Shown: piece by piece, positions 1 through 64,000 of the stretch | How positions within the stretch are numbered: the stretch's first letter is position 1 | How the letters are laid out: the number at the start of each line of letters is the position of its first letter | Source of the DNA: Desulfurococcaceae archaeon | GTDB taxonomy: Archaea > Thermoproteota > Thermoprotei_A > Sulfolobales > Desulfurococcaceae | Assembly (NCBI GenBank): GCA_038888155.1 | Contig: JAWAJB010000003.1 | Span: 1-64,000 of the forward strand | Reading direction: 5' to 3' | Length of the DNA: 64,000 nucleotides | Notes under the pieces: model-generated | What the model was told of the DNA's origin: nothing | What the model saw: the letters and a program-made list of their open reading frames with translations, nothing else | Database searches by the model: none | Translations under genes and position numbers: made by a program

Positions 1-13
1 GGCTACGCCTCCG

Positions 14-583
14 TTGAACCTGAGCGATGTGCGCTACGTAGCGGCATTCGACTCATCTTATAGAGGGGATATTCAGTACGCTGCCGTAGTTGTCTACGAC
101 CTCAAAAACGCCAGCGTTGTTGAAAAGTCCTTCTCTCTAGCGAAAGTAAGTGTTCCCTATATTCCGGGCTTGCTTGCCTTTCGTGAAGTTCCAGGCTACG
201 TGAGGGCTTACAGCAAGCTAAGAGTTACCCCCGATGTAATTATGGTGGACGGCCACGGCTTAGCTCACCCTAGGGCGTTCGGCATAGCAACGCACCTCGG
301 TCTAGCCTTAAGTAAGCCAAGCATAGGAGTTGCAAAAAACTACCTGTACGGCGAGATAGTAGAGGAAGGTAGCAGAAGGCTAATTAAAGCCCACGCGAGA
401 GTTGTAGGAGAAGTTATTGAGCATCGAAAATCCAAGCTGTACGTAAGCATAGGGTGTAAAATAAGGCTGGAAAGTGCCGCAGAGCTAACTAGGAGGACGC
501 TCGCCGAAGGGAAGAGGCTACCATTACCCCTGTCCTTAGCTGATGAGTACTCAAAAATAATAAAAAGAGAGCACACTAGATAA
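14..583 (+). CDS. nfi: Endonuclease V (true start may lie at or before the window edge)
   Basis: Motifs AFDSSY, PYIPGLLAFRE, VDGHGLAHPRAFGIATHLG, PSIGVAK. Confidence 0.93.
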   Translation: MNLSDVRYVAAFDSSYRGDIQYAAVVVYDLKNASVVEKSFSLAKVSVPYIPGLLAFREVPGYVRAYSKLRVTPDVIMVDGHGLAHPRAFGIATHLGLALSKPSIGVAKNYLYGEIVEEGSRRLIKAHARVVGEVIEHRKSKLYVSIGCKIRLESAAELTRRTLAEGKRLPLPLSLADEYSKIIKREHTR

Positions 584-591
584 ATGTCCCT

Positions 592-666
592 GGGCCCGTC
601 GCCTAGCCAGGATAGGGCGCCGGCCTGCGGAGCCGGAGGTCCCGGGTTCAAATCCCGGCGGGCCCG
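592..666 (+). tRNA. tRNA-Arg(GCG)
   Basis: Cloverleaf: GGGCCCG/CGGGCCC acceptor, CCGGC-CT-GCG-GA-GCCGG anticodon arm, GGTTCAAATCC T-arm. Confidence 0.96.
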
Positions 667-747
667 TGATCACTTTACCCCGCTTGAGTTTGAGGACTCT
701 GATTTTCGCCATGCCATCTTAGAATTGATGTTTCACGGTATTTTCGA

Positions 748-1143
748 CTAAGTCGCGATCTCCGCGGATGTTGTTGTTTTTACGTATTTACTAGCGATAT
801 CGGCAAGCTTCTTGTCATCTGTCGCTAGGACTAGGCTCTTCTTTATTGCGATTAATACGTATGACGCATCGTAGACTGTTATCCTCTCATCCAGAGCTAG
901 GTTCAACACTTCTCTCTCCAACCCCCTTACAGTGTATATGTCTAGGACGTTGAATACTCCCGATAAAACATCAACCAATTGATGAAGGGCCTCAGGCTTT
1001 ATCTTCTTGAAAAGATAACACTCCTTCCAGATAGCATTGAGCACTTCGTACACGGCTAGGTCTAAGGTGGCTCCCTTATGGAAAGCGCTGATCTTCCCTT
1101 TCTTAATGAGGTCGATTATTACGCTCGCATCGTAAAGGTACAA
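748..1143 (-). CDS. vapC: PIN-domain toxin (VapC family)
   Basis: YLYDASVII, YEVLNAIWK, ITVYDASYV, LATDDKKL acidic PIN motifs. Confidence 0.93.
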   Translation of the reverse strand: MYLYDASVIIDLIKKGKISAFHKGATLDLAVYEVLNAIWKECYLFKKIKPEALHQLVDVLSGVFNVLDIYTVRGLEREVLNLALDERITVYDASYVLIAIKKSLVLATDDKKLADIASKYVKTTTSAEIAT

Positions 1144-1145
1144 GA

Positions 1146-1373
1146 CTACCTGCCCTCTCTATCCTCTCTAATAAGCCTAACGATCTCTTCATCCGATATG
1201 TTTGACAACTCCTGGGAGAGTCCTCTAGACACTCTCTCTAATTCCTCGAGCACACGCTTTTTGACTTCCTCTTCAAGAGCTCTCCTAATCACCGAGCCAG
1301 GCTTGATACCGTACTTATCTAGGAGGTCTTTCAGCCTCCTAGGTATCTTAGCTGATACCGTGACATAGCTCAT
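1146..1373 (-). CDS. vapB: Antitoxin (RHH/CcdA-like, VapB-type)
   Basis: Small ORF directly upstream of the PIN gene; VTVSAKIP..LK..GI....VIRRALEEEV and IVRLIREDR. Confidence 0.85.
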   Translation of the reverse strand: MSYVTVSAKIPRRLKDLLDKYGIKPGSVIRRALEEEVKKRVLEELERVSRGLSQELSNISDEEIVRLIREDREGR

Positions 1374-1728
1374 TCCGATTCCCACGTTGAGATATTATAG
1401 GTAAACCAATATAAAGTTTACCTTAAATGTATCCACCATAGCGACGCAGGAACAAAACAGTGCGTCATAGAGACTCCCATAATCCTCTTTGGAAACATAT
1501 ACTCGGACAATGCCAACGTAGCTTGGAAGTATGTTAAAACGCGGATCGAAAGGGGTTAATAACATTGATGTCCTCAATATTGCTACGTGTGCTATCAGTA
1601 GCCCACATGATGATGGGGTTGGAGGCAGTCAACGAATTGACAAGCGCGAGTATACACCGATAATGATATGCGCGATAACCTAGTGTGCTATTAAAGACGC
1701 GAGGCAACATTGATAGATACTCACTAAA

Positions 1729-2050
1729 ATGCCTGTTCAATCGCCTACGCCGAGTGAAACTCCAACCCTAACTCCTACCCTGTCACGAGCATTGTAACCA
1801 ACACTAGAGTCTTCTCCAATATTAACATATATCATCACCAATCGATGTCCCCACACCAATGAGCACCGCATCCAGCCCGGTGCCTGCCCACATGGGCGTC
1901 TTTTTACCAATGATAACTTCTACACCAGTAATTCCAACAACTCCTACATATACACCTGCCTTCACCATGGGACAGACAATGGTAACTATGATAGCGGTTG
2001 TATTAGTGGGTCTAATACCAGGTGCTGTTCTTAAGTGGATGAAGAGGTAA
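1729..2050 (+). pseudogene. Decayed C-terminus of a membrane-anchored surface protein
   Basis: Pro/Thr/Ser-rich linker (PVQSPTPSETPTLTP..., TSTPVIPTTPTYTP) broken by stops, then a hydrophobic helix and basic tail KWMKR. Confidence 0.5.
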
Positions 2051-2249
2051 CCCGGATATTTTCCTTCATGTAAAATACGGGGTTTTACAAAATCCTCTCC
2101 GAGCAAAACTAATGTTGAGATAAATCGTGTACCCGCAGAACCATAATAACAACGAGCAGAAGGGTTATGTTTCACGTGTACAAGCGAATACCGCACTCGA
2201 TGTTAAAACCTAGCTAGATAAATGTGTAAGAGCTACATGATCAATCGCC

Positions 2250-2284
2250 GAGCCGGAGGTCCCGGGTCCAAATCCATGCGGGTC
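2250..2284 (+). repeat. Degenerate copy of the tRNA-Arg 3' half (att-like)
   Basis: GAGCCGGAGGTCCCGGGTCCAAATCCATGCGGGTC versus tRNA GAGCCGGAGGTCCCGGGTTCAAATCCCGGCGGGCC. Confidence 0.8.
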
Positions 2285-2347
2285 AGCAGAGATTTAGTAA
2301 ACAATTGAAGATCAACCTTGAAGCTTTACATGTAGAGCTCGGACTAC

Positions 2348-3189
2348 ATGTATAACTATACAGGTAAATTATCCAAGACAATCCTGCTAACAGAGATGCC
2401 CGAGCTTGAGCAATTGTTTAAGCCGGTAAAGGGTTTCTTTAAGCAACTCAGGGGAGCCCGCCCATGAATAATGGTAGAGCGGTTGTGCCAGTCTACGTGG
2501 TCAGAGCTACCAACGGTGGATTTACCTACGACTTGGTACCGGCCATGCTTAAGGGATATTACACAGTTGAAGTAGGAGCACCGAGCAATGTCGCCGATGC
2601 CTTGTACTGCAGGTTTAAGCAAATAGTAGGAGTAAGGACGAGGCTAAAGTTCGAGAACACTGTAGTCATGTATGTAGTCGAGAGCGTTGTTGTCGAGGAG
2701 CCGAGGATACAGCTGAGAGATGCTTCATACGTGGTCATTAAGACAGTCAGCCCAGCGATACTACCTAACCCTCTGGTTCCCAACCAACAGGTTAAAAGGT
2801 TCACAGCCAGCCCAGGCGTGATGCTCTGGGTTCCGCGGATGATATCCTACGGCGTGCTCACCGGCACGGGCAATGATACCCCGAGAAGCTACCTAGAGCA
2901 GGAAGAGTGTCTAGCCGAGCATTACTCCACGAGGCTCAAGGCAGTATTCGTGAACTACGATAACAATCGAGAGTCAGCTCTCACGGCTAAAGCCAAATAC
3001 ATACTAGTAGCTAGAGGCTATGAAACCCGAGCACGGCGCATAGAGCTACTAGAAAAAACACTAACAGCGGCTAAAACATACGGAATAGGGGCAAGCAGAG
3101 CCAACGGATTCGGAACAATAACAGCAGAAAAACAAAACCATCCAATTAAAACAAAGGTGAGACGCTTGCTGGCGAACAATCGTGGATAG
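2348..3189 (+). pseudogene. cas6: Orphan CRISPR endoribonuclease Cas6, apparently frameshifted near 2452
   Basis: C-terminal G-rich loop YGIGASRANGFG; the upstream frame YTGKLSKTILL...FKPVKGFFKQLR joins SPPMNNGRAVVP only if one base is added. Confidence 0.75.
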
Positions 3190-3408
3190 CGAATGCCTCA
3201 CCCTAACGTTTATTAACTCTAAGAGAAAATACAAAACCAACAGAAACCACAACCCAAAAACCGGGTCGAAATAACAAAGAACTAAAAGTTTACTGTTAAT
3301 AACAGCCACAAGGTCAAGTCCCAGTGCGCTACGGCGAGCTAGTTTAAACAACGAATCAGAGCTATTTCCTCAGATTATAAATCGCTTGAGCGCATACTTT
3401 TAACAGAG

Positions 3409-4743
3409 GTGCTCTATACGAGGAGCATCTACTGGTTTAAGCGCGACCTCAGAGTACATGACAACAGGGCCCTAGCAAAGACCTACGAGGCGAGCGATGA
3501 GCTAGCAGGAGTCTACGTACTCGATAAAAAGCTCGTCGGGGACTTATCCTCCAATAGCCTTTACCTATCCTTTCTAATCAACGCGCTGGGCTCCCTCAAG
3601 GGGGAAGTCAACGTGTCCTTGTTCCGGGGCGACGTAGGGGAAGTATTCGACGATATACTAAGCAGGTACAAGGTAGGCGCAATTTACACCGCTGTCCCCC
3701 TCTCTTGGACAGAGAAGTCAATGGCTGATAGCGTCAGAGCTGTGTGCAGTAGACATGGAGTTAAATACTGCGAAATCTTAGATAACGTGCTGTCCACAGC
3801 GTTTTACATGCATCCATTAACTAATTTCACCGCTTACTACATGTCGTGGCTAAAGAGCGTAGATGCATCCATGATCCCGGCTGTCCCCCGCAAGAAGTTC
3901 CTCGGCATAGGTGGATTGGAGCTAAGCGAAGTCGCCTCGAGGCTAGGCGCGAAGCCGTTGGACTTAGAGCACACTAGAGTAGAGTGGGGCCGCACGAGGC
4001 TAAGCTCATTTAAGTTCGATAAGTACGGCGAGCTGAGAGACTACCCCTACATTGATGGAGTGTCTCGGCTATCCCATTTCATAAATCAAGGCGTGCTGTC
4101 AGTTCGCGAAGTGTACAGTAAGGCAGCGCGTTGCTCCCAAGAGTACACTAGGCAACTAGCTTGGAGAGAGTACTACTTAGCTCTATGGCGCAACTACCCT
4201 TGGATTAACGAGCTAGAGTTAAAGGAGTACATGAGGGGGTTTGAGTGGGAAGACAACAAGTACTACATCGAGTGCTTTAAAGAGGGCAAGACAGGCTACC
4301 CAATAATAGACGCTGGGATAAGGCAGCTAATGAGAGAGGGGTGGATTCACAACAGAGTCAGGTTAATAGCGGCCAACTTCCTCGTAAAAGACCTTCACGT
4401 CAACTGGAGAGCAGGAGCTGCCTTTTTCAAGGAAAGGCTCCTAGACTACGATGAGGTATTAAACGCGGGCAACTGGCAGTGGGCAGCTTCAGCTGGCGTA
4501 GACCCGCTACCCATCAGGTTGTTCAATCCAATAAAGCAGGCCAAGAAGTACGATCCAATGTGCCTTTACATCAAGAAGTACATCCCAGAGCTAGAGGGCG
4601 TTGACTGTAGGGCCCTCCAAGACCCGCTGTCTTACAGGGTAGAGGGCTACTATGAGCCCATAGTTGACCACCATGAAGCCGCGAAGAAGTTCTCTGAGTA
4701 CGTAAAGAAGAGGATAGCCGAGTTGAGGGCTAAAAAACTCTAG
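3409..4743 (+). CDS. phr: DNA photolyase (cryptochrome/photolyase family)
   Basis: WFKRDLRVHDNRAL, SRLSHF, QLAWREYY, GKTGYPIIDAGIRQL..EGWIHNRVR, LLDYDEVLNAGNWQW. Confidence 0.96.
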   Translation: MLYTRSIYWFKRDLRVHDNRALAKTYEASDELAGVYVLDKKLVGDLSSNSLYLSFLINALGSLKGEVNVSLFRGDVGEVFDDILSRYKVGAIYTAVPLSWTEKSMADSVRAVCSRHGVKYCEILDNVLSTAFYMHPLTNFTAYYMSWLKSVDASMIPAVPRKKFLGIGGLELSEVASRLGAKPLDLEHTRVEWGRTRLSSFKFDKYGELRDYPYIDGVSRLSHFINQGVLSVREVYSKAARCSQEYTRQLAWREYYLALWRNYPWINELELKEYMRGFEWEDNKYYIECFKEGKTGYPIIDAGIRQLMREGWIHNRVRLIAANFLVKDLHVNWRAGAAFFKERLLDYDEVLNAGNWQWAASAGVDPLPIRLFNPIKQAKKYDPMCLYIKKYIPELEGVDCRALQDPLSYRVEGYYEPIVDHHEAAKKFSEYVKKRIAELRAKKL

Positions 4744-4757
4744 CGGGTAGCTGCAGA

Positions 4758-5687
4758 TCATTCTAGCTCCTCTGGGTAAGGCTGCAGAAACCTCTGTTCG
4801 GCTAGGTATGCATTCCCAAATCGATGTATGAAACCCTTAAAGTAAACTAGGAGGGCCCTCACCTCTGATCTCCCCGTTTTCAAGTCCTCTAGTAGTTTTA
4901 GAACGTATCTTCTCTCCTCTTCTACCAGCTTCTCCCTCAAGCGGCCGTATATGTGCAGGAAGACGCTTAGATACGAGTTGTTGCTTGGCCTTCGACACAG
5001 CGCTTTCAAGGCCTTTGCCCTATACTCCCCCTTAAGCTCTTCTATATCTGCTTCAGACCTCCGAGCTACCATTCTCCCGAGCTCTTTCAGCACGCCGGGG
5101 TGGTAGAGCATCAATAGGTATTTTAAACTTCGGTGGAGCTCAACGAGGTCGTCAGGCCTAGCGGATTTTTCAAGTCCCTCCCTAATGTAGGCTATTGTGA
5201 ATATCTTCGTGTAGAAGTCTCTCCTAACCTCCGAGTTCACTAGCCTCTTCTCTGACTCTATTGAGAGGTACTTGAAGTGCTCCCTCAATGCAGCTGTGAA
5301 TAGCCCGTCGCGCTTTCCGAGTACCCTCCTGCTTTGATCATACAGCTTAGCATCTCTAACGCCGCACGATGGGCTTGAGGATTTCAGCAAAATTCCATCT
5401 ACCTCTGGTATGCTCTTGATGAAGTTCTCTGAGAACGAGCTCAGTTGATCTGTGTAATCAGCGCCCTTAACAGTGTCCACAAGCCTAACGCCCTCTGGTC
5501 TCTTGATTAGCGCAAGCGGATTGCGCGGAGTTCCCAAGCCGATCCCCATCTCTGGACAGACTATGAATAATTCAACGTGCTTCTTGAGCTTCTCCACGTT
5601 TTGATCAAAAATCACGTTTCCATCGTACCTAACAGGGGCTACGCCTAGGCAAGTGCTCAACAAGAGCCGAGGTTTCGCGTATTTCAA
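4758..5687 (-). CDS. DUF523-DUF1722 fusion (YbgA / thiouridine desulfidase RudS-like)
   Basis: STCLG.PVRYDG, CPEMGIGLGTPR, LKSSSPSCG (three Fe-S Cys); C-domain HRSLKYLLM, HIYG, YLAEQRFLQPYP. Confidence 0.88.
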   Translation of the reverse strand: MKYAKPRLLLSTCLGVAPVRYDGNVIFDQNVEKLKKHVELFIVCPEMGIGLGTPRNPLALIKRPEGVRLVDTVKGADYTDQLSSFSENFIKSIPEVDGILLKSSSPSCGVRDAKLYDQSRRVLGKRDGLFTAALREHFKYLSIESEKRLVNSEVRRDFYTKIFTIAYIREGLEKSARPDDLVELHRSLKYLLMLYHPGVLKELGRMVARRSEADIEELKGEYRAKALKALCRRPSNNSYLSVFLHIYGRLREKLVEEERRYVLKLLEDLKTGRSEVRALLVYFKGFIHRFGNAYLAEQRFLQPYPEELE

Positions 5688-5774
5688 TCTCTAACCCAAG
5701 TGCTTTATTAGGAGCAGAGAGAGTATTAACTCGGTAAAAAGCTTATTTAGCGGGCACTTGAGGACTTGCGTGCT

Positions 5775-6731
5775 ATGAGGGTTGGACTGGGGTTCTTCTG
5801 CTCTACGAGCGATAGTAGGCTGTCAACTAACCACAAGCTTAAGCTCGCTAGGTTGAACGAAGAAAAGCTCCTTCAAGTATTTAACATGAATCTACACGAC
5901 TTCATTAAGCTCCTAGAGCTATCGAAGATCATGGGGCTGGCGATATTCAGGCTAGGTTCGAACTTCGTTCCCTTTGCATCTCACCCCAACTTCAAGAAAG
6001 AGTGGCTCAATTCCATAGGTGCCGCTTTGAGGGAAAAATTCCTCCTCATAAAAAGCTTTGGTATACGGATAACAATGCACCCCGGTCAGTACGTAATACT
6101 TAACAGCGACAAGTCCAGCGTTGTTGAAAAATCGCTCAGAGAGCTCGAATACCACTTCTGGTTACTGGACACTATTGGATTAGGCCCCGAGAGCATTGTA
6201 GTAATCCACGTTGGGGGAGTTTACAGAGATAGAGAGAAAGCAACTAGGAATTTTCACAGAGTTATCGAGGAAAACAAGTGGCTTACTAGGAGAATAGCCA
6301 TCGAGAACGACGAGAGATACTACACAGTAAGGGAAGCAATTGAAATAGCAGAGCCCTTCGACATACCAGTAGTGTATGATCACTTTCACCACAGGCTTAA
6401 CCCATCTAAATTCAGCGTGGACAGATTGATATCAACGTGACGAGGCACTCCGCTAGAGATCCACGTATCCTCCGAGAACGAGAGGACAGGCAGATTCGGC
6501 GAGCACGGAGACTACGTGAGAGCTGATGATTTTGTAGATGCCCTTTGAACGTTTCCAGATAATATCGCCATTGACGTTATTTTAGAGGCAAAGAAAAAAG
6601 AGCGGGCAATAGTCAAGTTAATTGAAGAGCTACGCGCTAAACACCCGCGCGCTCTAGGCATGATCAAACCAGTGCTAGTTCTCGGGGAGTCAGACTTGGA
6701 GAGAATAGTGGAGAAGCAGTCCAATGAATAG
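5775..6731 (+). pseudogene. uvsE: UV damage endonuclease UvsE with two in-frame TGA stops (6438-6440, 6546-6548)
   Basis: FRLGS..PFASHP, RITMHPGQY, IENDE, VYDHFHH; the same frame continues past the stops with IHVSS, GEHGDYV and DVILEAK.KE to TAG 6731. Confidence 0.85.
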
Positions 6732-6878
6732 GTTTTGCTGGACGCGCTACCCGCGGTGTCGAGGCAGAGCCACGTAGAGGGAAATATCTCCTCGAAATCC
6801 GCGCCCTACTCGCTACGAGCTATCAACTAGCGCGAACGCGCACAAGAAATGAAAGGGGCGCGCGAAGTCCTAAACCCC

Positions 6879-7163
6879 CTAAGACCGAATAAGGCACTTA
6901 GTTACGCCCTTTATCCAAACCCAATTCAGCGCTAAGTGCACTACTGTTAGCACTAGGAACAGGAGACCCATCACTACGTGAATGTACTCCCAAGAGCTTC
7001 TGCTGAGGCCTAAGAATGCGCCACCAGCTGAAAACCCGCCGCGCCCCTGTCCCCGCGGCAGGGCTAGCCAAAGCGCAAACCCAGAGAAGTAAGTTAACGC
7101 GCCTGTAATTAGTAACAGGATGAAGTTCGCGTAGCACTCCCTCACTTTAGACGACAAGCTCAT
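6879..7163 (-). CDS. Small membrane protein (DUF4405-like)
   Basis: Two hydrophobic helices; FLGLSRSSWEYIH and VHLALNWVWI. Confidence 0.7.
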   Translation of the reverse strand: MSLSSKVRECYANFILLLITGALTYFSGFALWLALPRGQGRGGFSAGGAFLGLSRSSWEYIHVVMGLLFLVLTVVHLALNWVWIKGVTKCLIRS

Positions 7164-7496
7164 GTATTAGAATCACCTGCTAAAATCTATCTGTAGTACA
7201 ATTTATTAAGCGCCCAGCACCTCTGCCCTAAAGGTGCGAGGAGGCCTATTAATTCCCCTACTCGCATTTTCTTTACTGGTGATTAATCTGCTCATGCTAT
7301 CAGCCTCTAAATTCTCAAGCAACTGGCTTCATAAAAACTCCACTTTCGAGCCCCTTAGAGGGATGAGGACAATGTCCTCGAGACGTGGCGCGAGGTTAAG
7401 CTCCCGCGAGGAGGGGGAGTAGCCTAAAACTTCTTTAGAGCCCCCTAGGGGCGAGCGGGAGATCGGCTCCATGCCTCAACTAGCAGGTGCCTTTTT

Positions 7497-9302
7497 ATGG
7501 TTAGGGTAGCCGTAGTAGATAAGGACTACTGCAAGCCAAAGAAGTGTAGCGTTGAATGCATTAGGTTTTGCCCAATTAACAGGAGCAAGAAGAAAAAAGC
7601 AGTTGATCTCGCCGAAGATAGGGCGAGGGCAGTGATATACGAGGACATTTGCGTTGGGTGCGGCATATGCGTCAAGAAGTGCCCATACAGCGCAATCTCA
7701 ATAGTTAACCTCCCTGACGAGTTCGAGAAGTTCCTTATACACAGGTACGGGGAGAACATGTTCAAGCTATACTCGTTGCCGCCACCAAGGGCAGGGAGCG
7801 TGCTTGGCATTATAGGGCAGAACGGAGCTGGGAAAACGACGAGCATAAAGATCCTCTCAGGGGAGTTGAAGCCCAACCTAGGTAGATTTGCTGACCCGCC
7901 CGATTGGGACGAAATCATTAGGGCTTTCCGGGGAACTGAAATTCAGGCCTACTTGACTAAGCTAGCGAATGGGGATATAAAGGCAACTGTTAAGCCCCAG
8001 TACGTAGAGGGAGCTAGGAGAGTATTGAGGGGAACAGTGCGCGAGCTACTTTTAAAAGCAGATGAAACTGGACTCGCGAGGGACGTTACAGCCGCTCTAG
8101 CACTGGAGAACATACTAGATAAGAAGATATCAGAGCTCAGCGGCGGAGAGCTCCAGAAGTTCCTCATATCAGCGGTTTTGTTGAAAAACGCCAATGCATT
8201 TTTCTTCGACGAGCCATGTAGCTACCTTGACATAAAGGAGAGGCTGAGAGCTGCGCAGGCCATTCAGGAGTTCACGAGACCGAGCAAGAACTTCGTTGTC
8301 GTAGTTGAACACGACCTAATGATCTTGGACTACGTAACTGATTACGTAACAGCTATTTACGGCGAGCCGGGAGTATTCGGGATATCGTCCAAGCCCTATG
8401 GGACAAGGCTAGGCATAAACAACTACCTAAAGGGGTACCTGCCCTCTGAGAACATGCGAATTAGGGACGGAGAGATAAAGTTCAAGCTCACAGTGAAGGA
8501 GGTAGAGGAGAACAAGGGGAGCCCCATTTTATCTTGGGAGCACGTGATCTTTCAGTACCCCACTACTGGCTTTAAACTAGAGGTCGTGAAGGGGATAGTG
8601 CATACGGGAGAGGTCGTAGGCATATGCGGACCCAATGGAATTGGCAAGACCACCTTCATAAAGCTAGTGAACGGAGAGCTGACGCCCCACAGCGGGCGCG
8701 TTACCATATCAGCCCGCACAGTCAGCGTAAAGCCCCAAGAGGTTTCCCCTAAAGTGTTCACTGAAGATACAGTGTCGGCTAACTTAAAGGCATCGTCGCC
8801 AATAGCCTTAGACCCATCTTCGTGGCTCTACATAGAGCTCGTTAAGAGGTTAAAGCTTAACAAGCTACTGGACAGGCGGGTTGAGGAGCTAAGCGGCGGA
8901 GAGCTCCAAAAGCTAGCAGTTGCTGTAACGTTGGCTAGAGAGGCAGACGTGTACTTCCTTGATGAGCCATCTGCCTACTTAGACGTAGAGGAGAGGATTA
9001 GCGTCGCTAGGGCTATAAGGAAGATAATTGAGGAGAAAAATAAAGCAGCAATAGTTGTGGAGCACGACCTAGTTGTTCAGAGCTACGTCAGCGACAAGGT
9101 AATGGTTTTCTGGGGCAAGCCTGCAGTAGAGGGATATTCAACAGAGCCTTTGAGCATTAGGGACGGGCTAAACTTGTTGTTGAAGTACCTCGATATAACT
9201 GTGCGAAAGGACCCAGATACTGGGAGGCCCCGCATTAACAAGCTGGGATCAGTCCTAGACAGAGAGCAGAAGCAAGCAGGCGTATACCTCTCGATTGAGT
9301 AG
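7497..9302 (+). CDS. rli1: Ribosome recycling ATPase ABCE1/Rli1
   Basis: N-terminal Fe-S Cys motifs plus two ABC domains (GQNGAGKT, GPNGIGKT, LSGGELQ). Confidence 0.97.
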   Translation: MVRVAVVDKDYCKPKKCSVECIRFCPINRSKKKKAVDLAEDRARAVIYEDICVGCGICVKKCPYSAISIVNLPDEFEKFLIHRYGENMFKLYSLPPPRAGSVLGIIGQNGAGKTTSIKILSGELKPNLGRFADPPDWDEIIRAFRGTEIQAYLTKLANGDIKATVKPQYVEGARRVLRGTVRELLLKADETGLARDVTAALALENILDKKISELSGGELQKFLISAVLLKNANAFFFDEPCSYLDIKERLRAAQAIQEFTRPSKNFVVVVEHDLMILDYVTDYVTAIYGEPGVFGISSKPYGTRLGINNYLKGYLPSENMRIRDGEIKFKLTVKEVEENKGSPILSWEHVIFQYPTTGFKLEVVKGIVHTGEVVGICGPNGIGKTTFIKLVNGELTPHSGRVTISARTVSVKPQEVSPKVFTEDTVSANLKASSPIALDPSSWLYIELVKRLKLNKLLDRRVEELSGGELQKLAVAVTLAREADVYFLDEPSAYLDVEERISVARAIRKIIEEKNKAAIVVEHDLVVQSYVSDKVMVFWGKPAVEGYSTEPLSIRDGLNLLLKYLDITVRKDPDTGRPRINKLGSVLDREQKQAGVYLSIE

Positions 9303-9387
9303 CCCCGCGCTCTCTCTACTTGCTTCTACTTAGGCGCTTACAGTGAAACTTATAATTACGCCGGCAAATTATTAAAGGGGTATCTTT

Positions 9388-10518
9388 ATGGGCGGGAAGA
9401 CAACTCTTTCTATTATAAAGGCAGACGTTGGAAGCATAGCTGGGCACCACATTGTGCACCCAGATCTACTCGCGTCAGCTACTAAAACCCTCGCAGAAGC
9501 TAAGCAGAGAGGCGTCCTCATAGACTTTTATGTAACACACGTAGGAGACGACCTACAACTAATAATGACTCACGAGAGGGGGCCAGACAACCAGGATATT
9601 CACGGATTGGCCTGGGACGCGTTTAGGTCTGCTGCTAGAGTAGCAAAGGAGCTGAAGCTGTACGCAGCCGGGCAAGACCTCCTCTCTGACTCGTTTTCGG
9701 GGAATGTAAAGGGATTGGGGCCTGGCGTCGCTGAACTGGAAATGGAGGAAAGAGCCTCGGAGCCCGTAATCACTTTTCACGCAGATAAAACAGAGCCGGG
9801 GGCATTCAACCTCCCCTTGTTCAGAGTTTTCGCAGACCCGTTTAATACAGCAGGGCTTGTAATAGATCCTAAAATGCACGGCGGTTTCGCCTTTGAAGTA
9901 TACGATGTCTTTGAGGGCAAGAGCGTCTTGCTGAATGCACCAGAGGAAATATACGATATACTGGCTCTCATTGGAACTACTGGTAGGTTCATTATAAGGA
10001 AGATATATAGGAAAAGCGATAAGCTGCTTGCAGCTACTGTAAGCGTAGAGAGGTTGAACCTCATCGCGGGGAAGTACATTGGAAAAGACGACCCAGTTGC
10101 TATTGTGAGGGCTCAACACGGTCTGCCTGCTGTTGGGGAAGTGCTCGAGGCTTTCGCTTTTCCGCACTTAGTTGCAGGGTGGATGAGGGGTAGCCACTAC
10201 GGCCCCATAATGCCTGTACCAATGAAATACGCTAAAGTTACTAGGTTTGATGGTCCGCCTAGGGTAATTGCCCTCGGGTGGAATATAAACAGAGGCAGGC
10301 TAATAGGCCCCGTAGACCTATTTGACGACGTAGCCTTTGATGAGACTAGAAGGCTGGCTCAACACATTGCAGATTACGTGAGGCGCCACGGTCCCTTTAT
10401 GCCGCACCGCCTCGGACCAGAGGAAATGGAGTACACCACTCTGCCCGAAGTCCTCGAGAAATTAAAGGACAGGTTTACTAAAGTAGAGGAAGCCAAGGCT
10501 CCTAAGAGCAACAGCTAG
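9388..10518 (+). CDS. fbp: Fructose-1,6-bisphosphate aldolase/phosphatase
   Basis: IKADVGS.AGH, YAAGQDLL, DKTEPGAFN, YIGKDDP, GWMRGSH. Confidence 0.97.
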   Translation: MGGKTTLSIIKADVGSIAGHHIVHPDLLASATKTLAEAKQRGVLIDFYVTHVGDDLQLIMTHERGPDNQDIHGLAWDAFRSAARVAKELKLYAAGQDLLSDSFSGNVKGLGPGVAELEMEERASEPVITFHADKTEPGAFNLPLFRVFADPFNTAGLVIDPKMHGGFAFEVYDVFEGKSVLLNAPEEIYDILALIGTTGRFIIRKIYRKSDKLLAATVSVERLNLIAGKYIGKDDPVAIVRAQHGLPAVGEVLEAFAFPHLVAGWMRGSHYGPIMPVPMKYAKVTRFDGPPRVIALGWNINRGRLIGPVDLFDDVAFDETRRLAQHIADYVRRHGPFMPHRLGPEEMEYTTLPEVLEKLKDRFTKVEEAKAPKSNS

Positions 10519-10563
10519 GAGCTATTAATACTCCCTCACTATTTTTATTTTCCAATATGGGCG

Positions 10564-11280
10564 GTGTTCGTGAAGCCTATAATAGCCGTAAACTACAAGG
10601 CTTACTACCCCCACAGCTTTGGAAGGGGAGCCCTAGAGATCGCGAGAGCAGCGGCGAGAGTTCAAAGCGAAGTTAACGTGGAGATAGCTTTAGCTCCACC
10701 TTATACCGAGATACCCAGGGTGCTGGAGGAAGTTAAAGGCACGAGCATAAAGGTATACGCTCAGCACGCTGACCCCTTCGAGCCGGGTGCTATTACCGGC
10801 TACATGCCGCTCGAGGGGCTCAAAGAACTAGGAGTAGACGGCGTTATAATAAACCACAGCGAGCACAGGCTTAACCTCAGCGATATCAACTACTTAGTTA
10901 AAAAAGCCCGCCGCATAGGCTTAAGCGTACTGCTGTGCGCAGATACACCGGAGACAGCCGCAGCGGCTGCTGTCTTAGGCCCAGACATGATTGCAGTTGA
11001 GCCCCCAGAGCTGATTGGAACGGGGATTAGCGTCAGCAGAGCTAAACCGGAGGTTATTACGAGAAGCGTAGACGTAGTTAAGAGGGTGAACTCTAACGTA
11101 AAGCTCCTCACAGGTGCTGGCATTTCTACTGGAGAGGACGTTTACATCGCTATAAGGCTGGGCACTTCAGGTGTCCTCGTGGCATCAGCAGTAGTTAAAG
11201 CCAGCGATAAGTACAGCGTTCTAAGAGAGATGGCGCTAAGTGCCTTGAAGGGGGTGGAAGGCCCGCACGATAAGCAGTGA
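10564..11280 (+). CDS. tpiA: Triosephosphate isomerase, archaeal type
   Basis: VNYKAY, NHSEH, AVEPPELIGTG, GAGI. Confidence 0.96.
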   Translation: MFVKPIIAVNYKAYYPHSFGRGALEIARAAARVQSEVNVEIALAPPYTEIPRVLEEVKGTSIKVYAQHADPFEPGAITGYMPLEGLKELGVDGVIINHSEHRLNLSDINYLVKKARRIGLSVLLCADTPETAAAAAVLGPDMIAVEPPELIGTGISVSRAKPEVITRSVDVVKRVNSNVKLLTGAGISTGEDVYIAIRLGTSGVLVASAVVKASDKYSVLREMALSALKGVEGPHDKQ

Positions 11281-11334
11281 GCGGACTTTTTAATTAAAAC
11301 CCCTAAGTGCACTATTTTATATCTAAGGGAACTA

Positions 11335-11446
11335 GCCGCCGTGGCTCAGCCTGGTAGAGCGCCGGCCTCGTATGGAGTGGAGAGAGCTCCCAAAAAGCCG
11401 AAGTCGAGAAAGCCGGTGGTCGCGGGTTCAAATCCCGCCGGCGGCT
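11335..11446 (+). tRNA. tRNA-Thr(CGT) with a 38-nt intron at 37/38 (11373-11410)
   Basis: GCCGCCG acceptor; CCGGC-CT-CGT-A[intron]A-GCCGG; intron CGAG can pair with CTCG; GGTTCAAATCC. Confidence 0.9.
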
Positions 11447-12897
11447 TAAACTAGAACCTCAACCCTAATCTCGTGAACATTTAACCCGGGTTTGGCGTAA
11501 GACTCAACGACTACATCGCCTGTTTTCAAGTAGCCCTTGTCCTTAACTCTCATGGAGAGAATTTTTACCCCCCGCTCGTGGTCATCCTGCTCTGAAACCT
11601 CTGATGATATATCCACGGGCTGTATGCCATAGTAAATAGTGTACTTCTCTAGTAGTTTTTTATTCCAGCTACCTACGTAAGTATTAACTTTAGGCCTTAG
11701 CCTAGCGACCAGCGGAGCTATTCTGCCAGTCCTCGTGTAAACGATTATAGAGCCATTTAGGCTCTCAGCTAGTGAAATCAAGCCGTGAACGTACTTCTCA
11801 AGTAGGCTTCGAGACTTAATTAGCTTTCTCAGCTGCTCGACCAGCACTTCGGGCATGTTTTGAAGGGCCTTATCTGAAATAGCCCTAGCCCACTTAACTG
11901 CTTCCACTGGGTACTTCCCTATTGCTGTCTCATTTGTGAGCAGAATTGCGTCTACTAAGTTGTATACCGTGCTGTAAACGCCTATTACGTCGCTCCTACT
12001 AGGTCTGTGACCTTCAATCATTGAGTCCAGTATATCTGTGGCAACAACTACAGGCTTGCCTAGCTGCACTGCAGCTCTGGCGATCTGCTCTTGAACTATT
12101 GGTATGTCCTCTATGGGGAAGTGAACTCCGAGATCCCCGCGCGCTATTAGCACTGCGTCAGAGAGCTCGCATATTTTCTGCACGTTTTTAACTCCGCTTG
12201 GCGTCTCTATCTTCGAGAGTATATTCACTCTGCAGTTGTACTGGTCTAAGACGCCCTTAGCCAGTAATATGTCTTGGTCGTCCCTAACGTAACTTAGAGC
12301 TATATAAGTAAACTTGTTTCTACATATGTAGTTTATAAGCTCGAGGTCCTTTCCGCTCAAAAACGGCAAGGGCAACTCTTTTCCTTGGACAACCAGCTTT
12401 CTCCCTGGCTTAAGGGTACCTGAGCCAGTAGCTATGCACTTAGCGAAGTCTCTCCCCACTTCTATAACTCGTAGCTCTACTTCTCCGTCTCCGTACAGCA
12501 CGGTGTCCCCAGGCTCCAGCGCGCTGTAGAACTCCTTTAGTGGAACAGGAACTTCAGTGCTCTCGGGAAATAAGCCGGGCGAGCGGGAGAGGTATACGGC
12601 GTCCCCTCTGCTTACCTGCACTTCGCTAAATCCTCCGCTCCTAACTTGAGGTCCAGGTATGTCGCCAATTATAGACACAACAGCGTCTAGTTCTTCAGAG
12701 GCCTCTATAATTGTCTTGAGGTAATAGCTCCAGGTCTCGGCGTCCCCGAATGACATGTTTATTCTGAAACCAGATACGCCGCTTTTAATCATATCTTTGA
12801 CAGTCTCTACGCTGCTTGAGGAGGGCCCTATTGTGGCCAGTATTTTAACTCCTCTAGTAGAGTTGTGCGCTTTCCTTGCCTCCTGCATAACGCTCAT
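11446..12897 (-). CDS. pyk: Pyruvate kinase
   Basis: KILATIGPSS, FRINMSFG, SKIETPSGV, IARGDLG, DAILLTNETAIGKYP. Confidence 0.96.
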   Translation of the reverse strand: MSVMQEARKAHNSTRGVKILATIGPSSSSVETVKDMIKSGVSGFRINMSFGDAETWSYYLKTIIEASEELDAVVSIIGDIPGPQVRSGGFSEVQVSRGDAVYLSRSPGLFPESTEVPVPLKEFYSALEPGDTVLYGDGEVELRVIEVGRDFAKCIATGSGTLKPGRKLVVQGKELPLPFLSGKDLELINYICRNKFTYIALSYVRDDQDILLAKGVLDQYNCRVNILSKIETPSGVKNVQKICELSDAVLIARGDLGVHFPIEDIPIVQEQIARAAVQLGKPVVVATDILDSMIEGHRPSRSDVIGVYSTVYNLVDAILLTNETAIGKYPVEAVKWARAISDKALQNMPEVLVEQLRKLIKSRSLLEKYVHGLISLAESLNGSIIVYTRTGRIAPLVARLRPKVNTYVGSWNKKLLEKYTIYYGIQPVDISSEVSEQDDHERGVKILSMRVKDKGYLKTGDVVVESYAKPGLNVHEIRVEVLV

Positions 12898-13177
12898 ATG
12901 CGTATAGCCTCAATAAAGGGGTGAAGAGCACTGCTTTCTAATCAGGTAAAACCAGTATATTTAACTTGCTCCTCGAACAGACCCTGCGATGAGGGCGGAC
13001 GTTCTCGTAAGAGCTACTCAGCGGCCTTCAGAGCGGTTAACAGCCCTTAGTTCAAGGAAACTGAGGAGGCAAATCCCACGTTGAGAAAGCATTGAAAGTT
13101 TCGGAAGTGTGCCGCGAGGAAACAGCGAGAAATAAATATTTAAATAAGTGCTGTATTCGGGTATAGGGGGGCTAAAC

Positions 13178-13312
13178 TTGAAGTGGGTAGTAGAGGAAGA
13201 GTGGGAGGAAGAAGAAGAGGAAGAGGAGTGGGAAGAAGAAGGAGAGTGGGAAGAAGAGGAGTGGGAGGAAGAGGAAGAAGAGTGGGAAGAGGAGGAAGAA
13301 GAGGAGTGGTAG
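13178..13312 (+). CDS. 44-aa Glu/Trp-rich acidic microprotein
   Basis: TTG...TAG; MKWVVEEEWEEEEEEEEWEEEGEWEEEEWEEEEEEWEEEEEEEW; GAA/GAG codons mixed in frame; GGGGGG SD-like site and AT-rich TATA region upstream. Confidence 0.7.
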   Translation: MKWVVEEEWEEEEEEEEWEEEGEWEEEEWEEEEEEWEEEEEEEW

Positions 13313-13314
13313 AG

Positions 13315-13788
13315 CTAGATCATTGAGAGAATACATTTAACGTTTTTTATTAACTTCTCCGAGTACATGTCCTCATTAAATCTCAGCGCAATTGGCACGC
13401 ACTTGTCCGTGTTGCACGGGGGCGCGTCTACGCTAATTAGGTAGAAATTCCCTCTCCCTCTAAGCTCTCTCTCGAGGCTCTCTACGAGCTCGCTCAACTG
13501 GGTAACCCCTGTGATCAAGGATGCCAGCAGTAAGCCTCTGTTCTTAATCCTGTTTATCCTTGGCGCGTGCATAGCGTAGTGAATAGCCCCCTGTATTAAT
13601 TGTAGGGGGGACTCCACCATGCTTAAAGGCAAAAGCGCAACGGGCTTGTCAGGAGAGACCCCTCTGCGAGAAATCTCTTCAGCTAAACTCCCGCTGCTCT
13701 CGCAAAGGTAGGTGTAAACACGTATGCTTTGATCCCGCCACTCTAGCTCTAGTCTAGTTTCGCCGTTCTTTGTTTCGCATTTTAGCAC
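13315..13788 (-). CDS. Probable KEOPS subunit Cgi121-like protein
   Basis: RIKNRGLLLASLITGVTQLSELV resembles the Cgi121 core; size fits. Confidence 0.5.
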   Translation of the reverse strand: MLKCETKNGETRLELEWRDQSIRVYTYLCESSGSLAEEISRRGVSPDKPVALLPLSMVESPLQLIQGAIHYAMHAPRINRIKNRGLLLASLITGVTQLSELVESLERELRGRGNFYLISVDAPPCNTDKCVPIALRFNEDMYSEKLIKNVKCILSMI

Positions 13789-13807
13789 GCTCGTTCCCTT
13801 AGTTAAC

Positions 13808-14035
13808 CTAGGCCTCTACTAGCGCCTCTGGAGGTTGCTCCTTCCTCCTCGCCGAGACTTTAACTAAGTGCGTTATGTACCCCGCTATTCGATTTCTAAT
13901 TCTCTTAGAGGATGAGCTGATAAGCCTTGCCACAATGGCTTTATTCTTGTTGAAATCCTCTGTGAACAGCCCGGGGTACTTCTCAATGAGCTCCCTTGCA
14001 CTTCTCTTAACTATCTTTGTCCTCACCTTCCCCAT
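13808..14035 (-). CDS. rps17e: 30S ribosomal protein eS17
   Basis: MGKVRTKIVKR..FT.DFNKNK..SKRIRNRIAGYIT. Confidence 0.96.
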   Translation of the reverse strand: MGKVRTKIVKRSARELIEKYPGLFTEDFNKNKAIVARLISSSSKRIRNRIAGYITHLVKVSARRKEQPPEALVEA

Positions 14036-14320
14036 AAAGTTGCACCCTGTAATTTCATACGGGGCTCCATGTATGTAAACGCCCATTAATAAACAGGTTT
14101 ATATATAGCTTAATAAGGTCTTTAATAAGTTGCTCGCGGCGCCCAGACCAGCTCGCTAGCTTTAACTTCTTGAGAGCTGCTTAAAGCCTTGTTCGCCCGA
14201 GCCACGACGTGCCTTGCGCTTTATTTCAGTTGATGTGTAGGGATTGGCCAGAAACTGCCGCATAGCTTAAAGTTAAAAAAAGAACCTGCTACATACTTTG
14301 TCTAAGAATGGTGTTATCCA

Positions 14321-15577
14321 ATGAGCTTCAAAGTTAAGGACCCTTCTCTAGCTGAACTCGGCGAGCTAAAAATACAGTGGGCCGAGAGAAACATGCCTGT
14401 CTTAATGCTCCTCAGGAAGAAATACGGCGGCACAAACCTACTGAGAGGCACTAGAGTAGGAGCAGTTCTCCACGTCACAAAGGAAACGGCAGTTTTAGCT
14501 TTGGCGCTCAAAGAGGCTGGCGCTGATGTAGTCCTTGCCGCGAGCAACCCCCTTTCAACGCAGGACGATGTAGCAGCAGCTCTTGTGAATAGAGGCATAA
14601 GTGTCTATGCGTGGAAGGGGCAGTCCGCGGAGGAGTACTACTGGTGCATAAGTAAAGTAGCTGAGAGCGAGCCTCAAGTAGTAATAGATGATGGAGGGGA
14701 CTTGCACGCGCTTCTCCACGAGAAATACCTAAACGTCGCCGAGGGCGTAGCGGGAGGCACAGAGGAGACAACGACTGGAGTCAATAGGTTGAAGGCCCTA
14801 CAGCGCAGCGGGCAACTAAAGTACCCCGTAATAGCTGTAAACGATTCGTACACAAAGTACTTGTTTGATAACAGGTATGGAACAGGGCAGAGCACTTTCG
14901 ACGGCATACTTAGGGCTACAAACGTCTTAATTGCCGGGAAAACTGTTGTTGTGGCAGGATACGGCTGGGTCGGCAGAGGGATTGCAATGAGGGCGAGAGG
15001 CCTTGGGGCCAAGAGGGTCATTGTAACTGAAGTCGACCCTATAAGGGCGCTAGAAGCTGTCTACGACGGCTTCGAGGTAATGGCTATGATTAAAGCTGCT
15101 GAAGTCGGCGACTTGTTCATCACTGCAACAGGAAACATAGCTGTCATAAGGAGGGAGCACCTGGAGAGGATGAAGGATGGCGCAATGCTAGCTAACTCCG
15201 GTCACTTTAACGTGGAGATATGGATACCTGACCTAGAGGAGCTCTCCGAGGACAAGAAAAAGATCCTCCCCCACGTAGTAGAGTATAGGCTTAGGGATAA
15301 GAGGAAGCTGTACCTACTAGCTGATGGCAGATTAGTGAACCTCGTAGCAGCTGAAGGACACCCGAGTGAAGTAATGGACATGAGCTTTGCCAACCAGTTC
15401 TTTGCCGTAAAGCACATACTCGAGAACAAAGCCAAGCTACCAAAAGAAGTTGTGAGGATCCCGCTAGAAATTGACGAAGCTGTAGCTAGGCTGAAGCTAG
15501 AATCTATGGGCATAGAGCTTGACTTCCTTACGCCGCAGCAGAGAGAGTACCTATCATCTTGGAAGTACGGAACGTAG
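14321..15577 (+). CDS. ahcY: S-adenosylhomocysteine hydrolase
   Basis: [46 protein letters not shown]. Confidence 0.97.
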
Positions 15578-15595
15578 TTGCTCTAGCTTTTTAAG

Positions 15596-15669
<74 letters not shown>

Positions 15670-15717
15670 CTTTGTTTATAGAGAGTGTACAAGGGTTTAA
15701 ATTTTCACTCATCCGAG

Positions 15718-16725
15718 TTATAGGTTTGCTCTCGTAGACAGAACGTACTTAGCTGCAGCATCAGCTGCAATAGCTCCTTCAGCTGCAGCTGTCACAATTT
15801 GCTCTAGCTTGTATTTTAGGGGTCCTCCAGCAGCGTCGCCAGCTACAAATACCCCAGGCAAATTAGTGCTCCTGTCTACGTTTACCTTCGCTCTGCCCTC
15901 TTCATCTATTTCTATGCCAACTTTCTTGAAGAATTCTGTTGGGGGATTGAAGCCTATCTCCACGAATACCCCGTCAACCTTCAGCGTAAACTCCTCAGAT
16001 GTCTTCAAGTTAACTACCCTAATACCCTCTACCCTCTGTGAGCCAACTATCTCTTTTACAATAGCACTAGTCAGGAACTCAATTTTTGGGTTTGCTTTAG
16101 CGGCTTTAACGTAGACTTCAAACGCCCTGAAGGAATCTCGCCTGTGTAGAAGGTAGACCTTGGACACGTAATTACTGAGGAACAGCGAGCTAGTTAGCGC
16201 AGAGTTTCCGCCCCCTACAACGGCCACTACTTTGTCCTTGAATAGCGGGCCGTCGCATACAGCGCAGTAGGAAACTCCCTTTCCCAAGAGTCTCTCTTCT
16301 CCTGGGACGCCCAGTTTTCGCTTCTCGCTCCCTATAGCGAGTATAACTGCGTAGGAGGAGAGTTCTCGCCTTGCATTTTTCAGCCTCACGCTCCAGGTCT
16401 GCTTATCCTTGCCCCTGCAAACTTCTACGACTTCGTCCAGCAGTACTGGGATGCCGTATTTCTTAACGTGCTTTACAAATCTATCGACTAGATCGTTGCC
16501 TGTGATCTCAGGCAGCCCCATGTAGTCATCTATTAATGGGGCCTCAGAGACAGTGCCTCCAAGGACTTTTGCAACAACTACAGTGTCCAGCCCGTATCGA
16601 GCTGAGTAAAGTGCAGCTGTAAGTCCTGCAGGCCCTCCTCCGACTACAACCACGTCGTATTTCTCCTTAGTTAGCTGCTCGCCCCTATTTGCAGCCGCAA
16701 TTGTAGTCCTCAACTTAAAAGCCAA
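15718..16725 (-). CDS. trxB: Thioredoxin reductase
   Basis: GGGPAGLTAALY, GKGVSYCAVCDG, VGGGNSA, VFVAGD. Confidence 0.95.
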   Translation of the reverse strand: MAFKLRTTIAAANRGEQLTKEKYDVVVVGGGPAGLTAALYSARYGLDTVVVAKVLGGTVSEAPLIDDYMGLPEITGNDLVDRFVKHVKKYGIPVLLDEVVEVCRGKDKQTWSVRLKNARRELSSYAVILAIGSEKRKLGVPGEERLLGKGVSYCAVCDGPLFKDKVVAVVGGGNSALTSSLFLSNYVSKVYLLHRRDSFRAFEVYVKAAKANPKIEFLTSAIVKEIVGSQRVEGIRVVNLKTSEEFTLKVDGVFVEIGFNPPTEFFKKVGIEIDEEGRAKVNVDRSTNLPGVFVAGDAAGGPLKYKLEQIVTAAAEGAIAADAAAKYVLSTRANL

Positions 16726-16735
16726 GAAAGCTCAC

Positions 16736-17212
16736 CTACAGCGCGCTTTTCCCGCACTTGCTCTTGAGGTCATTTATCTTGTAAATTAAGATCCCAGCTA
16801 AACCAATAGGCGGTATTCCGCGCGGGACGCCAGCTATCCAAACAGCTTTAACCCCGCTGAGCTCCTTCGCGCCGGGCTCATGCTCACCAGAGCAAAGGAT
16901 CAGGGCTGTTTTTCTACAGGCTGATTCCCCGAGCAGCCTTTGCACGTCTACTTCTTCTCCTTCATCCAACAAGTAGTAAAGACAATTGCATCCAATGATG
17001 TTGGCCAAGTCGCCAATCTCCGGCAGAATAATCAGCGGCTTGTTGAGCTTGTACGAAATCCTGTGGGCCTCTGGCACGCCTACCTGCGCGGCTGCGCCAA
17101 AAGGTCTAATTACAACAGGCACCACTCCAGGCACGGCGTAGACTGTTTTTAGGAAATCAGTTAATTTTTGGACGCTGCTCGGAGCATATAGGGCTAAATA
17201 TACCTCGCTCAA
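16736..17212 (-). CDS. DUF2122-like protein (SPOUT-like)
   Basis: SSVQKL.DF.K, GAAAQVGVPEAHRI, conserved position after dcm. Confidence 0.6.
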   Translation of the reverse strand: MSEVYLALYAPSSVQKLTDFLKTVYAVPGVVPVVIRPFGAAAQVGVPEAHRISYKLNKPLIILPEIGDLANIIGCNCLYYLLDEGEEVDVQRLLGESACRKTALILCSGEHEPGAKELSGVKAVWIAGVPRGIPPIGLAGILIYKINDLKSKCGKSAL

Positions 17213-18193
17213 CTAAAGGTCACCCCGCTCAAGCGTGGGCAAGATAAATTCCGCGACGCTCTTAGCAAGGGGGGGAGGCACGGCCTCGCCAATCATGTTG
17301 TACTGCGAATCCCTCCCGCCAATGAAAATAAACGTATCTGGAAAACCGACTAGCCTGGCCTGCTCCCTCACCGTGAGAAGGCGATTTTCATGTGGGTGAA
17401 TAAACCTAGATGACCCGAGAACCGTAGGGGCTATTTCGCCAGGGTCGAGCTTAATTAGGTTTGGAAGCAATTTTCTCGCACCCTGATAGTATACTAGTGC
17501 CTGCCCTCTCTTTAACTTAACAGCTTTCTTCAACTTGCTCCACGGCAGCTCTGGCGGGGGCTCGTGATTTGGGATAAATGGAGCGCCGGGCTCGGGGAGA
17601 CCTTTTAGCGCCTCGTCTACAGTAGTAAGGTACTTCAGCGGAGGAGGCCTTATTGGAACATTGGATATAAAAACTCTTGTTCTCCTGCTGGGAACTCCGT
17701 AGTGCTCTGCCCTTAAGATGTTGAAGTAAACCTCGCTGTAACCGGCCCTTTCGAGCTCATTGCTTATGGCCCCCCTCAAGCCGTTCTCCATTATAGCTGG
17801 CACGTTCTCCATTATGAAAATCCTCGGTCTGCAGTGAGCTACGATCCTTATGAAGTGAAGTGTTAGCTGGCCGCGAGGATCTAGGTACAGCCGATCAAGA
17901 GGATCTCTCTTCCTCTCGGGATTGGCTGCAGTGAAGGGCTCGCAGGGCGGGCTGCCAATTACTAAGTCTACTTCCTCCTCTTTGACAACCCGAGTAATCA
18001 GGCTTCCCGCAATGCTTTTTATGTCCTCGGCCACGACCGTCGTCTGCGGAAAGTTAGCCTTGTAGGTCAAAGCGGCGAACTTGAAGTTATCGATTGCCAA
18101 AAGACAGCGAAATCTCCCCGTCAGGTGAAACCCTAGAGAGAAGCCTCCTGCCCCTGCAAAAAGGTCTATGAACTTGTACATCCGCCCAAGCAC
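17213..18193 (-). CDS. dcm: DNA (cytosine-5)-methyltransferase, orphan
   Basis: DLFAGAGG, GSPPCEPF, ENV, YGVPSRRTRVF, LTVREQARL.GFPD, IGEAVPP. Confidence 0.93.
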   Translation of the reverse strand: MLGRMYKFIDLFAGAGGFSLGFHLTGRFRCLLAIDNFKFAALTYKANFPQTTVVAEDIKSIAGSLITRVVKEEEVDLVIGSPPCEPFTAANPERKRDPLDRLYLDPRGQLTLHFIRIVAHCRPRIFIMENVPAIMENGLRGAISNELERAGYSEVYFNILRAEHYGVPSRRTRVFISNVPIRPPPLKYLTTVDEALKGLPEPGAPFIPNHEPPPELPWSKLKKAVKLKRGQALVYYQGARKLLPNLIKLDPGEIAPTVLGSSRFIHPHENRLLTVREQARLVGFPDTFIFIGGRDSQYNMIGEAVPPPLAKSVAEFILPTLERGDL

Positions 18194-18196
18194 GCT

Positions 18197-18760
18197 TTAT
18201 GCCTGCTCTATTTTCGATACTAAGTAGTCTAGCTTGCTTATTATGTCCCTTATAGTGTTGATCACCCCTTGGTCAGATGCCTCAGAGAGAATATCTCCAT
18301 CCTGCGGACACTGGAAACCGTGAGTGTACGCTTCGTCCACGGTGTACCTCCTCCCACAGCTTTGGCACCTGTAAATAACGTTCTCAAGCTCGTGATTTAG
18401 TAGCACTTCCAGCTTTTCCCTAGCTTTTTTGAGCCTGCCGAGAATAAAAGTCTTAAGCGCTGGCCTATTAAGCCTCCATACGTGGAGCACGCCGACGTCA
18501 ACTCTAATTCTATCTGGCGTCACAATTGCTTCATCGGCCATTTTCTGCAGAATTTTGCGGCCCTCGTTTGACCTCACGTTTGTATCGTCGAGGAGCTTTT
18601 CCTCGGCTAGGTACTCGTTCTTAACCAGGTGGTCCAGAATAGCCTGCGCTGGCTTACCGTACAGTTTCTCGATGAGAGTAGTTGATATGCACAGCAGATC
18701 ATCTCCCTGAGACACATCGTCAACTCTGCTCGCATTTTTTACCGCTCTGCCCTTACTCAA
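18197..18760 (-). CDS. tfe: Transcription factor E (TFIIE-alpha)
   Basis: Winged helix (EEKL...NEGRKILQKM, HVWRLN) plus Zn ribbon CQSC...CPQDG. Confidence 0.85.
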   Translation of the reverse strand: MSKGRAVKNASRVDDVSQGDDLLCISTTLIEKLYGKPAQAILDHLVKNEYLAEEKLLDDTNVRSNEGRKILQKMADEAIVTPDRIRVDVGVLHVWRLNRPALKTFILGRLKKAREKLEVLLNHELENVIYRCQSCGRRYTVDEAYTHGFQCPQDGDILSEASDQGVINTIRDIISKLDYLVSKIEQA

Positions 18761-18934
18761 TAGAAACCCCTTGTCCTACCTTCTTTAAAGTATATTTTGT
18801 TTTTGGGGCTTAATGTTTTTTAAGTTCGGTAGCCATGAAATAGATCCACTAGATCTTTTTAATATTTATTTAAAAAAAGTTTATATAGAAGCCTTTTATA
18901 TTCCTAGCATGAGATTGGCTTAGGTGTATCGCAT

Positions 18935-20581
18935 ATGGCCACCACAGAACCCACAGGAATTCCGGTATTAATATTAAAGGAGGGAACTCAGAGAACAGTT
19001 GGAAGAGACGCTGTTAGAGTAAACATAATGGCAGCTCGCGCCATATCAGAGATAGTTAAGACGACCTATGGACCAAAGGGAATGGATAAAATGCTCGTTG
19101 ACGCCCTAGGCGACGTGACTATAACAAACGACGGCGCCACGATCCTAGACAAGGCAGAAATACAGCACCCTGCAGGAAAGATGCTAGTTCACGTTGCTAA
19201 GAGCCAGGACGCCGAGGTCGGCGACGGCACAAAGAGAGCAGTAATACTTTCTGGCGAGCTACTTAAATACGCTGAAGAGCTCCTGAACAGGAACATACAC
19301 CCAACCCTAATAATATCTGGTTACAGGAAAGCAATGGACGAGGCCTTAAAGGCCCTCGAGCAAATATCCGTCCCAATAGATATAACTAACGAGGACGTGC
19401 TGAAGAGAGTAGCTAAGACCTCTCTCACAAGCAAAGCTGTTCACGACGCTAGGGAGTACTTCGCCGAGCTAGCAGTTAAGGCTATCCGCCAAGTTGCAGA
19501 GCCTCGCGCAGATAAAATATACGTGGATATAGATAATGTTCAGATCATAAAGAAGTACGGAGGCTCATTAATGGACACGAAGTTAGTGTACGGCATCGTG
19601 CTAGACAAAGAAGTAGTTCATCCAGGCATGCCTAGAAGAGTGGAGAAGGCAAAGATAGCGCTCCTAGATGCGCCCCTAGAAATAGAGAAGCCTGAAATAG
19701 ACGCTGAAATCAGGATCAGCGACCCCTCTCAACTAAAGGCGTTCTTGCAACAAGAGGAGGACATACTGAAAAGGTACGTAGATAGGCTCGCAGAAGTTGG
19801 AGTGAACGTCGTCATTACACAGAAGGGCATAGATGAAGTTGCTCAGCACTTCTTGGCGAAAAAGGGCATCCTCGCCGTTAGGAGAGTGAAGAGGAGCGAC
19901 CTCGAGAAGCTCGAGAGGGCATCAGGGGGAAGAATAGTGAGCAACATCGAGGATTTGAAGCCAGAAGATCTAGGCTACGCCGAGCTCGTAGAGGAGAGGA
20001 AGATTGGCGAAGACAAAATGGTCTTCATTGAGGGGTGCAAGAACCCGAGGTCTGTCAGCATTCTAATTAGAGGCGGGCTAGAGAGGCTCGTAGATGAAGC
20101 TGAAAGGAGCCTAAGGGACGCGCTCTCAGCAACTGCGGATGCGCTAAAGGACGGAAAAGTAGTTGGAGGAGGCGGCGCAGTTGAAATGGAGGTAGCTAAG
20201 CACTTGAGGAAGTACGCTGTTAAAGTTGGAGGCAAAGAGCAACTAGCAATAGAGGCCTTCGCGAGATCTGTCGAAGGACTTGTAGTATCGATGCTTGAAA
20301 ACGCAGGATTAGACACCATAGACATGATCATGAAGCTTAGAGCAGCTCACGAGAAGGACAACGGCACTTGGATAGGCGTAGACCTATCTACTGGACAGCT
20401 CGTTAACATGCTAGAGCAAGGCGTCATTGAGCCAATTAGTATCGTGTCGACAGCTGTTAAGGGCGGAACAGAGGCAGCAACAATAATTCTCAGAATAGAC
20501 GATGTCATTGCCGCAAGCAAACTCGAGAAGAAAGAAGAAGTAGGAAAGAAGCCCGAAGAAGAGAAGAAAGAAGAAGAGTAA
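18935..20581 (+). CDS. ths: Thermosome (group II chaperonin) subunit, probably beta
   Basis: [23 protein letters not shown], acidic/basic tail. Confidence 0.97.
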
Positions 20582-20625
20582 CCGTTTCTCTCCCTTTAAG
20601 CTCTCCTTGGCTTCTGCAAACCAAG

Positions 20626-20634
20626 TTTTTTTTT
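20626..20634 (+). terminator. Oligo-T terminator after the thermosome gene
   Basis: T9 run about 45 nt after the stop codon. Confidence 0.5.
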
Positions 20635-20832
20635 GGGCTTTAAAGCTTGGACACCGCACAAGTTGTTCTGCTCATACCCCCTACTAGTTTAATTAACCTT
20701 CCCTCAACCTATTCATTGAGCAAAGTGTGCCCCCTTCCCGGTGTAACTTCTACTAGGTGCACTCAGCTTATTCCCTTTTTTCATTGAGGGCGAGGAGGGC
20801 TTAGGACTTCGCGTTCCGCTTACTAGAGCGGT

Positions 20833-21192
20833 CTAAGATTGCGCTACAGTTGCGCCTAGGTAAACGTGATCCATTGCGTTTAGGTTTAATCTCTCCTTGC
20901 TACGAAGTACTAGGAGGAGGCCGTGGAGGGAAACAACAACCCGGTACAAGTCTCCGAGCTGCGCGTTTGAGATCACGTGTCCGTGCGCGCAGAAGTAGTG
21001 CGGTTGGCAGATCTCCCTGCTACCTGAGATATCTAAGTTTAAGGCGCTGTTTACGCTGGGTTTCTTTAGTATGTCTTCATGGAACTCTATCTCTACTTCT
21101 ACCTCACCGCAGAGGCCCTTAACTCTGTAGACCTTCGGTAGCCTTAAGGGCGTTACCTCAGTAATCACGCACTTAAACTGCAATTCGCTCAC
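20833..21192 (-). CDS. rpoG: RNA polymerase subunit Rpo8 (RpoG)
   Basis: OB-like pattern FCAHGHVIS..VVSLHGLLL; size; divergent from the Lsm/tgtA genes as in crenarchaea. Confidence 0.75.
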   Translation of the reverse strand: MSELQFKCVITEVTPLRLPKVYRVKGLCGEVEVEIEFHEDILKKPSVNSALNLDISGSREICQPHYFCAHGHVISNAQLGDLYRVVVSLHGLLLVLRSKERLNLNAMDHVYLGATVAQS

Positions 21193-21248
21193 CTTAATTA
21201 AGCCCTGTTAAAATTATAGTTCGGGTATATAAAAGTCTAGGTGATAAA

Positions 21249-21698
21249 ATGGCGGTAGTTGAAGCCTCTCGGAGGCTCGTTAACGAGCTCGCTACAATGC
21301 TTGACAAAAAGATCAAGATTATTCTTGACAGCGGCAAAGCATACGAGGGCTTGCTCGCAGGTTTTGATCATCCCGCTTTAAACATCCTGCTAAAAAACGC
21401 AGTAGACAGCGCTGGGGTGAAGTACTCTAGGATTATCGTAAAAGGCGAGAGAATTTCCGAGATAATTGTAATGGAGGAGCCACTGTTCGACCCAGAGGAG
21501 TTCAAGGACTTATTGCTTAAAGAGATGAAGCTCCAGGAGCACGCAGTGAGGATTATTCACGACGTTCGGGCCGTTGAGGTGCTCGGCAGGTACAGAATTA
21601 GCGAAGATGGAGTAATGGGCTCAGGGCCAATGGCTGAGACCCTCTACAGCCTGTACAAGAAATACGTTGAGCAGCGCAAAAAGGGCATTCAAGGTTAA
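21249..21698 (+). CDS. Augmented Sm-like protein (SmAP3-type)
   Basis: Sm1 (IKIILDSGKAYEGLLAGFD..LNILL), Sm2 (IVKGERI) plus a C-terminal domain. Confidence 0.85.
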   Translation: MAVVEASRRLVNELATMLDKKIKIILDSGKAYEGLLAGFDHPALNILLKNAVDSAGVKYSRIIVKGERISEIIVMEEPLFDPEEFKDLLLKEMKLQEHAVRIIHDVRAVEVLGRYRISEDGVMGSGPMAETLYSLYKKYVEQRKKGIQG

Positions 21699-21704
21699 AG
21701 AGAC

Positions 21705-23261
21705 TTGTTCGAGGTTAAAGGAAAAGACCTTGCAGGCAGGATAGGAAAGCTTACTACTCCCCACGGGGCACTCGAGACTCCCTTTTTATTTCCCGTTGTA
21801 GACCCCCTGAGGCAGTTGCCAAGATTAAGCGATATTGAGAGGATAGGCTTCAACGGAGTAATCACAAACGCTTATTTATTTTACGCCAGAAACAGCGGCG
21901 CTCCTAAGAGCATTCATAAGGAGCTGTCTTGGCACAACACAATAATGACGGACTCTGGGGGATACCAAATACTTGTGTACGGGGGCGTAGGCGTTGACAA
22001 CAAAACAATAGTAGAGTACCAGAAGGCTATAGGAACAGATATTGGAGTTATACTGGACATACCCACTGGGAGCAAAATGAGCTACGAGGAAGCAGAGAGA
22101 TCCGTGTACGAAACGTACAAGCGCGGAGTAGAAGCTCTCGCCCTTGTAATGGACTCAGAACAGCTGTGGACCTACCCCATTCAGGGAGCTCCATTCAGGG
22201 AGCTGCTCTTGCGCTCTGCAATTATGGCGAGCAAGCTTCCATACCACATCTACGCTATAGGTTCCCCCACTTTAATGCTAGAGAAGTACGAGTACTCTAA
22301 GCTAGTTGAGCTAACTGCCCTCGTTAGAATGCACACTCCTATTAATAAGCCGCTTCACGTGTTTGGCGTAGGGCACCCTATGGTAATACCTTTCCTAGTC
22401 GCTGTGGGAGGAGACTTATTTGATTCAGCTAGCTACGTGCTCTACGCTCGCGACGGTAGGTATATGACTGAAGCAGGAACTAAGGACATAAGGGAGCTTT
22501 CGTACTTCCCCTGCATCTGCCCTATTTGCTCGAAATACTCGCCGGAAGACTTGCTCGAGATGCCGAGCACGGAGAGGGCAGAGCTCCTAGCTAAGCACAA
22601 CTTATACATGCTTAGCAGGGAAATAAGGGCCACTAAGCAGGCCATCAGAGAGAACAGGCTGTGGGAGCTCCTTGAACACCGCTCAAGGGCACACCCGTCT
22701 CTCCTCGAGGCGTTTGAGGCCGTCAAGAGGTATATTAAGTTTATTGACAGGCACTCGCCCCTCACAGTACCAGGGGGAAGAGCTACTTGGGTGCTCAGCA
22801 ATGAGTCCTACTTGAACCCAAAAATTAGGTTGAATGCCAGGAGAGCAAAAGAGATATCCCTGAAGGACGCAAGCGGTAAAGTAGTAGTGCTAGTGCCAGC
22901 GCACAAGAAGCCGTACACATCGCAGCAGGAGTATTTAGAGTTATTAGGGAAATCTCAAGGCCTTGATAACGTCAAGCTGATGTTCCTGCATCCAGTTCTC
23001 GGCGTTTTCACTCCTGGGGCTTCTTCAACTTTTCCATTCTACCAGCACGAGTGCAAGATCTCAAGGCGCTTAATTAAGGCCAACAAAATAGCTAGCTTTA
23101 TCTCAGAAATAGCTGGGCGAGGAGCTCAGAAAGTCATAGTAGTGAAAACGGCTTGGCTCAGCGAAAACCTGGCTGGCAGCATTCACAGAAAGCTGAGAGA
23201 AAGAGGGACGGATATAACTATATGTAGGTTAGACGAGGTCTTCTCTCAGATTCTTCAATGA
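21705..23261 (+). CDS. tgtA: Archaeosine tRNA-guanine transglycosylase
   Basis: GRIGKL.TPHG, MTDSGGYQ, LHVFGVGHP, DLFDSASY, CxCxxC...HNL. Confidence 0.95.
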   Translation: MFEVKGKDLAGRIGKLTTPHGALETPFLFPVVDPLRQLPRLSDIERIGFNGVITNAYLFYARNSGAPKSIHKELSWHNTIMTDSGGYQILVYGGVGVDNKTIVEYQKAIGTDIGVILDIPTGSKMSYEEAERSVYETYKRGVEALALVMDSEQLWTYPIQGAPFRELLLRSAIMASKLPYHIYAIGSPTLMLEKYEYSKLVELTALVRMHTPINKPLHVFGVGHPMVIPFLVAVGGDLFDSASYVLYARDGRYMTEAGTKDIRELSYFPCICPICSKYSPEDLLEMPSTERAELLAKHNLYMLSREIRATKQAIRENRLWELLEHRSRAHPSLLEAFEAVKRYIKFIDRHSPLTVPGGRATWVLSNESYLNPKIRLNARRAKEISLKDASGKVVVLVPAHKKPYTSQQEYLELLGKSQGLDNVKLMFLHPVLGVFTPGASSTFPFYQHECKISRRLIKANKIASFISEIAGRGAQKVIVVKTAWLSENLAGSIHRKLRERGTDITICRLDEVFSQILQ

Positions 23262-23955
23262 CTTTCTCTACTTTCTCTCGCTCAGCTTCTACGGCCTCTA
23301 TTATTGAAGCCTCCTCAATAAGCCTCTGCGTACTCACGCTTACGCCCAGTATCCTAGCCACTACTTCAACGGCTACAGCGCTCGCTTTAGGGTCTGGTCT
23401 AAGCGGCTCAGCAAAGGGTAGAATGACAACCCCCCTAAGGCCATACGACCTCATGAACATCATAGTGAGCGCAAGCGGACCGACAATGTGCCTGTCCTCG
23501 AGTAGCCTTGCCTCTACTAGGGATATCTTCGTGTCGTTTATAGGTATCCACCTGTATTTCTCCCCGCTGTCCTCTCTGAGCTCTTGGCTGAGGCCGCCTA
23601 TCAATATCACCTCGCTAGCTTCGAGCTTTCTTGCGAAAAGGGAGAGAAAGTCTATGTAATCTGTCCTCTCCCTCTCAACGGGCGTGCTGTTGTGCATTAC
23701 AATCACCACTTTGCTCGAGCCTACTTCGCCTGAGTATACTTCAAAGGGGTACAGTAAATCGTGATCTCTGCTGTACATTGTAAACTCGGGCATGTACTTT
23801 GTCCTGACGAAGCCAATTTTCCTCAGCCTAAGCTCCTTGGCTAGGTGCTTAGTTGTCAAGTACCCAACAAGACCAAATCCTTGGTAGCCAGTTATGAAGT
23901 ACGAGTTTTTAATGCTGGCTAGGTCTACCTCTTTTAATGGGACAAATTTGATCAC
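23218..23955 (-). CDS. Proteasome assembly chaperone (PAC2 family)
   Basis: ITGYQGFGLVGYL, PDPKASA, C-terminal YI. Confidence 0.9.
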   Translation of the reverse strand: MIKFVPLKEVDLASIKNSYFITGYQGFGLVGYLTTKHLAKELRLRKIGFVRTKYMPEFTMYSRDHDLLYPFEVYSGEVGSSKVVIVMHNSTPVERERTDYIDFLSLFARKLEASEVILIGGLSQELREDSGEKYRWIPINDTKISLVEARLLEDRHIVGPLALTMMFMRSYGLRGVVILPFAEPLRPDPKASAVAVEVVARILGVSVSTQRLIEEASIIEAVEAEREKVEKVIEESERRPRLTYI

Positions 23956-24449
23956 TTCAGAATCCCCTCCCTTATTCTAACAGCTTCTCCCCGATTATAA
24001 AAAACCATTTCCCAGCCGGCGAGTTGTGCGCGACCTACCGCTATTAGCTTCCCAGCTGAGTCTGCGACTAAGACCTCCTCGTTTGGTCTTATGTCGGCGT
24101 CTGCTGCAAGCACGTGCTTGCAGAACAGCGTGTCCCCTCTCGCTACGAACTCTACGTAGTCTTCCTTTACGTAAACTCTTAGCCTTGGATGCGGTAGAGC
24201 TCTATTCAAGACTTTTCCAGCCTCTAAGTGCAAGTTGAACCTGTAATCCCCAGACCTTAGCGTCAAGTACCTATTGCCGTTGTTAGCTACAGCTCTAACT
24301 CTATTGGTGTTTGGGCTGACGTAAACAAATATAGAGTCCGGGATTAAAGCGCTACCGCTAACCCCGAACTGGATCTCAGCTATTTCCCTCAGCTCCATTA
24401 GCTCGCTTTCAGTAGGCTTCCTGATAATCAAGGACTCGTACACCAGCAA
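23952..24449 (-). CDS. PUA-domain RNA-binding protein
   Basis: IQFG, LFCKHV..AD.DIRPNEEVLV..LIAVGRA, GEAVRIREG. Confidence 0.88.
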   Translation of the reverse strand: MLVYESLIIRKPTESELMELREIAEIQFGVSGSALIPDSIFVYVSPNTNRVRAVANNGNRYLTLRSGDYRFNLHLEAGKVLNRALPHPRLRVYVKEDYVEFVARGDTLFCKHVLAADADIRPNEEVLVADSAGKLIAVGRAQLAGWEMVFYNRGEAVRIREGILK

Positions 24450-25667
24450 CTATTGGAATATGTGTATTGATTTTTTCAGCTCACCTACATCATTCCAGAA
24501 GTTTCTAATTCCCTTTTTACTCTTTACCTTCTCAATCGCTCTAATTAAGTCTTCCATACCAACTGCTCTACGTCCCTCCCTTATGGCGTAGTAGCCGGCC
24601 TCTACAACAGCTAGCTTTATCTCTGCGCCGCTAAAGCCCTCGCTGAGGTCTGCGAGCCTTTCGAAATCTACTTCTACGTTGGTTTTGAGCTTTCCTACGT
24701 GTATCTTAAATATCTCGGCCCGGCCCGTCTTATCTGGAAGAGGTATCTCAATAATTCTATCAAACCTCCCCGGCCTCATTATAGCGGGGTCTAATATATC
24801 GGCTCTATTAGTTGCAGCTATAACTTTAACTCTGTCAAGCGGTTTAAACCCGTCAATTTCAGCGAGCAGCTGCATAAAAGTCCGCTGCACTTCTCGCTCG
24901 CCGCTCGTGCCAATCTCGAGCCTCCTAGAGGCTATTGCGTCAATTTCGTCAATGAAAACTATAGCTGGCGCCCTGCTCCTAGCAAAGGCGAACAGCTCGC
25001 GCACAATTCTAGCGCCTTCTCCAATGTACTTTTGAACTAGCTCGCTGCCAACGAGGGATATAAACGTAGCTTTGCTCTCTGCGGCAACGGCCTTAGCTAA
25101 CAGCGTTTTGCCGCACCCAGGCGGCCCGTAGAGCAACACTCCCTTAGGAGGCTCGATCCCTACCTCCCTAAACAGCTCAGGTGCTTTCAGCGGAAGCTCT
25201 ATTACTTCCCGTAGCTCCATTACTTGCTTGCTCAACCCTCCTATATCGCTGTACTTAATGCCTGGCCTCTCGTTAACTTCCATTAGCTGGACATAGGGCT
25301 CGTAGAAATCTGGGAGAACTTCAACAATAGTGGAACCGCGCTGGTTAAGGGCAACTCTCGCGCCCGGCCTCAACTTGGACTTGCTAACAGAGTCAGCGAT
25401 GTTGACAACTAAGTTCGGCCCGCTGCTGCTCTTAACCACAGCTCTATTATCCGAGAGAACGAGCTCAACGTAGGCCTCTATCAAAGGAGGAGAGACAAGC
25501 TTCTCTATTTCTGATCTATAGTACTCTATTTTCAGCGCTAGCTTTTTGCGCTCCTCCTCTAAGTGCCTAACCTTCATCTCTAGGTATCTCATGTAGTCTT
25601 CCTCGCTTTCAATAAGTGCGTCAACTCGTTCGCCGAGCTTGTTGGAGTCTTCGTAACCGCCGCTCAT
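24450..25667 (-). CDS. pan: Proteasome-activating nucleotidase
   Basis: Coiled coil plus [32 protein letters not shown]. Confidence 0.96.
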
Positions 25668-25724
25668 GTTGAAACCCGGATATATAATAGCCTTTGAAAT
25701 TGTTTTAAGAAATGAGATTGGGGC

Positions 25725-26243
25725 ATGCTTATGTCTTACTACTGTGAAATGTGCGGTAGAGAGCTGGATCAGAAGAGCGCAAAGAAGGCAGTTGTAGAGG
25801 GCTCTCTACTAATTCTCTGCCCCTCATGCTATTCAAGGCTATCGAGGCACTCCAGCGTTAAAGAGGTAGCTCAGCAAAGCCCGCCCAAGAAAAACCCCCC
25901 TAAACCCCAGCCAGCTAGGAGAACAAGGCAGCAAAGCATAGAGGAGCTCGAAGTAGTGGGCGACTACTCCACTAGAGTTAAAACGGCAAGGGAGAAGCTG
26001 GGATGGGCACAAGAGGTTCTCGCTCAAAAAGTAGGTGAAAGCGTTAATACAATTAAGCGGGTTGAAAGCGGGAGGCTAAAGCCCAGCTTAGAGCTAGCCA
26101 AGAAACTCGAGAGAATTTTAGGCATAAAGCTCCTAGAGCCAGTTGTGCACGAGCTCAGCGGGGATACCGCGAGGAGCCAAGATGAGTACTTAACTATAGG
26201 CGACATCATAAGGGTGGAAGGATCCCCCGAGAAGGAGAAATAA
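25725..26243 (+). CDS. mbf1: Archaeal multiprotein bridging factor 1
   Basis: CEMCG..CPSC Zn ribbon, HTH, LTIGD motif. Confidence 0.93.
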
Positions 26244-26252
26244 GGGATTTTT

Positions 26253-27305
26253 TTGAGGGCATTTGTGGTTTTACCCAAGAAGTATGCGCCATTCCTAGAG
26301 GAGGAGTTGGCCCTCGTTCAGACAATCTACAGCGAAGTAGCGGGGTATATTACAGTTAGGAACACAGCTCAGAGGACATACCTCTCAAGCGAAAAGATAT
26401 CGAAGCTGAAGGAAATGGATTTCGACAAGCTCATTGTAATGGACAAGCTAAAGCCAGCTCAGTACGTTAACCTAACTAGAGAGCTAAAGAGAGAGGTCCT
26501 TGACAGGATTTTCGTAATACTCGAGATCTTCGCCACTCACGCCGGCTCGCAGGAAGCTCTGCTTCAAATAGAGCTAGCTAGGCTGAAGCACATGCTCCCA
26601 CTGATTAAGGAGGGAATTAGGTACGCTAAAATAGGGGAGCTACACGGGTTTTTAGGCGCAGGAAAATACGGCTACGAGAAGTACTACTTAATGCTCAAGA
26701 GAAAGGAGGCTAGAGTAAGAAGGGAGCTAGAGAGGCTGCGCGAAATTAGAAGCATAAGGAGAAAGGCAAGACTAGAGGCAGGCCTCCCGCACGTCGCTAT
26801 TGTGGGATACACTTGCGCAGGTAAGACAAGCTTATTTAATTCAATTACTGGGCTGTCTAAGCCCGTAGGGCCGGAGCCCTTCACCACGCTTACGCCGAAG
26901 GCGCAGAGGGCTGGGTACAAGGACATCAGCTTTATAGTAATAGACACGGTTGGGTTCATAAGGGACATCCCGCCAGAGATAGTTGAGTCTTTCTACGCTA
27001 CTCTCGAAGAAATAGCAGAAGCGGATATCATAGTGAACGTCGTAGACGCCTCTAGGAGCTTAAGCGAAGTAATTAGCGAGCTAGAGACCTGTAGGGATAT
27101 TCTAGGGAAGATAGGCTTGCGTGATAGGCCAGTGGTATACGCCCTAAACAAAATTGATAAGATCAACAGCTACGAGGAAGTTGTGAAGGCAGTTGCAGAG
27201 CGCTTAGCTGTAGGCAACGATGTTATACCTACATCGAGCACTAAGAGAATAAACATAGACTTACTACTTGAAAGAATATACACAAAACTGAAAAGCAGGG
27301 GATAG
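26253..27305 (+). CDS. hflX: GTPase HflX
   Basis: ILEIF..HAGS.EA.LQIELA, GYTCAGKT, DTVGFI, NKID. Confidence 0.95.
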   Translation: MRAFVVLPKKYAPFLEEELALVQTIYSEVAGYITVRNTAQRTYLSSEKISKLKEMDFDKLIVMDKLKPAQYVNLTRELKREVLDRIFVILEIFATHAGSQEALLQIELARLKHMLPLIKEGIRYAKIGELHGFLGAGKYGYEKYYLMLKRKEARVRRELERLREIRSIRRKARLEAGLPHVAIVGYTCAGKTSLFNSITGLSKPVGPEPFTTLTPKAQRAGYKDISFIVIDTVGFIRDIPPEIVESFYATLEEIAEADIIVNVVDASRSLSEVISELETCRDILGKIGLRDRPVVYALNKIDKINSYEEVVKAVAERLAVGNDVIPTSSTKRINIDLLLERIYTKLKSRG

Positions 27306-27310
27306 CCAAC

Positions 27311-27847
27311 TTGCCTAGGAAGATCTACGTGCTAAGGTACGGGCACAGGCCGGGCAGGGACAAAAGGATAACTACGCACACAGCGCTAGTGTCGCGGGCA
27401 TTTGGCGCGAGCGGGTTCGTTCTGGGAGACGTTGTGGACGAAGCCGTGCACACAGCCCTATTGAAAGTAGAGGAACTGTGGGGAGGGAAGATGCAATTTG
27501 AGATGGGCGTTAATTCGCAGGAGTACTGCAAAAAGTGGAAAAATAATGGAGGGGCAGTTGTTCACTTAACGATGTACGGGCTTCACTTAGACGACGTCTT
27601 AGATCAGATAAGAAGGGATCCTAGGGACATTCTAATAGTGGTAGGCGCTAGGAAGGTGCCTAGGTTTTACTACGAGGTAGCTGACTACAACGTAGCAGTA
27701 GGGCACCAGCCCCACTCAGAGGTATCTGCCCTAGCCGTGTTCCTAGATAGATTCCACGAAGGGCGCGAGCTGAACTGCAAGTTTGACAACGCAAAAGTAG
27801 AGGTAGTCCCATCAAGTAGGGGCAAGGTCGTAAGGAGACTAAAGTAG
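27311..27847 (+). CDS. trm56: tRNA (cytidine56-2'-O)-methyltransferase
   Basis: LRYGHRPGRDKRITTH, HLTMYG, QPHSEVSALAVFLDR. Confidence 0.95.
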   Translation: MPRKIYVLRYGHRPGRDKRITTHTALVSRAFGASGFVLGDVVDEAVHTALLKVEELWGGKMQFEMGVNSQEYCKKWKNNGGAVVHLTMYGLHLDDVLDQIRRDPRDILIVVGARKVPRFYYEVADYNVAVGHQPHSEVSALAVFLDRFHEGRELNCKFDNAKVEVVPSSRGKVVRRLK

Positions 27848-27861
27848 GTAGCAACATGGCA

Positions 27862-28019
27862 GTGGCGCAAAGCGCAGGGGGGATCGCAAGTTAACGGGGG
27901 TTAACTGCAGGCGTAAATCCCCATATAAGCTCTCCTCTGCCCTGTGCTAGGCTCTCGCCTAGGCTAGGCGCAAGTGGTTACAGCCCTCGAGCGCTTGAGC
28001 TGCACCAATCCCCCGCCAC
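27862..28019. ncRNA. Candidate structured RNA of unknown class
   Basis: Nested complementary ends (GTGGCG/CGCCAC, GGGGAT/ATCCCC, TGCAG/CTGCA) enclosing several hairpins. Confidence 0.35.
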
Positions 28020-28093
28020 ACACAGTTTATCCTCAAATGGGGAAAGTGTAGAAATGAGATCTGCTCTCTGGGGACGCCAAAACTAAAGAGGAG

Positions 28094-28169
28094 TGCGGCG
28101 GCCGGGATTTGAACCCGGGATCTCCGGCTTGGAAGGCCGGCGTCCTAGTCCAGGCTAGACTACCGCCGC
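28094..28169 (-). tRNA. tRNA-Gly(TCC)
   Basis: GCGGCGG acceptor, CCGGC-CT-TCC-AA-GCCGG, GGTTCAAATCC. Confidence 0.96.
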
Positions 28170-28227
28170 CTATTAACTAATTCTAGTTTAGCACAGTATT
28201 TTAAGTTTCTCAGATATAAATTTACGT

Positions 28228-28285
28228 TGGTGATGAAAAGAGGGTCTTGTGATTAAAGAGATGAAGACCGCTGGAAATACTGAGA
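28228..28285 (+). ncRNA. C/D-box guide sRNA
   Basis: Box C GTGATGA (28230), D' GTGA (28249), C' ATGAAGA (28261), D CTGA (28280), two 12-nt guides. Confidence 0.72.
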
Positions 28286-28286
28286 G

Positions 28287-28991
28287 TTAATCCTGCTCTT
28301 TGTAAACTTCTTGCACATATTTACAAACTTCTTCGAGGTCTTTATGTGTATCGACTGCTCTCCAGAACACGTTGTCGTACATAACTGCGCTTAGAACTTT
28401 GTCCCTCGCCATTGCGGGAAACGCCGTCTTTTCAAGGTCTCCTTTCTCAGGGAAGTACTTCAGCGCCTCTCGCTTCAGCGCGTATACTCCTGCGTTGATC
28501 CAGTAATCTTTTATCAACGGCTTCTCTATGAAGCCCTTTACAGCGTCATTGTTGAGCTCTAGTATTCCATAGGGACTTGGCAGGGGTATTGTTGCTATTG
28601 TTCCCAAGTAGCTCTTGCTCGACTCGAGCTTCTTAAGTAGCAGGAGCGGGTCTATGTTTGTTAAAATATCGCCGTTTATAACTAAGAAGACATCTTGCCT
28701 AGAGAGCACGTGCTCGGCGTTTTTAATAGCTCCGCCAGTTCCTAGGGGCTCGTCTTCAACGACGTATATTATCTTGGACCCAAATCTATTGCCGCTCCCG
28801 AAGTACTCAATGATTTTCTCCTTTTTGTAGCCCACTAGTAGTATTACTTCCTCGAATCCGTGCTTCTTGAGCCACATTATTTGCCACTCCAATAGCGGTT
28901 TGCCCGACACCTGTATCATTGGCTTGGGGACCTCGTCTGTGTACGGGCGCAATCTCTTGCCAAAACCACCTGCTAGAATAGCTGCAAGCAT
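28287..28991 (-). CDS. Sugar-phosphate nucleotidyltransferase
   Basis: ILAGGFGKRLRPYT..PKPM, EPLGTGGA, NGD, FIEKP, INAGVY. Confidence 0.93.
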   Translation of the reverse strand: MLAAILAGGFGKRLRPYTDEVPKPMIQVSGKPLLEWQIMWLKKHGFEEVILLVGYKKEKIIEYFGSGNRFGSKIIYVVEDEPLGTGGAIKNAEHVLSRQDVFLVINGDILTNIDPLLLLKKLESSKSYLGTIATIPLPSPYGILELNNDAVKGFIEKPLIKDYWINAGVYALKREALKYFPEKGDLEKTAFPAMARDKVLSAVMYDNVFWRAVDTHKDLEEVCKYVQEVYKEQD

Positions 28992-29134
28992 GCGCAACAC
29001 CAGCTTCAACATGTTTTTAATTACTAGCTGGCTTTTTATTTAAGCATAAACCGATCGAGCCAATTCACATGGATGGCCGAGATAAACTGGGAAGTAAATC
29101 CTAATAAACCCCTCTGCCTTTATAAAAGTAATGA

Positions 29135-29208
29135 GCCGCCGTAGCTCAGCCCGGGAGAGCGCCCGGCTGAAGACCGGGGTGTCCGGGGTTCAAATCCCCG
29201 CGGCGGCA
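29135..29208 (+). tRNA. tRNA-Phe(GAA)
   Basis: GCCGCCG acceptor, CCCGG-CT-GAA-GA-CCGGG. Confidence 0.96.
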
Positions 29209-29318
29209 CTGATTTCTAGTTAAGCCTTTTATTTCCATAATTCATTTTAGAGCTATGTAGCGTCTCTTCAGATGTGGCTGTCGGCTTGAGACCACTAATC
29301 CGCTGGGTGATATGCATA

Positions 29319-29897
29319 GTGATTAGAGTAGTGATCGTGCCGCTTACAACCTTTGGCGTCTCAGAGTACATGGATTCGCTTAGGGAGAGCTTGGTAGAGG
29401 TATTGGGCGGCGCTGGCCTAGAGGCAAACGTGTTGACGTGGCCAGCAGCAATCAAGCCCCCCATTGGCTGCTTTAACTGGGAGAGAGCTCAATACCGCGC
29501 ATACTGCGTAGCAACTTACATCAAGGACTCCCTTCAGTCCCTAGGCCTAGTGGGCAGGGAAATCGTTGTAGGGTTGGGGTACTTAGACGGGTACGAGCAG
29601 GGACTTAACTATGTTTTCGGCGCGGCGTTACCAGAGTACAGAGTGGCGGTAGTTTTCACTAAGAGGCTTAAGCCGGAATTCTACGGCGAACGCCCTGACT
29701 TTAACTTGTACTTTAAGAGAATGGTCAAAGAAGTAGCTCACGAGCTAGGTCACCTATTGGGTCTAGATCACTGCGTTGATGGGGAGTGCACAATGAGCTA
29801 CAGCAACAGCGTAGTTGAAGTGGACGCTAAGAACGCGCGCTTCTGCCAGGCCTGCACGAGGAAACTGCGCGATCGCTATATATCTAACACGAAGTAG
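29319..29897 (+). CDS. Archaemetzincin zinc protease
   Basis: RAQY, LNYVFG, KEVAHELGHLLGLDHC..C.M..S....VD.K..FC..C. Confidence 0.92.
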   Translation: MIRVVIVPLTTFGVSEYMDSLRESLVEVLGGAGLEANVLTWPAAIKPPIGCFNWERAQYRAYCVATYIKDSLQSLGLVGREIVVGLGYLDGYEQGLNYVFGAALPEYRVAVVFTKRLKPEFYGERPDFNLYFKRMVKEVAHELGHLLGLDHCVDGECTMSYSNSVVEVDAKNARFCQACTRKLRDRYISNTK

Positions 29898-30364
29898 GCA
29901 ATCCACTCATGCTCTGTCTTTAAGATCCTCATTAAGCTGTAAGTTGGGGACTTCACTTCTACTCTTGGTTCGTGCTTCTCCTGGTTAAACAGCTCGCAGA
30001 GAGCCTTCCCCCTCACGCTGTACTGCAATCCACTGCTGGCTCTCTCTGCGCGGAACTCCTGCACGTTTATAGAGCTACAGACGAGGTTTTCGCTGTAGTA
30101 TAGGAGAAGGAGAGACTCAAGCCACCTATAGAGGAGGTTCTCTAGGTCAAACCCTTCAGCCTCTACAGCTCTCTCAATTATCCCGGATACTTTGCTTGTA
30201 TCAGTCATTGTGTCAAATAGGGCAACTCCAGCGCTTTCGAAGAGCTCCAGTAAGTTGCCGCCCCTGGCCTTAATGTAGACATCTCCCACGTGTTCTAGCG
30301 AGTCGTAAACGCCCGGCAGGCTGTAAATTACTTTCTCCCCCTCGCTCAAGGCTGGATACCTCAA
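29876..30364 (-). CDS. Archease
   Basis: LEHVGD, GFDLENLLYRWL, EVKSPTY, C-terminal FVLDI. Confidence 0.92.
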   Translation of the reverse strand: MRYPALSEGEKVIYSLPGVYDSLEHVGDVYIKARGGNLLELFESAGVALFDTMTDTSKVSGIIERAVEAEGFDLENLLYRWLESLLLLYYSENLVCSSINVQEFRAERASSGLQYSVRGKALCELFNQEKHEPRVEVKSPTYSLMRILKTEHEWIAYFVLDI

Positions 30365-30439
30365 TTTAAATCAAGGCTAGGCTCTAAAAAGGTTTAAAGT
30401 CGCTGAACCGCATTACTTAAAGCAAAGAGAGGTTGTGTA

Positions 30440-31777
30440 GTGGCGAAGAGATACGAGTTCGAATCCTACAGCGAGTACCTAGCCCCTGGCTACACGCCAG
30501 ATCCCACTGGTGACGTCATAGCTGTATTTAGGGTTACGCCGGCTTATGGCTTTAGGGTAGAGGAGGTAGCAGCTGGGATTGGCGCAGAGAGCAGCACTGG
30601 CACTTGGACTACGCTCTACTCGTGGTACGATGCGAGCAGAGTGAGAGAGCTCAGCGCCAAGGTCTACGAAATAGTAGATCTGGAGGATAGGTCTTACCTA
30701 GTTAAAGTTGCCTACCCGCTAGAGCTATTTGAGCTCGGGAACATACCAGGCTTGCTGGCCAGCGTTGCTGGAAACGTCTTCGGCATGAAGAGAGCCGAGT
30801 TTTTGAGGCTCGAGGACATATATCTGCCGAAGCGTTTTCTAGAGATGTTTAAGGGACCATCGAAGGGGATTAGCGGGGTTATGGATATATTTAGGGTTTA
30901 CGACAGGCCAATTGTAGGCACCGTGCCGAAGCCCAAGATGGGCTACACTCCCAGCGAAGTGGAGAAGCTTGCACATGAACTACTACTAGGCGGGCTAGAC
31001 TACATAAAGGACGACGAGAACTTGACTAGTCCCTCTTTCTGCAGATTTGAGGAGCGCGCCCGGGCTATCATGAAGGTAATTGACAGAGTAGAGGGGGAGA
31101 CAGGCGAGAGGAAAGCGTGGTTCGCCAACATAACAGCTGATATCAGGGAAATGGAGAGGAGGCTCAAGCTAGTGGCTGATTACGGGAACCCGTACGTTAT
31201 GGTGGACGCTGTCATTGCAGGCTGGAGCGCTTTAACTTACATTAGGGACCTAGCTGAGGAATACAAACTAGCTGTACACGCACACAGAGCAATGCACGCC
31301 GCGCTATCTAGGAGCAAGCATCACGGCATCTCTATGTACGTTTTAGCCAAGCTCTACCGCGTAGTAGGTGTAGACCAGCTGCACGTTGGGACAGCTGGAG
31401 TAGGCAAGCTAGAGGGCGAAAAGCTAGACGTTGTAAGAATCGTAAAGGCGCTAAGGGAGGATCATTTTAAGCCAGATCCAGACGACCTCTTTCACTTAGA
31501 GCAGCCAATGCACCACATTAGGCCAGTTGCACCGGTCTCCTCTGGGGGGCTACACCCCGGCATACTCCCCCCAGTTATAGAGGCGCTTGGAAAAGACATC
31601 GTGTTGCAAGTTGGAGGTGGAGTAATAGGGCACCCAGATGGACCAAGGGCTGGGGCATTAGCTGTTAGACAGGCGCTAGATGCAATAAGCACGGGAATAC
31701 CACTAGAAGAGCACGCTAAGGCGCACAGAGAGTTAGCGAGGGCATTGGAAAAATGGGGCTTCATCAAGCCAATTTAA
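30440..31777 (+). CDS. rbcL: RuBisCO form III
   Basis: AESSTGTWT, PKPKMG, GGLDYIKDDE, HAHRAMHAA, SSGGLHPG, QVGGG..GHP. Confidence 0.96.
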   Translation: MAKRYEFESYSEYLAPGYTPDPTGDVIAVFRVTPAYGFRVEEVAAGIGAESSTGTWTTLYSWYDASRVRELSAKVYEIVDLEDRSYLVKVAYPLELFELGNIPGLLASVAGNVFGMKRAEFLRLEDIYLPKRFLEMFKGPSKGISGVMDIFRVYDRPIVGTVPKPKMGYTPSEVEKLAHELLLGGLDYIKDDENLTSPSFCRFEERARAIMKVIDRVEGETGERKAWFANITADIREMERRLKLVADYGNPYVMVDAVIAGWSALTYIRDLAEEYKLAVHAHRAMHAALSRSKHHGISMYVLAKLYRVVGVDQLHVGTAGVGKLEGEKLDVVRIVKALREDHFKPDPDDLFHLEQPMHHIRPVAPVSSGGLHPGILPPVIEALGKDIVLQVGGGVIGHPDGPRAGALAVRQALDAISTGIPLEEHAKAHRELARALEKWGFIKPI

Positions 31778-31806
31778 AGCCTTTTTTCTCAATTCACTTT
31801 ATATCT

Positions 31807-32187
31807 CTACGCAGGCACGCCTGTTGATTCGCTGTAATGATCATCAATCTTGGGGTTCAGAACTCTTGCAATATCGTATATCGCTGGGGGCTTCCAGAAC
31901 ACTTTTTCTAGCGATCTCATTATTCCAACAACCCACATAACAAGCAGCCCTAAGTTTATCAAAGCCGATAAGAAGAAGCCAATAAGCGGTATGAGCCCAA
32001 ATACGGCGCTCACTATTTGAGCCCCAACCACAACAATGAAAAACGATATTGATAAGTAAGCCCAGTACTTAGCGTACTTGTAGTTAGGTTTTAAGACGAG
32101 GACCAAGATGCCGCCAATTAGCGGAATAAGCCAGGCAATAAGCCCCCATATCTTCTCGTCTTCGCTAACTTCAAACTTGTTGCCCAC
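31807..32187 (-). CDS. Small 3-TM membrane protein (DUF4870-like)
   Basis: WGLIAWL..LIGG..V, three hydrophobic segments, WKPP. Confidence 0.65.
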   Translation of the reverse strand: MGNKFEVSEDEKIWGLIAWLIPLIGGILVLVLKPNYKYAKYWAYLSISFFIVVVGAQIVSAVFGLIPLIGFFLSALINLGLLVMWVVGIMRSLEKVFWKPPAIYDIARVLNPKIDDHYSESTGVPA

Positions 32188-32309
32188 TTACTTGCACCTC
32201 TTAGTTCGCAGAAAAACAATTATAGGTATTGTCCTATATGTTATTTAAACTTAACTGCCCAGGGAGCAACCCTTACCTTAATGGAGCTGAGATACTGCGG
32301 AGAAATGTC

Positions 32310-34451
32310 CTACGATGATAAATTTAAAGAGATAGGATAGTACGCGCAGGAGCCCATGTCCTCAGGTGAAGTACAAAGCTCGAGCCTCAGGTAAAGCACA
32401 GAGCTTTGACCTCCCCCAGTGAAGTACCCCCAGAGAGCTATGTGATTTTCTAGCCCTAAGTTGAGTTGCACTCTACTGGTTGACGTTGATACTGAAGCTC
32501 CGCCCTCTACTGTCACGTTTGTCGACCTCGTGGTGCCCTCAATCCAAATATCAAGGTTTAAAGAAGTTGAGCCAAATACGCTATCCAGTAGAAGTCTAGC
32601 GTAGAGAGTTTGGGAGGCGTTTACCCCTAGAGCCTTTAATGTATTCCCCGGCGCTGAGCCCGGAATAGCCGCATTCACTCTCGCGCTTGTCTTGTTAGCT
32701 CCTAACTCCACTTCAATTGAAGGAGGGGCTCCTTGAGTTTCAACTCTGTACGAGTCTCCGCCGAGAATAGCGTCTGTATTGGGCACCTGATGCACGCAGA
32801 TTAAAGCGTCATCAGAGCCCTTAACCGCTATTCTACCGTCAGTACCCGTGCCCACAACTACATCGTGGAGCAAGCTGAGCGACAACGACTGTCCAGGGGA
32901 AGTCCCCCACGCTACTAAATTGTTGAGATTGTCCCACATTTCAATGGATACGCCAGCACGTAGGTTTGTGAACAATACGCCTCTTGGATCTGAAGTTGCT
33001 ATTAGGAAGTCGTCGAAGTACGCAGTTACAGCGTCAAGCGTCACGCCAATGAAAGCTGGTCTAAACCTTTGCGGGGCAGTTGACGACGCTGAAGCCGTGG
33101 CTAAGAGGTTGCCAGATGCGCCGTAGACTCTCGCTCTAATGTCTATACTGGTTCCCGTATCAGTATAGTTCACGACAAGTACGTACCACGCTACGGTGGA
33201 GTAGCCCGGGATAGTAGTATTTGCAAGAGTGTACCATCCCAATATGTTCTCCACGCCGTAGCTTCTTATGTAGAGCACCCCTGATGTGTGTACCTCTACT
33301 GCGTACACTCTGTTCAAGGGGCTCCTCCCTAACATAACTCCATAGTAGCCAGTTCCAGATGCCCACCTCGTCTTGGAAACGACCCACAGAGTAGTGTAGC
33401 CCGATAAACTAGTGCTGTAATAATATTGCGAGGCGCTGCCAACCCCCCCATCGTTGTCCGTTCCCCGCAATGCGTTACCTTTTGCACCTGCCACGCCGCT
33501 TATAGTGCTCCAGGTCCCACCTCTAGCATCCCATACAGGTAATGGATAAGCCTCGAAGTCTGTATAGGTTAAAGCCGTTCTATCAGTTCTAGTCACTGCA
33601 CACGTATATGCATATAGTGGTTGCTCTAGCGTTGCTGGTGGAGGCTGTGGGTTTATAGCTGGCGATAATGAGTAGTAGGCGAAAACGGATGCCCCTGCAT
33701 TGGATAGAACAACCCCTGCTACTATAGCTATGGGCGCGAAGGCTTGTAAAGTTGTCTTCGCGAGGAATTTCTTGGGCTTTAAGCCCTTGTTTCGTTCTTC
33801 TCTAGTTAATTGCTTGCCGTAAATGTATACAGCCCACATTATTGAAGCTGTTGATGAAGTTATTGAGGCGTAGAGCAGTGCTAGAATTACTGCAGGATGC
33901 GTGAAAAGCAAGTCGTATGCAAGGGTTTTTGTAGCGTTTATCCCCGTGTACTCTACTAGGCCTGCGAGCGTTCTAACCTTAAATACTCCGCCGTTATTTG
34001 CGTAGCTTAAAAGCACTCCAGCGTCGACGCTGAACGCCTGCGAGAGGTACCTTAAAACGCCCGAGGCCACTACAAGTGATGCCGATACGCCGTAGATTAA
34101 TGAGATAGAGGAGAGAGCATTCTTCCTTAGGCAAAGAAGTGCGAGTAGCGTTACGCCGACAAGGACTCCAACGTACGCTGTAGTAGCTACCGCAACTGCT
34201 TTAACTGCATCTAGGTTAGGCAACGCTATTGATCTGCCGTTGGTGTTGTAGCGTATTTCGTAGCTCACTATGGATAGATATCCATGAACATAGCCTGTAA
34301 ACACTATTTGCGGGCACAGAAGCATCAACAAGAATAGAGCTGAAACTGTAAAGCAAAATAACCCGCTGATAGATATAAGCGCCCTCAATTTCCTAGGTAC
34401 ATAGAAATCTTCTTCAGCGCTTAACCGTACCTTACTGTTATCTGCGACCAC
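32310..34451 (-). CDS. Multi-TM protein fused to a secreted pilin-like/beta-sandwich (lectin-like) region; candidate minor pilin or adhesin
   Basis: About four N-terminal TM helices, internal signal-like segment ending SVFAYY..PPP, beta-rich domain (TDFE..W....GTWS, YFDDF), and ELGANKTSARV resembling the pilin's NIGSDSTSAGI. Confidence 0.6.
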   Translation of the reverse strand: MVADNSKVRLSAEEDFYVPRKLRALISISGLFCFTVSALFLLMLLCPQIVFTGYVHGYLSIVSYEIRYNTNGRSIALPNLDAVKAVAVATTAYVGVLVGVTLLALLCLRKNALSSISLIYGVSASLVVASGVLRYLSQAFSVDAGVLLSYANNGGVFKVRTLAGLVEYTGINATKTLAYDLLFTHPAVILALLYASITSSTASIMWAVYIYGKQLTREERNKGLKPKKFLAKTTLQAFAPIAIVAGVVLSNAGASVFAYYSLSPAINPQPPPATLEQPLYAYTCAVTRTDRTALTYTDFEAYPLPVWDARGGTWSTISGVAGAKGNALRGTDNDGGVGSASQYYYSTSLSGYTTLWVVSKTRWASGTGYYGVMLGRSPLNRVYAVEVHTSGVLYIRSYGVENILGWYTLANTTIPGYSTVAWYVLVVNYTDTGTSIDIRARVYGASGNLLATASASSTAPQRFRPAFIGVTLDAVTAYFDDFLIATSDPRGVLFTNLRAGVSIEMWDNLNNLVAWGTSPGQSLSLSLLHDVVVGTGTDGRIAVKGSDDALICVHQVPNTDAILGGDSYRVETQGAPPSIEVELGANKTSARVNAAIPGSAPGNTLKALGVNASQTLYARLLLDSVFGSTSLNLDIWIEGTTRSTNVTVEGGASVSTSTSRVQLNLGLENHIALWGYFTGGGQSSVLYLRLELCTSPEDMGSCAYYPISLNLSS

Positions 34452-35548
34452 TTCTCCTCACCTCCAAGCCTGTAGCTTACATCAGCGTAAACGAACTTGC
34501 TTCCCTCGGGAGGCTCGACAGTTGCAAAGCCGTGCTCGCTCACGACCTCCTGAATTGAAGCGTTCTTCCATGCGTCGCCAACGCCGTAGGCGTACTTTAA
34601 AGACACGTTAACAAATACCGGAAAACAATTCGGATTGTAGAATTGGAGGGAGCCGTTAACAGCCTTCACCTCTAGGTGCCTTGGATAAGCTCTAACAGCG
34701 TAGTTACCTTCAAGCCTCCCCACGTGATTCAATGTAGCGTAGACGCTTACGTTCAGCGAGCTTTCGTTATTTAATCTTTGAGCGACTTCACGCGGCACTT
34801 TCGCCAATACGCTCGATTCGCTGAGCAACGCGGGTAGCTCAACTTCGTCAATGTATACCTTAGCGCCAGTTAGCTGAAGGGAGCCCACGTAGCTTACTAG
34901 CAGCGTACACGTTTCGGAGTTGAGCTCCAGCTTAGATAAGTGAAGAACGGGGAGCTCAACTCGAGTTGAGCTCACAACAGGTTGCGTTAGACCGTAGACA
35001 ACTAGTATAAGTACGAGGATTGTAGCGTAAACCATAGCTGAGGCAAAGCCAACTAGCTTTACTTTTGCAACGTTAATTAAGCTAGCCACTACAGCGTAGA
35101 GGAATATCGGCAGCCAGATTTCCCTAGGTATGATGCACACAACGACGCCTTTAATCCAATTAAGTGATACCGGGAAAGGATCGGGGGCTGGGTTGGCGTC
35201 GCCCTTAGTGATAATGCAGTTAACTCCGTGAGGGCAGTCAGCAACGTATCTGTGAACAATGCAGGAACTACTAGTTAAGCAGTATACAACTACATCTCCT
35301 GCAGATGGCGGGCTTCTCACGTAGATTGCAATATCCCACCTACGAATAATTGGCTCCATGCTGCCAGAGCAAACAACGGCTCCCCCGAAAGCGCTGTAAA
35401 CTCCAAGGCGGGAAAGAAGAGTAAACAAGAAGAGAGCGGTGAAGACAACTAAGACGGTAGAGGGTAAAATCCTGAGGAAAACCAAAGCCAATGAACGACG
35501 GGAAACCTGTCCACGAAAAAACTGGTTGAATTCACGGGGAATACTCAT
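34421..35548 (-). CDS. Signal peptidase I, SipW/ER-type (S26B), with a long C-terminal extension
   Basis: SGSMEP, GDVVVY, IVHR, ITKGDANPAPDP. Confidence 0.9.
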   Translation of the reverse strand: MSIPREFNQFFRGQVSRRSLALVFLRILPSTVLVVFTALFLFTLLSRLGVYSAFGGAVVCSGSMEPIIRRWDIAIYVRSPPSAGDVVVYCLTSSSCIVHRYVADCPHGVNCIITKGDANPAPDPFPVSLNWIKGVVVCIIPREIWLPIFLYAVVASLINVAKVKLVGFASAMVYATILVLILVVYGLTQPVVSSTRVELPVLHLSKLELNSETCTLLVSYVGSLQLTGAKVYIDEVELPALLSESSVLAKVPREVAQRLNNESSLNVSVYATLNHVGRLEGNYAVRAYPRHLEVKAVNGSLQFYNPNCFPVFVNVSLKYAYGVGDAWKNASIQEVVSEHGFATVEPPEGSKFVYADVSYRLGGEEKWSQITVRYG

Positions 35549-35562
35549 CTATAGCAGCCCCT

Positions 35563-36168
35563 TTACGGCGGGATCTCACTAGATGGCGTGTAAACTAAAT
35601 GCATGTTGAAAGTAGCTTGTTGCCCGCTAATGCTTGTTCCCTCGGGTATGTAAACCATTAAGTCCACTTCCCACATTGAATTACCACTAAGAGCTCCAAT
35701 TTGTTGGGGGTTGTTTGTGTTCGTACTGGTTAATTCAATAACTCTAACAGCTCCACTTGGTTCCCCCGGTTGAGGATAAGATGCCGGCAGATCTCTCGTG
35801 GCATTATAGTCATAGACTATTAGCCAAACCTTAGAGCCCGCTGGTATACTCCCACTCATTTGATCTAGAATTAGGTAAACATTGTAGGCCTTTGAATCCG
35901 TGTTGCTTATCAATGTCAAGTTCTTGTAATAAGTTGTTTGATAGGTTGGATGTACTGTAATACCTGCACTTGTTGAATCACTCCCTATGTTGACCTGTAT
36001 TTCCTTGTTCCCGAGGTCTTTCTGTCCAGCGTTGCTACCGAGGAGGAACTTTATCGGCGGCTCTACGGGTTGCACTACTAGTTGAAATGGGTAGTATGCG
36101 AAAACGCTTCCAGCTATAAACGATGTTGCTAGTAGCGCTAATAAAAACATGGGTATTCTCTTCTCCAC
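35563..36168 (-). CDS. Secreted beta-rich protein; candidate TasA/AbpA-like major pilin
   Basis: Signal peptide MEKR-hydrophobic, then SVFAYYPFQLVVQPVEPPIKF.LGSNAG; no C-terminal anchor; directly upstream of the SipW-like peptidase. Confidence 0.65.
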   Translation of the reverse strand: MEKRIPMFLLALLATSFIAGSVFAYYPFQLVVQPVEPPIKFLLGSNAGQKDLGNKEIQVNIGSDSTSAGITVHPTYQTTYYKNLTLISNTDSKAYNVYLILDQMSGSIPAGSKVWLIVYDYNATRDLPASYPQPGEPSGAVRVIELTSTNTNNPQQIGALSGNSMWEVDLMVYIPEGTSISGQQATFNMHLVYTPSSEIPP

Positions 36169-36199
36169 TTCTTCTTCACCTCTTTGGCTTTTTAATCTC

Positions 36200-36310
36200 A
36201 GTTAAGGTATATAAAAGGGTAAGGGTTTATAAACCTTTGCCGTCGTGGTCAACAATTGAAACACTCGGTTGATTTTTCAATGTTTTTAAGTAGGGTTAAC
36301 ATATTTAAGC
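36200..36310. promoter_or_regulatory. Divergent promoter region between the pilin and regulator genes
   Basis: TATATAAA (36208), palindrome GGTTTATAAACC (36224-36235), TATTTAAG (about 36302). Confidence 0.5.
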
Positions 36311-36352
36311 TTATTAACCAATAGAGCTAGATGCTGTTGATTCAGGTGCCTT

Positions 36353-37066
36353 GTGGTGCTTATGACCACCGAGCCTCTGTGGCTTTCGATGATTCTCGAT
36401 AGGGTTAGACCGGACCTTGAGGAGCTGTGCTCTGAGCTCGTCGTCTTAAAGGAGTGTAATTTAGTGTTGGACTCCCTTGTTGAATCCCACCCGCTGTGGT
36501 TTGAGGGTAAAAAGAAGAAGACTGTCACTGCCGCTATTCTCTATATTTCTTTGTTAGTTAGTAGAGGGCCTCGGAGAGGCGTTTTAAGAGAGGCTTTAGA
36601 TCTCGCCGGCATTTCAAAAGTTTCCCTGAGGGACGCTTTGTCGAGGCTAGTTGAAGTTGATTGGAGCCTCGGCGTTGTTTACTTCAACCCCAAGTTCTAC
36701 TCTGCTCTTAGAAAAAGAGTAGCTCTGCCAGGGTACGTAGTGCCGTTAATGCTCTCGGAAGTAATTAGGGCAAAACTCTCTAGGGTTTCGCCCGGTTTAT
36801 ACGAGTTCCTCAACGTGCAGTGCAAGAAGGGCGTTGGTAAAGACTGCGTATCAACTCTCCTCGAAAATCCAGCAACAGTTAGAGATATTATAATCAGCAA
36901 GTACGGGACGCCAATTGTAGCTAGGCGAATAGCTGAGAGGCTCTTTGCTTCAATAATAGAAGTTATAGGGGTCGAGAAATCGCCAGCAGAACTAGCTGAG
37001 CTTTTCACCAGCAACCCAGAGGAGTTACGTAAACTGCTTGCTTCTAGTGCCCGCAGCTCAAAGTAA
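36353..37066 (+). CDS. TFB/cyclin-repeat-like domain fused to a small helical domain
   Basis: FEGKKKKTVTAAILYISL...LREALDLAGISKVSLR resembles a TFIIB repeat; C-terminal C....GKDC..LLENP..VRDII..YG. Confidence 0.5.
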   Translation: MVLMTTEPLWLSMILDRVRPDLEELCSELVVLKECNLVLDSLVESHPLWFEGKKKKTVTAAILYISLLVSRGPRRGVLREALDLAGISKVSLRDALSRLVEVDWSLGVVYFNPKFYSALRKRVALPGYVVPLMLSEVIRAKLSRVSPGLYEFLNVQCKKGVGKDCVSTLLENPATVRDIIISKYGTPIVARRIAERLFASIIEVIGVEKSPAELAELFTSNPEELRKLLASSARSSK

Positions 37067-37159
37067 ACTTTGTAGCGACAAACCGCCTCCTGTTAAGTCA
37101 AAGCATTTTTATGTACCTTATTCTTTAGGATAATTTAAGTGCGAGGGAGATGGTACTCA

Positions 37160-38578
37160 ATGGAGGCAGCGTTCACCACTGGCAACAAGGAATTAGACAG
37201 GTTAATAGGCCCCATTCACTCGAAGTACATGTTGCTAATTGTAGGCCACCCCGGTGCAGGTAAAACAACTCTCGCTAGTAGCATATGCTACGAGAACGCG
37301 CAAAGGGGCTACAAATGCCTCTACATATCATTTTACGAAGACAAAGACAAGTTCTACAGAAATATGGATAAACTAGGAATAGACTTAGCTGACATTGAAT
37401 CTAGGGGGCTTTTAACTCACGTTAAGTTGCCCGTTGTGAAATCCGCTGAAGTGCTAGGTATAGTGAATGAACTTATAGTTAAGGACTCCTACAAAGTTGT
37501 TGTACTTGACTCTATAAACCCTGTGCTAGAGCTTTACAGGAAGAGAGAGCAAAGGGCAATACTATTAAACTTCTTCTACAACTTGATAGATGCAATAGAT
37601 GGCTTACTGGTAGCAATCTCCGAGATTTCGTGGGGCAAGGAGACTCTCAACCTCGGCTCAATTGATTTCGTGGCAGACGCAATAATTTACTTAAAGCACA
37701 GGATAACTCGCGGATTGCTAGTAAGAGTGTTGGAGTTGAGGAAGATAAGGGGCTCGCAATTAAGTACAGCTGAAATACCCTTTGACATAGTCGAGAAAAG
37801 GGGAATTATCGTTTACGCTCCTAGAAGGCTGGAGAGGCCGCGCAGCGAGGCAGTGAAGGCTTTGAAAACATGCATGTTATTGGAGGACGCCATTGGGGCA
37901 ATATATAAAGGAGACATCATATCGGTGAACTACCCGCCGAACGCGAGGCCCTCCTTGGTGTTGCTTCCGCTCATTAACTTCGCAGTAATAAACGACATAA
38001 AGTTGCTTGGGATCTCGTACAGGTACTCCCTAGAGGACACTAAGGCGGCTGTAGAAGCCGCTTTAATTAAATACTACGGCTTAAGTCTAACTGAGGCAAA
38101 CTGGATCATTAACAACTACATGCGCTTGGAGTCCATCAATCCAGCAACTATTTCAATTCCGCAGATAGTTAGCTTTGAGATGAGGCTAGTTGAGAAAGAG
38201 AGACCGGGAATAGTGGTATTTCACGCGCGCGAAATCCCCTGGAGGCTTACACGCAACACAGATGAAGACGGCTACTGGACTTCTCTAGTGAACCAGTTAA
38301 CCTGGCTCGAAAACCATGGAATAACAACTGCGTGGATGTATAGCAGAGTAGACCAGCAATTTGTGAAAATGAGCGAAGCACTAGCAGATATCTCAATAAG
38401 GGCATACTATAAACCAGGCGATAAAGGTCTGAGGCAACTATGGTACACTTGGAGAAGAGGCCAAGAGCCAAGGATAGTAGACTTCGCCAGCCCAGTGACC
38501 CAGGAGAAAATACAAGAGTGCTCAAAAATGCTAAAGAGTTTAGTTCACGAGAAACTAGCTGGGGGCAGTTCAAACTAG
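37160..38578 (+). CDS. KaiC/RAD55-like two-domain ATPase, second domain degenerate
   Basis: TGNKELDRLIG, GHPGAGKT, YISFYE, VVLDS, FVADAIIYL, LRKIRG; the second domain has NYPPNARP in place of Walker A. Confidence 0.88.
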   Translation: MEAAFTTGNKELDRLIGPIHSKYMLLIVGHPGAGKTTLASSICYENAQRGYKCLYISFYEDKDKFYRNMDKLGIDLADIESRGLLTHVKLPVVKSAEVLGIVNELIVKDSYKVVVLDSINPVLELYRKREQRAILLNFFYNLIDAIDGLLVAISEISWGKETLNLGSIDFVADAIIYLKHRITRGLLVRVLELRKIRGSQLSTAEIPFDIVEKRGIIVYAPRRLERPRSEAVKALKTCMLLEDAIGAIYKGDIISVNYPPNARPSLVLLPLINFAVINDIKLLGISYRYSLEDTKAAVEAALIKYYGLSLTEANWIINNYMRLESINPATISIPQIVSFEMRLVEKERPGIVVFHAREIPWRLTRNTDEDGYWTSLVNQLTWLENHGITTAWMYSRVDQQFVKMSEALADISIRAYYKPGDKGLRQLWYTWRRGQEPRIVDFASPVTQEKIQECSKMLKSLVHEKLAGGSSN

Positions 38579-39154
38579 CGTGCAAGGCTGCACGCAGGTC
38601 GAATTCTCGGCTCCTATACTGCGCGCACAGGGAGAGAAAAGTCAGCGTAATAGGAGGCAACACCAAAACGCTCCCGCGAGCGCCTTTAGAGATAGTTTAA
38701 AAAACCGAAGCTATGGGCAGATATTTTGGGAGAAAAGGGTCCAAATACAATCAGGTAGAACACGGTGCTACGGTATTTTGTGCTCTGAATTGCTCGATCT
38801 CCTAGTATGTTTTTATCACAGATCTGCAGGTTAGTTGCTGTGTTGGTCTTCCCCTAAGTAAAAGTTTTATCGTGTTTACGTCTGTTGCCCTTAGTCCCCG
38901 GTCTTCATCGGGTTTTTTGCTTGTTTTTTATTGAGCTAGTGCCACGACTCGCCCTTACACCAAATTAACAGTTGAGCTCTAGGCTTATATCCAGCGCATC
39001 CTCAACGTTGAGATCTCCGGCTAGAGGTTCTGCTTCGTAACCAGGCACTGAGTGGACACTCTCAACTCAGTCTATGAGCCCCTTAATGCGCGTGCGCCTT
39101 TAAGGTAATAAGGGATGTAGCCTACAAAATTAAGTAGAGTATAAGGCGAGCAGC

Positions 39155-39718
39155 GTGAGCAGAGAAAGGACAATATCCCTAGAAGAAGCAAGACAGGCGG
39201 TCGAGAGCGTTGCTAGAAGGCTCGCTCTGCTACACCTAGCGTACGCGAGGTCTATAATCGATGAAGTTGGACAAGAAAAAGGAATGAAGATTATAGCTAA
39301 GGCTGTAAAAGACTATGGAAGAAAAATAGGGGAGAAGACTAGAGAGGAGGTAATTGACCAGGGGCTAGATCCCGAGCCGGAGAACTTCGATAGGGGACCC
39401 TCCTATAGATTTCCGGGCTTCGGCATGGGTGATCGAACCGAATTAGTTAACGTTGAGGGCGAGCTGAGGGTCCGAACGCATGGTTGCACGCTAGCAGGCG
39501 TGTGGAAGGAGCACAAAGGGGAAAAGCTTGGGCGCCTCTACTGCTACATGGATGTAGCGAAATACATGGGCTACAACCCAAAGTATAAGCTCGTGCACGT
39601 GAAGTGCATCCTAGACGGAGACGACTACTGCGAATTCGCTGTTAGACCCACGACGGAGAAGGAAAGAGAGGATTTCTCCTCTGAAGGTAAAGACTGGTTC
39701 TACATAGACAGCCCATAA
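39155..39718 (+). CDS. ATC-hydrolase / V4R-like protein
   Basis: CTLAGVWK, LGRLYCYMD.AK..GYNP, CILDGDDYCEF. Confidence 0.75.
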   Translation: MSRERTISLEEARQAVESVARRLALLHLAYARSIIDEVGQEKGMKIIAKAVKDYGRKIGEKTREEVIDQGLDPEPENFDRGPSYRFPGFGMGDRTELVNVEGELRVRTHGCTLAGVWKEHKGEKLGRLYCYMDVAKYMGYNPKYKLVHVKCILDGDDYCEFAVRPTTEKEREDFSSEGKDWFYIDSP

Positions 39719-40068
39719 GCGAAGTCAAAGCCCCCATAGCTTCTCCAAGCCGGGTTCAAAATAGTTTTTCCTTTCTTACACCTAGCTCTTAGGAAACAGG
39801 AGGGGCCGCGTAAGCCCCTCTCGCTTGGCAGTAAGCTAAAATTTGCAGTGTTGTGAGGCCCAATTTCGCACAGCAGGACATCATTAGCTTCCGTGGACAT
39901 CCTTCCGCTCTCCCCCCGCTAAATCGCTCTCCGTTGCACGCGAGCTCAGAGGGCTAAAAACAGTCAAAAAAACCGAAAAGATCTTTAGATTTTTGAGGGG
40001 CTTGTTATGCTTAGGCATGTGCATCCTGTGAAAAGTTTTAAGAAACCACGATTTAAGGTATATTAGGC

Positions 40069-40559
40069 TCACCACGCGAGAGTCTCGGTATCCACAAAGG
40101 TCCCAAGAGAGCTCGTTGGGCTGGCAGATAAATCTAGATCCACCAAAGTGCATACCACTCCCTCTATCTCGTGCTCATGTTTCTTTAAGAATTCAATGAA
40201 TTCTTCGTCTATTGTAAGCCACGGAATTCAGCTTATCTTCGATGTCGAATAGTACAGAGCGTCTATGTAGCCTCTAAGCCCCTCCTTATAGACTTTGTAC
40301 GCATCAAAGTTTGCTTCTACTGGCATGTCAAGCCTATTGTACGTGTTTCTTACAGAGTCCAGGGCAACTCTGAAAACACCGAGATGTTCGGGAGGTATAA
40401 CCTTGATTATCCTCCACATCGCCTCGATGATTCCTAGTCCAGGTAATAAACATCTAATCTTCTAAACAGCTCTATGGCTTTCAGGGCGTCTTCTACGACT
40501 TCTATACCAAGTGCCGACAAGAGAAATGTCGTATCGATTAATGTCTTAGGTCTTCTCAA
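40069..40559 (-). pseudogene. Degraded PIN-domain (VapC-like) gene
   Basis: LIDTTFLL.ALG, frameshift near 40435, YIDALYY, in-frame TGA at 40228, then WLTIDEEFIEFL. Confidence 0.75.
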
Positions 40560-40634
40560 CGCACTTCTGACTACCGCTATTTGTGCATATGTTCTATTAA
40601 CAAGATCGCGATTTTTATGAGGAGTTTAAGAACG

Positions 40635-40719
40635 CGCCGGGGGCGGGATTTGAACCCGCGCGGGCGTAGTGCCCACTGGCTCTCAAGGCCAGCCCCTTAG
40701 GCCGCTCGGGCACCCCGGC
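40635..40719 (-). tRNA. tRNA-Ser(TGA)
   Basis: GCCGGGG acceptor, G discriminator, CTGGC-CT-TGA-GA-GCCAG, long variable arm. Confidence 0.95.
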
Positions 40720-40730
40720 TTTTTCTGTGT

Positions 40731-41318
40731 TTATGGTTTTAGGTACAGTAGAATATAACCCTTTTTACTTAGAATCTCCACTCGGCTGTATACCCTTTCT
40801 GCCTCTCTCGCGAGGTGCTCCCCTCCTCTAGCTAGCACGAACTGGGCAAATCCATTCTCTTCGAGGTATTGTTTAGCCCCTAGCACTATGTCTTTTACTA
40901 TGTACATACCAGCAGATAGGGGGGGATTCGAGTATATCGCATTGAAGCGGAATTCTTTAACGGGATCGTACCTGTCCCCCTCGAGGACAACCGCTCGATC
41001 GTGTACCTCGTTCATCTTCGCGTTCAGCCTCGACGCCTTAACAGCTAGGGGGTTTACGTCTGTCATATAGACTTTTAGCTTTGGGTTCAGCTTGGCGATT
41101 GTTATTCCTATAGCGCCGTAGCCGCACCCTACATCTAGAACCGACCCTCTCTCAGGAAGCTCGATGTTCTCTAAAAGCAACCTTGTCCCCTCGTCTATTG
41201 ATGTGCCCGAGAAGAGGCTTGTATACGACACAAACTGAAGAGTTACCCCATGTATAACTAACGGTATGAGAACTCTTTTGCCTGGCGTCCCCGCCTTGAA
41301 GTAGTGCAACTTAATCAT
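40731..41318 (-). CDS. Class I SAM-dependent methyltransferase (RsmC/MTS-like)
   Basis: LFSGTSIDEGTRLL, VLDVGCGYG, SNPP. Confidence 0.9.
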   Translation of the reverse strand: MIKLHYFKAGTPGKRVLIPLVIHGVTLQFVSYTSLFSGTSIDEGTRLLLENIELPERGSVLDVGCGYGAIGITIAKLNPKLKVYMTDVNPLAVKASRLNAKMNEVHDRAVVLEGDRYDPVKEFRFNAIYSNPPLSAGMYIVKDIVLGAKQYLEENGFAQFVLARGGEHLAREAERVYSRVEILSKKGYILLYLKP

Positions 41319-41320
41319 CT

Positions 41321-42371
41321 TCAACCTGCTCTCCACGCCTTGGGGTACACCCCCCGCGGCATTACCACGCGCGCTGTCTTGGCCACTACTCCTTTATCCA
41401 GCTTAGCTATTTCATCGGCGCTTCTAAGCGCTTTGCTCAGCGCTACCAGCTCTCCCTTAAGGGTGTATAGGGCCACAGTTTTGCCCTTCGCAACGTCGCT
41501 AGTCAACATAGCTACGCCCGGGGCAGCTAAATCCGCTCCGTGAGCTATTGCGTCTACAGCGGAGTCAACTATAACTATTTTGGGTAAATGGCAAGTTGAG
41601 ACCTCAACGGGAAGCACTACTCTCCTCAAGTACCTCTCATCTCCGCTACTTTTCCACAAGTAGACAGCCTCGCTTACCTCTTGGAGAGTAGCTAGGGTTT
41701 CATCCTCCTTGAAGGGCCCAGTCCTAGTTCTCCTGAGCTCCCTCATGTGCGCGCCTACTCCGAGCATGAGTCCTATGTCGTGAGCTAGCTTCCTCATGTA
41801 TGTCCCGGGATCGCAAAGCACTCTGAGCATTACGTGCTTGTCTAGGGCATCCAGCAAATCTATTTTGTATACGCTTCTCACTCTAATCGCCCTCTTCACA
41901 CTTGACCTCAGCGGCGGCCTCTGGTATATTTTGCCCTCGAAGTAGCTAATAGCTTTCTCTAGCTTCTCTCTAGGTGCTGCCCCGTGAAGTTGCACAACCA
42001 TTACGTACTCCTTGACGCTGTGAACAACGCTTCCTATAACTCTCGTGCTGTTGGCTAACCCTATTGGCAGAACGCCTGTTACTCTAGGGTTTCCCCGCCC
42101 CTCAACGGGGCTCTAGGGTCCCCCCGTGCCCAGCCCTTTGAATTCCGAAGATCCTCTTTATCCAGGCAACTACTTCGTGGCTAGTAGGGCCAGGCGGCTT
42201 GTCTAGGTTTATTACTCCAAAGTTGATATGATTAACAGTTTCTCTCTCGTAGGGTAAAGAGCCGTGTTCCGCGCTCGTCTCTGCCTCCCTAACTGCAATC
42301 CAGTCATTAGAGTACCCAGCGCAACTCGTAACCCTATCTAAGAACATAATGCCCCTCTTGGAGAGCTCCAT
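41321..42371 (-). CDS. cbf5: H/ACA pseudouridine synthase Cbf5; exons 42371-42113 and 42090-41321
   Basis: LDKPPGPTSHEVV and GHGGTL; removing 22 nt restores TLDPRVTGVLP and a 343-codon frame with a PUA domain. Confidence 0.95.
42091..42112 (-). other. 22-nt bulge-helix-bulge mRNA intron in cbf5
   Basis: CCCT-AG|A-GCCCC-GTTGA-GGGGC-GGGG-AA|A-CCC; contains an in-frame TGA. Confidence 0.9.
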
Positions 42372-42439
42372 GAACTACCCCAAAGTGTAAAAATAGTGCT
42401 TTTATAGAAAATATAGGTTATCTCAGCGTTGCCCCTAAG

Positions 42440-42733
42440 CTAACCTAGAGGAGATAGCTTAGGCTTTACTGCCTCTTTCATGTACTCTACTAGCCCTGCC
42501 TCCTCAACGGCTTTCAGCACTTCCTCGTCGCTAGCTCCCCTCTGCACCTTTAAGACTTTATCCGTAGGCTCTACGTGCTTTACGTTAGCTCTGCGCCTCT
42601 TCACGCCGCTGAGCTGCTTGGGACCCGTTACAACTACGAAGTTCTCGTCTACGATGTCCACTACTACGCACTTCTTGCCAGCTTCTCTACCAGTTAGCTT
42701 TACGCAAACTCTACCGATCTCTATTGCAGGCAT
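42440..42733 (-). CDS. rpl14e: 50S ribosomal protein eL14
   Basis: AIEIGRVCVKLTGREAG, TGPK..SGVKRRR.N.KH.EP. Confidence 0.96.
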   Translation of the reverse strand: MPAIEIGRVCVKLTGREAGKKCVVVDIVDENFVVVTGPKQLSGVKRRRANVKHVEPTDKVLKVQRGASDEEVLKAVEEAGLVEYMKEAVKPKLSPLG

Positions 42734-42757
42734 AAACGCACACCTACCTCTACTTAC

Positions 42758-43294
42758 CTATAGCTTATTGTCTAAGGCTTTTTTAATGATTTCAAATGTG
42801 TTTTTAACGCTTATGCCCTTAGTGTTTACAACGACGTCGAATATGGAGAGGTCGTCAGTGTCTATTCCGTATATTTCCATGAACCTCTTCTTCTGGCTGC
42901 TCTCCCTAACAGCTGTCTCCACTAGCGCTTTCTCTAGGGGGACGCTGTCCCTCGAGGCAATCCTCAAAACTCTCAGCGCAAAAGGAGCTGTTATGTAAAC
43001 CCTGAAGTCCACTAAGTCGCTTACAATCCACGCAGCTAGGTGCCCGTCAATGACAATATCGCTTTCCTTAGCTGCCTCAAAAGTCTTTCTATCTACCTCT
43101 AAGTCAACAGATGAATCTTTTAGGGCAATTGAGCTCAGCTCCTCTAAGCTCAGTCCTCGTTGTTTTGCAATATCCCGGAAAATTCTACCCGCTGAAAAGT
43201 ACTTAAGATTGTACCTCTCAGCTATTATCTTAGCTTGAGTTGTCTTCCCGCTCCCCGGAGGCCCGCTTATGACTATCCTAGCCAAGAAGGACAC
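42758..43294 (-). CDS. cmk: Cytidylate kinase, archaeal type
   Basis: ISGPPGSGKTT, SAGRIFR, DGHLAAW, YGID. Confidence 0.93.
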   Translation of the reverse strand: MSFLARIVISGPPGSGKTTQAKIIAERYNLKYFSAGRIFRDIAKQRGLSLEELSSIALKDSSVDLEVDRKTFEAAKESDIVIDGHLAAWIVSDLVDFRVYITAPFALRVLRIASRDSVPLEKALVETAVRESSQKKRFMEIYGIDTDDLSIFDVVVNTKGISVKNTFEIIKKALDNKL

Positions 43295-43332
43295 CTAGGA
43301 CTTAGCGCAGTCGCTCTCGCTGGGGAACAAAC

Positions 43333-43626
43333 CTAGCGTGTCTTGCTGACGAGAGCTCTAGAGGCCTCTTTTAGCCCCCTCTTGAGGCACTGGTGGCAGA
43401 TCATTCCTCCATACGGCCTCTCTGGCCTCTTCTCAGTCTTAGCTAGCTTGCTTACTTGAGAGCTCCTCAGCGCAGGAACTCCCTGCAGCTCTTTGCCGCA
43501 GATAGCGCACTTAGCTCTATCTGGCTTCTCTCCCTCGTAATGCGCACTTAGGGCTCCACTAGGCGTTCGCTTGAGCGCAATCCTCGAAGTCCGCGGTTTG
43601 TACGCCCGTGCAGTCATATCCAACAC
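43333..43626 (-). CDS. rpl34e: 50S ribosomal protein eL34
   Basis: RTPSG, CAICG, KTEKRPERPYGG..C..C. Confidence 0.95.
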   Translation of the reverse strand: MLDMTARAYKPRTSRIALKRTPSGALSAHYEGEKPDRAKCAICGKELQGVPALRSSQVSKLAKTEKRPERPYGGMICHQCLKRGLKEASRALVSKTR

Positions 43627-43645
43627 CTTGCGCTTTTCCCCTGTT

Positions 43646-44131
43646 CTAATTAGTCTGGGCTCTTAAATTTTTAGCCCCCATCATCTCGGGCTTTATCTCC
43701 TTGGATATTGGGTAGATAACTAGGGCAAACGCCACTAGCTCCACTATGTAAGCGTGGACGTAAGCTGTGTTCATCTCAGCGTCGTATTTTCCGTAAAGTG
43801 GTATGAAAACAGGGCTTTTAACTAGCGGCTCTGGGATAGAGTTGACTAGCGCAGTTGTTGTGAAGAGTATTAAGGAGTATATAGCAATAAAGCCCCCCAC
43901 GTTAATCAAGATGTATATAAGCGTCTTCCTCCTCAGGGCTTTAGCGTACGGTTGGTACTTCCTAGCTCTCCTTATGTCAGCCTTAGAGGATATCTTCTCC
44001 GGTATTCTAGTTGCCTGCTCAATCATCCTCGTCATTTCCTTGTAGAAGCGAGTCCTCTTAGTTAGCTTAGCTATCAGGATGTACAAATACGCGAACCCAA
44101 TGACGTCTACAGTTACTAGAAGGCCGATCAT
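43646..44131 (-). CDS. 3-TM membrane protein, probably DUF106/EMC3-like
   Basis: TM, basic coiled segment, TM, TM; position between secY and rpl34e. Confidence 0.55.
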   Translation of the reverse strand: MIGLLVTVDVIGFAYLYILIAKLTKRTRFYKEMTRMIEQATRIPEKISSKADIRRARKYQPYAKALRRKTLIYILINVGGFIAIYSLILFTTTALVNSIPEPLVKSPVFIPLYGKYDAEMNTAYVHAYIVELVAFALVIYPISKEIKPEMMGAKNLRAQTN

Positions 44132-44134
44132 AGG

Positions 44135-45562
44135 TTACTTCCCAACCATTCTCTTCAGTAGAGGGTACATTTCAAGGGATCTCTCGTAGGCTATTAGCCC
44201 GTAGTACTGTTGCAGTATGCCAACCGCTAATAGAAGCCCTGTGCCAGTTCCATAAGCTCCTAGGACGTCTGAGGTAATAGCTACTAGCGCGACAATTATA
44301 GAGGACAGCACTGTTAGTGGGTATATATACTTCGCGAGAATTTGCTCGAGTATCTTGGGGTTTTTCCTGAAACCTGGGACCTCGAAGCCGCTCTCAATTA
44401 GTTGCCTAGCTTGATTAGCGGGGTTCAGCCCAGCGACTTCAACCCACAGGAACCCGAAAACAATTGCAAGCACTATGACTAAGATGCTGTAGACGATCAG
44501 CCGCCTGGGATCAGCTATAGCGTTGAGCAGGCTGTGGGGAGATGAGAGGAAATAAGCTAGGCCCCCTACAACTCCCCCTCTTTCGTCGTACGTAACTAGC
44601 ATGTCTATCATAAACTCTGGCACAATTCCGCTTAAGTACGTTCTAATAAGCGTTGCGAACACGAGGATGTTGGAGTAGAGTATCCCTATGAACAGTATAG
44701 GTATGTTAGTTACGTATAGAAACTGGAGCGGGATCTTTGATTTAAGGGTGTAAAGCCTCGGCGAGGTTATGGGGATCTCCACCTTTACGCTGTTTAAGTA
44801 CAGGAGAACGAAGATCATGACAAAAGTCGCTATCAACCCCACGAGATCCCTCCCGCCTTGGCGCAAGAAGGTAGAGGAGATATCGCCCCCGCTGGTGAAA
44901 ATAGCCATAATAGACGGCACTAGGCCAATGTACTCGTCTCCAGCCTTCAGGGGGCTTAGCATGCTCCAGAAAACAGTTGTGGCTACTCCAGCCAATATGA
45001 ACAGGGAGATGCCCGAGCCCAGCCCCCATCCCTTTTGGACCATCTCGTCCAATATCATTACAAAGAGAGTGGCAATAAACAGCTGCAGCCCAACGGCTAC
45101 TCTCAGATCCCACCCGGCTGTGCAGTAAAGTATAGGGTTGTTGTAGTTAAACGGCCAGTAGCGGCAGCCGAGAACGTACATCACTGACTGGAACCCAGCT
45201 AGCACTAAGGCTAGGGTCTTTTGTGAGCCAGTGAAAACCTTCCTGTCATCTGGGTCTGTGAGGTCTAAGTCTATTAGCTTAGCTCCAACGAGTATCTGCA
45301 TGACTAGGCCAGCTGTTACAATTGGGCCAATTCCCAGCTCCATCAACGTTCCGCTGTGAGCAGCGAAAACAACTTGTATTAGCAAGAACTGCTGGGGTGC
45401 AACTTGGCTTATACCGTATAGAGGCGTGTGCGCCATTAAGAGGTACGCTAGTAGCGCTAGAAATGTCCAGAGCAGCTTTTCGTATAGGGATACGTGCTTA
45501 GCTGGCTTGGGAGCACTTGGGATGTACTTGGCGAACTCTGCTAGTATTTTTAGCAACCCCAT
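44135..45562 (-). CDS. secY: Preprotein translocase SecY
   Basis: GTLMELGIGPIVTAG, KGWGLGSGISLFI, LYVTNIP, GTGTGLLLAV. Confidence 0.97.
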   Translation of the reverse strand: MGLLKILAEFAKYIPSAPKPAKHVSLYEKLLWTFLALLAYLLMAHTPLYGISQVAPQQFLLIQVVFAAHSGTLMELGIGPIVTAGLVMQILVGAKLIDLDLTDPDDRKVFTGSQKTLALVLAGFQSVMYVLGCRYWPFNYNNPILYCTAGWDLRVAVGLQLFIATLFVMILDEMVQKGWGLGSGISLFILAGVATTVFWSMLSPLKAGDEYIGLVPSIMAIFTSGGDISSTFLRQGGRDLVGLIATFVMIFVLLYLNSVKVEIPITSPRLYTLKSKIPLQFLYVTNIPILFIGILYSNILVFATLIRTYLSGIVPEFMIDMLVTYDERGGVVGGLAYFLSSPHSLLNAIADPRRLIVYSILVIVLAIVFGFLWVEVAGLNPANQARQLIESGFEVPGFRKNPKILEQILAKYIYPLTVLSSIIVALVAITSDVLGAYGTGTGLLLAVGILQQYYGLIAYERSLEMYPLLKRMVGK

Positions 45563-45791
45563 TTAAAGCACCACTGATATTACTTTCCTCTAGGTTACTT
45601 AACCTTTTAAACTATTTTAAAGAAATACCAGCCTAAAAGGGACGCTGATCCCTTGGTTTATTTAAATGTATCTCTGCAGAGGCCAGCTAACTCCTTTGCC
45701 TCGAAACAGCAGAGAGCTCTCGCCTGATACCCCTAGGCGGTGAGAACATAAGAGAAACTTAAGGATCTTGAATGAGTAGATAGCTAAAACG

Positions 45792-46253
45792 CTAAGTTCG
45801 GCTTTCTCCCTCTGCGAGAACAACCACTCCTCCAGCTCTGTTGATCTTAGCCTTAGCTATTTCCGATACCTCTTTGGCTATGACCTTCAGGGGCAGAGTT
45901 ACTTTCCCCTTGCCGAGGACCTTGCTGTACCCCATGCTGGCAACATCTATTACTATGAGGTCTCCCTCCCTAGTAGCAGCGTTCTTAGATAGCATCTCTT
46001 GGGCTAGCTCGTTCAACTCACCTACATTCACTACATTGAGGGCTTTCTTTGTTCCCCATACGCTGGTGAACCCGTGCTTACCGTACCAATGGGGGGCGTG
46101 TTTTATCATCCAGACAACCTTGTGTTTGTGGAGACCAACAGCTCCAAATCCCCCCCTTGACCCGCTTTTTCTGTGCTGGCCCACTCTTCCCCAGCCCATT
46201 GTGCGGCTTCTCCCCCGCAACTTGCGGGATTTTCTCTCTTTGCGTACAACCAT
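45792..46253 (-). CDS. rpl15: 50S ribosomal protein uL15
   Basis: [30 protein letters not shown]. Confidence 0.96.
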
Positions 46254-46263
46254 ACACTAGCAC

Positions 46264-46761
46264 CTAGATCATGCGCTTAATTAGCTCACCTATATCAGCT
46301 CCGCGGTAACCAGTCTCCCCTCCCTCTCTGTAGGATTTCTTTACCGAGCCTTTAAAACCCCCGCGCGGAGGGCGCAGGCGAAAAACTGGCTTAATAACGC
46401 TCTCTAGCTTGTGTAGGGCTAGCTTGCCGCTGAGGACAGCATCCGCGAGGGCCGGTATGCCCCCTGCTACGCCGAGATCAGCCAATCTCTTATCCACGTA
46501 TTCGTCTGTGAGCCTCTTATCGCCGGGAGTTTTACCCCTAGCGCGGAGCAGGTCTATAAGCGTGTCGCGGTCTATCTCGCCCCAAGTTATCCACTCTTTG
46601 GCCTTCATGAGCATTTCCTCTAGCCCAGGGAGATTAGATGGGTAGACAACGCAGTGGTACTTCTTGTATAAGTGCAGTAGCTTTAAAGTGTGCTCGACAT
46701 CGTACGGGCAGTTAACACTGCCTCGAACCCTGATTATTGCATACAGCTTATTGCGTTCCAT
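46264..46761 (-). CDS. rpl30: 50S ribosomal protein uL30
   Basis: AIIRVRG, ITWGE, PVFRLRPPRGGF. Confidence 0.96.
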   Translation of the reverse strand: MERNKLYAIIRVRGSVNCPYDVEHTLKLLHLYKKYHCVVYPSNLPGLEEMLMKAKEWITWGEIDRDTLIDLLRARGKTPGDKRLTDEYVDKRLADLGVAGGIPALADAVLSGKLALHKLESVIKPVFRLRPPRGGFKGSVKKSYREGGETGYRGADIGELIKRMI

Positions 46762-46769
46762 TTAGAGGA

Positions 46770-47420
46770 TCACCTGTTCCAGTCAGGCGGTGCAGTGAAC
46801 CTGTACGTGCTGTGAAGAGCGTTTACTACAGCCTTCGCGAAGTTAAATGTAGTCCTAGTTTCGCCAAAGCTCTTGGACCAGACGTCCTTTAACCCAGCTA
46901 ACCGTAGCACGACTTTCGCTATGTCTCCAGCTACAAGGCCTGTTCCCTTAGGCGCAGGCTTAAGCATTATAGACACGCTGCCAGACCTGCCGAAAACAGA
47001 GTAGGGCACGGAGTGGGGCTCACCGCACCTACACTCCCAGCTCCCGCAGCCCCGCCTTATAGGGGCTACATTTAGCTTGCCATCTCTAATTGCCTTAGCT
47101 AGCGCCTCTGTGTACTGCTTCGCTTTTCCAGCACCAATTCCAATAAAGCCGTTTTCGTCTCCAACTATAACTATTACTAAGAACTTCGTTCTCCTGCCCG
47201 CATCAGTCATCTTTTGCACTATCTTTGTATCTATCCTCGTGTACTTCAAGTTTGGAAGCAAGTAGTCTACTATCTCGGGCTCCAGCAAGGGCAGGTTTTT
47301 CTCAAATATATCCTTTAAACTGGGCAGTTTTCCCTCTAGGACTAGCTTGCCTGTTTTCGTGCGCGGAGCCCATTTCTCGAGTGCTGCTTTATCTATGGCC
47401 GGTGTAAGTGTGTACGACAT
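46770..47420 (-). CDS. rps5: 30S ribosomal protein uS5
   Basis: WAPRTK.GK, QKMTDAGRR, RRGCGSWEC, PAPKGTG. Confidence 0.97.
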   Translation of the reverse strand: MSYTLTPAIDKAALEKWAPRTKTGKLVLEGKLPSLKDIFEKNLPLLEPEIVDYLLPNLKYTRIDTKIVQKMTDAGRRTKFLVIVIVGDENGFIGIGAGKAKQYTEALAKAIRDGKLNVAPIRRGCGSWECRCGEPHSVPYSVFGRSGSVSIMLKPAPKGTGLVAGDIAKVVLRLAGLKDVWSKSFGETRTTFNFAKAVVNALHSTYRFTAPPDWNR

Positions 47421-47425
47421 GCAGA

Positions 47426-48022
47426 TCACCTGTTAGTGCTGTGAGCTTTAATTATGTTGTTCTTAACCTCCTCGAAGTGCTCGGGAAGGCGCTCGGGGTC
47501 TAGCCCCCTACTTAAGTACTCAGAGAAAACAACCTGGGGCGCTCCCGCTTCCTTGAGGGCGCGAGCGTAGTTTGCAATGTGCTTGCCCGCAATTCTCTCC
47601 TCCGAGGGTACCACATCCTTGCTTAGTGGAACCTCTAGCCCGGCGTCGTTTGCCGCCTTTATAGCTGCAAAAACAATAGAGCCCTCTGTTGGGCTGTACA
47701 GTCCAATATCGGGCACTGCATATTTAATTTCTTTCTGGAGGGCCCTTAGCGCTGCGAGGAGGCCCGTTAGATATGCAGCAGGAGTATTAGAGGTCCCTCC
47801 TTTCCACGAGAACTTCGTTGCGAGCTCTCTAGAGTGCGCAGAAGCTAGGACTTGGTCCCCGTTGGGCTTAGCTATCACTACCTGTACCCATAAGTACTTG
47901 TTCGTTTTTCTAACAACAAACCTTGGGTGACCTGATAATATCATTGCATACCTCTTGTAGTAGTTCGTCTTTCCCTCTCGCCTGCGTTTTCTTGGAACTT
48001 TATACTTAGGTCCTCTAGCCAC
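47426..48022 (-). CDS. rpl18: 50S ribosomal protein uL18
   Basis: [21 protein letters not shown]. Confidence 0.97.
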
Positions 48023-48032
48023 TTTAAAGCAC

Positions 48033-48491
48033 CTACTTCACTTCTTTAACTAGCCCCCGCTCCCTCAGGTAGGTTTTCAGGGCTGCGAAAGTGCTGAAGT
48101 AACCGCCCTTTGCCAGCAGGTACAGCTCTCTGTAAGTTCTGCTGTCGATGATCTTCCTATCGCGCAGATACCTTAGGAAGTCGCGCATCTTTCTGATCCT
48201 GCTCACCCAGGCCTCTTTATCCCCTTCTCTAGTGGACTTTGAGCCTCTGCGCTTGCCCTGCCCCCGCCTGTGGCCCCTTCTGCGCTTGAGTTGCCTAGCC
48301 TTGGAGCTGTAGCCTGTTATGCCGTGTTTGGGCTCAACCCAAATGGCTCCGTCCTCTACTAACCTCTTAACGTCCTCTCTCGTTATTGCTTGAGCTACAT
48401 CGCTCGCCCTGGATGGGCTGATCCTAACTCTCGATACCCCAACGCCGAGTATTTCGGCGGCTAAGCGCTTTTGTAGCGTTAAATCAGTCAT
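48033..48491 (-). CDS. rpl19e: 50S ribosomal protein eL19
   Basis: [22 protein letters not shown]. Confidence 0.96.
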
Positions 48492-48919
48492 TTCGAAACG
48501 CCCTTTGCGAGTTCAGTTAGCTTAGGTGGATTCGCCACCTTGAACCCCTTTTCAACGGCTATTTTATATATTTCGATTTTCTTCTTGAGCCCAACTCTCC
48601 TGCCAATGTAAATTATAGACTCAGCGGGACTGTATTTTGAGAGCTCGTTAGGGCTGTGGACAACTACGGGCATTAATCCCCGTGGGTGAAGATCCCTAAC
48701 CACGGCTGGTCCACGGTAGCCTACTTTCACCACGGGAGGGTAGCCCTTAAGCTGGAGCCTTGCTTTGTTGTCTACGCCCTTTGGCTTGCGCCACTTCAAG
48801 TCGTTGCTGAACTTTGGCTTCTTCCACCACAAATACCTTAAGAACTCCGGTTGGCGCTCCTTTGTTTTGCGGCGGAGCTCAAGGTAGTGCTTGAGGTCTC
48901 TCTTGAGTTCAGCGCTCAT
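48488..48919 (-). CDS. rpl32e: 50S ribosomal protein eL32
   Basis: WRKPKGVDNK, VKVGYR.P..VR.LHP.G. Confidence 0.96.
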   Translation of the reverse strand: MSAELKRDLKHYLELRRKTKERQPEFLRYLWWKKPKFSNDLKWRKPKGVDNKARLQLKGYPPVVKVGYRGPAVVRDLHPRGLMPVVVHSPNELSKYSPAESIIYIGRRVGLKKKIEIYKIAVEKGFKVANPPKLTELAKGVSK

Positions 48920-49470
48920 TCAGCGACACCCCTCTCGTAGATGTATATGCCGTCGCCGAAAATTCGCCTGTCGAGGTCTCTTATTTTAGTGGCCCTTTCA
49001 ATAGAGGAAGCAGTTAGCCCAACTTCCTCGATATCGGCCCCCTCAATTACTATGTCGCTGCCCTCAACGTACACTTTAACGTTGCCGTAAATTCTTGCGA
49101 TGCGATCAGCCTTTTCGCCGAGGAAATTCTTAACCCTTATAACTCTATTTTCATTGTCTACAGCTACTGACATGGGGAAGTGAGAGTATACAATTTTCAT
49201 CTTGTAGCGAAATCCCTTGGTGACGCCAGTAATCATGTTCCTAATGTGAGCAGCTATAGTTCCAACGAGCGCCTTGAGCTTCCTGTCAGCTCTATAGGCC
49301 TCCACTAGTATTTCCCCTTCCTTTAAGCTGATTAAAACCCCCCTCGCGTGAGAGAAATCCCTCTTGACCTCGCCCTTAGGCCCCTTCACTTTAACTTCCA
49401 TCTCGCTCAACTCGACCGACACATTCTCTGGCACTTTTATTGCCTCCAGCAAGTGAATGATCTTAGCCAT
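48916..49470 (-). CDS. rpl6: 50S ribosomal protein uL6
   Basis: VKGPKGE, HIRNMITGVT.GF, NFLGEK, DRRIF.DGIY. Confidence 0.97.
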   Translation of the reverse strand: MAKIIHLLEAIKVPENVSVELSEMEVKVKGPKGEVKRDFSHARGVLISLKEGEILVEAYRADRKLKALVGTIAAHIRNMITGVTKGFRYKMKIVYSHFPMSVAVDNENRVIRVKNFLGEKADRIARIYGNVKVYVEGSDIVIEGADIEEVGLTASSIERATKIRDLDRRIFGDGIYIYERGVAE

Positions 49471-49488
49471 TGGGGAGCCACCTCATAA

Positions 49489-49890
49489 CTAGTAGCAGTA
49501 CGCAACCAGTATTCCGCCTACTTTGTTTTGAACTGCCTCCCTGTGCGACATTATCCCGTGCGGAGTGGATACTACCAGTATTCCTATGTTGTACGATGGG
49601 AGGAACTTCTTCAGCCAGTTCGGCGGGTTAACTAAGTCCACGTATTTAACTGGATACCTTGGCTTAATAACGCCAATCTTGTTTATTCTACCTAGTAGCT
49701 GTATCCTGATCTTACCCCATCTACCGTCATCAATGTACTCGAACTCCCCAATGTAGCCTTCTTTTTGGAGGACCTTGAGGACGTTGAGAATTAGCTTTGA
49801 GGCAGGCCAAGTCACTACCTCTTTCTTAGCCCTTATCTCAGCGTTGTGTATTGACGCCAAAGTGTTTGCGAGAGGGTCTACAGATACCAT
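49489..49890 (-). CDS. rps8: 30S ribosomal protein uS8
   Basis: DPLAN, GYIGEFEYIDDGR, STPHGIMSH, GGIL.AYCY. Confidence 0.97.
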   Translation of the reverse strand: MVSVDPLANTLASIHNAEIRAKKEVVTWPASKLILNVLKVLQKEGYIGEFEYIDDGRWGKIRIQLLGRINKIGVIKPRYPVKYVDLVNPPNWLKKFLPSYNIGILVVSTPHGIMSHREAVQNKVGGILVAYCY

Positions 49891-49902
49891 TGCTTCCACC
49901 TG

Positions 49903-50067
49903 CTAGCTGTACTTTTTAAAGCCCATTATGTAGGCTACTTCCCTAAAGCACTGCCTGCATAAATACAAGTTATACGCTTGAATGACAGCGTCCCTAGAGC
50001 CGCATCTCTGGCATACCTGCGCCCCGCGCCCTTGTTTGTTTACTTTTGGTGGTTTGAACTTCGCCAT
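49903..50067 (-). CDS. rps14: 30S ribosomal protein uS14 (absent from the ORF track)
   Basis: [16 protein letters not shown]....[23 protein letters not shown]. Confidence 0.96.
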
Positions 50068-50082
50068 AAGCACACCTTAAAA

Positions 50083-50640
50083 CTAGACTATTTCAACGCC
50101 AAAGAGCCTTTTAAGCAAAACCATAGCCTCTAGCCTGCTCACCCTGTGCCTCCGCGGAATATTAGCTCTCCTAACCCGCCTTCTAGCGACTCTGTAACCA
50201 GGCCTCTCGATCGTTATGCACACGTCCATACCAAATATGCCGACCTCGGGGTCGTACTTCACTTGGGGGATGCGGATGTGCTCTTCAATGCCGAAGCACA
50301 CATTTCCGAGCTCGTCGAAGCTGGATGCCTTGAGCCTGTACCCAATGGACTCAAATGCCTTTCTTAGAAACTCCTCTGCCGCCCTCCTCCTCAAGGTTAT
50401 CTTAGCAGCTATTTGTTCCCCCTTCCTAATGCCGAACTCCTTTATTGTCTTCTTAGCCCTCCTAAATGAGGCCTTTTGGCCTGTAATTTCCTCGAGAACG
50501 CCTGTGACCTTCTTCAACTTCTCGGCGCTAGCTCCTACAGATACATTAACTGTTACCTTAGCTAATCGCGGCTTGAGCATTTGGCTTTTTTCCCACTTCT
50601 TCAAGATCTCTGACTCGGCTTCGTTGCTTACAGCGCTCAT
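50083..50640 (-). CDS. rpl5: 50S ribosomal protein uL5
   Basis: KVTVNVSVG, FGIRKGE, FGIEEHI, GIFGMD. Confidence 0.97.
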   Translation of the reverse strand: MSAVSNEAESEILKKWEKSQMLKPRLAKVTVNVSVGASAEKLKKVTGVLEEITGQKASFRRAKKTIKEFGIRKGEQIAAKITLRRRAAEEFLRKAFESIGYRLKASSFDELGNVCFGIEEHIRIPQVKYDPEVGIFGMDVCITIERPGYRVARRRVRRANIPRRHRVSRLEAMVLLKRLFGVEIV

Positions 50641-50641
50641 T

Positions 50642-51403
50642 TTACCAAGCACCTTCAGGTAGCTTTATCAGGGGGCTTTCCCTCCCAATTGGGAATAAGT
50701 ACTCAATGCTAGTCTGGAACTTGTTTCCGTATTTATCCTCGAGAGTAACAGTGTGCCTCCTCCTCTTGAGTGCTCCGGCCGTTATTTCTACGATTTTGCC
50801 CACTCTGCCGACGTTTTTGCCTCCAATAACTACTGCGAGAACGCCTAGTTGAGCTGGAATGTAATCCAGTATTTTCTTGTCCTTTAGCGAGAGCAGAATC
50901 GTGCCCATTGTCTCGTAGCTATCTTCAACTGGGTTGCGTGGATCAGATACTTTTACTAGTATGTTCCTGCCGTCGTGTAGATTTAGTTGAATATGTCCTC
51001 CCTTAATGGTAGTTTTGTTCTCTATTCTGCACGGCTTAATTCCGGCCTCCTCGCTGGGTATCTTCACGAGCCCAAGCACCTTTGTTAACACTGGGATGAC
51101 TCTGTAGGTCTCAGCTGTTTTAGGTATCTCGACGAGGTCCATCACGCCAACTGGGAACTTGTAGCTCCTCCTCACAACGCCATCTACTTTGAAGTTGCCC
51201 TCAGATATTAGCTTGCGGGCCTCGCCGCTAGTCTTAGCGTACTTAAGTACATCGCGAACTAGGATCAAAAGTGGAATGCATCTATCCAGCGAGTGGGGCC
51301 CTGGAGAGGGCTTAACTGCCCACTTTTTCTCCTTCCTCAGAATAGGCCAGAAAGATGGCGCGGCTAAGGCCTTAAGATGTCTGCTTCCACCCATTTTGCC
51401 CAT
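50642..51403 (-). CDS. rps4e: 30S ribosomal protein eS4
   Basis: HLKALAAP..WPI.RK, PSPGPH, QLNLHDGRN. Confidence 0.97.
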   Translation of the reverse strand: MGKMGGSRHLKALAAPSFWPILRKEKKWAVKPSPGPHSLDRCIPLLILVRDVLKYAKTSGEARKLISEGNFKVDGVVRRSYKFPVGVMDLVEIPKTAETYRVIPVLTKVLGLVKIPSEEAGIKPCRIENKTTIKGGHIQLNLHDGRNILVKVSDPRNPVEDSYETMGTILLSLKDKKILDYIPAQLGVLAVVIGGKNVGRVGKIVEITAGALKRRRHTVTLEDKYGNKFQTSIEYLFPIGRESPLIKLPEGAW

Positions 51404-51414
51404 GCATCACACCC

Positions 51415-51834
51415 CTATTGCGCTGATGCCACCTCTTGCTCTTGCTTACTTGAGCTCTGGGCGCCTTTGCGCCTTTCAATGATCTTCAGCCTATACTTGT
51501 CAGAAAGGTCGAGCTTTATGATCATAACTTTGCTTGGGTGCACAGGGTAGTGCACAGGGCTTCCATCTGATTTTTTGCCCTGGACCCCCTCAATAAATAT
51601 CCGCGCTCGCTTTAGATCAACCCTGTTCACTTTGCCTTCGTGTCCCGTAAAACCTCCCCTCATAACCCTCACGGTGTCTCCAGCCCTCACGGGTAGCCTC
51701 TTCACTCCATACTTCTCCCTAAGCTCTCTTGAGAGCTTGGCGTTGAGGAGCTTGTGCTTTAAGTGAAGCGGGCTACCGTGCAGCTGTTTTCTCTGGGCGC
51801 TTGGTTTAGCTGATTCTGTCAACGGCAAAAGCAA
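51415..51834 (-). CDS. rpl24: 50S ribosomal protein uL24
   Basis: [29 protein letters not shown]. Confidence 0.96.
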
Positions 51835-51840
51835 CCACCA

Positions 51841-52269
51841 CTATATAATTATCGCGGCGAGATTTGCTATTTGTGGCCACCTTTCAGCGGCCTCCCTTGC
51901 CACTGGACCGCGTATTTCTGTTCCCTTGGGAGTGCCCTCGGGCGTCATTATAACTACGGCGTTGTCTTCAAATGCAATCCAAGTTCCGTCCGGTCTCTTG
52001 TACGGCCTTCTTTGCCTTATGACTATTGCCTTGAATACCTTTTTACGCATCTCTGGTGTGCCCTTCTTAACGCTGACAACTACGATGTCCCCTATGCCTG
52101 CTCTAGGCACTCGCCTCAACTTGCTCTTATACTCTGGGACGCCAACGACTACCACTTCTTTGGCGCCGCTGTTATCTGCAGCCCTCATTCTCGAGGAGAT
52201 CTGCAGGCCAGTATTCATGCGCCTGCGCGAATATGCTGGTTTGCCCGCTACTGCCCTCTTAGCTCCCAC
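51841..52269 (-). CDS. rpl14: 50S ribosomal protein uL14
   Basis: [26 protein letters not shown]. Confidence 0.97.
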
Positions 52270-52280
52270 TACAAATCACC

Positions 52281-52640
52281 TTAAGCACCTTTCCTAACAA
52301 TGCCTAGGACTACGAAAGAGACGGTCTTGGCTAAAGGCTTCGTCTCCCCTACTATAACCTCGTCTCCCTCCTTGACGTCTATGCATGGAGGAAGCCTTGC
52401 GCGTATGTTTCTTTTCCTCATTTCATACCTCATGTACTTCTTCACGTAGTAGAGGTACTCGTGTCTAACAACAACGGTGCGCGGCATTCTCTTCTTTACG
52501 ACTACTCCCCTCAGAGTGATGCCCCTAACCTTTAAGTGTCCGTGCCACGGGCACTTCAAGTCACTACACGCCTTCTCGGGCGGCTCTATGCCCGGTATGC
52601 CTATGTTTCTCAGCTTTACTGCAGAGCTCACGTAGTTCAC
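52281..52640 (-). CDS. rps17: 30S ribosomal protein uS17
   Basis: C.D.KCPWHG.L.VRG, KYMRYE, ETKPLAKT. Confidence 0.96.
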   Translation of the reverse strand: MNYVSSAVKLRNIGIPGIEPPEKACSDLKCPWHGHLKVRGITLRGVVVKKRMPRTVVVRHEYLYYVKKYMRYEMRKRNIRARLPPCIDVKEGDEVIVGETKPLAKTVSFVVLGIVRKGA

Positions 52641-52930
52641 CTCCTAGATATAAGCACCTTCTTAAGCCTATCCCAAGGCCTTCCAATAAGGTTATCGCCT
52701 CTAATAACAGCGGCTTCCCCGCTGGGAAGCTTGAATTCAAAAACAGCTTGGCTTTTGAACACCCTAATTCTCGCGCCGCCATGTTTCTCGACTACGAGGG
52801 TCTTTAGGGTTTCATCTACCACTACTCCCTCGAGGCCTACGAGCTGGGGATCAGAGTACTGCAGTACCCTAACTCTAAGGCCTATGATTTCATGGTACTG
52901 CAGATTTCTCCTTGTGATGTAGGGCGTCAT
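52637..52930 (-). CDS. rnp1: RNase P protein component 1 (Rpp29)
   Basis: HEIIGL.V, G.VVDET..TL, I.G..L.GRP.DRLK. Confidence 0.93.
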   Translation of the reverse strand: MTPYITRRNLQYHEIIGLRVRVLQYSDPQLVGLEGVVVDETLKTLVVEKHGGARIRVFKSQAVFEFKLPSGEAAVIRGDNLIGRPWDRLKKVLISRR

Positions 52931-53133
52931 GTTGCAGCACTCTCCTTTTTCTTCTCGCTGTTAACTACAGTGAGTATTCGCGCAATATCCCTCCTAGTGT
53001 TCCTTATCTTGGAGGTGTCCTTGAGCAACCCCATTTTAGCCTGCAGGTAGAGCTTAACTAGCTCCACTCTGAGCTCTTCGAGCTTCCTCAACCTCTCCTC
53101 GCGGTTCATTTTAAGTACTTCTTCGCGCTTCAA
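52927..53133 (-). CDS. rpl29: 50S ribosomal protein uL29
   Basis: LEELRVEL, IRNTRRDIARILT. Confidence 0.95.
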   Translation of the reverse strand: MKREEVLKMNREERLRKLEELRVELVKLYLQAKMGLLKDTSKIRNTRRDIARILTVVNSEKKKESAAT

Positions 53134-53795
53134 CTTCCAGCACCTGTACCCGATGTGTCCTTTAGCCTTTCAACTTCAGCTTGCTGAACCTCCTTTAGCT
53201 CGACCTGATCTGGCAACTTAACGCCCGGCTTAACGATTACCACTTCAGCCCCGTATATGCCTGGCTTAAGCAAAGCCCTAACAGCAGCTCTATCTATAAT
53301 GTAGTCCACGGGCTCGCCAGCCTTGTACACTTTCCCCGCCTTTAGCTTCTCATAAGTTGCTCTTTCACCGCGCAGTTTACCGCTTATAGTGATTTCACAG
53401 CCAATTGCCCCAGCCTCCATTATTCTCCTAGTCATGAACATCATGATTCTGCGGAAAGGTATTCCTCTCTCAAGGGCTCTGATTATCCTATAGGCTACTA
53501 CTCTCGCGTTCAACTCAGGATCAGTAACTGGCGATATCGATATATTGACGTTGTCTAGCCCAAACCTCGATTGCAGAATAGTTGCGATCTTCTTTAGAAT
53601 AGATCCTCCCCTCCCAATTAACCTGCCTGGGTACTCGGCGTATATCACAACTCTGTGTCCAAGCGGCGTTTTGTACAGCTCTAGGTCTGCGTACCCTGCG
53701 TCTTTAAAGTAATTCGCTAGGAACTCGTCTACAACTACTTTTTTTAGCCCGTATGAGAGGAAGTACTGCTTTATTCTAGGGCCAACACCAACCAT
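53130..53795 (-). CDS. rps3: 30S ribosomal protein uS3
   Basis: AGY, PGRLIGRGG, GAIGCEITISGKL. Confidence 0.96.
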   Translation of the reverse strand: MVGVGPRIKQYFLSYGLKKVVVDEFLANYFKDAGYADLELYKTPLGHRVVIYAEYPGRLIGRGGSILKKIATILQSRFGLDNVNISISPVTDPELNARVVAYRIIRALERGIPFRRIMMFMTRRIMEAGAIGCEITISGKLRGERATYEKLKAGKVYKAGEPVDYIIDRAAVRALLKPGIYGAEVVIVKPGVKLPDQVELKEVQQAEVERLKDTSGTGAGS

Positions 53796-53796
53796 A

Positions 53797-54270
53797 CTAC
53801 ACAACCTCTTTGACTACTACCTCAAGGTGAGTTGTTCTACGGAATTTAGGCGTAGCCCGCCCAAACGCTCTAGGCATGTACCTTTTTAGGGTAACGCCCC
53901 TGTGGGCAGCTACGTGAGCTATTATTAGCTTATCGAGCTCTAGTCCCTTGTGCTCGGCGTTTGCCTTCGCGTTTTTTAGCAAGCTGAGCGCGTACTTAGC
54001 CCCCTTCACGGGATACCTTCCAATAGGCCACTTGAATCGGCTCGGTAGCCCCCGCTTGTGGCTAACTTTTCCGCTGTACCTCCTAAACGGAACTGGTTGC
54101 TTTAACTCGGTGACATCCTCTAGGAATTTAATGGCCTCATCGAGTTTCATTCCCTTAATTGTGTTCGCTATTTCCCTCATGTACTTTATTGAGACGGGAA
54201 TGTCGGGGAGAACGGCCTTAGCTGTTCTCTGCCCCTCTAAGTATTTAGCAGAGTAGTGCCATGTCGGCAA
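53797..54270 (-). CDS. rpl22: 50S ribosomal protein uL22
   Basis: VPFRRY, GRYPVK, PRAFGRATP. Confidence 0.96.
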   Translation of the reverse strand: MPTWHYSAKYLEGQRTAKAVLPDIPVSIKYMREIANTIKGMKLDEAIKFLEDVTELKQPVPFRRYSGKVSHKRGLPSRFKWPIGRYPVKGAKYALSLLKNAKANAEHKGLELDKLIIAHVAAHRGVTLKRYMPRAFGRATPKFRRTTHLEVVVKEVV

Positions 54271-54280
54271 GTTACTGCAC

Positions 54281-54733
54281 CTACTTCACCGCAATAAACC
54301 TGCTGCTCTTTGTAGCCTTTAAACCAGGCTCACCGTGAACAACTCTCTTCGTGGATAGGCTGAACTCGCCGAGGTAGTGTCCAATCATCTCCGGTGTTAC
54401 CTTGAATTGAACGTAGTCCTTGCCGTTGTACACAGCGAACGTAAGGCCAATCATTTCCGGCAGGATTATCATATCCCTCACGTGAGTCTTTATAATAGAC
54501 TTCTTGGCTAGCTCTGGGCTCTTTATTATCTCCCTTACCTGGCCTAGGAGCTTTATCTGCGCCTTTGTAAATCCCCTTAGCAGGCTTCTCCTCTGCCTCG
54601 AGGGTAGAAGCAAAATAAATTCATCTAGGGACATGTTTAGAAGCTCCTCAAGGCTCTTGCCGCGGTACTTAAACTTCCTCCAATCTGGGGGGACATCCTG
54701 CAAGTGCTGGGGTAAACCTGGCGCCTGAGACAA
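54281..54733 (-). CDS. rps19: 30S ribosomal protein uS19
   Basis: [29 protein letters not shown]. Confidence 0.97.
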
Positions 54734-54812
54734 TTGATATCACCAGCTATAAGCACACCATCGGTAATACTCTGATACTTGCTTAAAAAGTTTATAATAG
54801 CAAGTCAAGCCT

Positions 54813-55526
54813 CTATCCCTTTCGTCTTCCAGTTCTTTTAGCTGATATGTGCCCGACTTTTCTCCCAGGTGGGGTTGTTCTTGACACTGTTGTAGGCCTG
54901 CCCACGCGCCTACCTCCTCCATGGGGGTGCGCAACGGGGTTCATTGCTACTCCGCGAACTCTAGGCCACCAGTAGCTCTTTGCCCTCCACTTGTAGTGAG
55001 AAGCGCCAGCTTTAAGAAGCGGTTTTTCAAGCCTACCCCCTCCCGCTATAACGCCTATGGTAGCTCTCGCCTCTCTCTGCGCCTCTATTATCTTTCCGCT
55101 GGGGAGCTGTATTTTCACTTTGTTCCCGGACTTCCCGAGGATTACTCCATATGTTCCGCTCGACCTTGCAAACCTCCCTCCGTCTCCGGGGTTCTTCTCT
55201 ATGTTGGAGATCTGCGTTCCCTCTGGAATGTTCCAAACAGGCAGAACGCAACCAGGGGAAATTTTAGCGCTTGGCCCGATCTCTATAACTTGTCCTACGT
55301 ATAAGCCTTCAACGGCGGGTGTGTAGAATACCTGCTCTGTCTCGAGCTCTACTTTAGCCAGCGGAACCCATCTCCCTGGGTCGTGTACGAGGTCTCTAAC
55401 AACTCCTCTGTAGGTCTTGCCGGCATCTAGAGCTGGGTACTTCGCTGGAGCAACGTGGACGTGATCTGGCGTTCTCCACGGCGATGTGCCCCTGCCCCTT
55501 CTTTGAGTAATAATTCTCTTGCCCAT
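54813..55526 (-). CDS. rpl2: 50S ribosomal protein uL2
   Basis: MGKRI..QRRGRG, HDPGR, VRGVAMNPVAHPHGGG. Confidence 0.97.
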   Translation of the reverse strand: MGKRIITQRRGRGTSPWRTPDHVHVAPAKYPALDAGKTYRGVVRDLVHDPGRWVPLAKVELETEQVFYTPAVEGLYVGQVIEIGPSAKISPGCVLPVWNIPEGTQISNIEKNPGDGGRFARSSGTYGVILGKSGNKVKIQLPSGKIIEAQREARATIGVIAGGGRLEKPLLKAGASHYKWRAKSYWWPRVRGVAMNPVAHPHGGGRRVGRPTTVSRTTPPGRKVGHISAKRTGRRKG

Positions 55527-55539
55527 ATCATATCGCCCT

Positions 55540-55818
55540 CTACATTATGCCTAGTTTCGTGGCTAGCTCTGTGGCCTTGTGCTCAGGCGCAAGTTTGACG
55601 TATGCCTTTTTTTCTCCCCTTGACGTTATTAGAGCTCTAACTCTTTCAACCTTAACGTTGAATAGGCTTTCTACTGCTTGTTTAATATCGCCTTTTGAGG
55701 CGTTAATATCTACAATAAAAGTAAGCGTGTTCTGCTTGTCTATAAGGGTTAGCGCCTTTTCGCTCTGCACTGGGCGCTTAATTACCTTAGTGAGTGGGTT
55801 TAAGCTCTCAGCGCTCAA
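55540..55818 (-). CDS. rpl23: 50S ribosomal protein uL23
   Basis: [19 protein letters not shown]. Confidence 0.96.
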
Positions 55819-56642
55819 ATGAACATCACCTTGTACTTATTTGAAAGCACCTCTAAAGCGGACTTCGTTATAGCAGTTAGCCTTCCAGGGATCCCCCCCG
55901 GAGCTAAGTGCATTACGCTTAGATTAGCAGGTGTAGCTATATCTACTCCTGGGAGATTTCTCACAGACTTAGCGAACGGTTTGCTGTAGCTAGTTAGTAT
56001 AAATAGAACGCTTCTCGGCTCTACATATCTCCTGCCGCGCATCTTGCCTTTGCCTGATCTAACCCTTATCTTTTTGTGGCTTCTCTCAATATCGCTCCAG
56101 ACGCCAATTTTCTCGAGAAAACCTCTAACCTCCTTGGCCTTAGAGTACGAGGTCTCTACATCATCGGCTAAAATTATGGGCAGTTTACTCGCGCTGAACA
56201 CGTGTCCTCTTGCTCTAACTAGCTCTATTCTAGAGGAAGCAGCAAGTGCTGATACTATCGCTATTAAGCGCTCTCCCTTGTTCACCTCTTCGTGAATAAC
56301 GCGGTCATTTCTAGGCGGAAATGCAATGTGGCCTTTTCTGGTCGAAGCCACGAATCTAGCCATCCCGCTCGGTAGCCTAGGCACTCTCGCAAGTCCGTAC
56401 CCGACGCCCCAGTACTTTGCGCTTGTCCTCTTGCCGGCTAACGGGTCCCTGCCCTTAGGCTGTAGCATTGCTGTAAAGGCAGAGAGGAAAGCCCTGTTAA
56501 TAACATCCCTTCTCAAGGGGTAGTAGAAAAGCTCCGGTAGCTCTACTTCTCCCACTGGCTCTCCGCCGATCCCGTAAATGAGAGCGGTGAGCTTGACGCT
56601 ATCAAGGTGAGGATCCTTTATTCCCATAACGACTTGTGTCAT
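55815..56642 (-). CDS. rpl4: 50S ribosomal protein uL4
   Basis: [40 protein letters not shown]. Confidence 0.97.
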
Positions 56643-56646
56643 GGAT

Positions 56647-57831
56647 CTAGACACCCTGCTTGCTCTCGAGGCTTAAATAAGCGATCTTCGGAGCAGAAAT
56701 TGGGAGCCACTTCAATTTAGGCCTTATTGGGTGCCTAAGTATTAACAGCCTCTTAGGGGTCCCAATTGTAGTGCCCTTAACCAGCACGTAAGGACCGTAT
56801 ACTAGCCCGTAGTGCAAGTAGCCCCCCTTAACCACTACGTCTAAGCCATAGCTCCCGATCTTCAGCACCCTCTTATTGAATTCTGTTCTCCTGTGAAACC
56901 CCATCTGCCCGGGTTGCGGGGCTTCACTTATAGAGTATGAGAAAGCAGGCCCGCGCGTTCCTATTTTCCTGCTCCCCTTTCTGTGCTTATGCCACCTAGG
57001 CAACTCCTTAACGCCAAACCTCTTAATCACGCCCTGGAAGCCGTGTCCCTTGGTAACTCCAATTACATCGGCGAACTGCCCCTCCACGAAGACGTCTAGG
57101 GGGGTTAAATAAGAGCCTAAAATGGACTTTATATAGTTGAGCGCTTCATCTAGTGTTTTGCTGTGAACCTTTACCTCTAGGATGTCCACTTTCTTCTTGC
57201 CTGTGCTAGTGAAAACAGGGGCTGTTGTAACAATAGCGCTCACGCTAGCTATATCTCCCTCAAATGTCTTCTTAAAATCCTCCTCGCTTGATTCAGCAAC
57301 GAACTTAAAGCCGTACTCGCCGTTTGGATCAGGCTTTACAAGCCCGTGGTTTGCTTTTCGCAGCCCTAGGAGGTACTTGCGTACAGCCTCCTTTGGTTGA
57401 AAGCCCCAAAGCGGGTTAGATCCATAGAACTTCTCTGTTGCTTTAATTACAGCGTCAACGGGGTTAACCCACACCTCGCTGTTGCACTTTAGGTTATTGT
57501 AGAAGTCCCTTACGTACGTCCTAGCCCCAATTACAACTACGGGCGGGGCATCTAGTATTGTAACAGGGGTGAAAACCTCCTTGCCCGTAAAAGGAGCGTT
57601 TGGTCTATCCTCAACTACTACAGCGTGAGTCATTCCAACCTTATAGACAGGGTAGGCTAGCAGCACCGGCTTAGTGGGTACTGGCGCACTGCTACCGTAT
57701 TTTTCATTGATTAAGTCGTACCAACTTCGCTCCGGCCATGACTTAATCCTTGGAGTCAGCTCCTCAGCCCTCTTTCTAGGCTTAACTCCTAGGCTTCCGT
57801 GGCGCGGTGCGTTTGATTTCCTGTGGCCCAA
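56647..57831 (-). CDS. rpl3: 50S ribosomal protein uL3
   Basis: PRHGSLG..PRKR, YKVGMTH, VTKGHGFQG..KR.G, GQMGFHRRTE.NKR. Confidence 0.97.
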   Translation of the reverse strand: MGHRKSNAPRHGSLGVKPRKRAEELTPRIKSWPERSWYDLINEKYGSSAPVPTKPVLLAYPVYKVGMTHAVVVEDRPNAPFTGKEVFTPVTILDAPPVVVIGARTYVRDFYNNLKCNSEVWVNPVDAVIKATEKFYGSNPLWGFQPKEAVRKYLLGLRKANHGLVKPDPNGEYGFKFVAESSEEDFKKTFEGDIASVSAIVTTAPVFTSTGKKKVDILEVKVHSKTLDEALNYIKSILGSYLTPLDVFVEGQFADVIGVTKGHGFQGVIKRFGVKELPRWHKHRKGSRKIGTRGPAFSYSISEAPQPGQMGFHRRTEFNKRVLKIGSYGLDVVVKGGYLHYGLVYGPYVLVKGTTIGTPKRLLILRHPIRPKLKWLPISAPKIAYLSLESKQGV

Positions 57832-57927
57832 TTCGTTCACCTCTTTCTAGTGGCGTATAAGCACCCTAAATGCGCTCTATTAACTTTACTTTTATAACCT
57901 TTTATACCTAAAAAGGTGAGGGGATAT

Positions 57928-58761
57928 CTAAAGTCCCCTCAGCAAAGCATTTATGACTCCAAGGGTTATAAGTAACGCCTCCTCTGTTCTAACGCTTACT
58001 ACCTCTTGGTTCGGTACAGTGTTCCACGTGCAGTCCACGCAGTTGTTCAGAGCAAAGGACTCCTGGCTAGATATTTCAAATAGGTCGTACTTAGGGCCTC
58101 CGAAAAGTATTGTTATATCGCTACCGCAAGCGTTCTCGAGTACGCTTAATTCAGGGTAACTGCCTGTCTTGTCCGTTGCTATTAAGCACTTCGAGGCCTC
58201 TCTGCATTTGTTCACTGCCTCCTTGAGGCTGTTGGCGAACGAGAGCCTAGGGCCTAAGTAAACTGTTCTATTAACGCACTTAACTAAGCGCTTCGCCCTG
58301 TCTACAACGAGCACTGGCGATATCCCTATGTGCTCCTTACACTCCTCTGATGCCCTATAGACTACGTCGTCTCCAATGAGGGCCCGGAGTTCACCGCTAG
58401 AGTCTATAAATACGTAACCTAACCTGTGCTCTCTATCTCTCGGCCTTCTGCCGACGTTGAACGCCTTAAGCCTTATTGGAGGCAACAATCCCACGTACTT
58501 TAAGCTAGAGGTTAAAGGCACTAGCGCTCTCCTCAAGTAAGGAGGCGTAAAGAAATATCTCCAGTGATCCTCTATTAGCTTCTTGTACTTTCCATGTTCG
58601 CTGATCTCCGTAGAAGGCTCCCTGTAAAAAACTACCTCACGCACTCCAAAAATAGACGACCATCGCGCAACTTGGTGTACCCTGATGGACTTAAGCACTA
58701 AGCTGTGTTCAACGCTGAGTATACTGGTAGGCAAAGCCACTCTTATTCTCGTTTTGATCAT
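57928..58761 (-). CDS. SPOUT RNA methyltransferase (DUF171-like)
   Basis: ALPTSIL, YF.TPPYLR, LKYVGLLPP, FGGP, NTVPNQ...VRTEEA. Confidence 0.88.
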   Translation of the reverse strand: MIKTRIRVALPTSILSVEHSLVLKSIRVHQVARWSSIFGVREVVFYREPSTEISEHGKYKKLIEDHWRYFFTPPYLRRALVPLTSSLKYVGLLPPIRLKAFNVGRRPRDREHRLGYVFIDSSGELRALIGDDVVYRASEECKEHIGISPVLVVDRAKRLVKCVNRTVYLGPRLSFANSLKEAVNKCREASKCLIATDKTGSYPELSVLENACGSDITILFGGPKYDLFEISSQESFALNNCVDCTWNTVPNQEVVSVRTEEALLITLGVINALLRGL

Positions 58762-58771
58762 TAATTACACG

Positions 58772-58885
58772 CTATTGAGCTTTAGATTTCTTAGCTGGCT
58801 CCTTAGTTGCCTTTGAGCTCTCCTCTCTCTCTTTCCTAACTGTCTCCTTTATTAAGAAAATTGTAGTTCTCTGCCTTCCGCCCAA
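58772..58885 (-). CDS. 37-aa charged small ORF heading the ribosomal superoperon
   Basis: GGGTGAT SD, TTG start, MGGRQRTTIFLIKETVRKEREESSKATKEPAKKSKAQ; TTTATAAG upstream. Confidence 0.45.
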   Translation of the reverse strand: MGGRQRTTIFLIKETVRKEREESSKATKEPAKKSKAQ

Positions 58886-59098
58886 TGTAATCACCCGTTG
58901 GATCCTATCAATAAGAAGTTAATTTTTCGCCTCTCTTATAAATTGCAATTGCCCTCCTAAAGGGGGCCGCCTAGCTGGCGGGGTGGGGCTATGTTTTACT
59001 ATTCTGCAGTACTCAATGTTGGATTGGGCAGGCGGGGCTGACTTGTCCCCCTACAGCTTCAGGTTAATATCCAAGTTAGGTGAAAGTATTTTCTTAAG

Positions 59099-61042
59099 GT
59101 GTTTTTAAAGTTGAGAGAAATTTGGCCAAAAGACGTAAAGATATACTGGGATCCTTGGAGAAATATACCCTTAATAAAGCCCAAGCAGGAGGAAATAGAC
59201 CTCCTCTATCAGCTTAGATTGACTGAGCCGGGCGATGCTCGTATAGCTTTTCAGGGCGACTACGAGAAGTTAAAGAACGCCATGAATTTAGAGTTCGGCG
59301 GCAACAGAGTTTACTCCAAGTTAGTTGAGGGGAAGTGCGTGCTGCTGAATAAGGTTCCTCACTGGGATGTCATGTACGAGGTCGTCAGCTCCGGTAACGT
59401 GATCGGCCAGTTATACTATGATCCTTATTTATCTACGTGGCGCTTCAGGCTCACGTATCAGGGGGCCTACATAGCTGTACAGGAAAACCTGGTGGAGACC
59501 GTCGTTGAAGACCAGCCACTGTACTCAGGAAAGGTCTTGGGGTCTAGGAGCAGCGTAAGCGTTAAGCAGGTAGCCATCGTAGACAGGCGGGGCGTAATAA
59601 GGGGTATTGGCGAGGTCTGCGATAGCGGGATTACTGTAATGAGGACTTTTCACGAGCGATCTTTGCCAGTAGAGTGCAGCGGCAAGGCAGCCACACTTGA
59701 CGATGTAGTTAAGCACAACGAAGAGGGCTTAAAGTCCATAGAGGAGAAGTCTATTAATTACTTGAGGAGGCTAAAGCTGAGGTACAGCGGTAAAGCGTCT
59801 ACAGTTGTCTCGTACTCTGGGGGCAAGGACAGCTTAGTCGCGCTAGACTTAGCCCACAGGGCTTTTGGAGAATTAGAGTTGATATTCAACGACACCGGGC
59901 TAGAGCTCCCCGAGACAGTTAACAACGTAGAGAAAGTCGCAGAACACTACGGTTATAAGTTACACACGGCATCCGCAGGCGATACATTTTGGAGAACAAT
60001 TGAGATCTTTGGCCCGCCAGGCAAAGACTACCGTTGGTGCTGCAAAGTAATTAAACTTATCCCAATAGCCAAGCTAGCAAAGTCTGTTTGGCCTACAGGC
60101 GCGTTGAACATTGTAGGACAACGCGCCTATGAATCAATAGATCGAGCGAAGAGCCCCCTAGTGTGGCGAAATAAGTGGATTCCCCACATGGTGAGCACAA
60201 CTCCAATCCAGCACTGGAGTCAACTGGCGTGCTGGCTTTATATCTTCAAGCGCGGTCTCCCGTACAACAGGCTCTACGAGGAAGGGTTCGACAGGCTTGG
60301 GTGCTACCTTTGCCCGTCGTGCGCGCTTGCCGAGTACCAAGACGTTAAGAGGCTCTACCCGGCTCTCTGGAGTAAGTGGAGCGTTGTTCTAGAGGAATGG
60401 AGGAGAAAGCTAGGCATGCCTGATGATTGGCTTAGATTAGGCCTGTGGAGATGGCTAACTCCATCAACTGCGAAAATAAGAATAGCGCGTTGTTTGCCCG
60501 GGTACTCAATGAACTGGAGAGGAGAGTACACTAATAGACTTAAGGGGAGTAGCTTAAATCTCGCCCCCCTTTCAGCTAAGCTCATCAGTGGAGTTCTCGA
60601 AGTAGAGTTCGATAAAGACATACAGCCTAGCGCAGCAGAGAAACTGCTTACAGGAAATGCGCTTAACTTAGGCTTCGAGGTAGTGAGGGAGAGCCCCCCT
60701 GTGCTCAGAAAGGATGGCTACGTTTTCGAGGTTTTAGGCAACACGTTAAGGTTGATCAACCACGATGAGCAGGGGTTTGAGCACTTAGTCGACTTGCTCA
60801 AGTTGGCGTATAGAGTGAGGGGATGCGCCCTGTGCGGCAGTTGCCTGTTGTGGACTAAAAGAGGTTCGGTGAAGCTAACCCCAAGCGGCCCTATTTTGCA
60901 GGGGAAGCTGGACACAGGGGACGCGAGGTTCTTTATTGACGTCTGCCCAATAAGCGATCAACTCGTGGAAAAGGTAGTAGTACCCCTTATTACGGGGGAT
61001 CTTAAGCCGCGTAGAAAGAGAGCTAAGAAGCCGCTAACGTAG
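59099..61042 (+). CDS. PAPS-reductase-family (PP-loop) protein with PUA-like and Fe-S-like domains
   Basis: SYSGGKDS, DTGLELPET, RWCCK, GQRAYES..R, RLGCYLCP, C-terminal CxxCxxC...CP. Confidence 0.85.
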   Translation: MFLKLREIWPKDVKIYWDPWRNIPLIKPKQEEIDLLYQLRLTEPGDARIAFQGDYEKLKNAMNLEFGGNRVYSKLVEGKCVLLNKVPHWDVMYEVVSSGNVIGQLYYDPYLSTWRFRLTYQGAYIAVQENLVETVVEDQPLYSGKVLGSRSSVSVKQVAIVDRRGVIRGIGEVCDSGITVMRTFHERSLPVECSGKAATLDDVVKHNEEGLKSIEEKSINYLRRLKLRYSGKASTVVSYSGGKDSLVALDLAHRAFGELELIFNDTGLELPETVNNVEKVAEHYGYKLHTASAGDTFWRTIEIFGPPGKDYRWCCKVIKLIPIAKLAKSVWPTGALNIVGQRAYESIDRAKSPLVWRNKWIPHMVSTTPIQHWSQLACWLYIFKRGLPYNRLYEEGFDRLGCYLCPSCALAEYQDVKRLYPALWSKWSVVLEEWRRKLGMPDDWLRLGLWRWLTPSTAKIRIARCLPGYSMNWRGEYTNRLKGSSLNLAPLSAKLISGVLEVEFDKDIQPSAAEKLLTGNALNLGFEVVRESPPVLRKDGYVFEVLGNTLRLINHDEQGFEHLVDLLKLAYRVRGCALCGSCLLWTKRGSVKLTPSGPILQGKLDTGDARFFIDVCPISDQLVEKVVVPLITGDLKPRRKRAKKPLT

Positions 61043-61046
61043 CAAC

Positions 61047-63887
61047 TCACTTTTCTCCTTTGTTCCTGTCGAGGTATTTCTTTATCTTCAGGAACCTCTT
61101 CTCGCAGTCATATAGCTCAGCTAGGAGGTCCTTCCCCCTAGAAACATTGTTGATTACCCTAACAGCCTCTTGCGTTCCCACGCCGCGAACAGAGAGAGCT
61201 AGGAGAGCTTTTTGTCCATACCTATAAAGCAGTACTGCTCTTTCGGCGAGATCGTCGCGAAGTCTTTGCTCCTCTGCAGAGAGCTTGCCCCCCCTTATAA
61301 GTTTCCTGACCAGCTCGAGCTCCTTCTCTACATCCCCTTTAACTAGAGTCAAAGTCGCGAAGCCGCACTTAGGGCAGGAGAACTTTTCAATCTTCATTAA
61401 CTCCCTCACTCTATCCGATTTATGGTAGCCGCACTTAAGGCACAGCAGGTTGGCTTTTCGACTTAATAACCTCTCGAAGAAATCGCTGATATTAGCGCTA
61501 CCGAGCTCTTTTACGAGCGGGAGCTCTATGTAGCCGAGCAAAGCTGTGTGATGCTCGCCCAACTCGCTGTACACCCTCTGCTCAACTCTTACTTCGCCTT
61601 CAGCAACTCTATTGGCTAGATCGGCAAAGTAGTCTATGTCGTAGTCTTTTACTAGAACCTCCTTTAGAGCCTCCTTACCAATCACTGTCTCTGTAAAAGC
61701 CTCAAGGAGCCTCTTGGTCACTTTTGTGGTCTCAGGGGAAATGGCTCCAAACCTCTGCGCCACTTGGTATATTCGCCAGAGGTATAGAGAGCTTTCCTTG
61801 GCAACTCTCTCTATGTACGTTTGATTGGCGTACTTTCTGATCTCCTTAATGGCTGTGTACACTGTCCTGTGTATATCGCCCTCTAAGCTCCCCGCTGCAA
61901 CCCGATCCTCCAATTGGAGGGCAATAGCGTATGGCGATGAATACGCATTTAATTTAACAAATGGGTACTTGCTTTTAACGTTGTACTTGACTATATCTCT
62001 TAAAATTGCGTTGACCTTGTTGCCGCCGTAAACATTTATAATTATTAATCCGTGGTTTTTGATAGCGTCCACGTATATGTTCTTATCATCTCCTAGCCCC
62101 CTGAGAGCTAGGAGGTCGTTACTCGTAGTGGCGGGAACGCTCAGCATGCTCTTAAAGTCAGCTGGTAAATCGCCCGTTTCCTTAATTGCCCTTACGGCCC
62201 TGCCCACTTCTTGGGCAGTGGAGTAGTCAACTGGGATGTTCTCTCCCTCCCAGTGCGGAATGATAACCTCATCGGGCATGACCTTAGCGCGCTCCACGTA
62301 CAGCTTAGCCTCTTTCTCATCGTAGCTAATTACCCTCCACGGACTTCCAGCTAGGACTATTACGTCGCCCGCGTTCACGTTGATAACTACGTACTCTTCA
62401 TCTAGCGCGCCAACTTTCCGATTAGACCCAGCTTCAATTACGATGACATCTCTGCTCGAGGGTATCATCGATGTCCTGTACAGGTAAAGCCTTGTCTTTC
62501 TCGTAGGCAGAAGAACGTTTTCTCTCACTTGAACTACGTGAGTGTATGCAAGGTAGTTAACAACGTCTTGGAACTCTTCGCGCGAGATCCCGCGGTACAG
62601 CGGATGCCTTGAAATCATGCTGTAAAGCTCGGTAATGGGCACGCCGCTTGAATTAAGGGCTACAAATAGGGCTACGGTGTATGCGAGGACGTCCAGAGGC
62701 TTGTAGATTACGGTCTCCCTCTCTATGAGCCCCCTTTGAGCCCTCTGCGCTAAAACACAGCACTCAAGCAAATGAAGCGCGTTATTAGTCGCAATTATAA
62801 CGCCCTTGCTTACATCCCCCAGCCTATGTCTGCTTCTACCTACGCGCTGGACTAGCCTAGTTGCCTGCCTTGGGGACATGTACTGTATGACGTACTCCAC
62901 GTGCCCTATATCTATTCCGAGCTCTAGGCTTGAAGTAGCTACCAGCATATTGAGCCCGCGCTCCTTGAACTCTCTCTCAACATCCTCTCTGTGTTGCCTT
63001 GAGAGGCTACCGTGGTGAACTTCAAGCGATATGTTCAGCCCAAGCTCTTTGGAGATTTTCTTCAGGAGGGACCCCAAGCTCTCTACAAGCGTTCTCGTGT
63101 TAGTGAAGAGCAGCACGTACTTGTAGTCTATAGCCTTGCTAAAGATCTCTGCCAGCCTCGCAGAGAGCCTCTCATCATCTACGAGCTCGGCAATTTTGCG
63201 GCAGAGCTCGCTTTTGCACTCTGGCACTACTATTTGCAGTTCGAGCTTTCTCTGGTCTTGATCCCTTAAGACAACGGATGACTCCCCCTCGCGTGGCGTG
63301 AGGATCTCTAGGGCAACTCTCTCGTCTTGGATTGTTGCTGTTAGGCCTATTTTAATGGGGGATTTTTTGAGGAGAGCCTCTAGCAAATAAATGGAAGTGA
63401 ACAAAAGCAGACCCCTTTTGCTCTCTATTAAGTCGCGGTACTCATCCACTATAATGTACTCCAAGTTCTTCAAGTGCTGTCGTACCTCTTCGTTTAACAG
63501 GATGTAGTTAAACGTCTCTGGAGTCGTTATCAAGATGTGGGGAGGCTCCTTTGAGATAGCCCTCCTAATAGAGGCAGGCGTGTCGCCGTGTCTAACGCCT
63601 ATATCCAAGTTGAAGCACTTGCCAATCCTCTTAAGCCTTCTCTCAATATCTCTATTGAGTGCTCTAAGCGGTGTTATGTATATCCCCACTATTGGTCTCT
63701 TGCCCTCTGAGGTAGCCTTGAGCATTACTGGCAGGACGGCAGCCTCTGTTTTACCGCTCCCCGTCGGCGCTATGATGATCAAAGAGTGATCTCCACGGGT
63801 AATCTCCGCGAGGCTCTTCACTTGAACTTCTGTTAGCTGCTGGTACCCTAGCTCTTTAAGGCACTGGGCAATCTCGTTTAGCTTCAT
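61047..63887 (-). CDS. Lhr-family DEAD/DEAH-box helicase
   Basis: APTGSGKT, TPLRALNRD, TTPE, HHGSLS, SLELGIDIG, QRVGRS.H, C-terminal CxxC/CxxC. Confidence 0.93.
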   Translation of the reverse strand: MKLNEIAQCLKELGYQQLTEVQVKSLAEITRGDHSLIIIAPTGSGKTEAAVLPVMLKATSEGKRPIVGIYITPLRALNRDIERRLKRIGKCFNLDIGVRHGDTPASIRRAISKEPPHILITTPETFNYILLNEEVRQHLKNLEYIIVDEYRDLIESKRGLLLFTSIYLLEALLKKSPIKIGLTATIQDERVALEILTPREGESSVVLRDQDQRKLELQIVVPECKSELCRKIAELVDDERLSARLAEIFSKAIDYKYVLLFTNTRTLVESLGSLLKKISKELGLNISLEVHHGSLSRQHREDVEREFKERGLNMLVATSSLELGIDIGHVEYVIQYMSPRQATRLVQRVGRSRHRLGDVSKGVIIATNNALHLLECCVLAQRAQRGLIERETVIYKPLDVLAYTVALFVALNSSGVPITELYSMISRHPLYRGISREEFQDVVNYLAYTHVVQVRENVLLPTRKTRLYLYRTSMIPSSRDVIVIEAGSNRKVGALDEEYVVINVNAGDVIVLAGSPWRVISYDEKEAKLYVERAKVMPDEVIIPHWEGENIPVDYSTAQEVGRAVRAIKETGDLPADFKSMLSVPATTSNDLLALRGLGDDKNIYVDAIKNHGLIIINVYGGNKVNAILRDIVKYNVKSKYPFVKLNAYSSPYAIALQLEDRVAAGSLEGDIHRTVYTAIKEIRKYANQTYIERVAKESSLYLWRIYQVAQRFGAISPETTKVTKRLLEAFTETVIGKEALKEVLVKDYDIDYFADLANRVAEGEVRVEQRVYSELGEHHTALLGYIELPLVKELGSANISDFFERLLSRKANLLCLKCGYHKSDRVRELMKIEKFSCPKCGFATLTLVKGDVEKELELVRKLIRGGKLSAEEQRLRDDLAERAVLLYRYGQKALLALSVRGVGTQEAVRVINNVSRGKDLLAELYDCEKRFLKIKKYLDRNKGEK

Positions 63888-64000
63888 GGTTGCTCTAAGC
63901 CGAGAGTATAGTTAGGTTTAATTTATTATAAAGGCTCTAAACCTCCTGTGGCTTGCAGGGCTGAGAGCAGACTAAGCCCTTTAATCAATTTTTGATTTGC

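Follow-up and report, generated by a model that had tools for sequence, protein, structure and literature searches.

The window analysed here, a stretch of 64,000 nucleotides from the contig JAWAJB010000003.1 of a hot-spring Desulfurococcaceae archaeon, carries three neighbouring genes on the minus strand. They encode a 201-residue major pilin (35563..36168), a dedicated 375-residue signal peptidase I of the archaeal type (34421..35548) and a protein of 713 residues (32310-34451 in the open reading frame list of the window). The peptidase gene sits between the other two, and its stop overlaps the start of the 713-residue gene by 31 nt. The 713-residue gene is linked to the pilin and the peptidase in nearly all loci with sufficient contig reach. 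On the plus strand, a divergently transcribed gene for 237 residues (36353..37066) resembles TFIIB repeats (Pfam TFIIB, E 0.015, below the cut-off). Of 21 related loci, one (L006) has a homolog (E 1.6e-56) at the corresponding position; the gene is possibly a regulator, and its membership of the system is weak. Contigs from an RNA-Seq library span parts of all three minus-strand genes, with none over 33359-33811; carry-over of DNA is possible, the depths cannot rank the genes, and the contigs are no proof of transcription.

The 201-residue protein starts with a signal peptide (aa 1-20, 36109-36168), which is followed by the donor strand SVFAYYPFQLVVQPVEPP (aa 21-38, 36055-36108) and a beta-sandwich head. 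The motif SVFAYY (aa 21-26, 36091-36108) opens the mature pilin. VIA matched the AF2 model (pLDDT 87.4) to the thread subunit Saci_0406 (7pnb_A; Z 14.7, rmsd 3.4, 158 aligned residues, 21% identity) and to AbpA (7ueg_A; Z 12.0), with the next match reaching only 6.9, and Foldseek gave E 5.2e-9 and 9.9e-6 for the same two structures. Residue 21 of the model aligns with residue 24 of 7pnb_A, the first ordered one there. All 13 of 13 pilin homologs carry A or G at -1 followed by (S/A/T)(V/L)(F/V).YY, and their signal peptides have an uncharged stretch of 16-19 residues, as read from the homolog alignment. No Pfam or NCBIfam family was matched by the pilin or by the 713-residue protein at E up to 0.1. 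The families without a match include the TasA/camelysin family PF12389 and TIGR04088, which we take to be the SipW-cognate signal peptide class, whose motif SVFAYY resembles; in these two respects the pilin is unlike Bacillus TasA. As judged from its modelled fold, the 201-residue protein is a pilin of the thread/ABP type, which probably polymerises by donor-strand complementation, and a member of the TasA superfamily in the wide sense.

The 375-residue protein matches TIGR02228 with 57.9 bits (cut-off 51.85; E 1e-15). Its SMxP box is kept in 12/12 of the family rows listed, and the His and GDxN boxes visible in its sequence are presumably catalytic boxes as well. From these sequence features, it is an archaeal or ER-type signal peptidase I. 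The catalytic part (aa 1-140) is followed by a conserved extension, also present at related loci, made up of two hydrophobic segments plus a beta-rich domain some 190 residues long. The extension matched no Pfam family, and hhalign comparisons with the pilin core and with the three domains of the 713-residue protein (D1, D2 and D3, described below) gave probabilities of at most 4%, which is no profile likeness. Assignments of the extension as Ig-like or PKD-like were rejected; the ESM Atlas leads were sub-threshold, with TM mostly <0.5.

A fused membrane module and a probable internal export signal

The first 226 residues of the 713-residue protein (33774..34451), delimited by AF2 secondary structure and K/R counts, form a module of four transmembrane (TM) helices. 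The initial annotation had described about four TM helices followed by an internal signal-like segment, and this layout is seen in the hydropathy, in the AF2 model (helices 20-45, 84-107, 112-152, 186-222 and 227-256, the last being the fifth segment) and in the K/R counts per loop, which fit an N-in topology. Most of the invariant residues of the module lie in two beta meanders on the extracellular side, each of three strands (aa 49-68 and 156-175) (P47, G53, G57, Y64, G121, T161, A163 and G164). The module belongs to no Pfam or NCBIfam family, and the Pfam profile of DUF5305 matched neither the module nor the peptidase extension at E up to 0.1. ESM Atlas leads for the module, hypothetical proteins of about 200 residues, were set aside as sub-threshold (best score 0.82).

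Across 351 genomes of the class, the module was matched in 75 genomes (85 match rows) and in 26 of 106 genera; among the 47 genomes of one family (f11) there was no match. Most of the match rows (68) fall in frames of 265 aa or less, while 17 rows from 15 genomes fall in fused frames of at least 500 aa. In most relatives, for example at the loci L017 and L014, the module is a gene of its own that directly follows and overlaps the peptidase gene. Of 20 standalone contexts, 16 have the peptidase gene directly upstream, as do all 14 fused loci examined. The conserved extracellular face and the fixed place beside the peptidase suggest that the module is a peptidase partner or an assembly platform.

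In the family of the 713-residue protein, 36 members were aligned: 22 full long forms (38-48% identity), 12 short forms and 2 long forms that are cut at the N-terminus. In the short forms, the region behind the joint has an ordinary N-terminal signal peptide, and the 4-TM module is encoded separately by a gene of about 200 aa. One gene and two genes thus both occur among the homologs, mostly with a separate 4-TM gene, which bears out the simple two-gene fusion that had been offered as an alternative and is compatible with the pilin-insert reading favoured at that time. In a phylogenetic tree, 21 of 23 long forms fall into one clade with long branches (support 96/94), which indicates that the fused state has been kept, with its cleavage box intact, over much divergence. 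The other two group among the short forms, so that more than one fusion or fission is possible on this tree. By its distribution in related genomes, the 713-residue protein is a true gene fusion.

The joint is marked by the fifth segment, an internal signal-peptide-like stretch (aa 227-254, 33690..33773). Its n-region is basic (KPKKFLAK), its h-region reads AFAPIAIVAGVVL and its c-region SNAGA. The 12 short forms align their N-terminal signal peptides with this segment, and 8 K/R stand in the 25 residues ahead of it. The cleavage site is predicted after A254. The -1 position is Ala in 22/22 long forms, and the -3 position is L in 7, S in 6, T in 5, A in 2, V in 1 and Asn in 1. The uncharged stretch of the segment spans 15-22 residues with a median of 17, which is also the median of the pilin signal peptides; TM2 and TM3 have 24 and 23 residues. 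Since the Ala and an uncharged stretch of 15-22 residues are both kept, internal cleavage at the putative site after A254 is likely, and it is probably the neighbouring signal peptidase that makes the cut. Two points speak against this: Ala at -1 may be kept for the donor-strand motif and not for the peptidase, and the Asn at -3 occurs in one long form.

The predicted donor strand and the domains behind the joint

Directly after the predicted cleavage site, the 713-residue protein repeats the opening of the mature pilin. SVFAYY (aa 255-260, 33672-33689) covers the first six residues of the 18-residue string SVFAYYSLSPAINPQPPP (aa 255-272, 33636-33689), which we assign, by hhalign and by complex prediction, as the donor strand of a tip or nucleator subunit. 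The range given in the initial annotation takes in just those six residues, and hhalign shows that the echo is conserved across both families. When the pilin alignment was compared with that of the 713-residue family, 39 columns were matched (probability 95.7%, E 9.4e-9), and these cover only the signal peptide and ASVFxYYP..P.PP..F; for the two donor strands, E values ranged from 5.7e-7 to 9.4e-9. The stretch in common runs 18-23 residues beyond the cleavage site. BLASTP of the pilin against the 713-residue protein gave this N-terminal match (E 0.004) and nothing else. In three DNA runs, position 33671 reads G and not A, a change of S261 to P, and in these populations the shared motif is the 7-mer SVFAYYP.

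The complex of the tip subunit with the pilin, a heterologous pair for which our own alignments were supplied, was predicted with ipSAE 0.90, 0.90 and 0.88 in three runs, and the best of 3 controls scored 0.00. The ipSAE mark used is reached by 116 of 157 solved complexes and, among 215 mismatched pairs, by 2. At least 98% of contacts recur between the runs, with a partner pLDDT of 89 or more. The interface consists of residues 255-272 plus D3 and nothing else, and residues 255-272 all contact pilin residues 66-82 and 183-196. The score may pass by likeness to the solved thread and ABP filaments. In silico, then, residues 255-713 bear an N-terminal strand predicted to be able to complement the major pilin, and the role as nucleator or tip that had been proposed from the sequence fits this predicted docking.

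The region behind the joint is colinear with the pilin; it comprises the signal peptide, the donor strand with the first strand, some 296 inserted residues and a pilin-like domain. The insert holds a lectin domain as well as a small beta domain. A pilin fold carrying an inserted lectin-like domain had been envisaged before, and the colinearity obtained in silico by hhalign and HMM agrees with that layout.

The first domain of the insert (D1, aa 273-488, 32988..33635) is a jelly roll of the ConA-like lectin or CBM type. VIA matched it to CBM66 (4b1m_C; Z 19.5, rmsd 2.3, 156 of 161 residues aligned, model 298-486) and to legume lectins (Z 16-17), and pLDDT exceeds 90 across most of the domain. 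The lectin-like character that had been read from its Trp, Tyr and Thr content is therefore matched by a ConA-like fold. D1 is probably a glycan-binding adhesin at the fibre end, with the fold computed and the binding putative. The best Foldseek rows for the whole 713-residue model, to receptor-binding or lectin-like parts of multidomain proteins, were rejected at TM-scores <0.3. The second domain (D2, aa 489-577, 32721..32987) is a small beta domain (AF2 strands 491-573) with the pattern DPR...WDNLGNLV...VVGTGxDGRI and the invariant residues D530, V532, G534, T535, G536 and G539. No VIA match rows lie over D2; the rows for the 713-residue model span 290-488 only, and the fold searches were filled by the lectin domain. 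D3 and the 4-TM module likewise lie outside these rows, which does not speak against known folds in any of the three parts.

The third domain (D3, aa 578-701, 32349..32720) carries the second echo of the pilin, in which IEVELGANKTSARVNA (aa 579-594, 32670-32717), 319 residues past the motif, resembles IQVNIGSDSTSAGITV (aa 57-72) of the pilin. This echo had been seen by eye in the letters; it was absent from BLASTP and from the first whole-alignment hhalign, and was recovered by profile comparison when sub-alignments were used. The pilin core and residues 575-713 then matched over 49 columns (pilin 56-105 with 578-626; probability 80%, E 1.3e-5), and the pilin core gave 0.1-0.2% with the other two domains as controls; with the whole ectodomain as target, the probability for D3 falls to 59%. 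In addition, an HMM built from D3 matches pilin ORFs elsewhere (E 1.6e-5 at L045 and 4.6e-5 at L057). The profile matches and the complex prediction suggest that D3 is a pilin-like domain. A search among proteins under 392 aa returned five matches to D3, which look like pieces of this family, and no small cap made of D3 only.

The protein ends in one strand more than the pilin, counted after the aligned last strand. This C-terminal strand is CAYYPISLNLSS (aa 702-713, 32313..32348). Its [YF][YFN]P is found in 31 of 35 family members. In a six-frame translation of the genome (1.23 million residues), the pattern YYP[ILFVM].[LIVM].[LIVMA] occurs 7 times, and these loci account for 5 of the occurrences. 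In hhalign, its match to the donor strand is weak when taken by itself (E 0.031, probability 1.6%). In the complex prediction, the pilin tail is not docked on D3. The C-terminal CxYYPIxLxL strand mimics the donor strand in its motif, and we infer that it fills the groove of D3 in cis.

A proposed starter subunit and its alternatives

We propose that the 713-residue protein is a fusion of the 4-TM module with the tip or nucleator subunit of a thread/ABP-type pilus, which is cut after A254 and primes polymerisation; we give this reading a probability of about 0.6. In this proposal, the tip subunit would keep its own Sec signal peptide as a fifth membrane segment with N-in/C-out orientation. As the topology suggests, the whole 713-residue protein would insert into the membrane, and the signal peptidase of the operon would then cut after A254 and free a 459-residue subunit that starts with SVFAYY. 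Strand 255-272 would enter the acceptor groove of the first 201-residue pilin and prime polymerisation, a step that the complex prediction supports. D3 would be filled in cis by the C-terminal strand, as its sequence suggests; because it would then need no donor strand, the subunit would be a terminal one. The ConA-like lectin domain, whose fold is computed, would stand at the same fibre end and probably act as a glycan-binding adhesin, and the 4-TM module would presumably remain in the membrane.

The strongest competitor, which we regard as rather unlikely, dispenses with the cut. Here the fifth segment would be a signal-anchor, the protein would stay whole, and strand 255-272 would hold the first pilin at the base of the fibre, with the 4-TM module as base anchor, the pilins adding at the far end and the lectin domain at the cell surface, perhaps on S-layer glycans. 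The fusion does physically join the subunit to a membrane module, cleavage is a prediction from sequence signals, and the strand insertion in the complex model needs no free N-terminus, so that an uncleaved strand could reach the pilin groove at the membrane surface. A membrane anchor of this kind has been proposed for TafF in a related system (PMC11821415). Against this, the segment has the length of a signal peptide (17 residues versus 23-24 in TM helices) and its (-3,-1) box is intact in 22/22; the same motif must be cut in the pilins for the filament to form, and the peptidase gene is adjacent. The 12 short forms combine an ordinary signal peptide with a separate module, which means that no covalent anchor is needed there, and with a strand-giving anchor the fibre would have to grow from its distal end.

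It is improbable that the protein has no role in the pilus and is a membrane-bound lectin or glycan-binding surface protein, sharing SVFxYYP with the pilin as a substrate of the same peptidase. The largest and best-modelled domain does have a fold of the carbohydrate-binding type, and no sequence family gives a function. However, the shared stretch that reaches 18-23 residues past the cleavage site is the pilin donor strand, this strand lies in the groove in the predicted complex (controls 0.00), the pilin core is matched by D3, and the gene is linked to the pilin and the peptidase in nearly all loci with enough contig.

Least of all do we expect an artefact, in which a sequencing error would have joined two genes or an internal start would yield the ectodomain; at the DNA level we regard it as refuted. 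The genome of the window is an assembly of 134 contigs with 6.4% contamination and one locus (L035) has an in-frame stop between the parts, but the fused frame recurs in the 17 match rows and 22 full long forms noted above, contigs from three other DNA runs span the joint without an indel and differ by one missense change, and the only internal start codons within aa 150-255 (TTG at aa 181 and ATG at aa 205, with M205 not conserved) lie inside TM4. The L035 stop falls inside the YY-P motif, where it replaces a Q/P codon within the donor strand, and so looks like a nonsense change or an error and not like a gene boundary.

Beyond the proposed starter subunit, a wider reading is tentative. The peptidase with its extension and the 4-TM module might form a dedicated assembly platform that works without chaperone or usher, with the fused form carrying the first subunit in cis and releasing it by an internal cut. 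If so, the released subunit would be a natural self-complemented pilin, which donates a strand and needs none, and growth would take place at the membrane, where pilins would stay tethered by their signal peptides until the peptidase frees the donor strand for the next one. To our knowledge, it would be rare in nature for a prokaryotic type I signal peptidase to process a polytopic precursor. A literature search on archaeal donor strands with internal signals returned nothing, and one on internal signal peptides of polytopic archaeal proteins returned nothing relevant among the matches listed. Donor-strand-complemented constructs have been built in laboratories for bacterial pilins, and the C-terminal strand, if it complements in cis, would be a natural version of them.

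Archaeal donor-strand fibres such as threads, bundling pili, Tafi and cannulae have solved structures, and the locus offers a handle on their assembly. Loci of this type suggest a compact and conserved set of four parts, namely a pilin, a lectin-bearing starter, a peptidase with an extra domain and a 4-TM protein whose outer face is conserved. By joining the starter subunit to the membrane module, the natural fusion is a direct genetic hint that both act together.

Relation to known fibre systems

We place the 713-residue protein with the TapA/TafC-like nucleators of TasA-superfamily pili, in a fused form. The threads of Sulfolobus acidocaldarius are built from the same pilin fold, with an N-terminal donor strand directly after the signal peptidase I site. 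The available part of the thread study (PMC9715654) describes Saci_0405 as a small pilin-like protein without a predicted Sec signal and proposes that it caps or nucleates the fibre, donating its N-terminal strand and lacking an acceptor site; no dedicated peptidase is named there, and the assembly pathway is called unknown. Compared by description, the proposed cap role of Saci_0405 is the role inferred for the 459-residue subunit. Unlike Saci_0405 as it is described there, the subunit here has a lectin domain, a second beta domain and a clear signal peptide, apparently fills its own groove and is fused behind a 4-TM module.

The Tafi of haloarchaea are described, in the portions of two reports available (PMC11821415, PMC12337348), with the tip TafC, the signal peptidase TafD, the anchor TafF and the DUF5305 protein TafG. 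TafC was modelled as a tip with a laminin-G-like domain and is encoded beside the dedicated peptidase TafD (PMC11821415, same portion). Going by these descriptions, both operons combine a pilin with a dedicated signal peptidase I that bears extra TM helices, and TafC, like the subunit here, joins a pilin-like to a laminin-G-like (ConA-type) domain and is modelled to start the fibre by strand donation. The systems differ in that Tat signals are described there and Sec-type signals are found here, TafC is a separate secreted protein there and a fusion is found here, and those portions describe no counterpart of the 4-TM module. The locus has no Pfam match to DUF5305; DUF5305 (TafG-like) proteins have, in the accessible section of a further report (10.64898/2026.01.04.697558), an extracellular sandwich, two TM helices and an alpha/beta fold in the cytoplasm, a topology that differs from the one here. 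The Tafi pilin is a distant structural match to the 201-residue pilin (Z 6.9).

In tapA-sipW-tasA and abpA/abpB, a major donor-strand subunit is likewise accompanied by a minor subunit proposed for the first strand, and in Bacillus subtilis a dedicated SipW-type peptidase processes both, according to the available parts of two papers (PMC9245690, PMC10151520). The part available of the first (PMC9245690) proposes TapA and AbpB as nucleators that give the first strand, and reports three 4-TM proteins in the Pyrobaculum operon, a possible likeness to the module here. It also shows two differences, since AbpB and TapA have a different beta-sandwich as first domain and the Pyrobaculum locus, as presented there, has no peptidase of its own.

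The proposed subunit shares its two-part build, a lectin domain and a pilin-type domain, with a further kind of terminal subunit. In tip adhesins of the FimH type from chaperone-usher pili, the lectin domain binds and the pilin domain joins the rod, accepting a strand and giving none. Unlike FimH, the subunit here would give a strand and appears to need none, and neither chaperone nor usher is present. Structures of the FimH type are weak matches to the pilin model (Z about 5).

The three-gene cluster and its predicted pilin

On the minus strand, three genes are tightly packed: one for a 201-aa protein (35563-36168), one for a 375-aa protein that follows after a 14-nt gap (34421-35548), and one for a 713-aa protein (32310-34451) whose start overlaps the stop of the 375-aa gene by 31 nt. 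At E-values up to 0.1, no Pfam or NCBIfam family was matched by the 201-aa or the 713-aa protein. The model of the 201-aa protein (pLDDT 87.4) was closest to the Sulfolobus acidocaldarius thread subunit Saci_0406 (Z 14.7, rmsd 3.4, 158 residues aligned; Foldseek E 5.2e-9), followed by the Pyrobaculum bundling pilin AbpA (Z 12.0; Foldseek E 9.9e-6) and the Natrinema Tafi pilin (Z 6.9), which identifies it, by predicted fold, as a thread/ABP-type pilin. Residue 21 of the model falls where the ordered part of the thread subunit begins, and in all 13 pilin homologs from related loci the donor-strand motif is preceded by A or G at position -1. One contig of depth 3 shows a variant at 36131, L13 to R in the pilin signal peptide, which could be erroneous.

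With 57.9 bits to NCBIfam TIGR02228 (cut-off 51.85), the 375-aa protein classifies as an archaeal-type signal peptidase I. In its conserved C-terminal extension, residues 141-375 (34424-35128), two hydrophobic segments are combined with a beta-rich domain some 190 aa long. This extension recurs in most related loci, matches no Pfam family and, in profile comparisons, resembles neither the pilin nor the tip domains. A pilin-like domain is described for TafD in the Tafi work, and a chaperone-like role of the extension is conceivable.

Divergent from the pilin gene, on the plus strand within 36353-38578, lie genes for a 237-aa TFIIB-repeat-like protein (Pfam E 0.015, below the cut-off) and a 479-aa KaiC-family ATPase (Pfam KaiC E 1.8e-33). 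The TFIIB-like gene is possibly a regulator of the operon; it adjoins the pilin gene in the related locus L006 too. Downstream of the 713-aa gene, within 30440-32187, are genes for a 445-aa RuBisCO-like large subunit, labelled from reading of the sequence, and a 126-aa DUF4870-like small membrane protein, whose match is below the cut-off. Both lie 3′ of the tip gene in locus L008 as well, with 82% and 76% identity. In the window's genome assembly there are three such loci, every one with a pilin gene and a fused module-tip gene (32310-36168 here, 2499-6467 of contig C67 and 2963-6670 of contig C80). Because this genome is large and contaminated (2.4 Mb and 6.4%, against 0.9-1.5 Mb for the listed same-genus genomes, all figures rounded), the extra loci may be paralogs or stem from several strains mixed in the bin.

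Fusion of a membrane module and a putative tip subunit

An AlphaFold2 model of the 713-aa protein, built on 36 homologs, had a mean pLDDT of 85.1. Both hydropathy and the model place helices at residues 20-45, 84-107, 112-152 and 186-222 and a fifth at 227-256, in line with the initial annotation of about four transmembrane helices and a signal-like segment. The 5-residue loop 2 contains two K/R residues and the 25 residues preceding the fifth helix contain eight. This charge distribution fits an N-in topology, so the fifth segment would be oriented in-to-out, like a signal peptide. The long loops 1 and 3, both outside by this topology, contain two three-stranded beta meanders. The four-helix module matched no known family in Pfam, NCBIfam or a further search. 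Its invariant residues lie in the two outer meanders (P47, G53, G57, Y64, T161, A163 and G164) and in TM3 (G121). The conserved outer face and the fixed position after the peptidase gene suggest that the module may act as a peptidase partner or as an assembly platform.

The initial annotation had offered a simple fusion of two genes as the alternative to a pilin carrying an inserted domain and tethered to a membrane protein, and relatives indeed carry module and tip as separate genes as well as in one. The 36 aligned relatives comprise 22 long forms, in which the module is fused to the tip ectodomain, 2 further long forms truncated at the N-terminus and 12 short forms (459-496 aa), whose ordinary N-terminal signal peptides align with the internal segment of the long forms. 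Among 21 loci from named genomes, 11 have the order pilin, peptidase, module fused to ectodomain; locus L003 probably has it as well, with a module too divergent for tblastn. Three loci have the order pilin, ectodomain gene, peptidase. Two of them, L017 and L014, extend far enough to show what comes next: a separate 4-TM gene that overlaps the end of the peptidase gene.

Searching the class (351 genomes, 106 genera) with a profile of this module gave matches in 75 genomes from 26 genera; 17 of the 85 match rows lie in open frames of at least 500 aa and 68 in frames of at most 265 aa. The peptidase gene precedes the fusion in 14 of 14 fused loci examined. In the neighbourhoods of 20 standalone modules it lies directly upstream in 16 and 2.3 kb off in one, and was not seen in three. 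A full tip gene is present in nine of these 20, between the pilin and peptidase genes where the contig extends to the pilin; in three its place is taken by a smaller protein with the last domain but no lectin domain, and a tip gene was not found nearby in five. Taken together, these results show that the 713-aa gene is a fusion of the module and a putative tip subunit. In an ectodomain tree of 35 rows (protein P0023 was left out as too short), 21 of 23 long forms fall in one clade (support 96/94) and the other two in an unresolved group shared with short forms; the fusion may still have arisen once.

The shorter tip-position proteins (343-416 aa; L054 4813-5841, L060 4639-5886 and L061 4689-5771) lie between pilin and peptidase and retain the donor-strand region with the pilin-like last domain; since such variants without the lectin domain exist, the adhesive head appears exchangeable. 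Longer variants also occur: P0030 (883 aa) with a different N-terminus, a 652-aa ORF in L017 and a fused open frame of 924 aa in genome G196. Loci L020 (6989-8449), L049, L050 and L052 illustrate a separation of tip gene and cluster: in some genomes the tip gene lies apart from any pilin-peptidase-module cluster, as in L020, where it adjoins multi-TM antiporter-like ORFs, and some clusters conversely have pilin, peptidase and module but no tip gene in the vicinity. Locus L034 has pilin, peptidase and module but lacks a tip gene.

The putative tip ectodomain and its likeness to the pilin

The motif SVFAYY lies at residues 255-260 of the 713-aa protein (33672-33689) and 21-26 of the pilin (36091-36108), and the second motif pair at residues 579-594 and 57-72, as first noted. 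Profile-profile comparison of the two families aligned the signal peptide and ASVFxYYP..P.PP..F (39 columns, E 9.4e-9). Sub-alignments recovered and extended the second echo: the pilin core matched residues 578-626 over 49 columns (probability 80%, E 1.3e-5); against the whole ectodomain the probability was 59%. As a control, the other two ectodomain domains gave 0.1-0.2%. An HMM from residues 575-713 matched pilin ORFs over most of their length in L045 (E 1.6e-5) and L057 (E 4.6e-5), with five further, weaker matches down to 1.4e-3. Between the two pilin-like parts lie a domain whose lectin-like nature is borne out by its ConA-like fold (model residues 290-488; Z 19.5 to CBM66, 16-17 to legume lectins) and a small beta domain.

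Beyond the strand aligned with the pilin's last strand, the protein has an extra C-terminal strand, CAYYPISLNLSS, similar to the donor strand VFAYYPFQLVV. At this place 31 of 35 family members have a [YF][YFN]P motif, and the pattern YYP-h-x-h-x-h occurs seven times in 1.23 million six-frame genome residues, five of them inside these loci. From the sequence we infer that this strand may fill the groove of its own pilin-like domain.

Complex prediction with residues 255-713 and the mature pilin scored 0.90, 0.90 and 0.88; the best of three controls scored 0.00. For comparison, this level was attained for 116 among 157 solved complexes and for 2 among 215 mismatched pairs. Contacts agreed between runs by at least 98%, with a partner pLDDT of at least 89. 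The predicted interface sets all of residues 255-272 against pilin residues 66-82 and 183-196 and otherwise involves last-domain residues only; the pilin's own tail has no contact to the large protein. The prediction, which used our own alignments and may have been helped by solved thread and ABP filaments, supports binding of the tip subunit to the pilin. The pilin-like domain logic and nucleator role proposed for the ectodomain thus gain in silico support from the profile matches and the complex prediction, and the fusion first set against them is likewise real.

The joint and known systems

Contigs assembled from three further DNA runs bridge the joint with no indel, which speaks against an assembly artefact. 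They carry 33671 A>G, which changes S261 to P and gives SVFAYYP, as read in both the pilin and the consensus of the family; Ser261 of the window either reflects variation between strains or arose as an error of assembly. In locus L035 (1498-3573), a fused-type gene is interrupted by one in-frame stop right after the YY of the donor-strand motif, where a near relative has Q; we read it as either a sequencing error or a nonsense mutation, and the genome concerned is 62% complete. Internal start codons between residues 150 and 255 are only TTG at 181 and ATG at 205, both within TM4, and M205 is not conserved among relatives.

Cleavage at the joint is likely, at roughly two chances in three. In 22 of 22 long forms position -1 is Ala, with L, S, T, A, N or V at -3, and an uncharged run of 15-22 residues precedes the site, its median of 17 being equal to that of pilin signal peptides and below the lengths of TM2 (24) and TM3 (23). 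Cleavage is favoured by this signal-peptide-like box and length, by the adjacent, overlapping peptidase gene, and by the short forms, which carry the same subunit as an ordinary secreted preprotein. Against it, the conserved Ala possibly belongs to the strand motif instead.

The kind of system is already known from parallels in the thread, ABP, Tafi and abpX papers. Saci_0405 is proposed as a cap or nucleator that donates a strand and is described as having no acceptor site, in a paper that states the thread assembly pathway to be unknown (PMC9715654). AbpB/TapA are proposed nucleators, in an operon with three 4-TM proteins whose role is given there as unknown (PMC9245690). Tafi has a dedicated peptidase TafD, a tip/activator TafC with a laminin-G-like domain, a DUF5305 helper and the anchor TafF (PMC11821415, PMC12337348), and abpX loci are reported to encode a peptidase as well as tip proteins and an accessory protein (2026 preprint, 10.64898/2026.01.04.697558). 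As far as our literature searches show, three features are new: a tip subunit that follows a conserved 4-TM module in one protein and retains its signal peptide as an internal segment, this module as a recurrent fourth component, and the donor-strand-like C-terminal strand.
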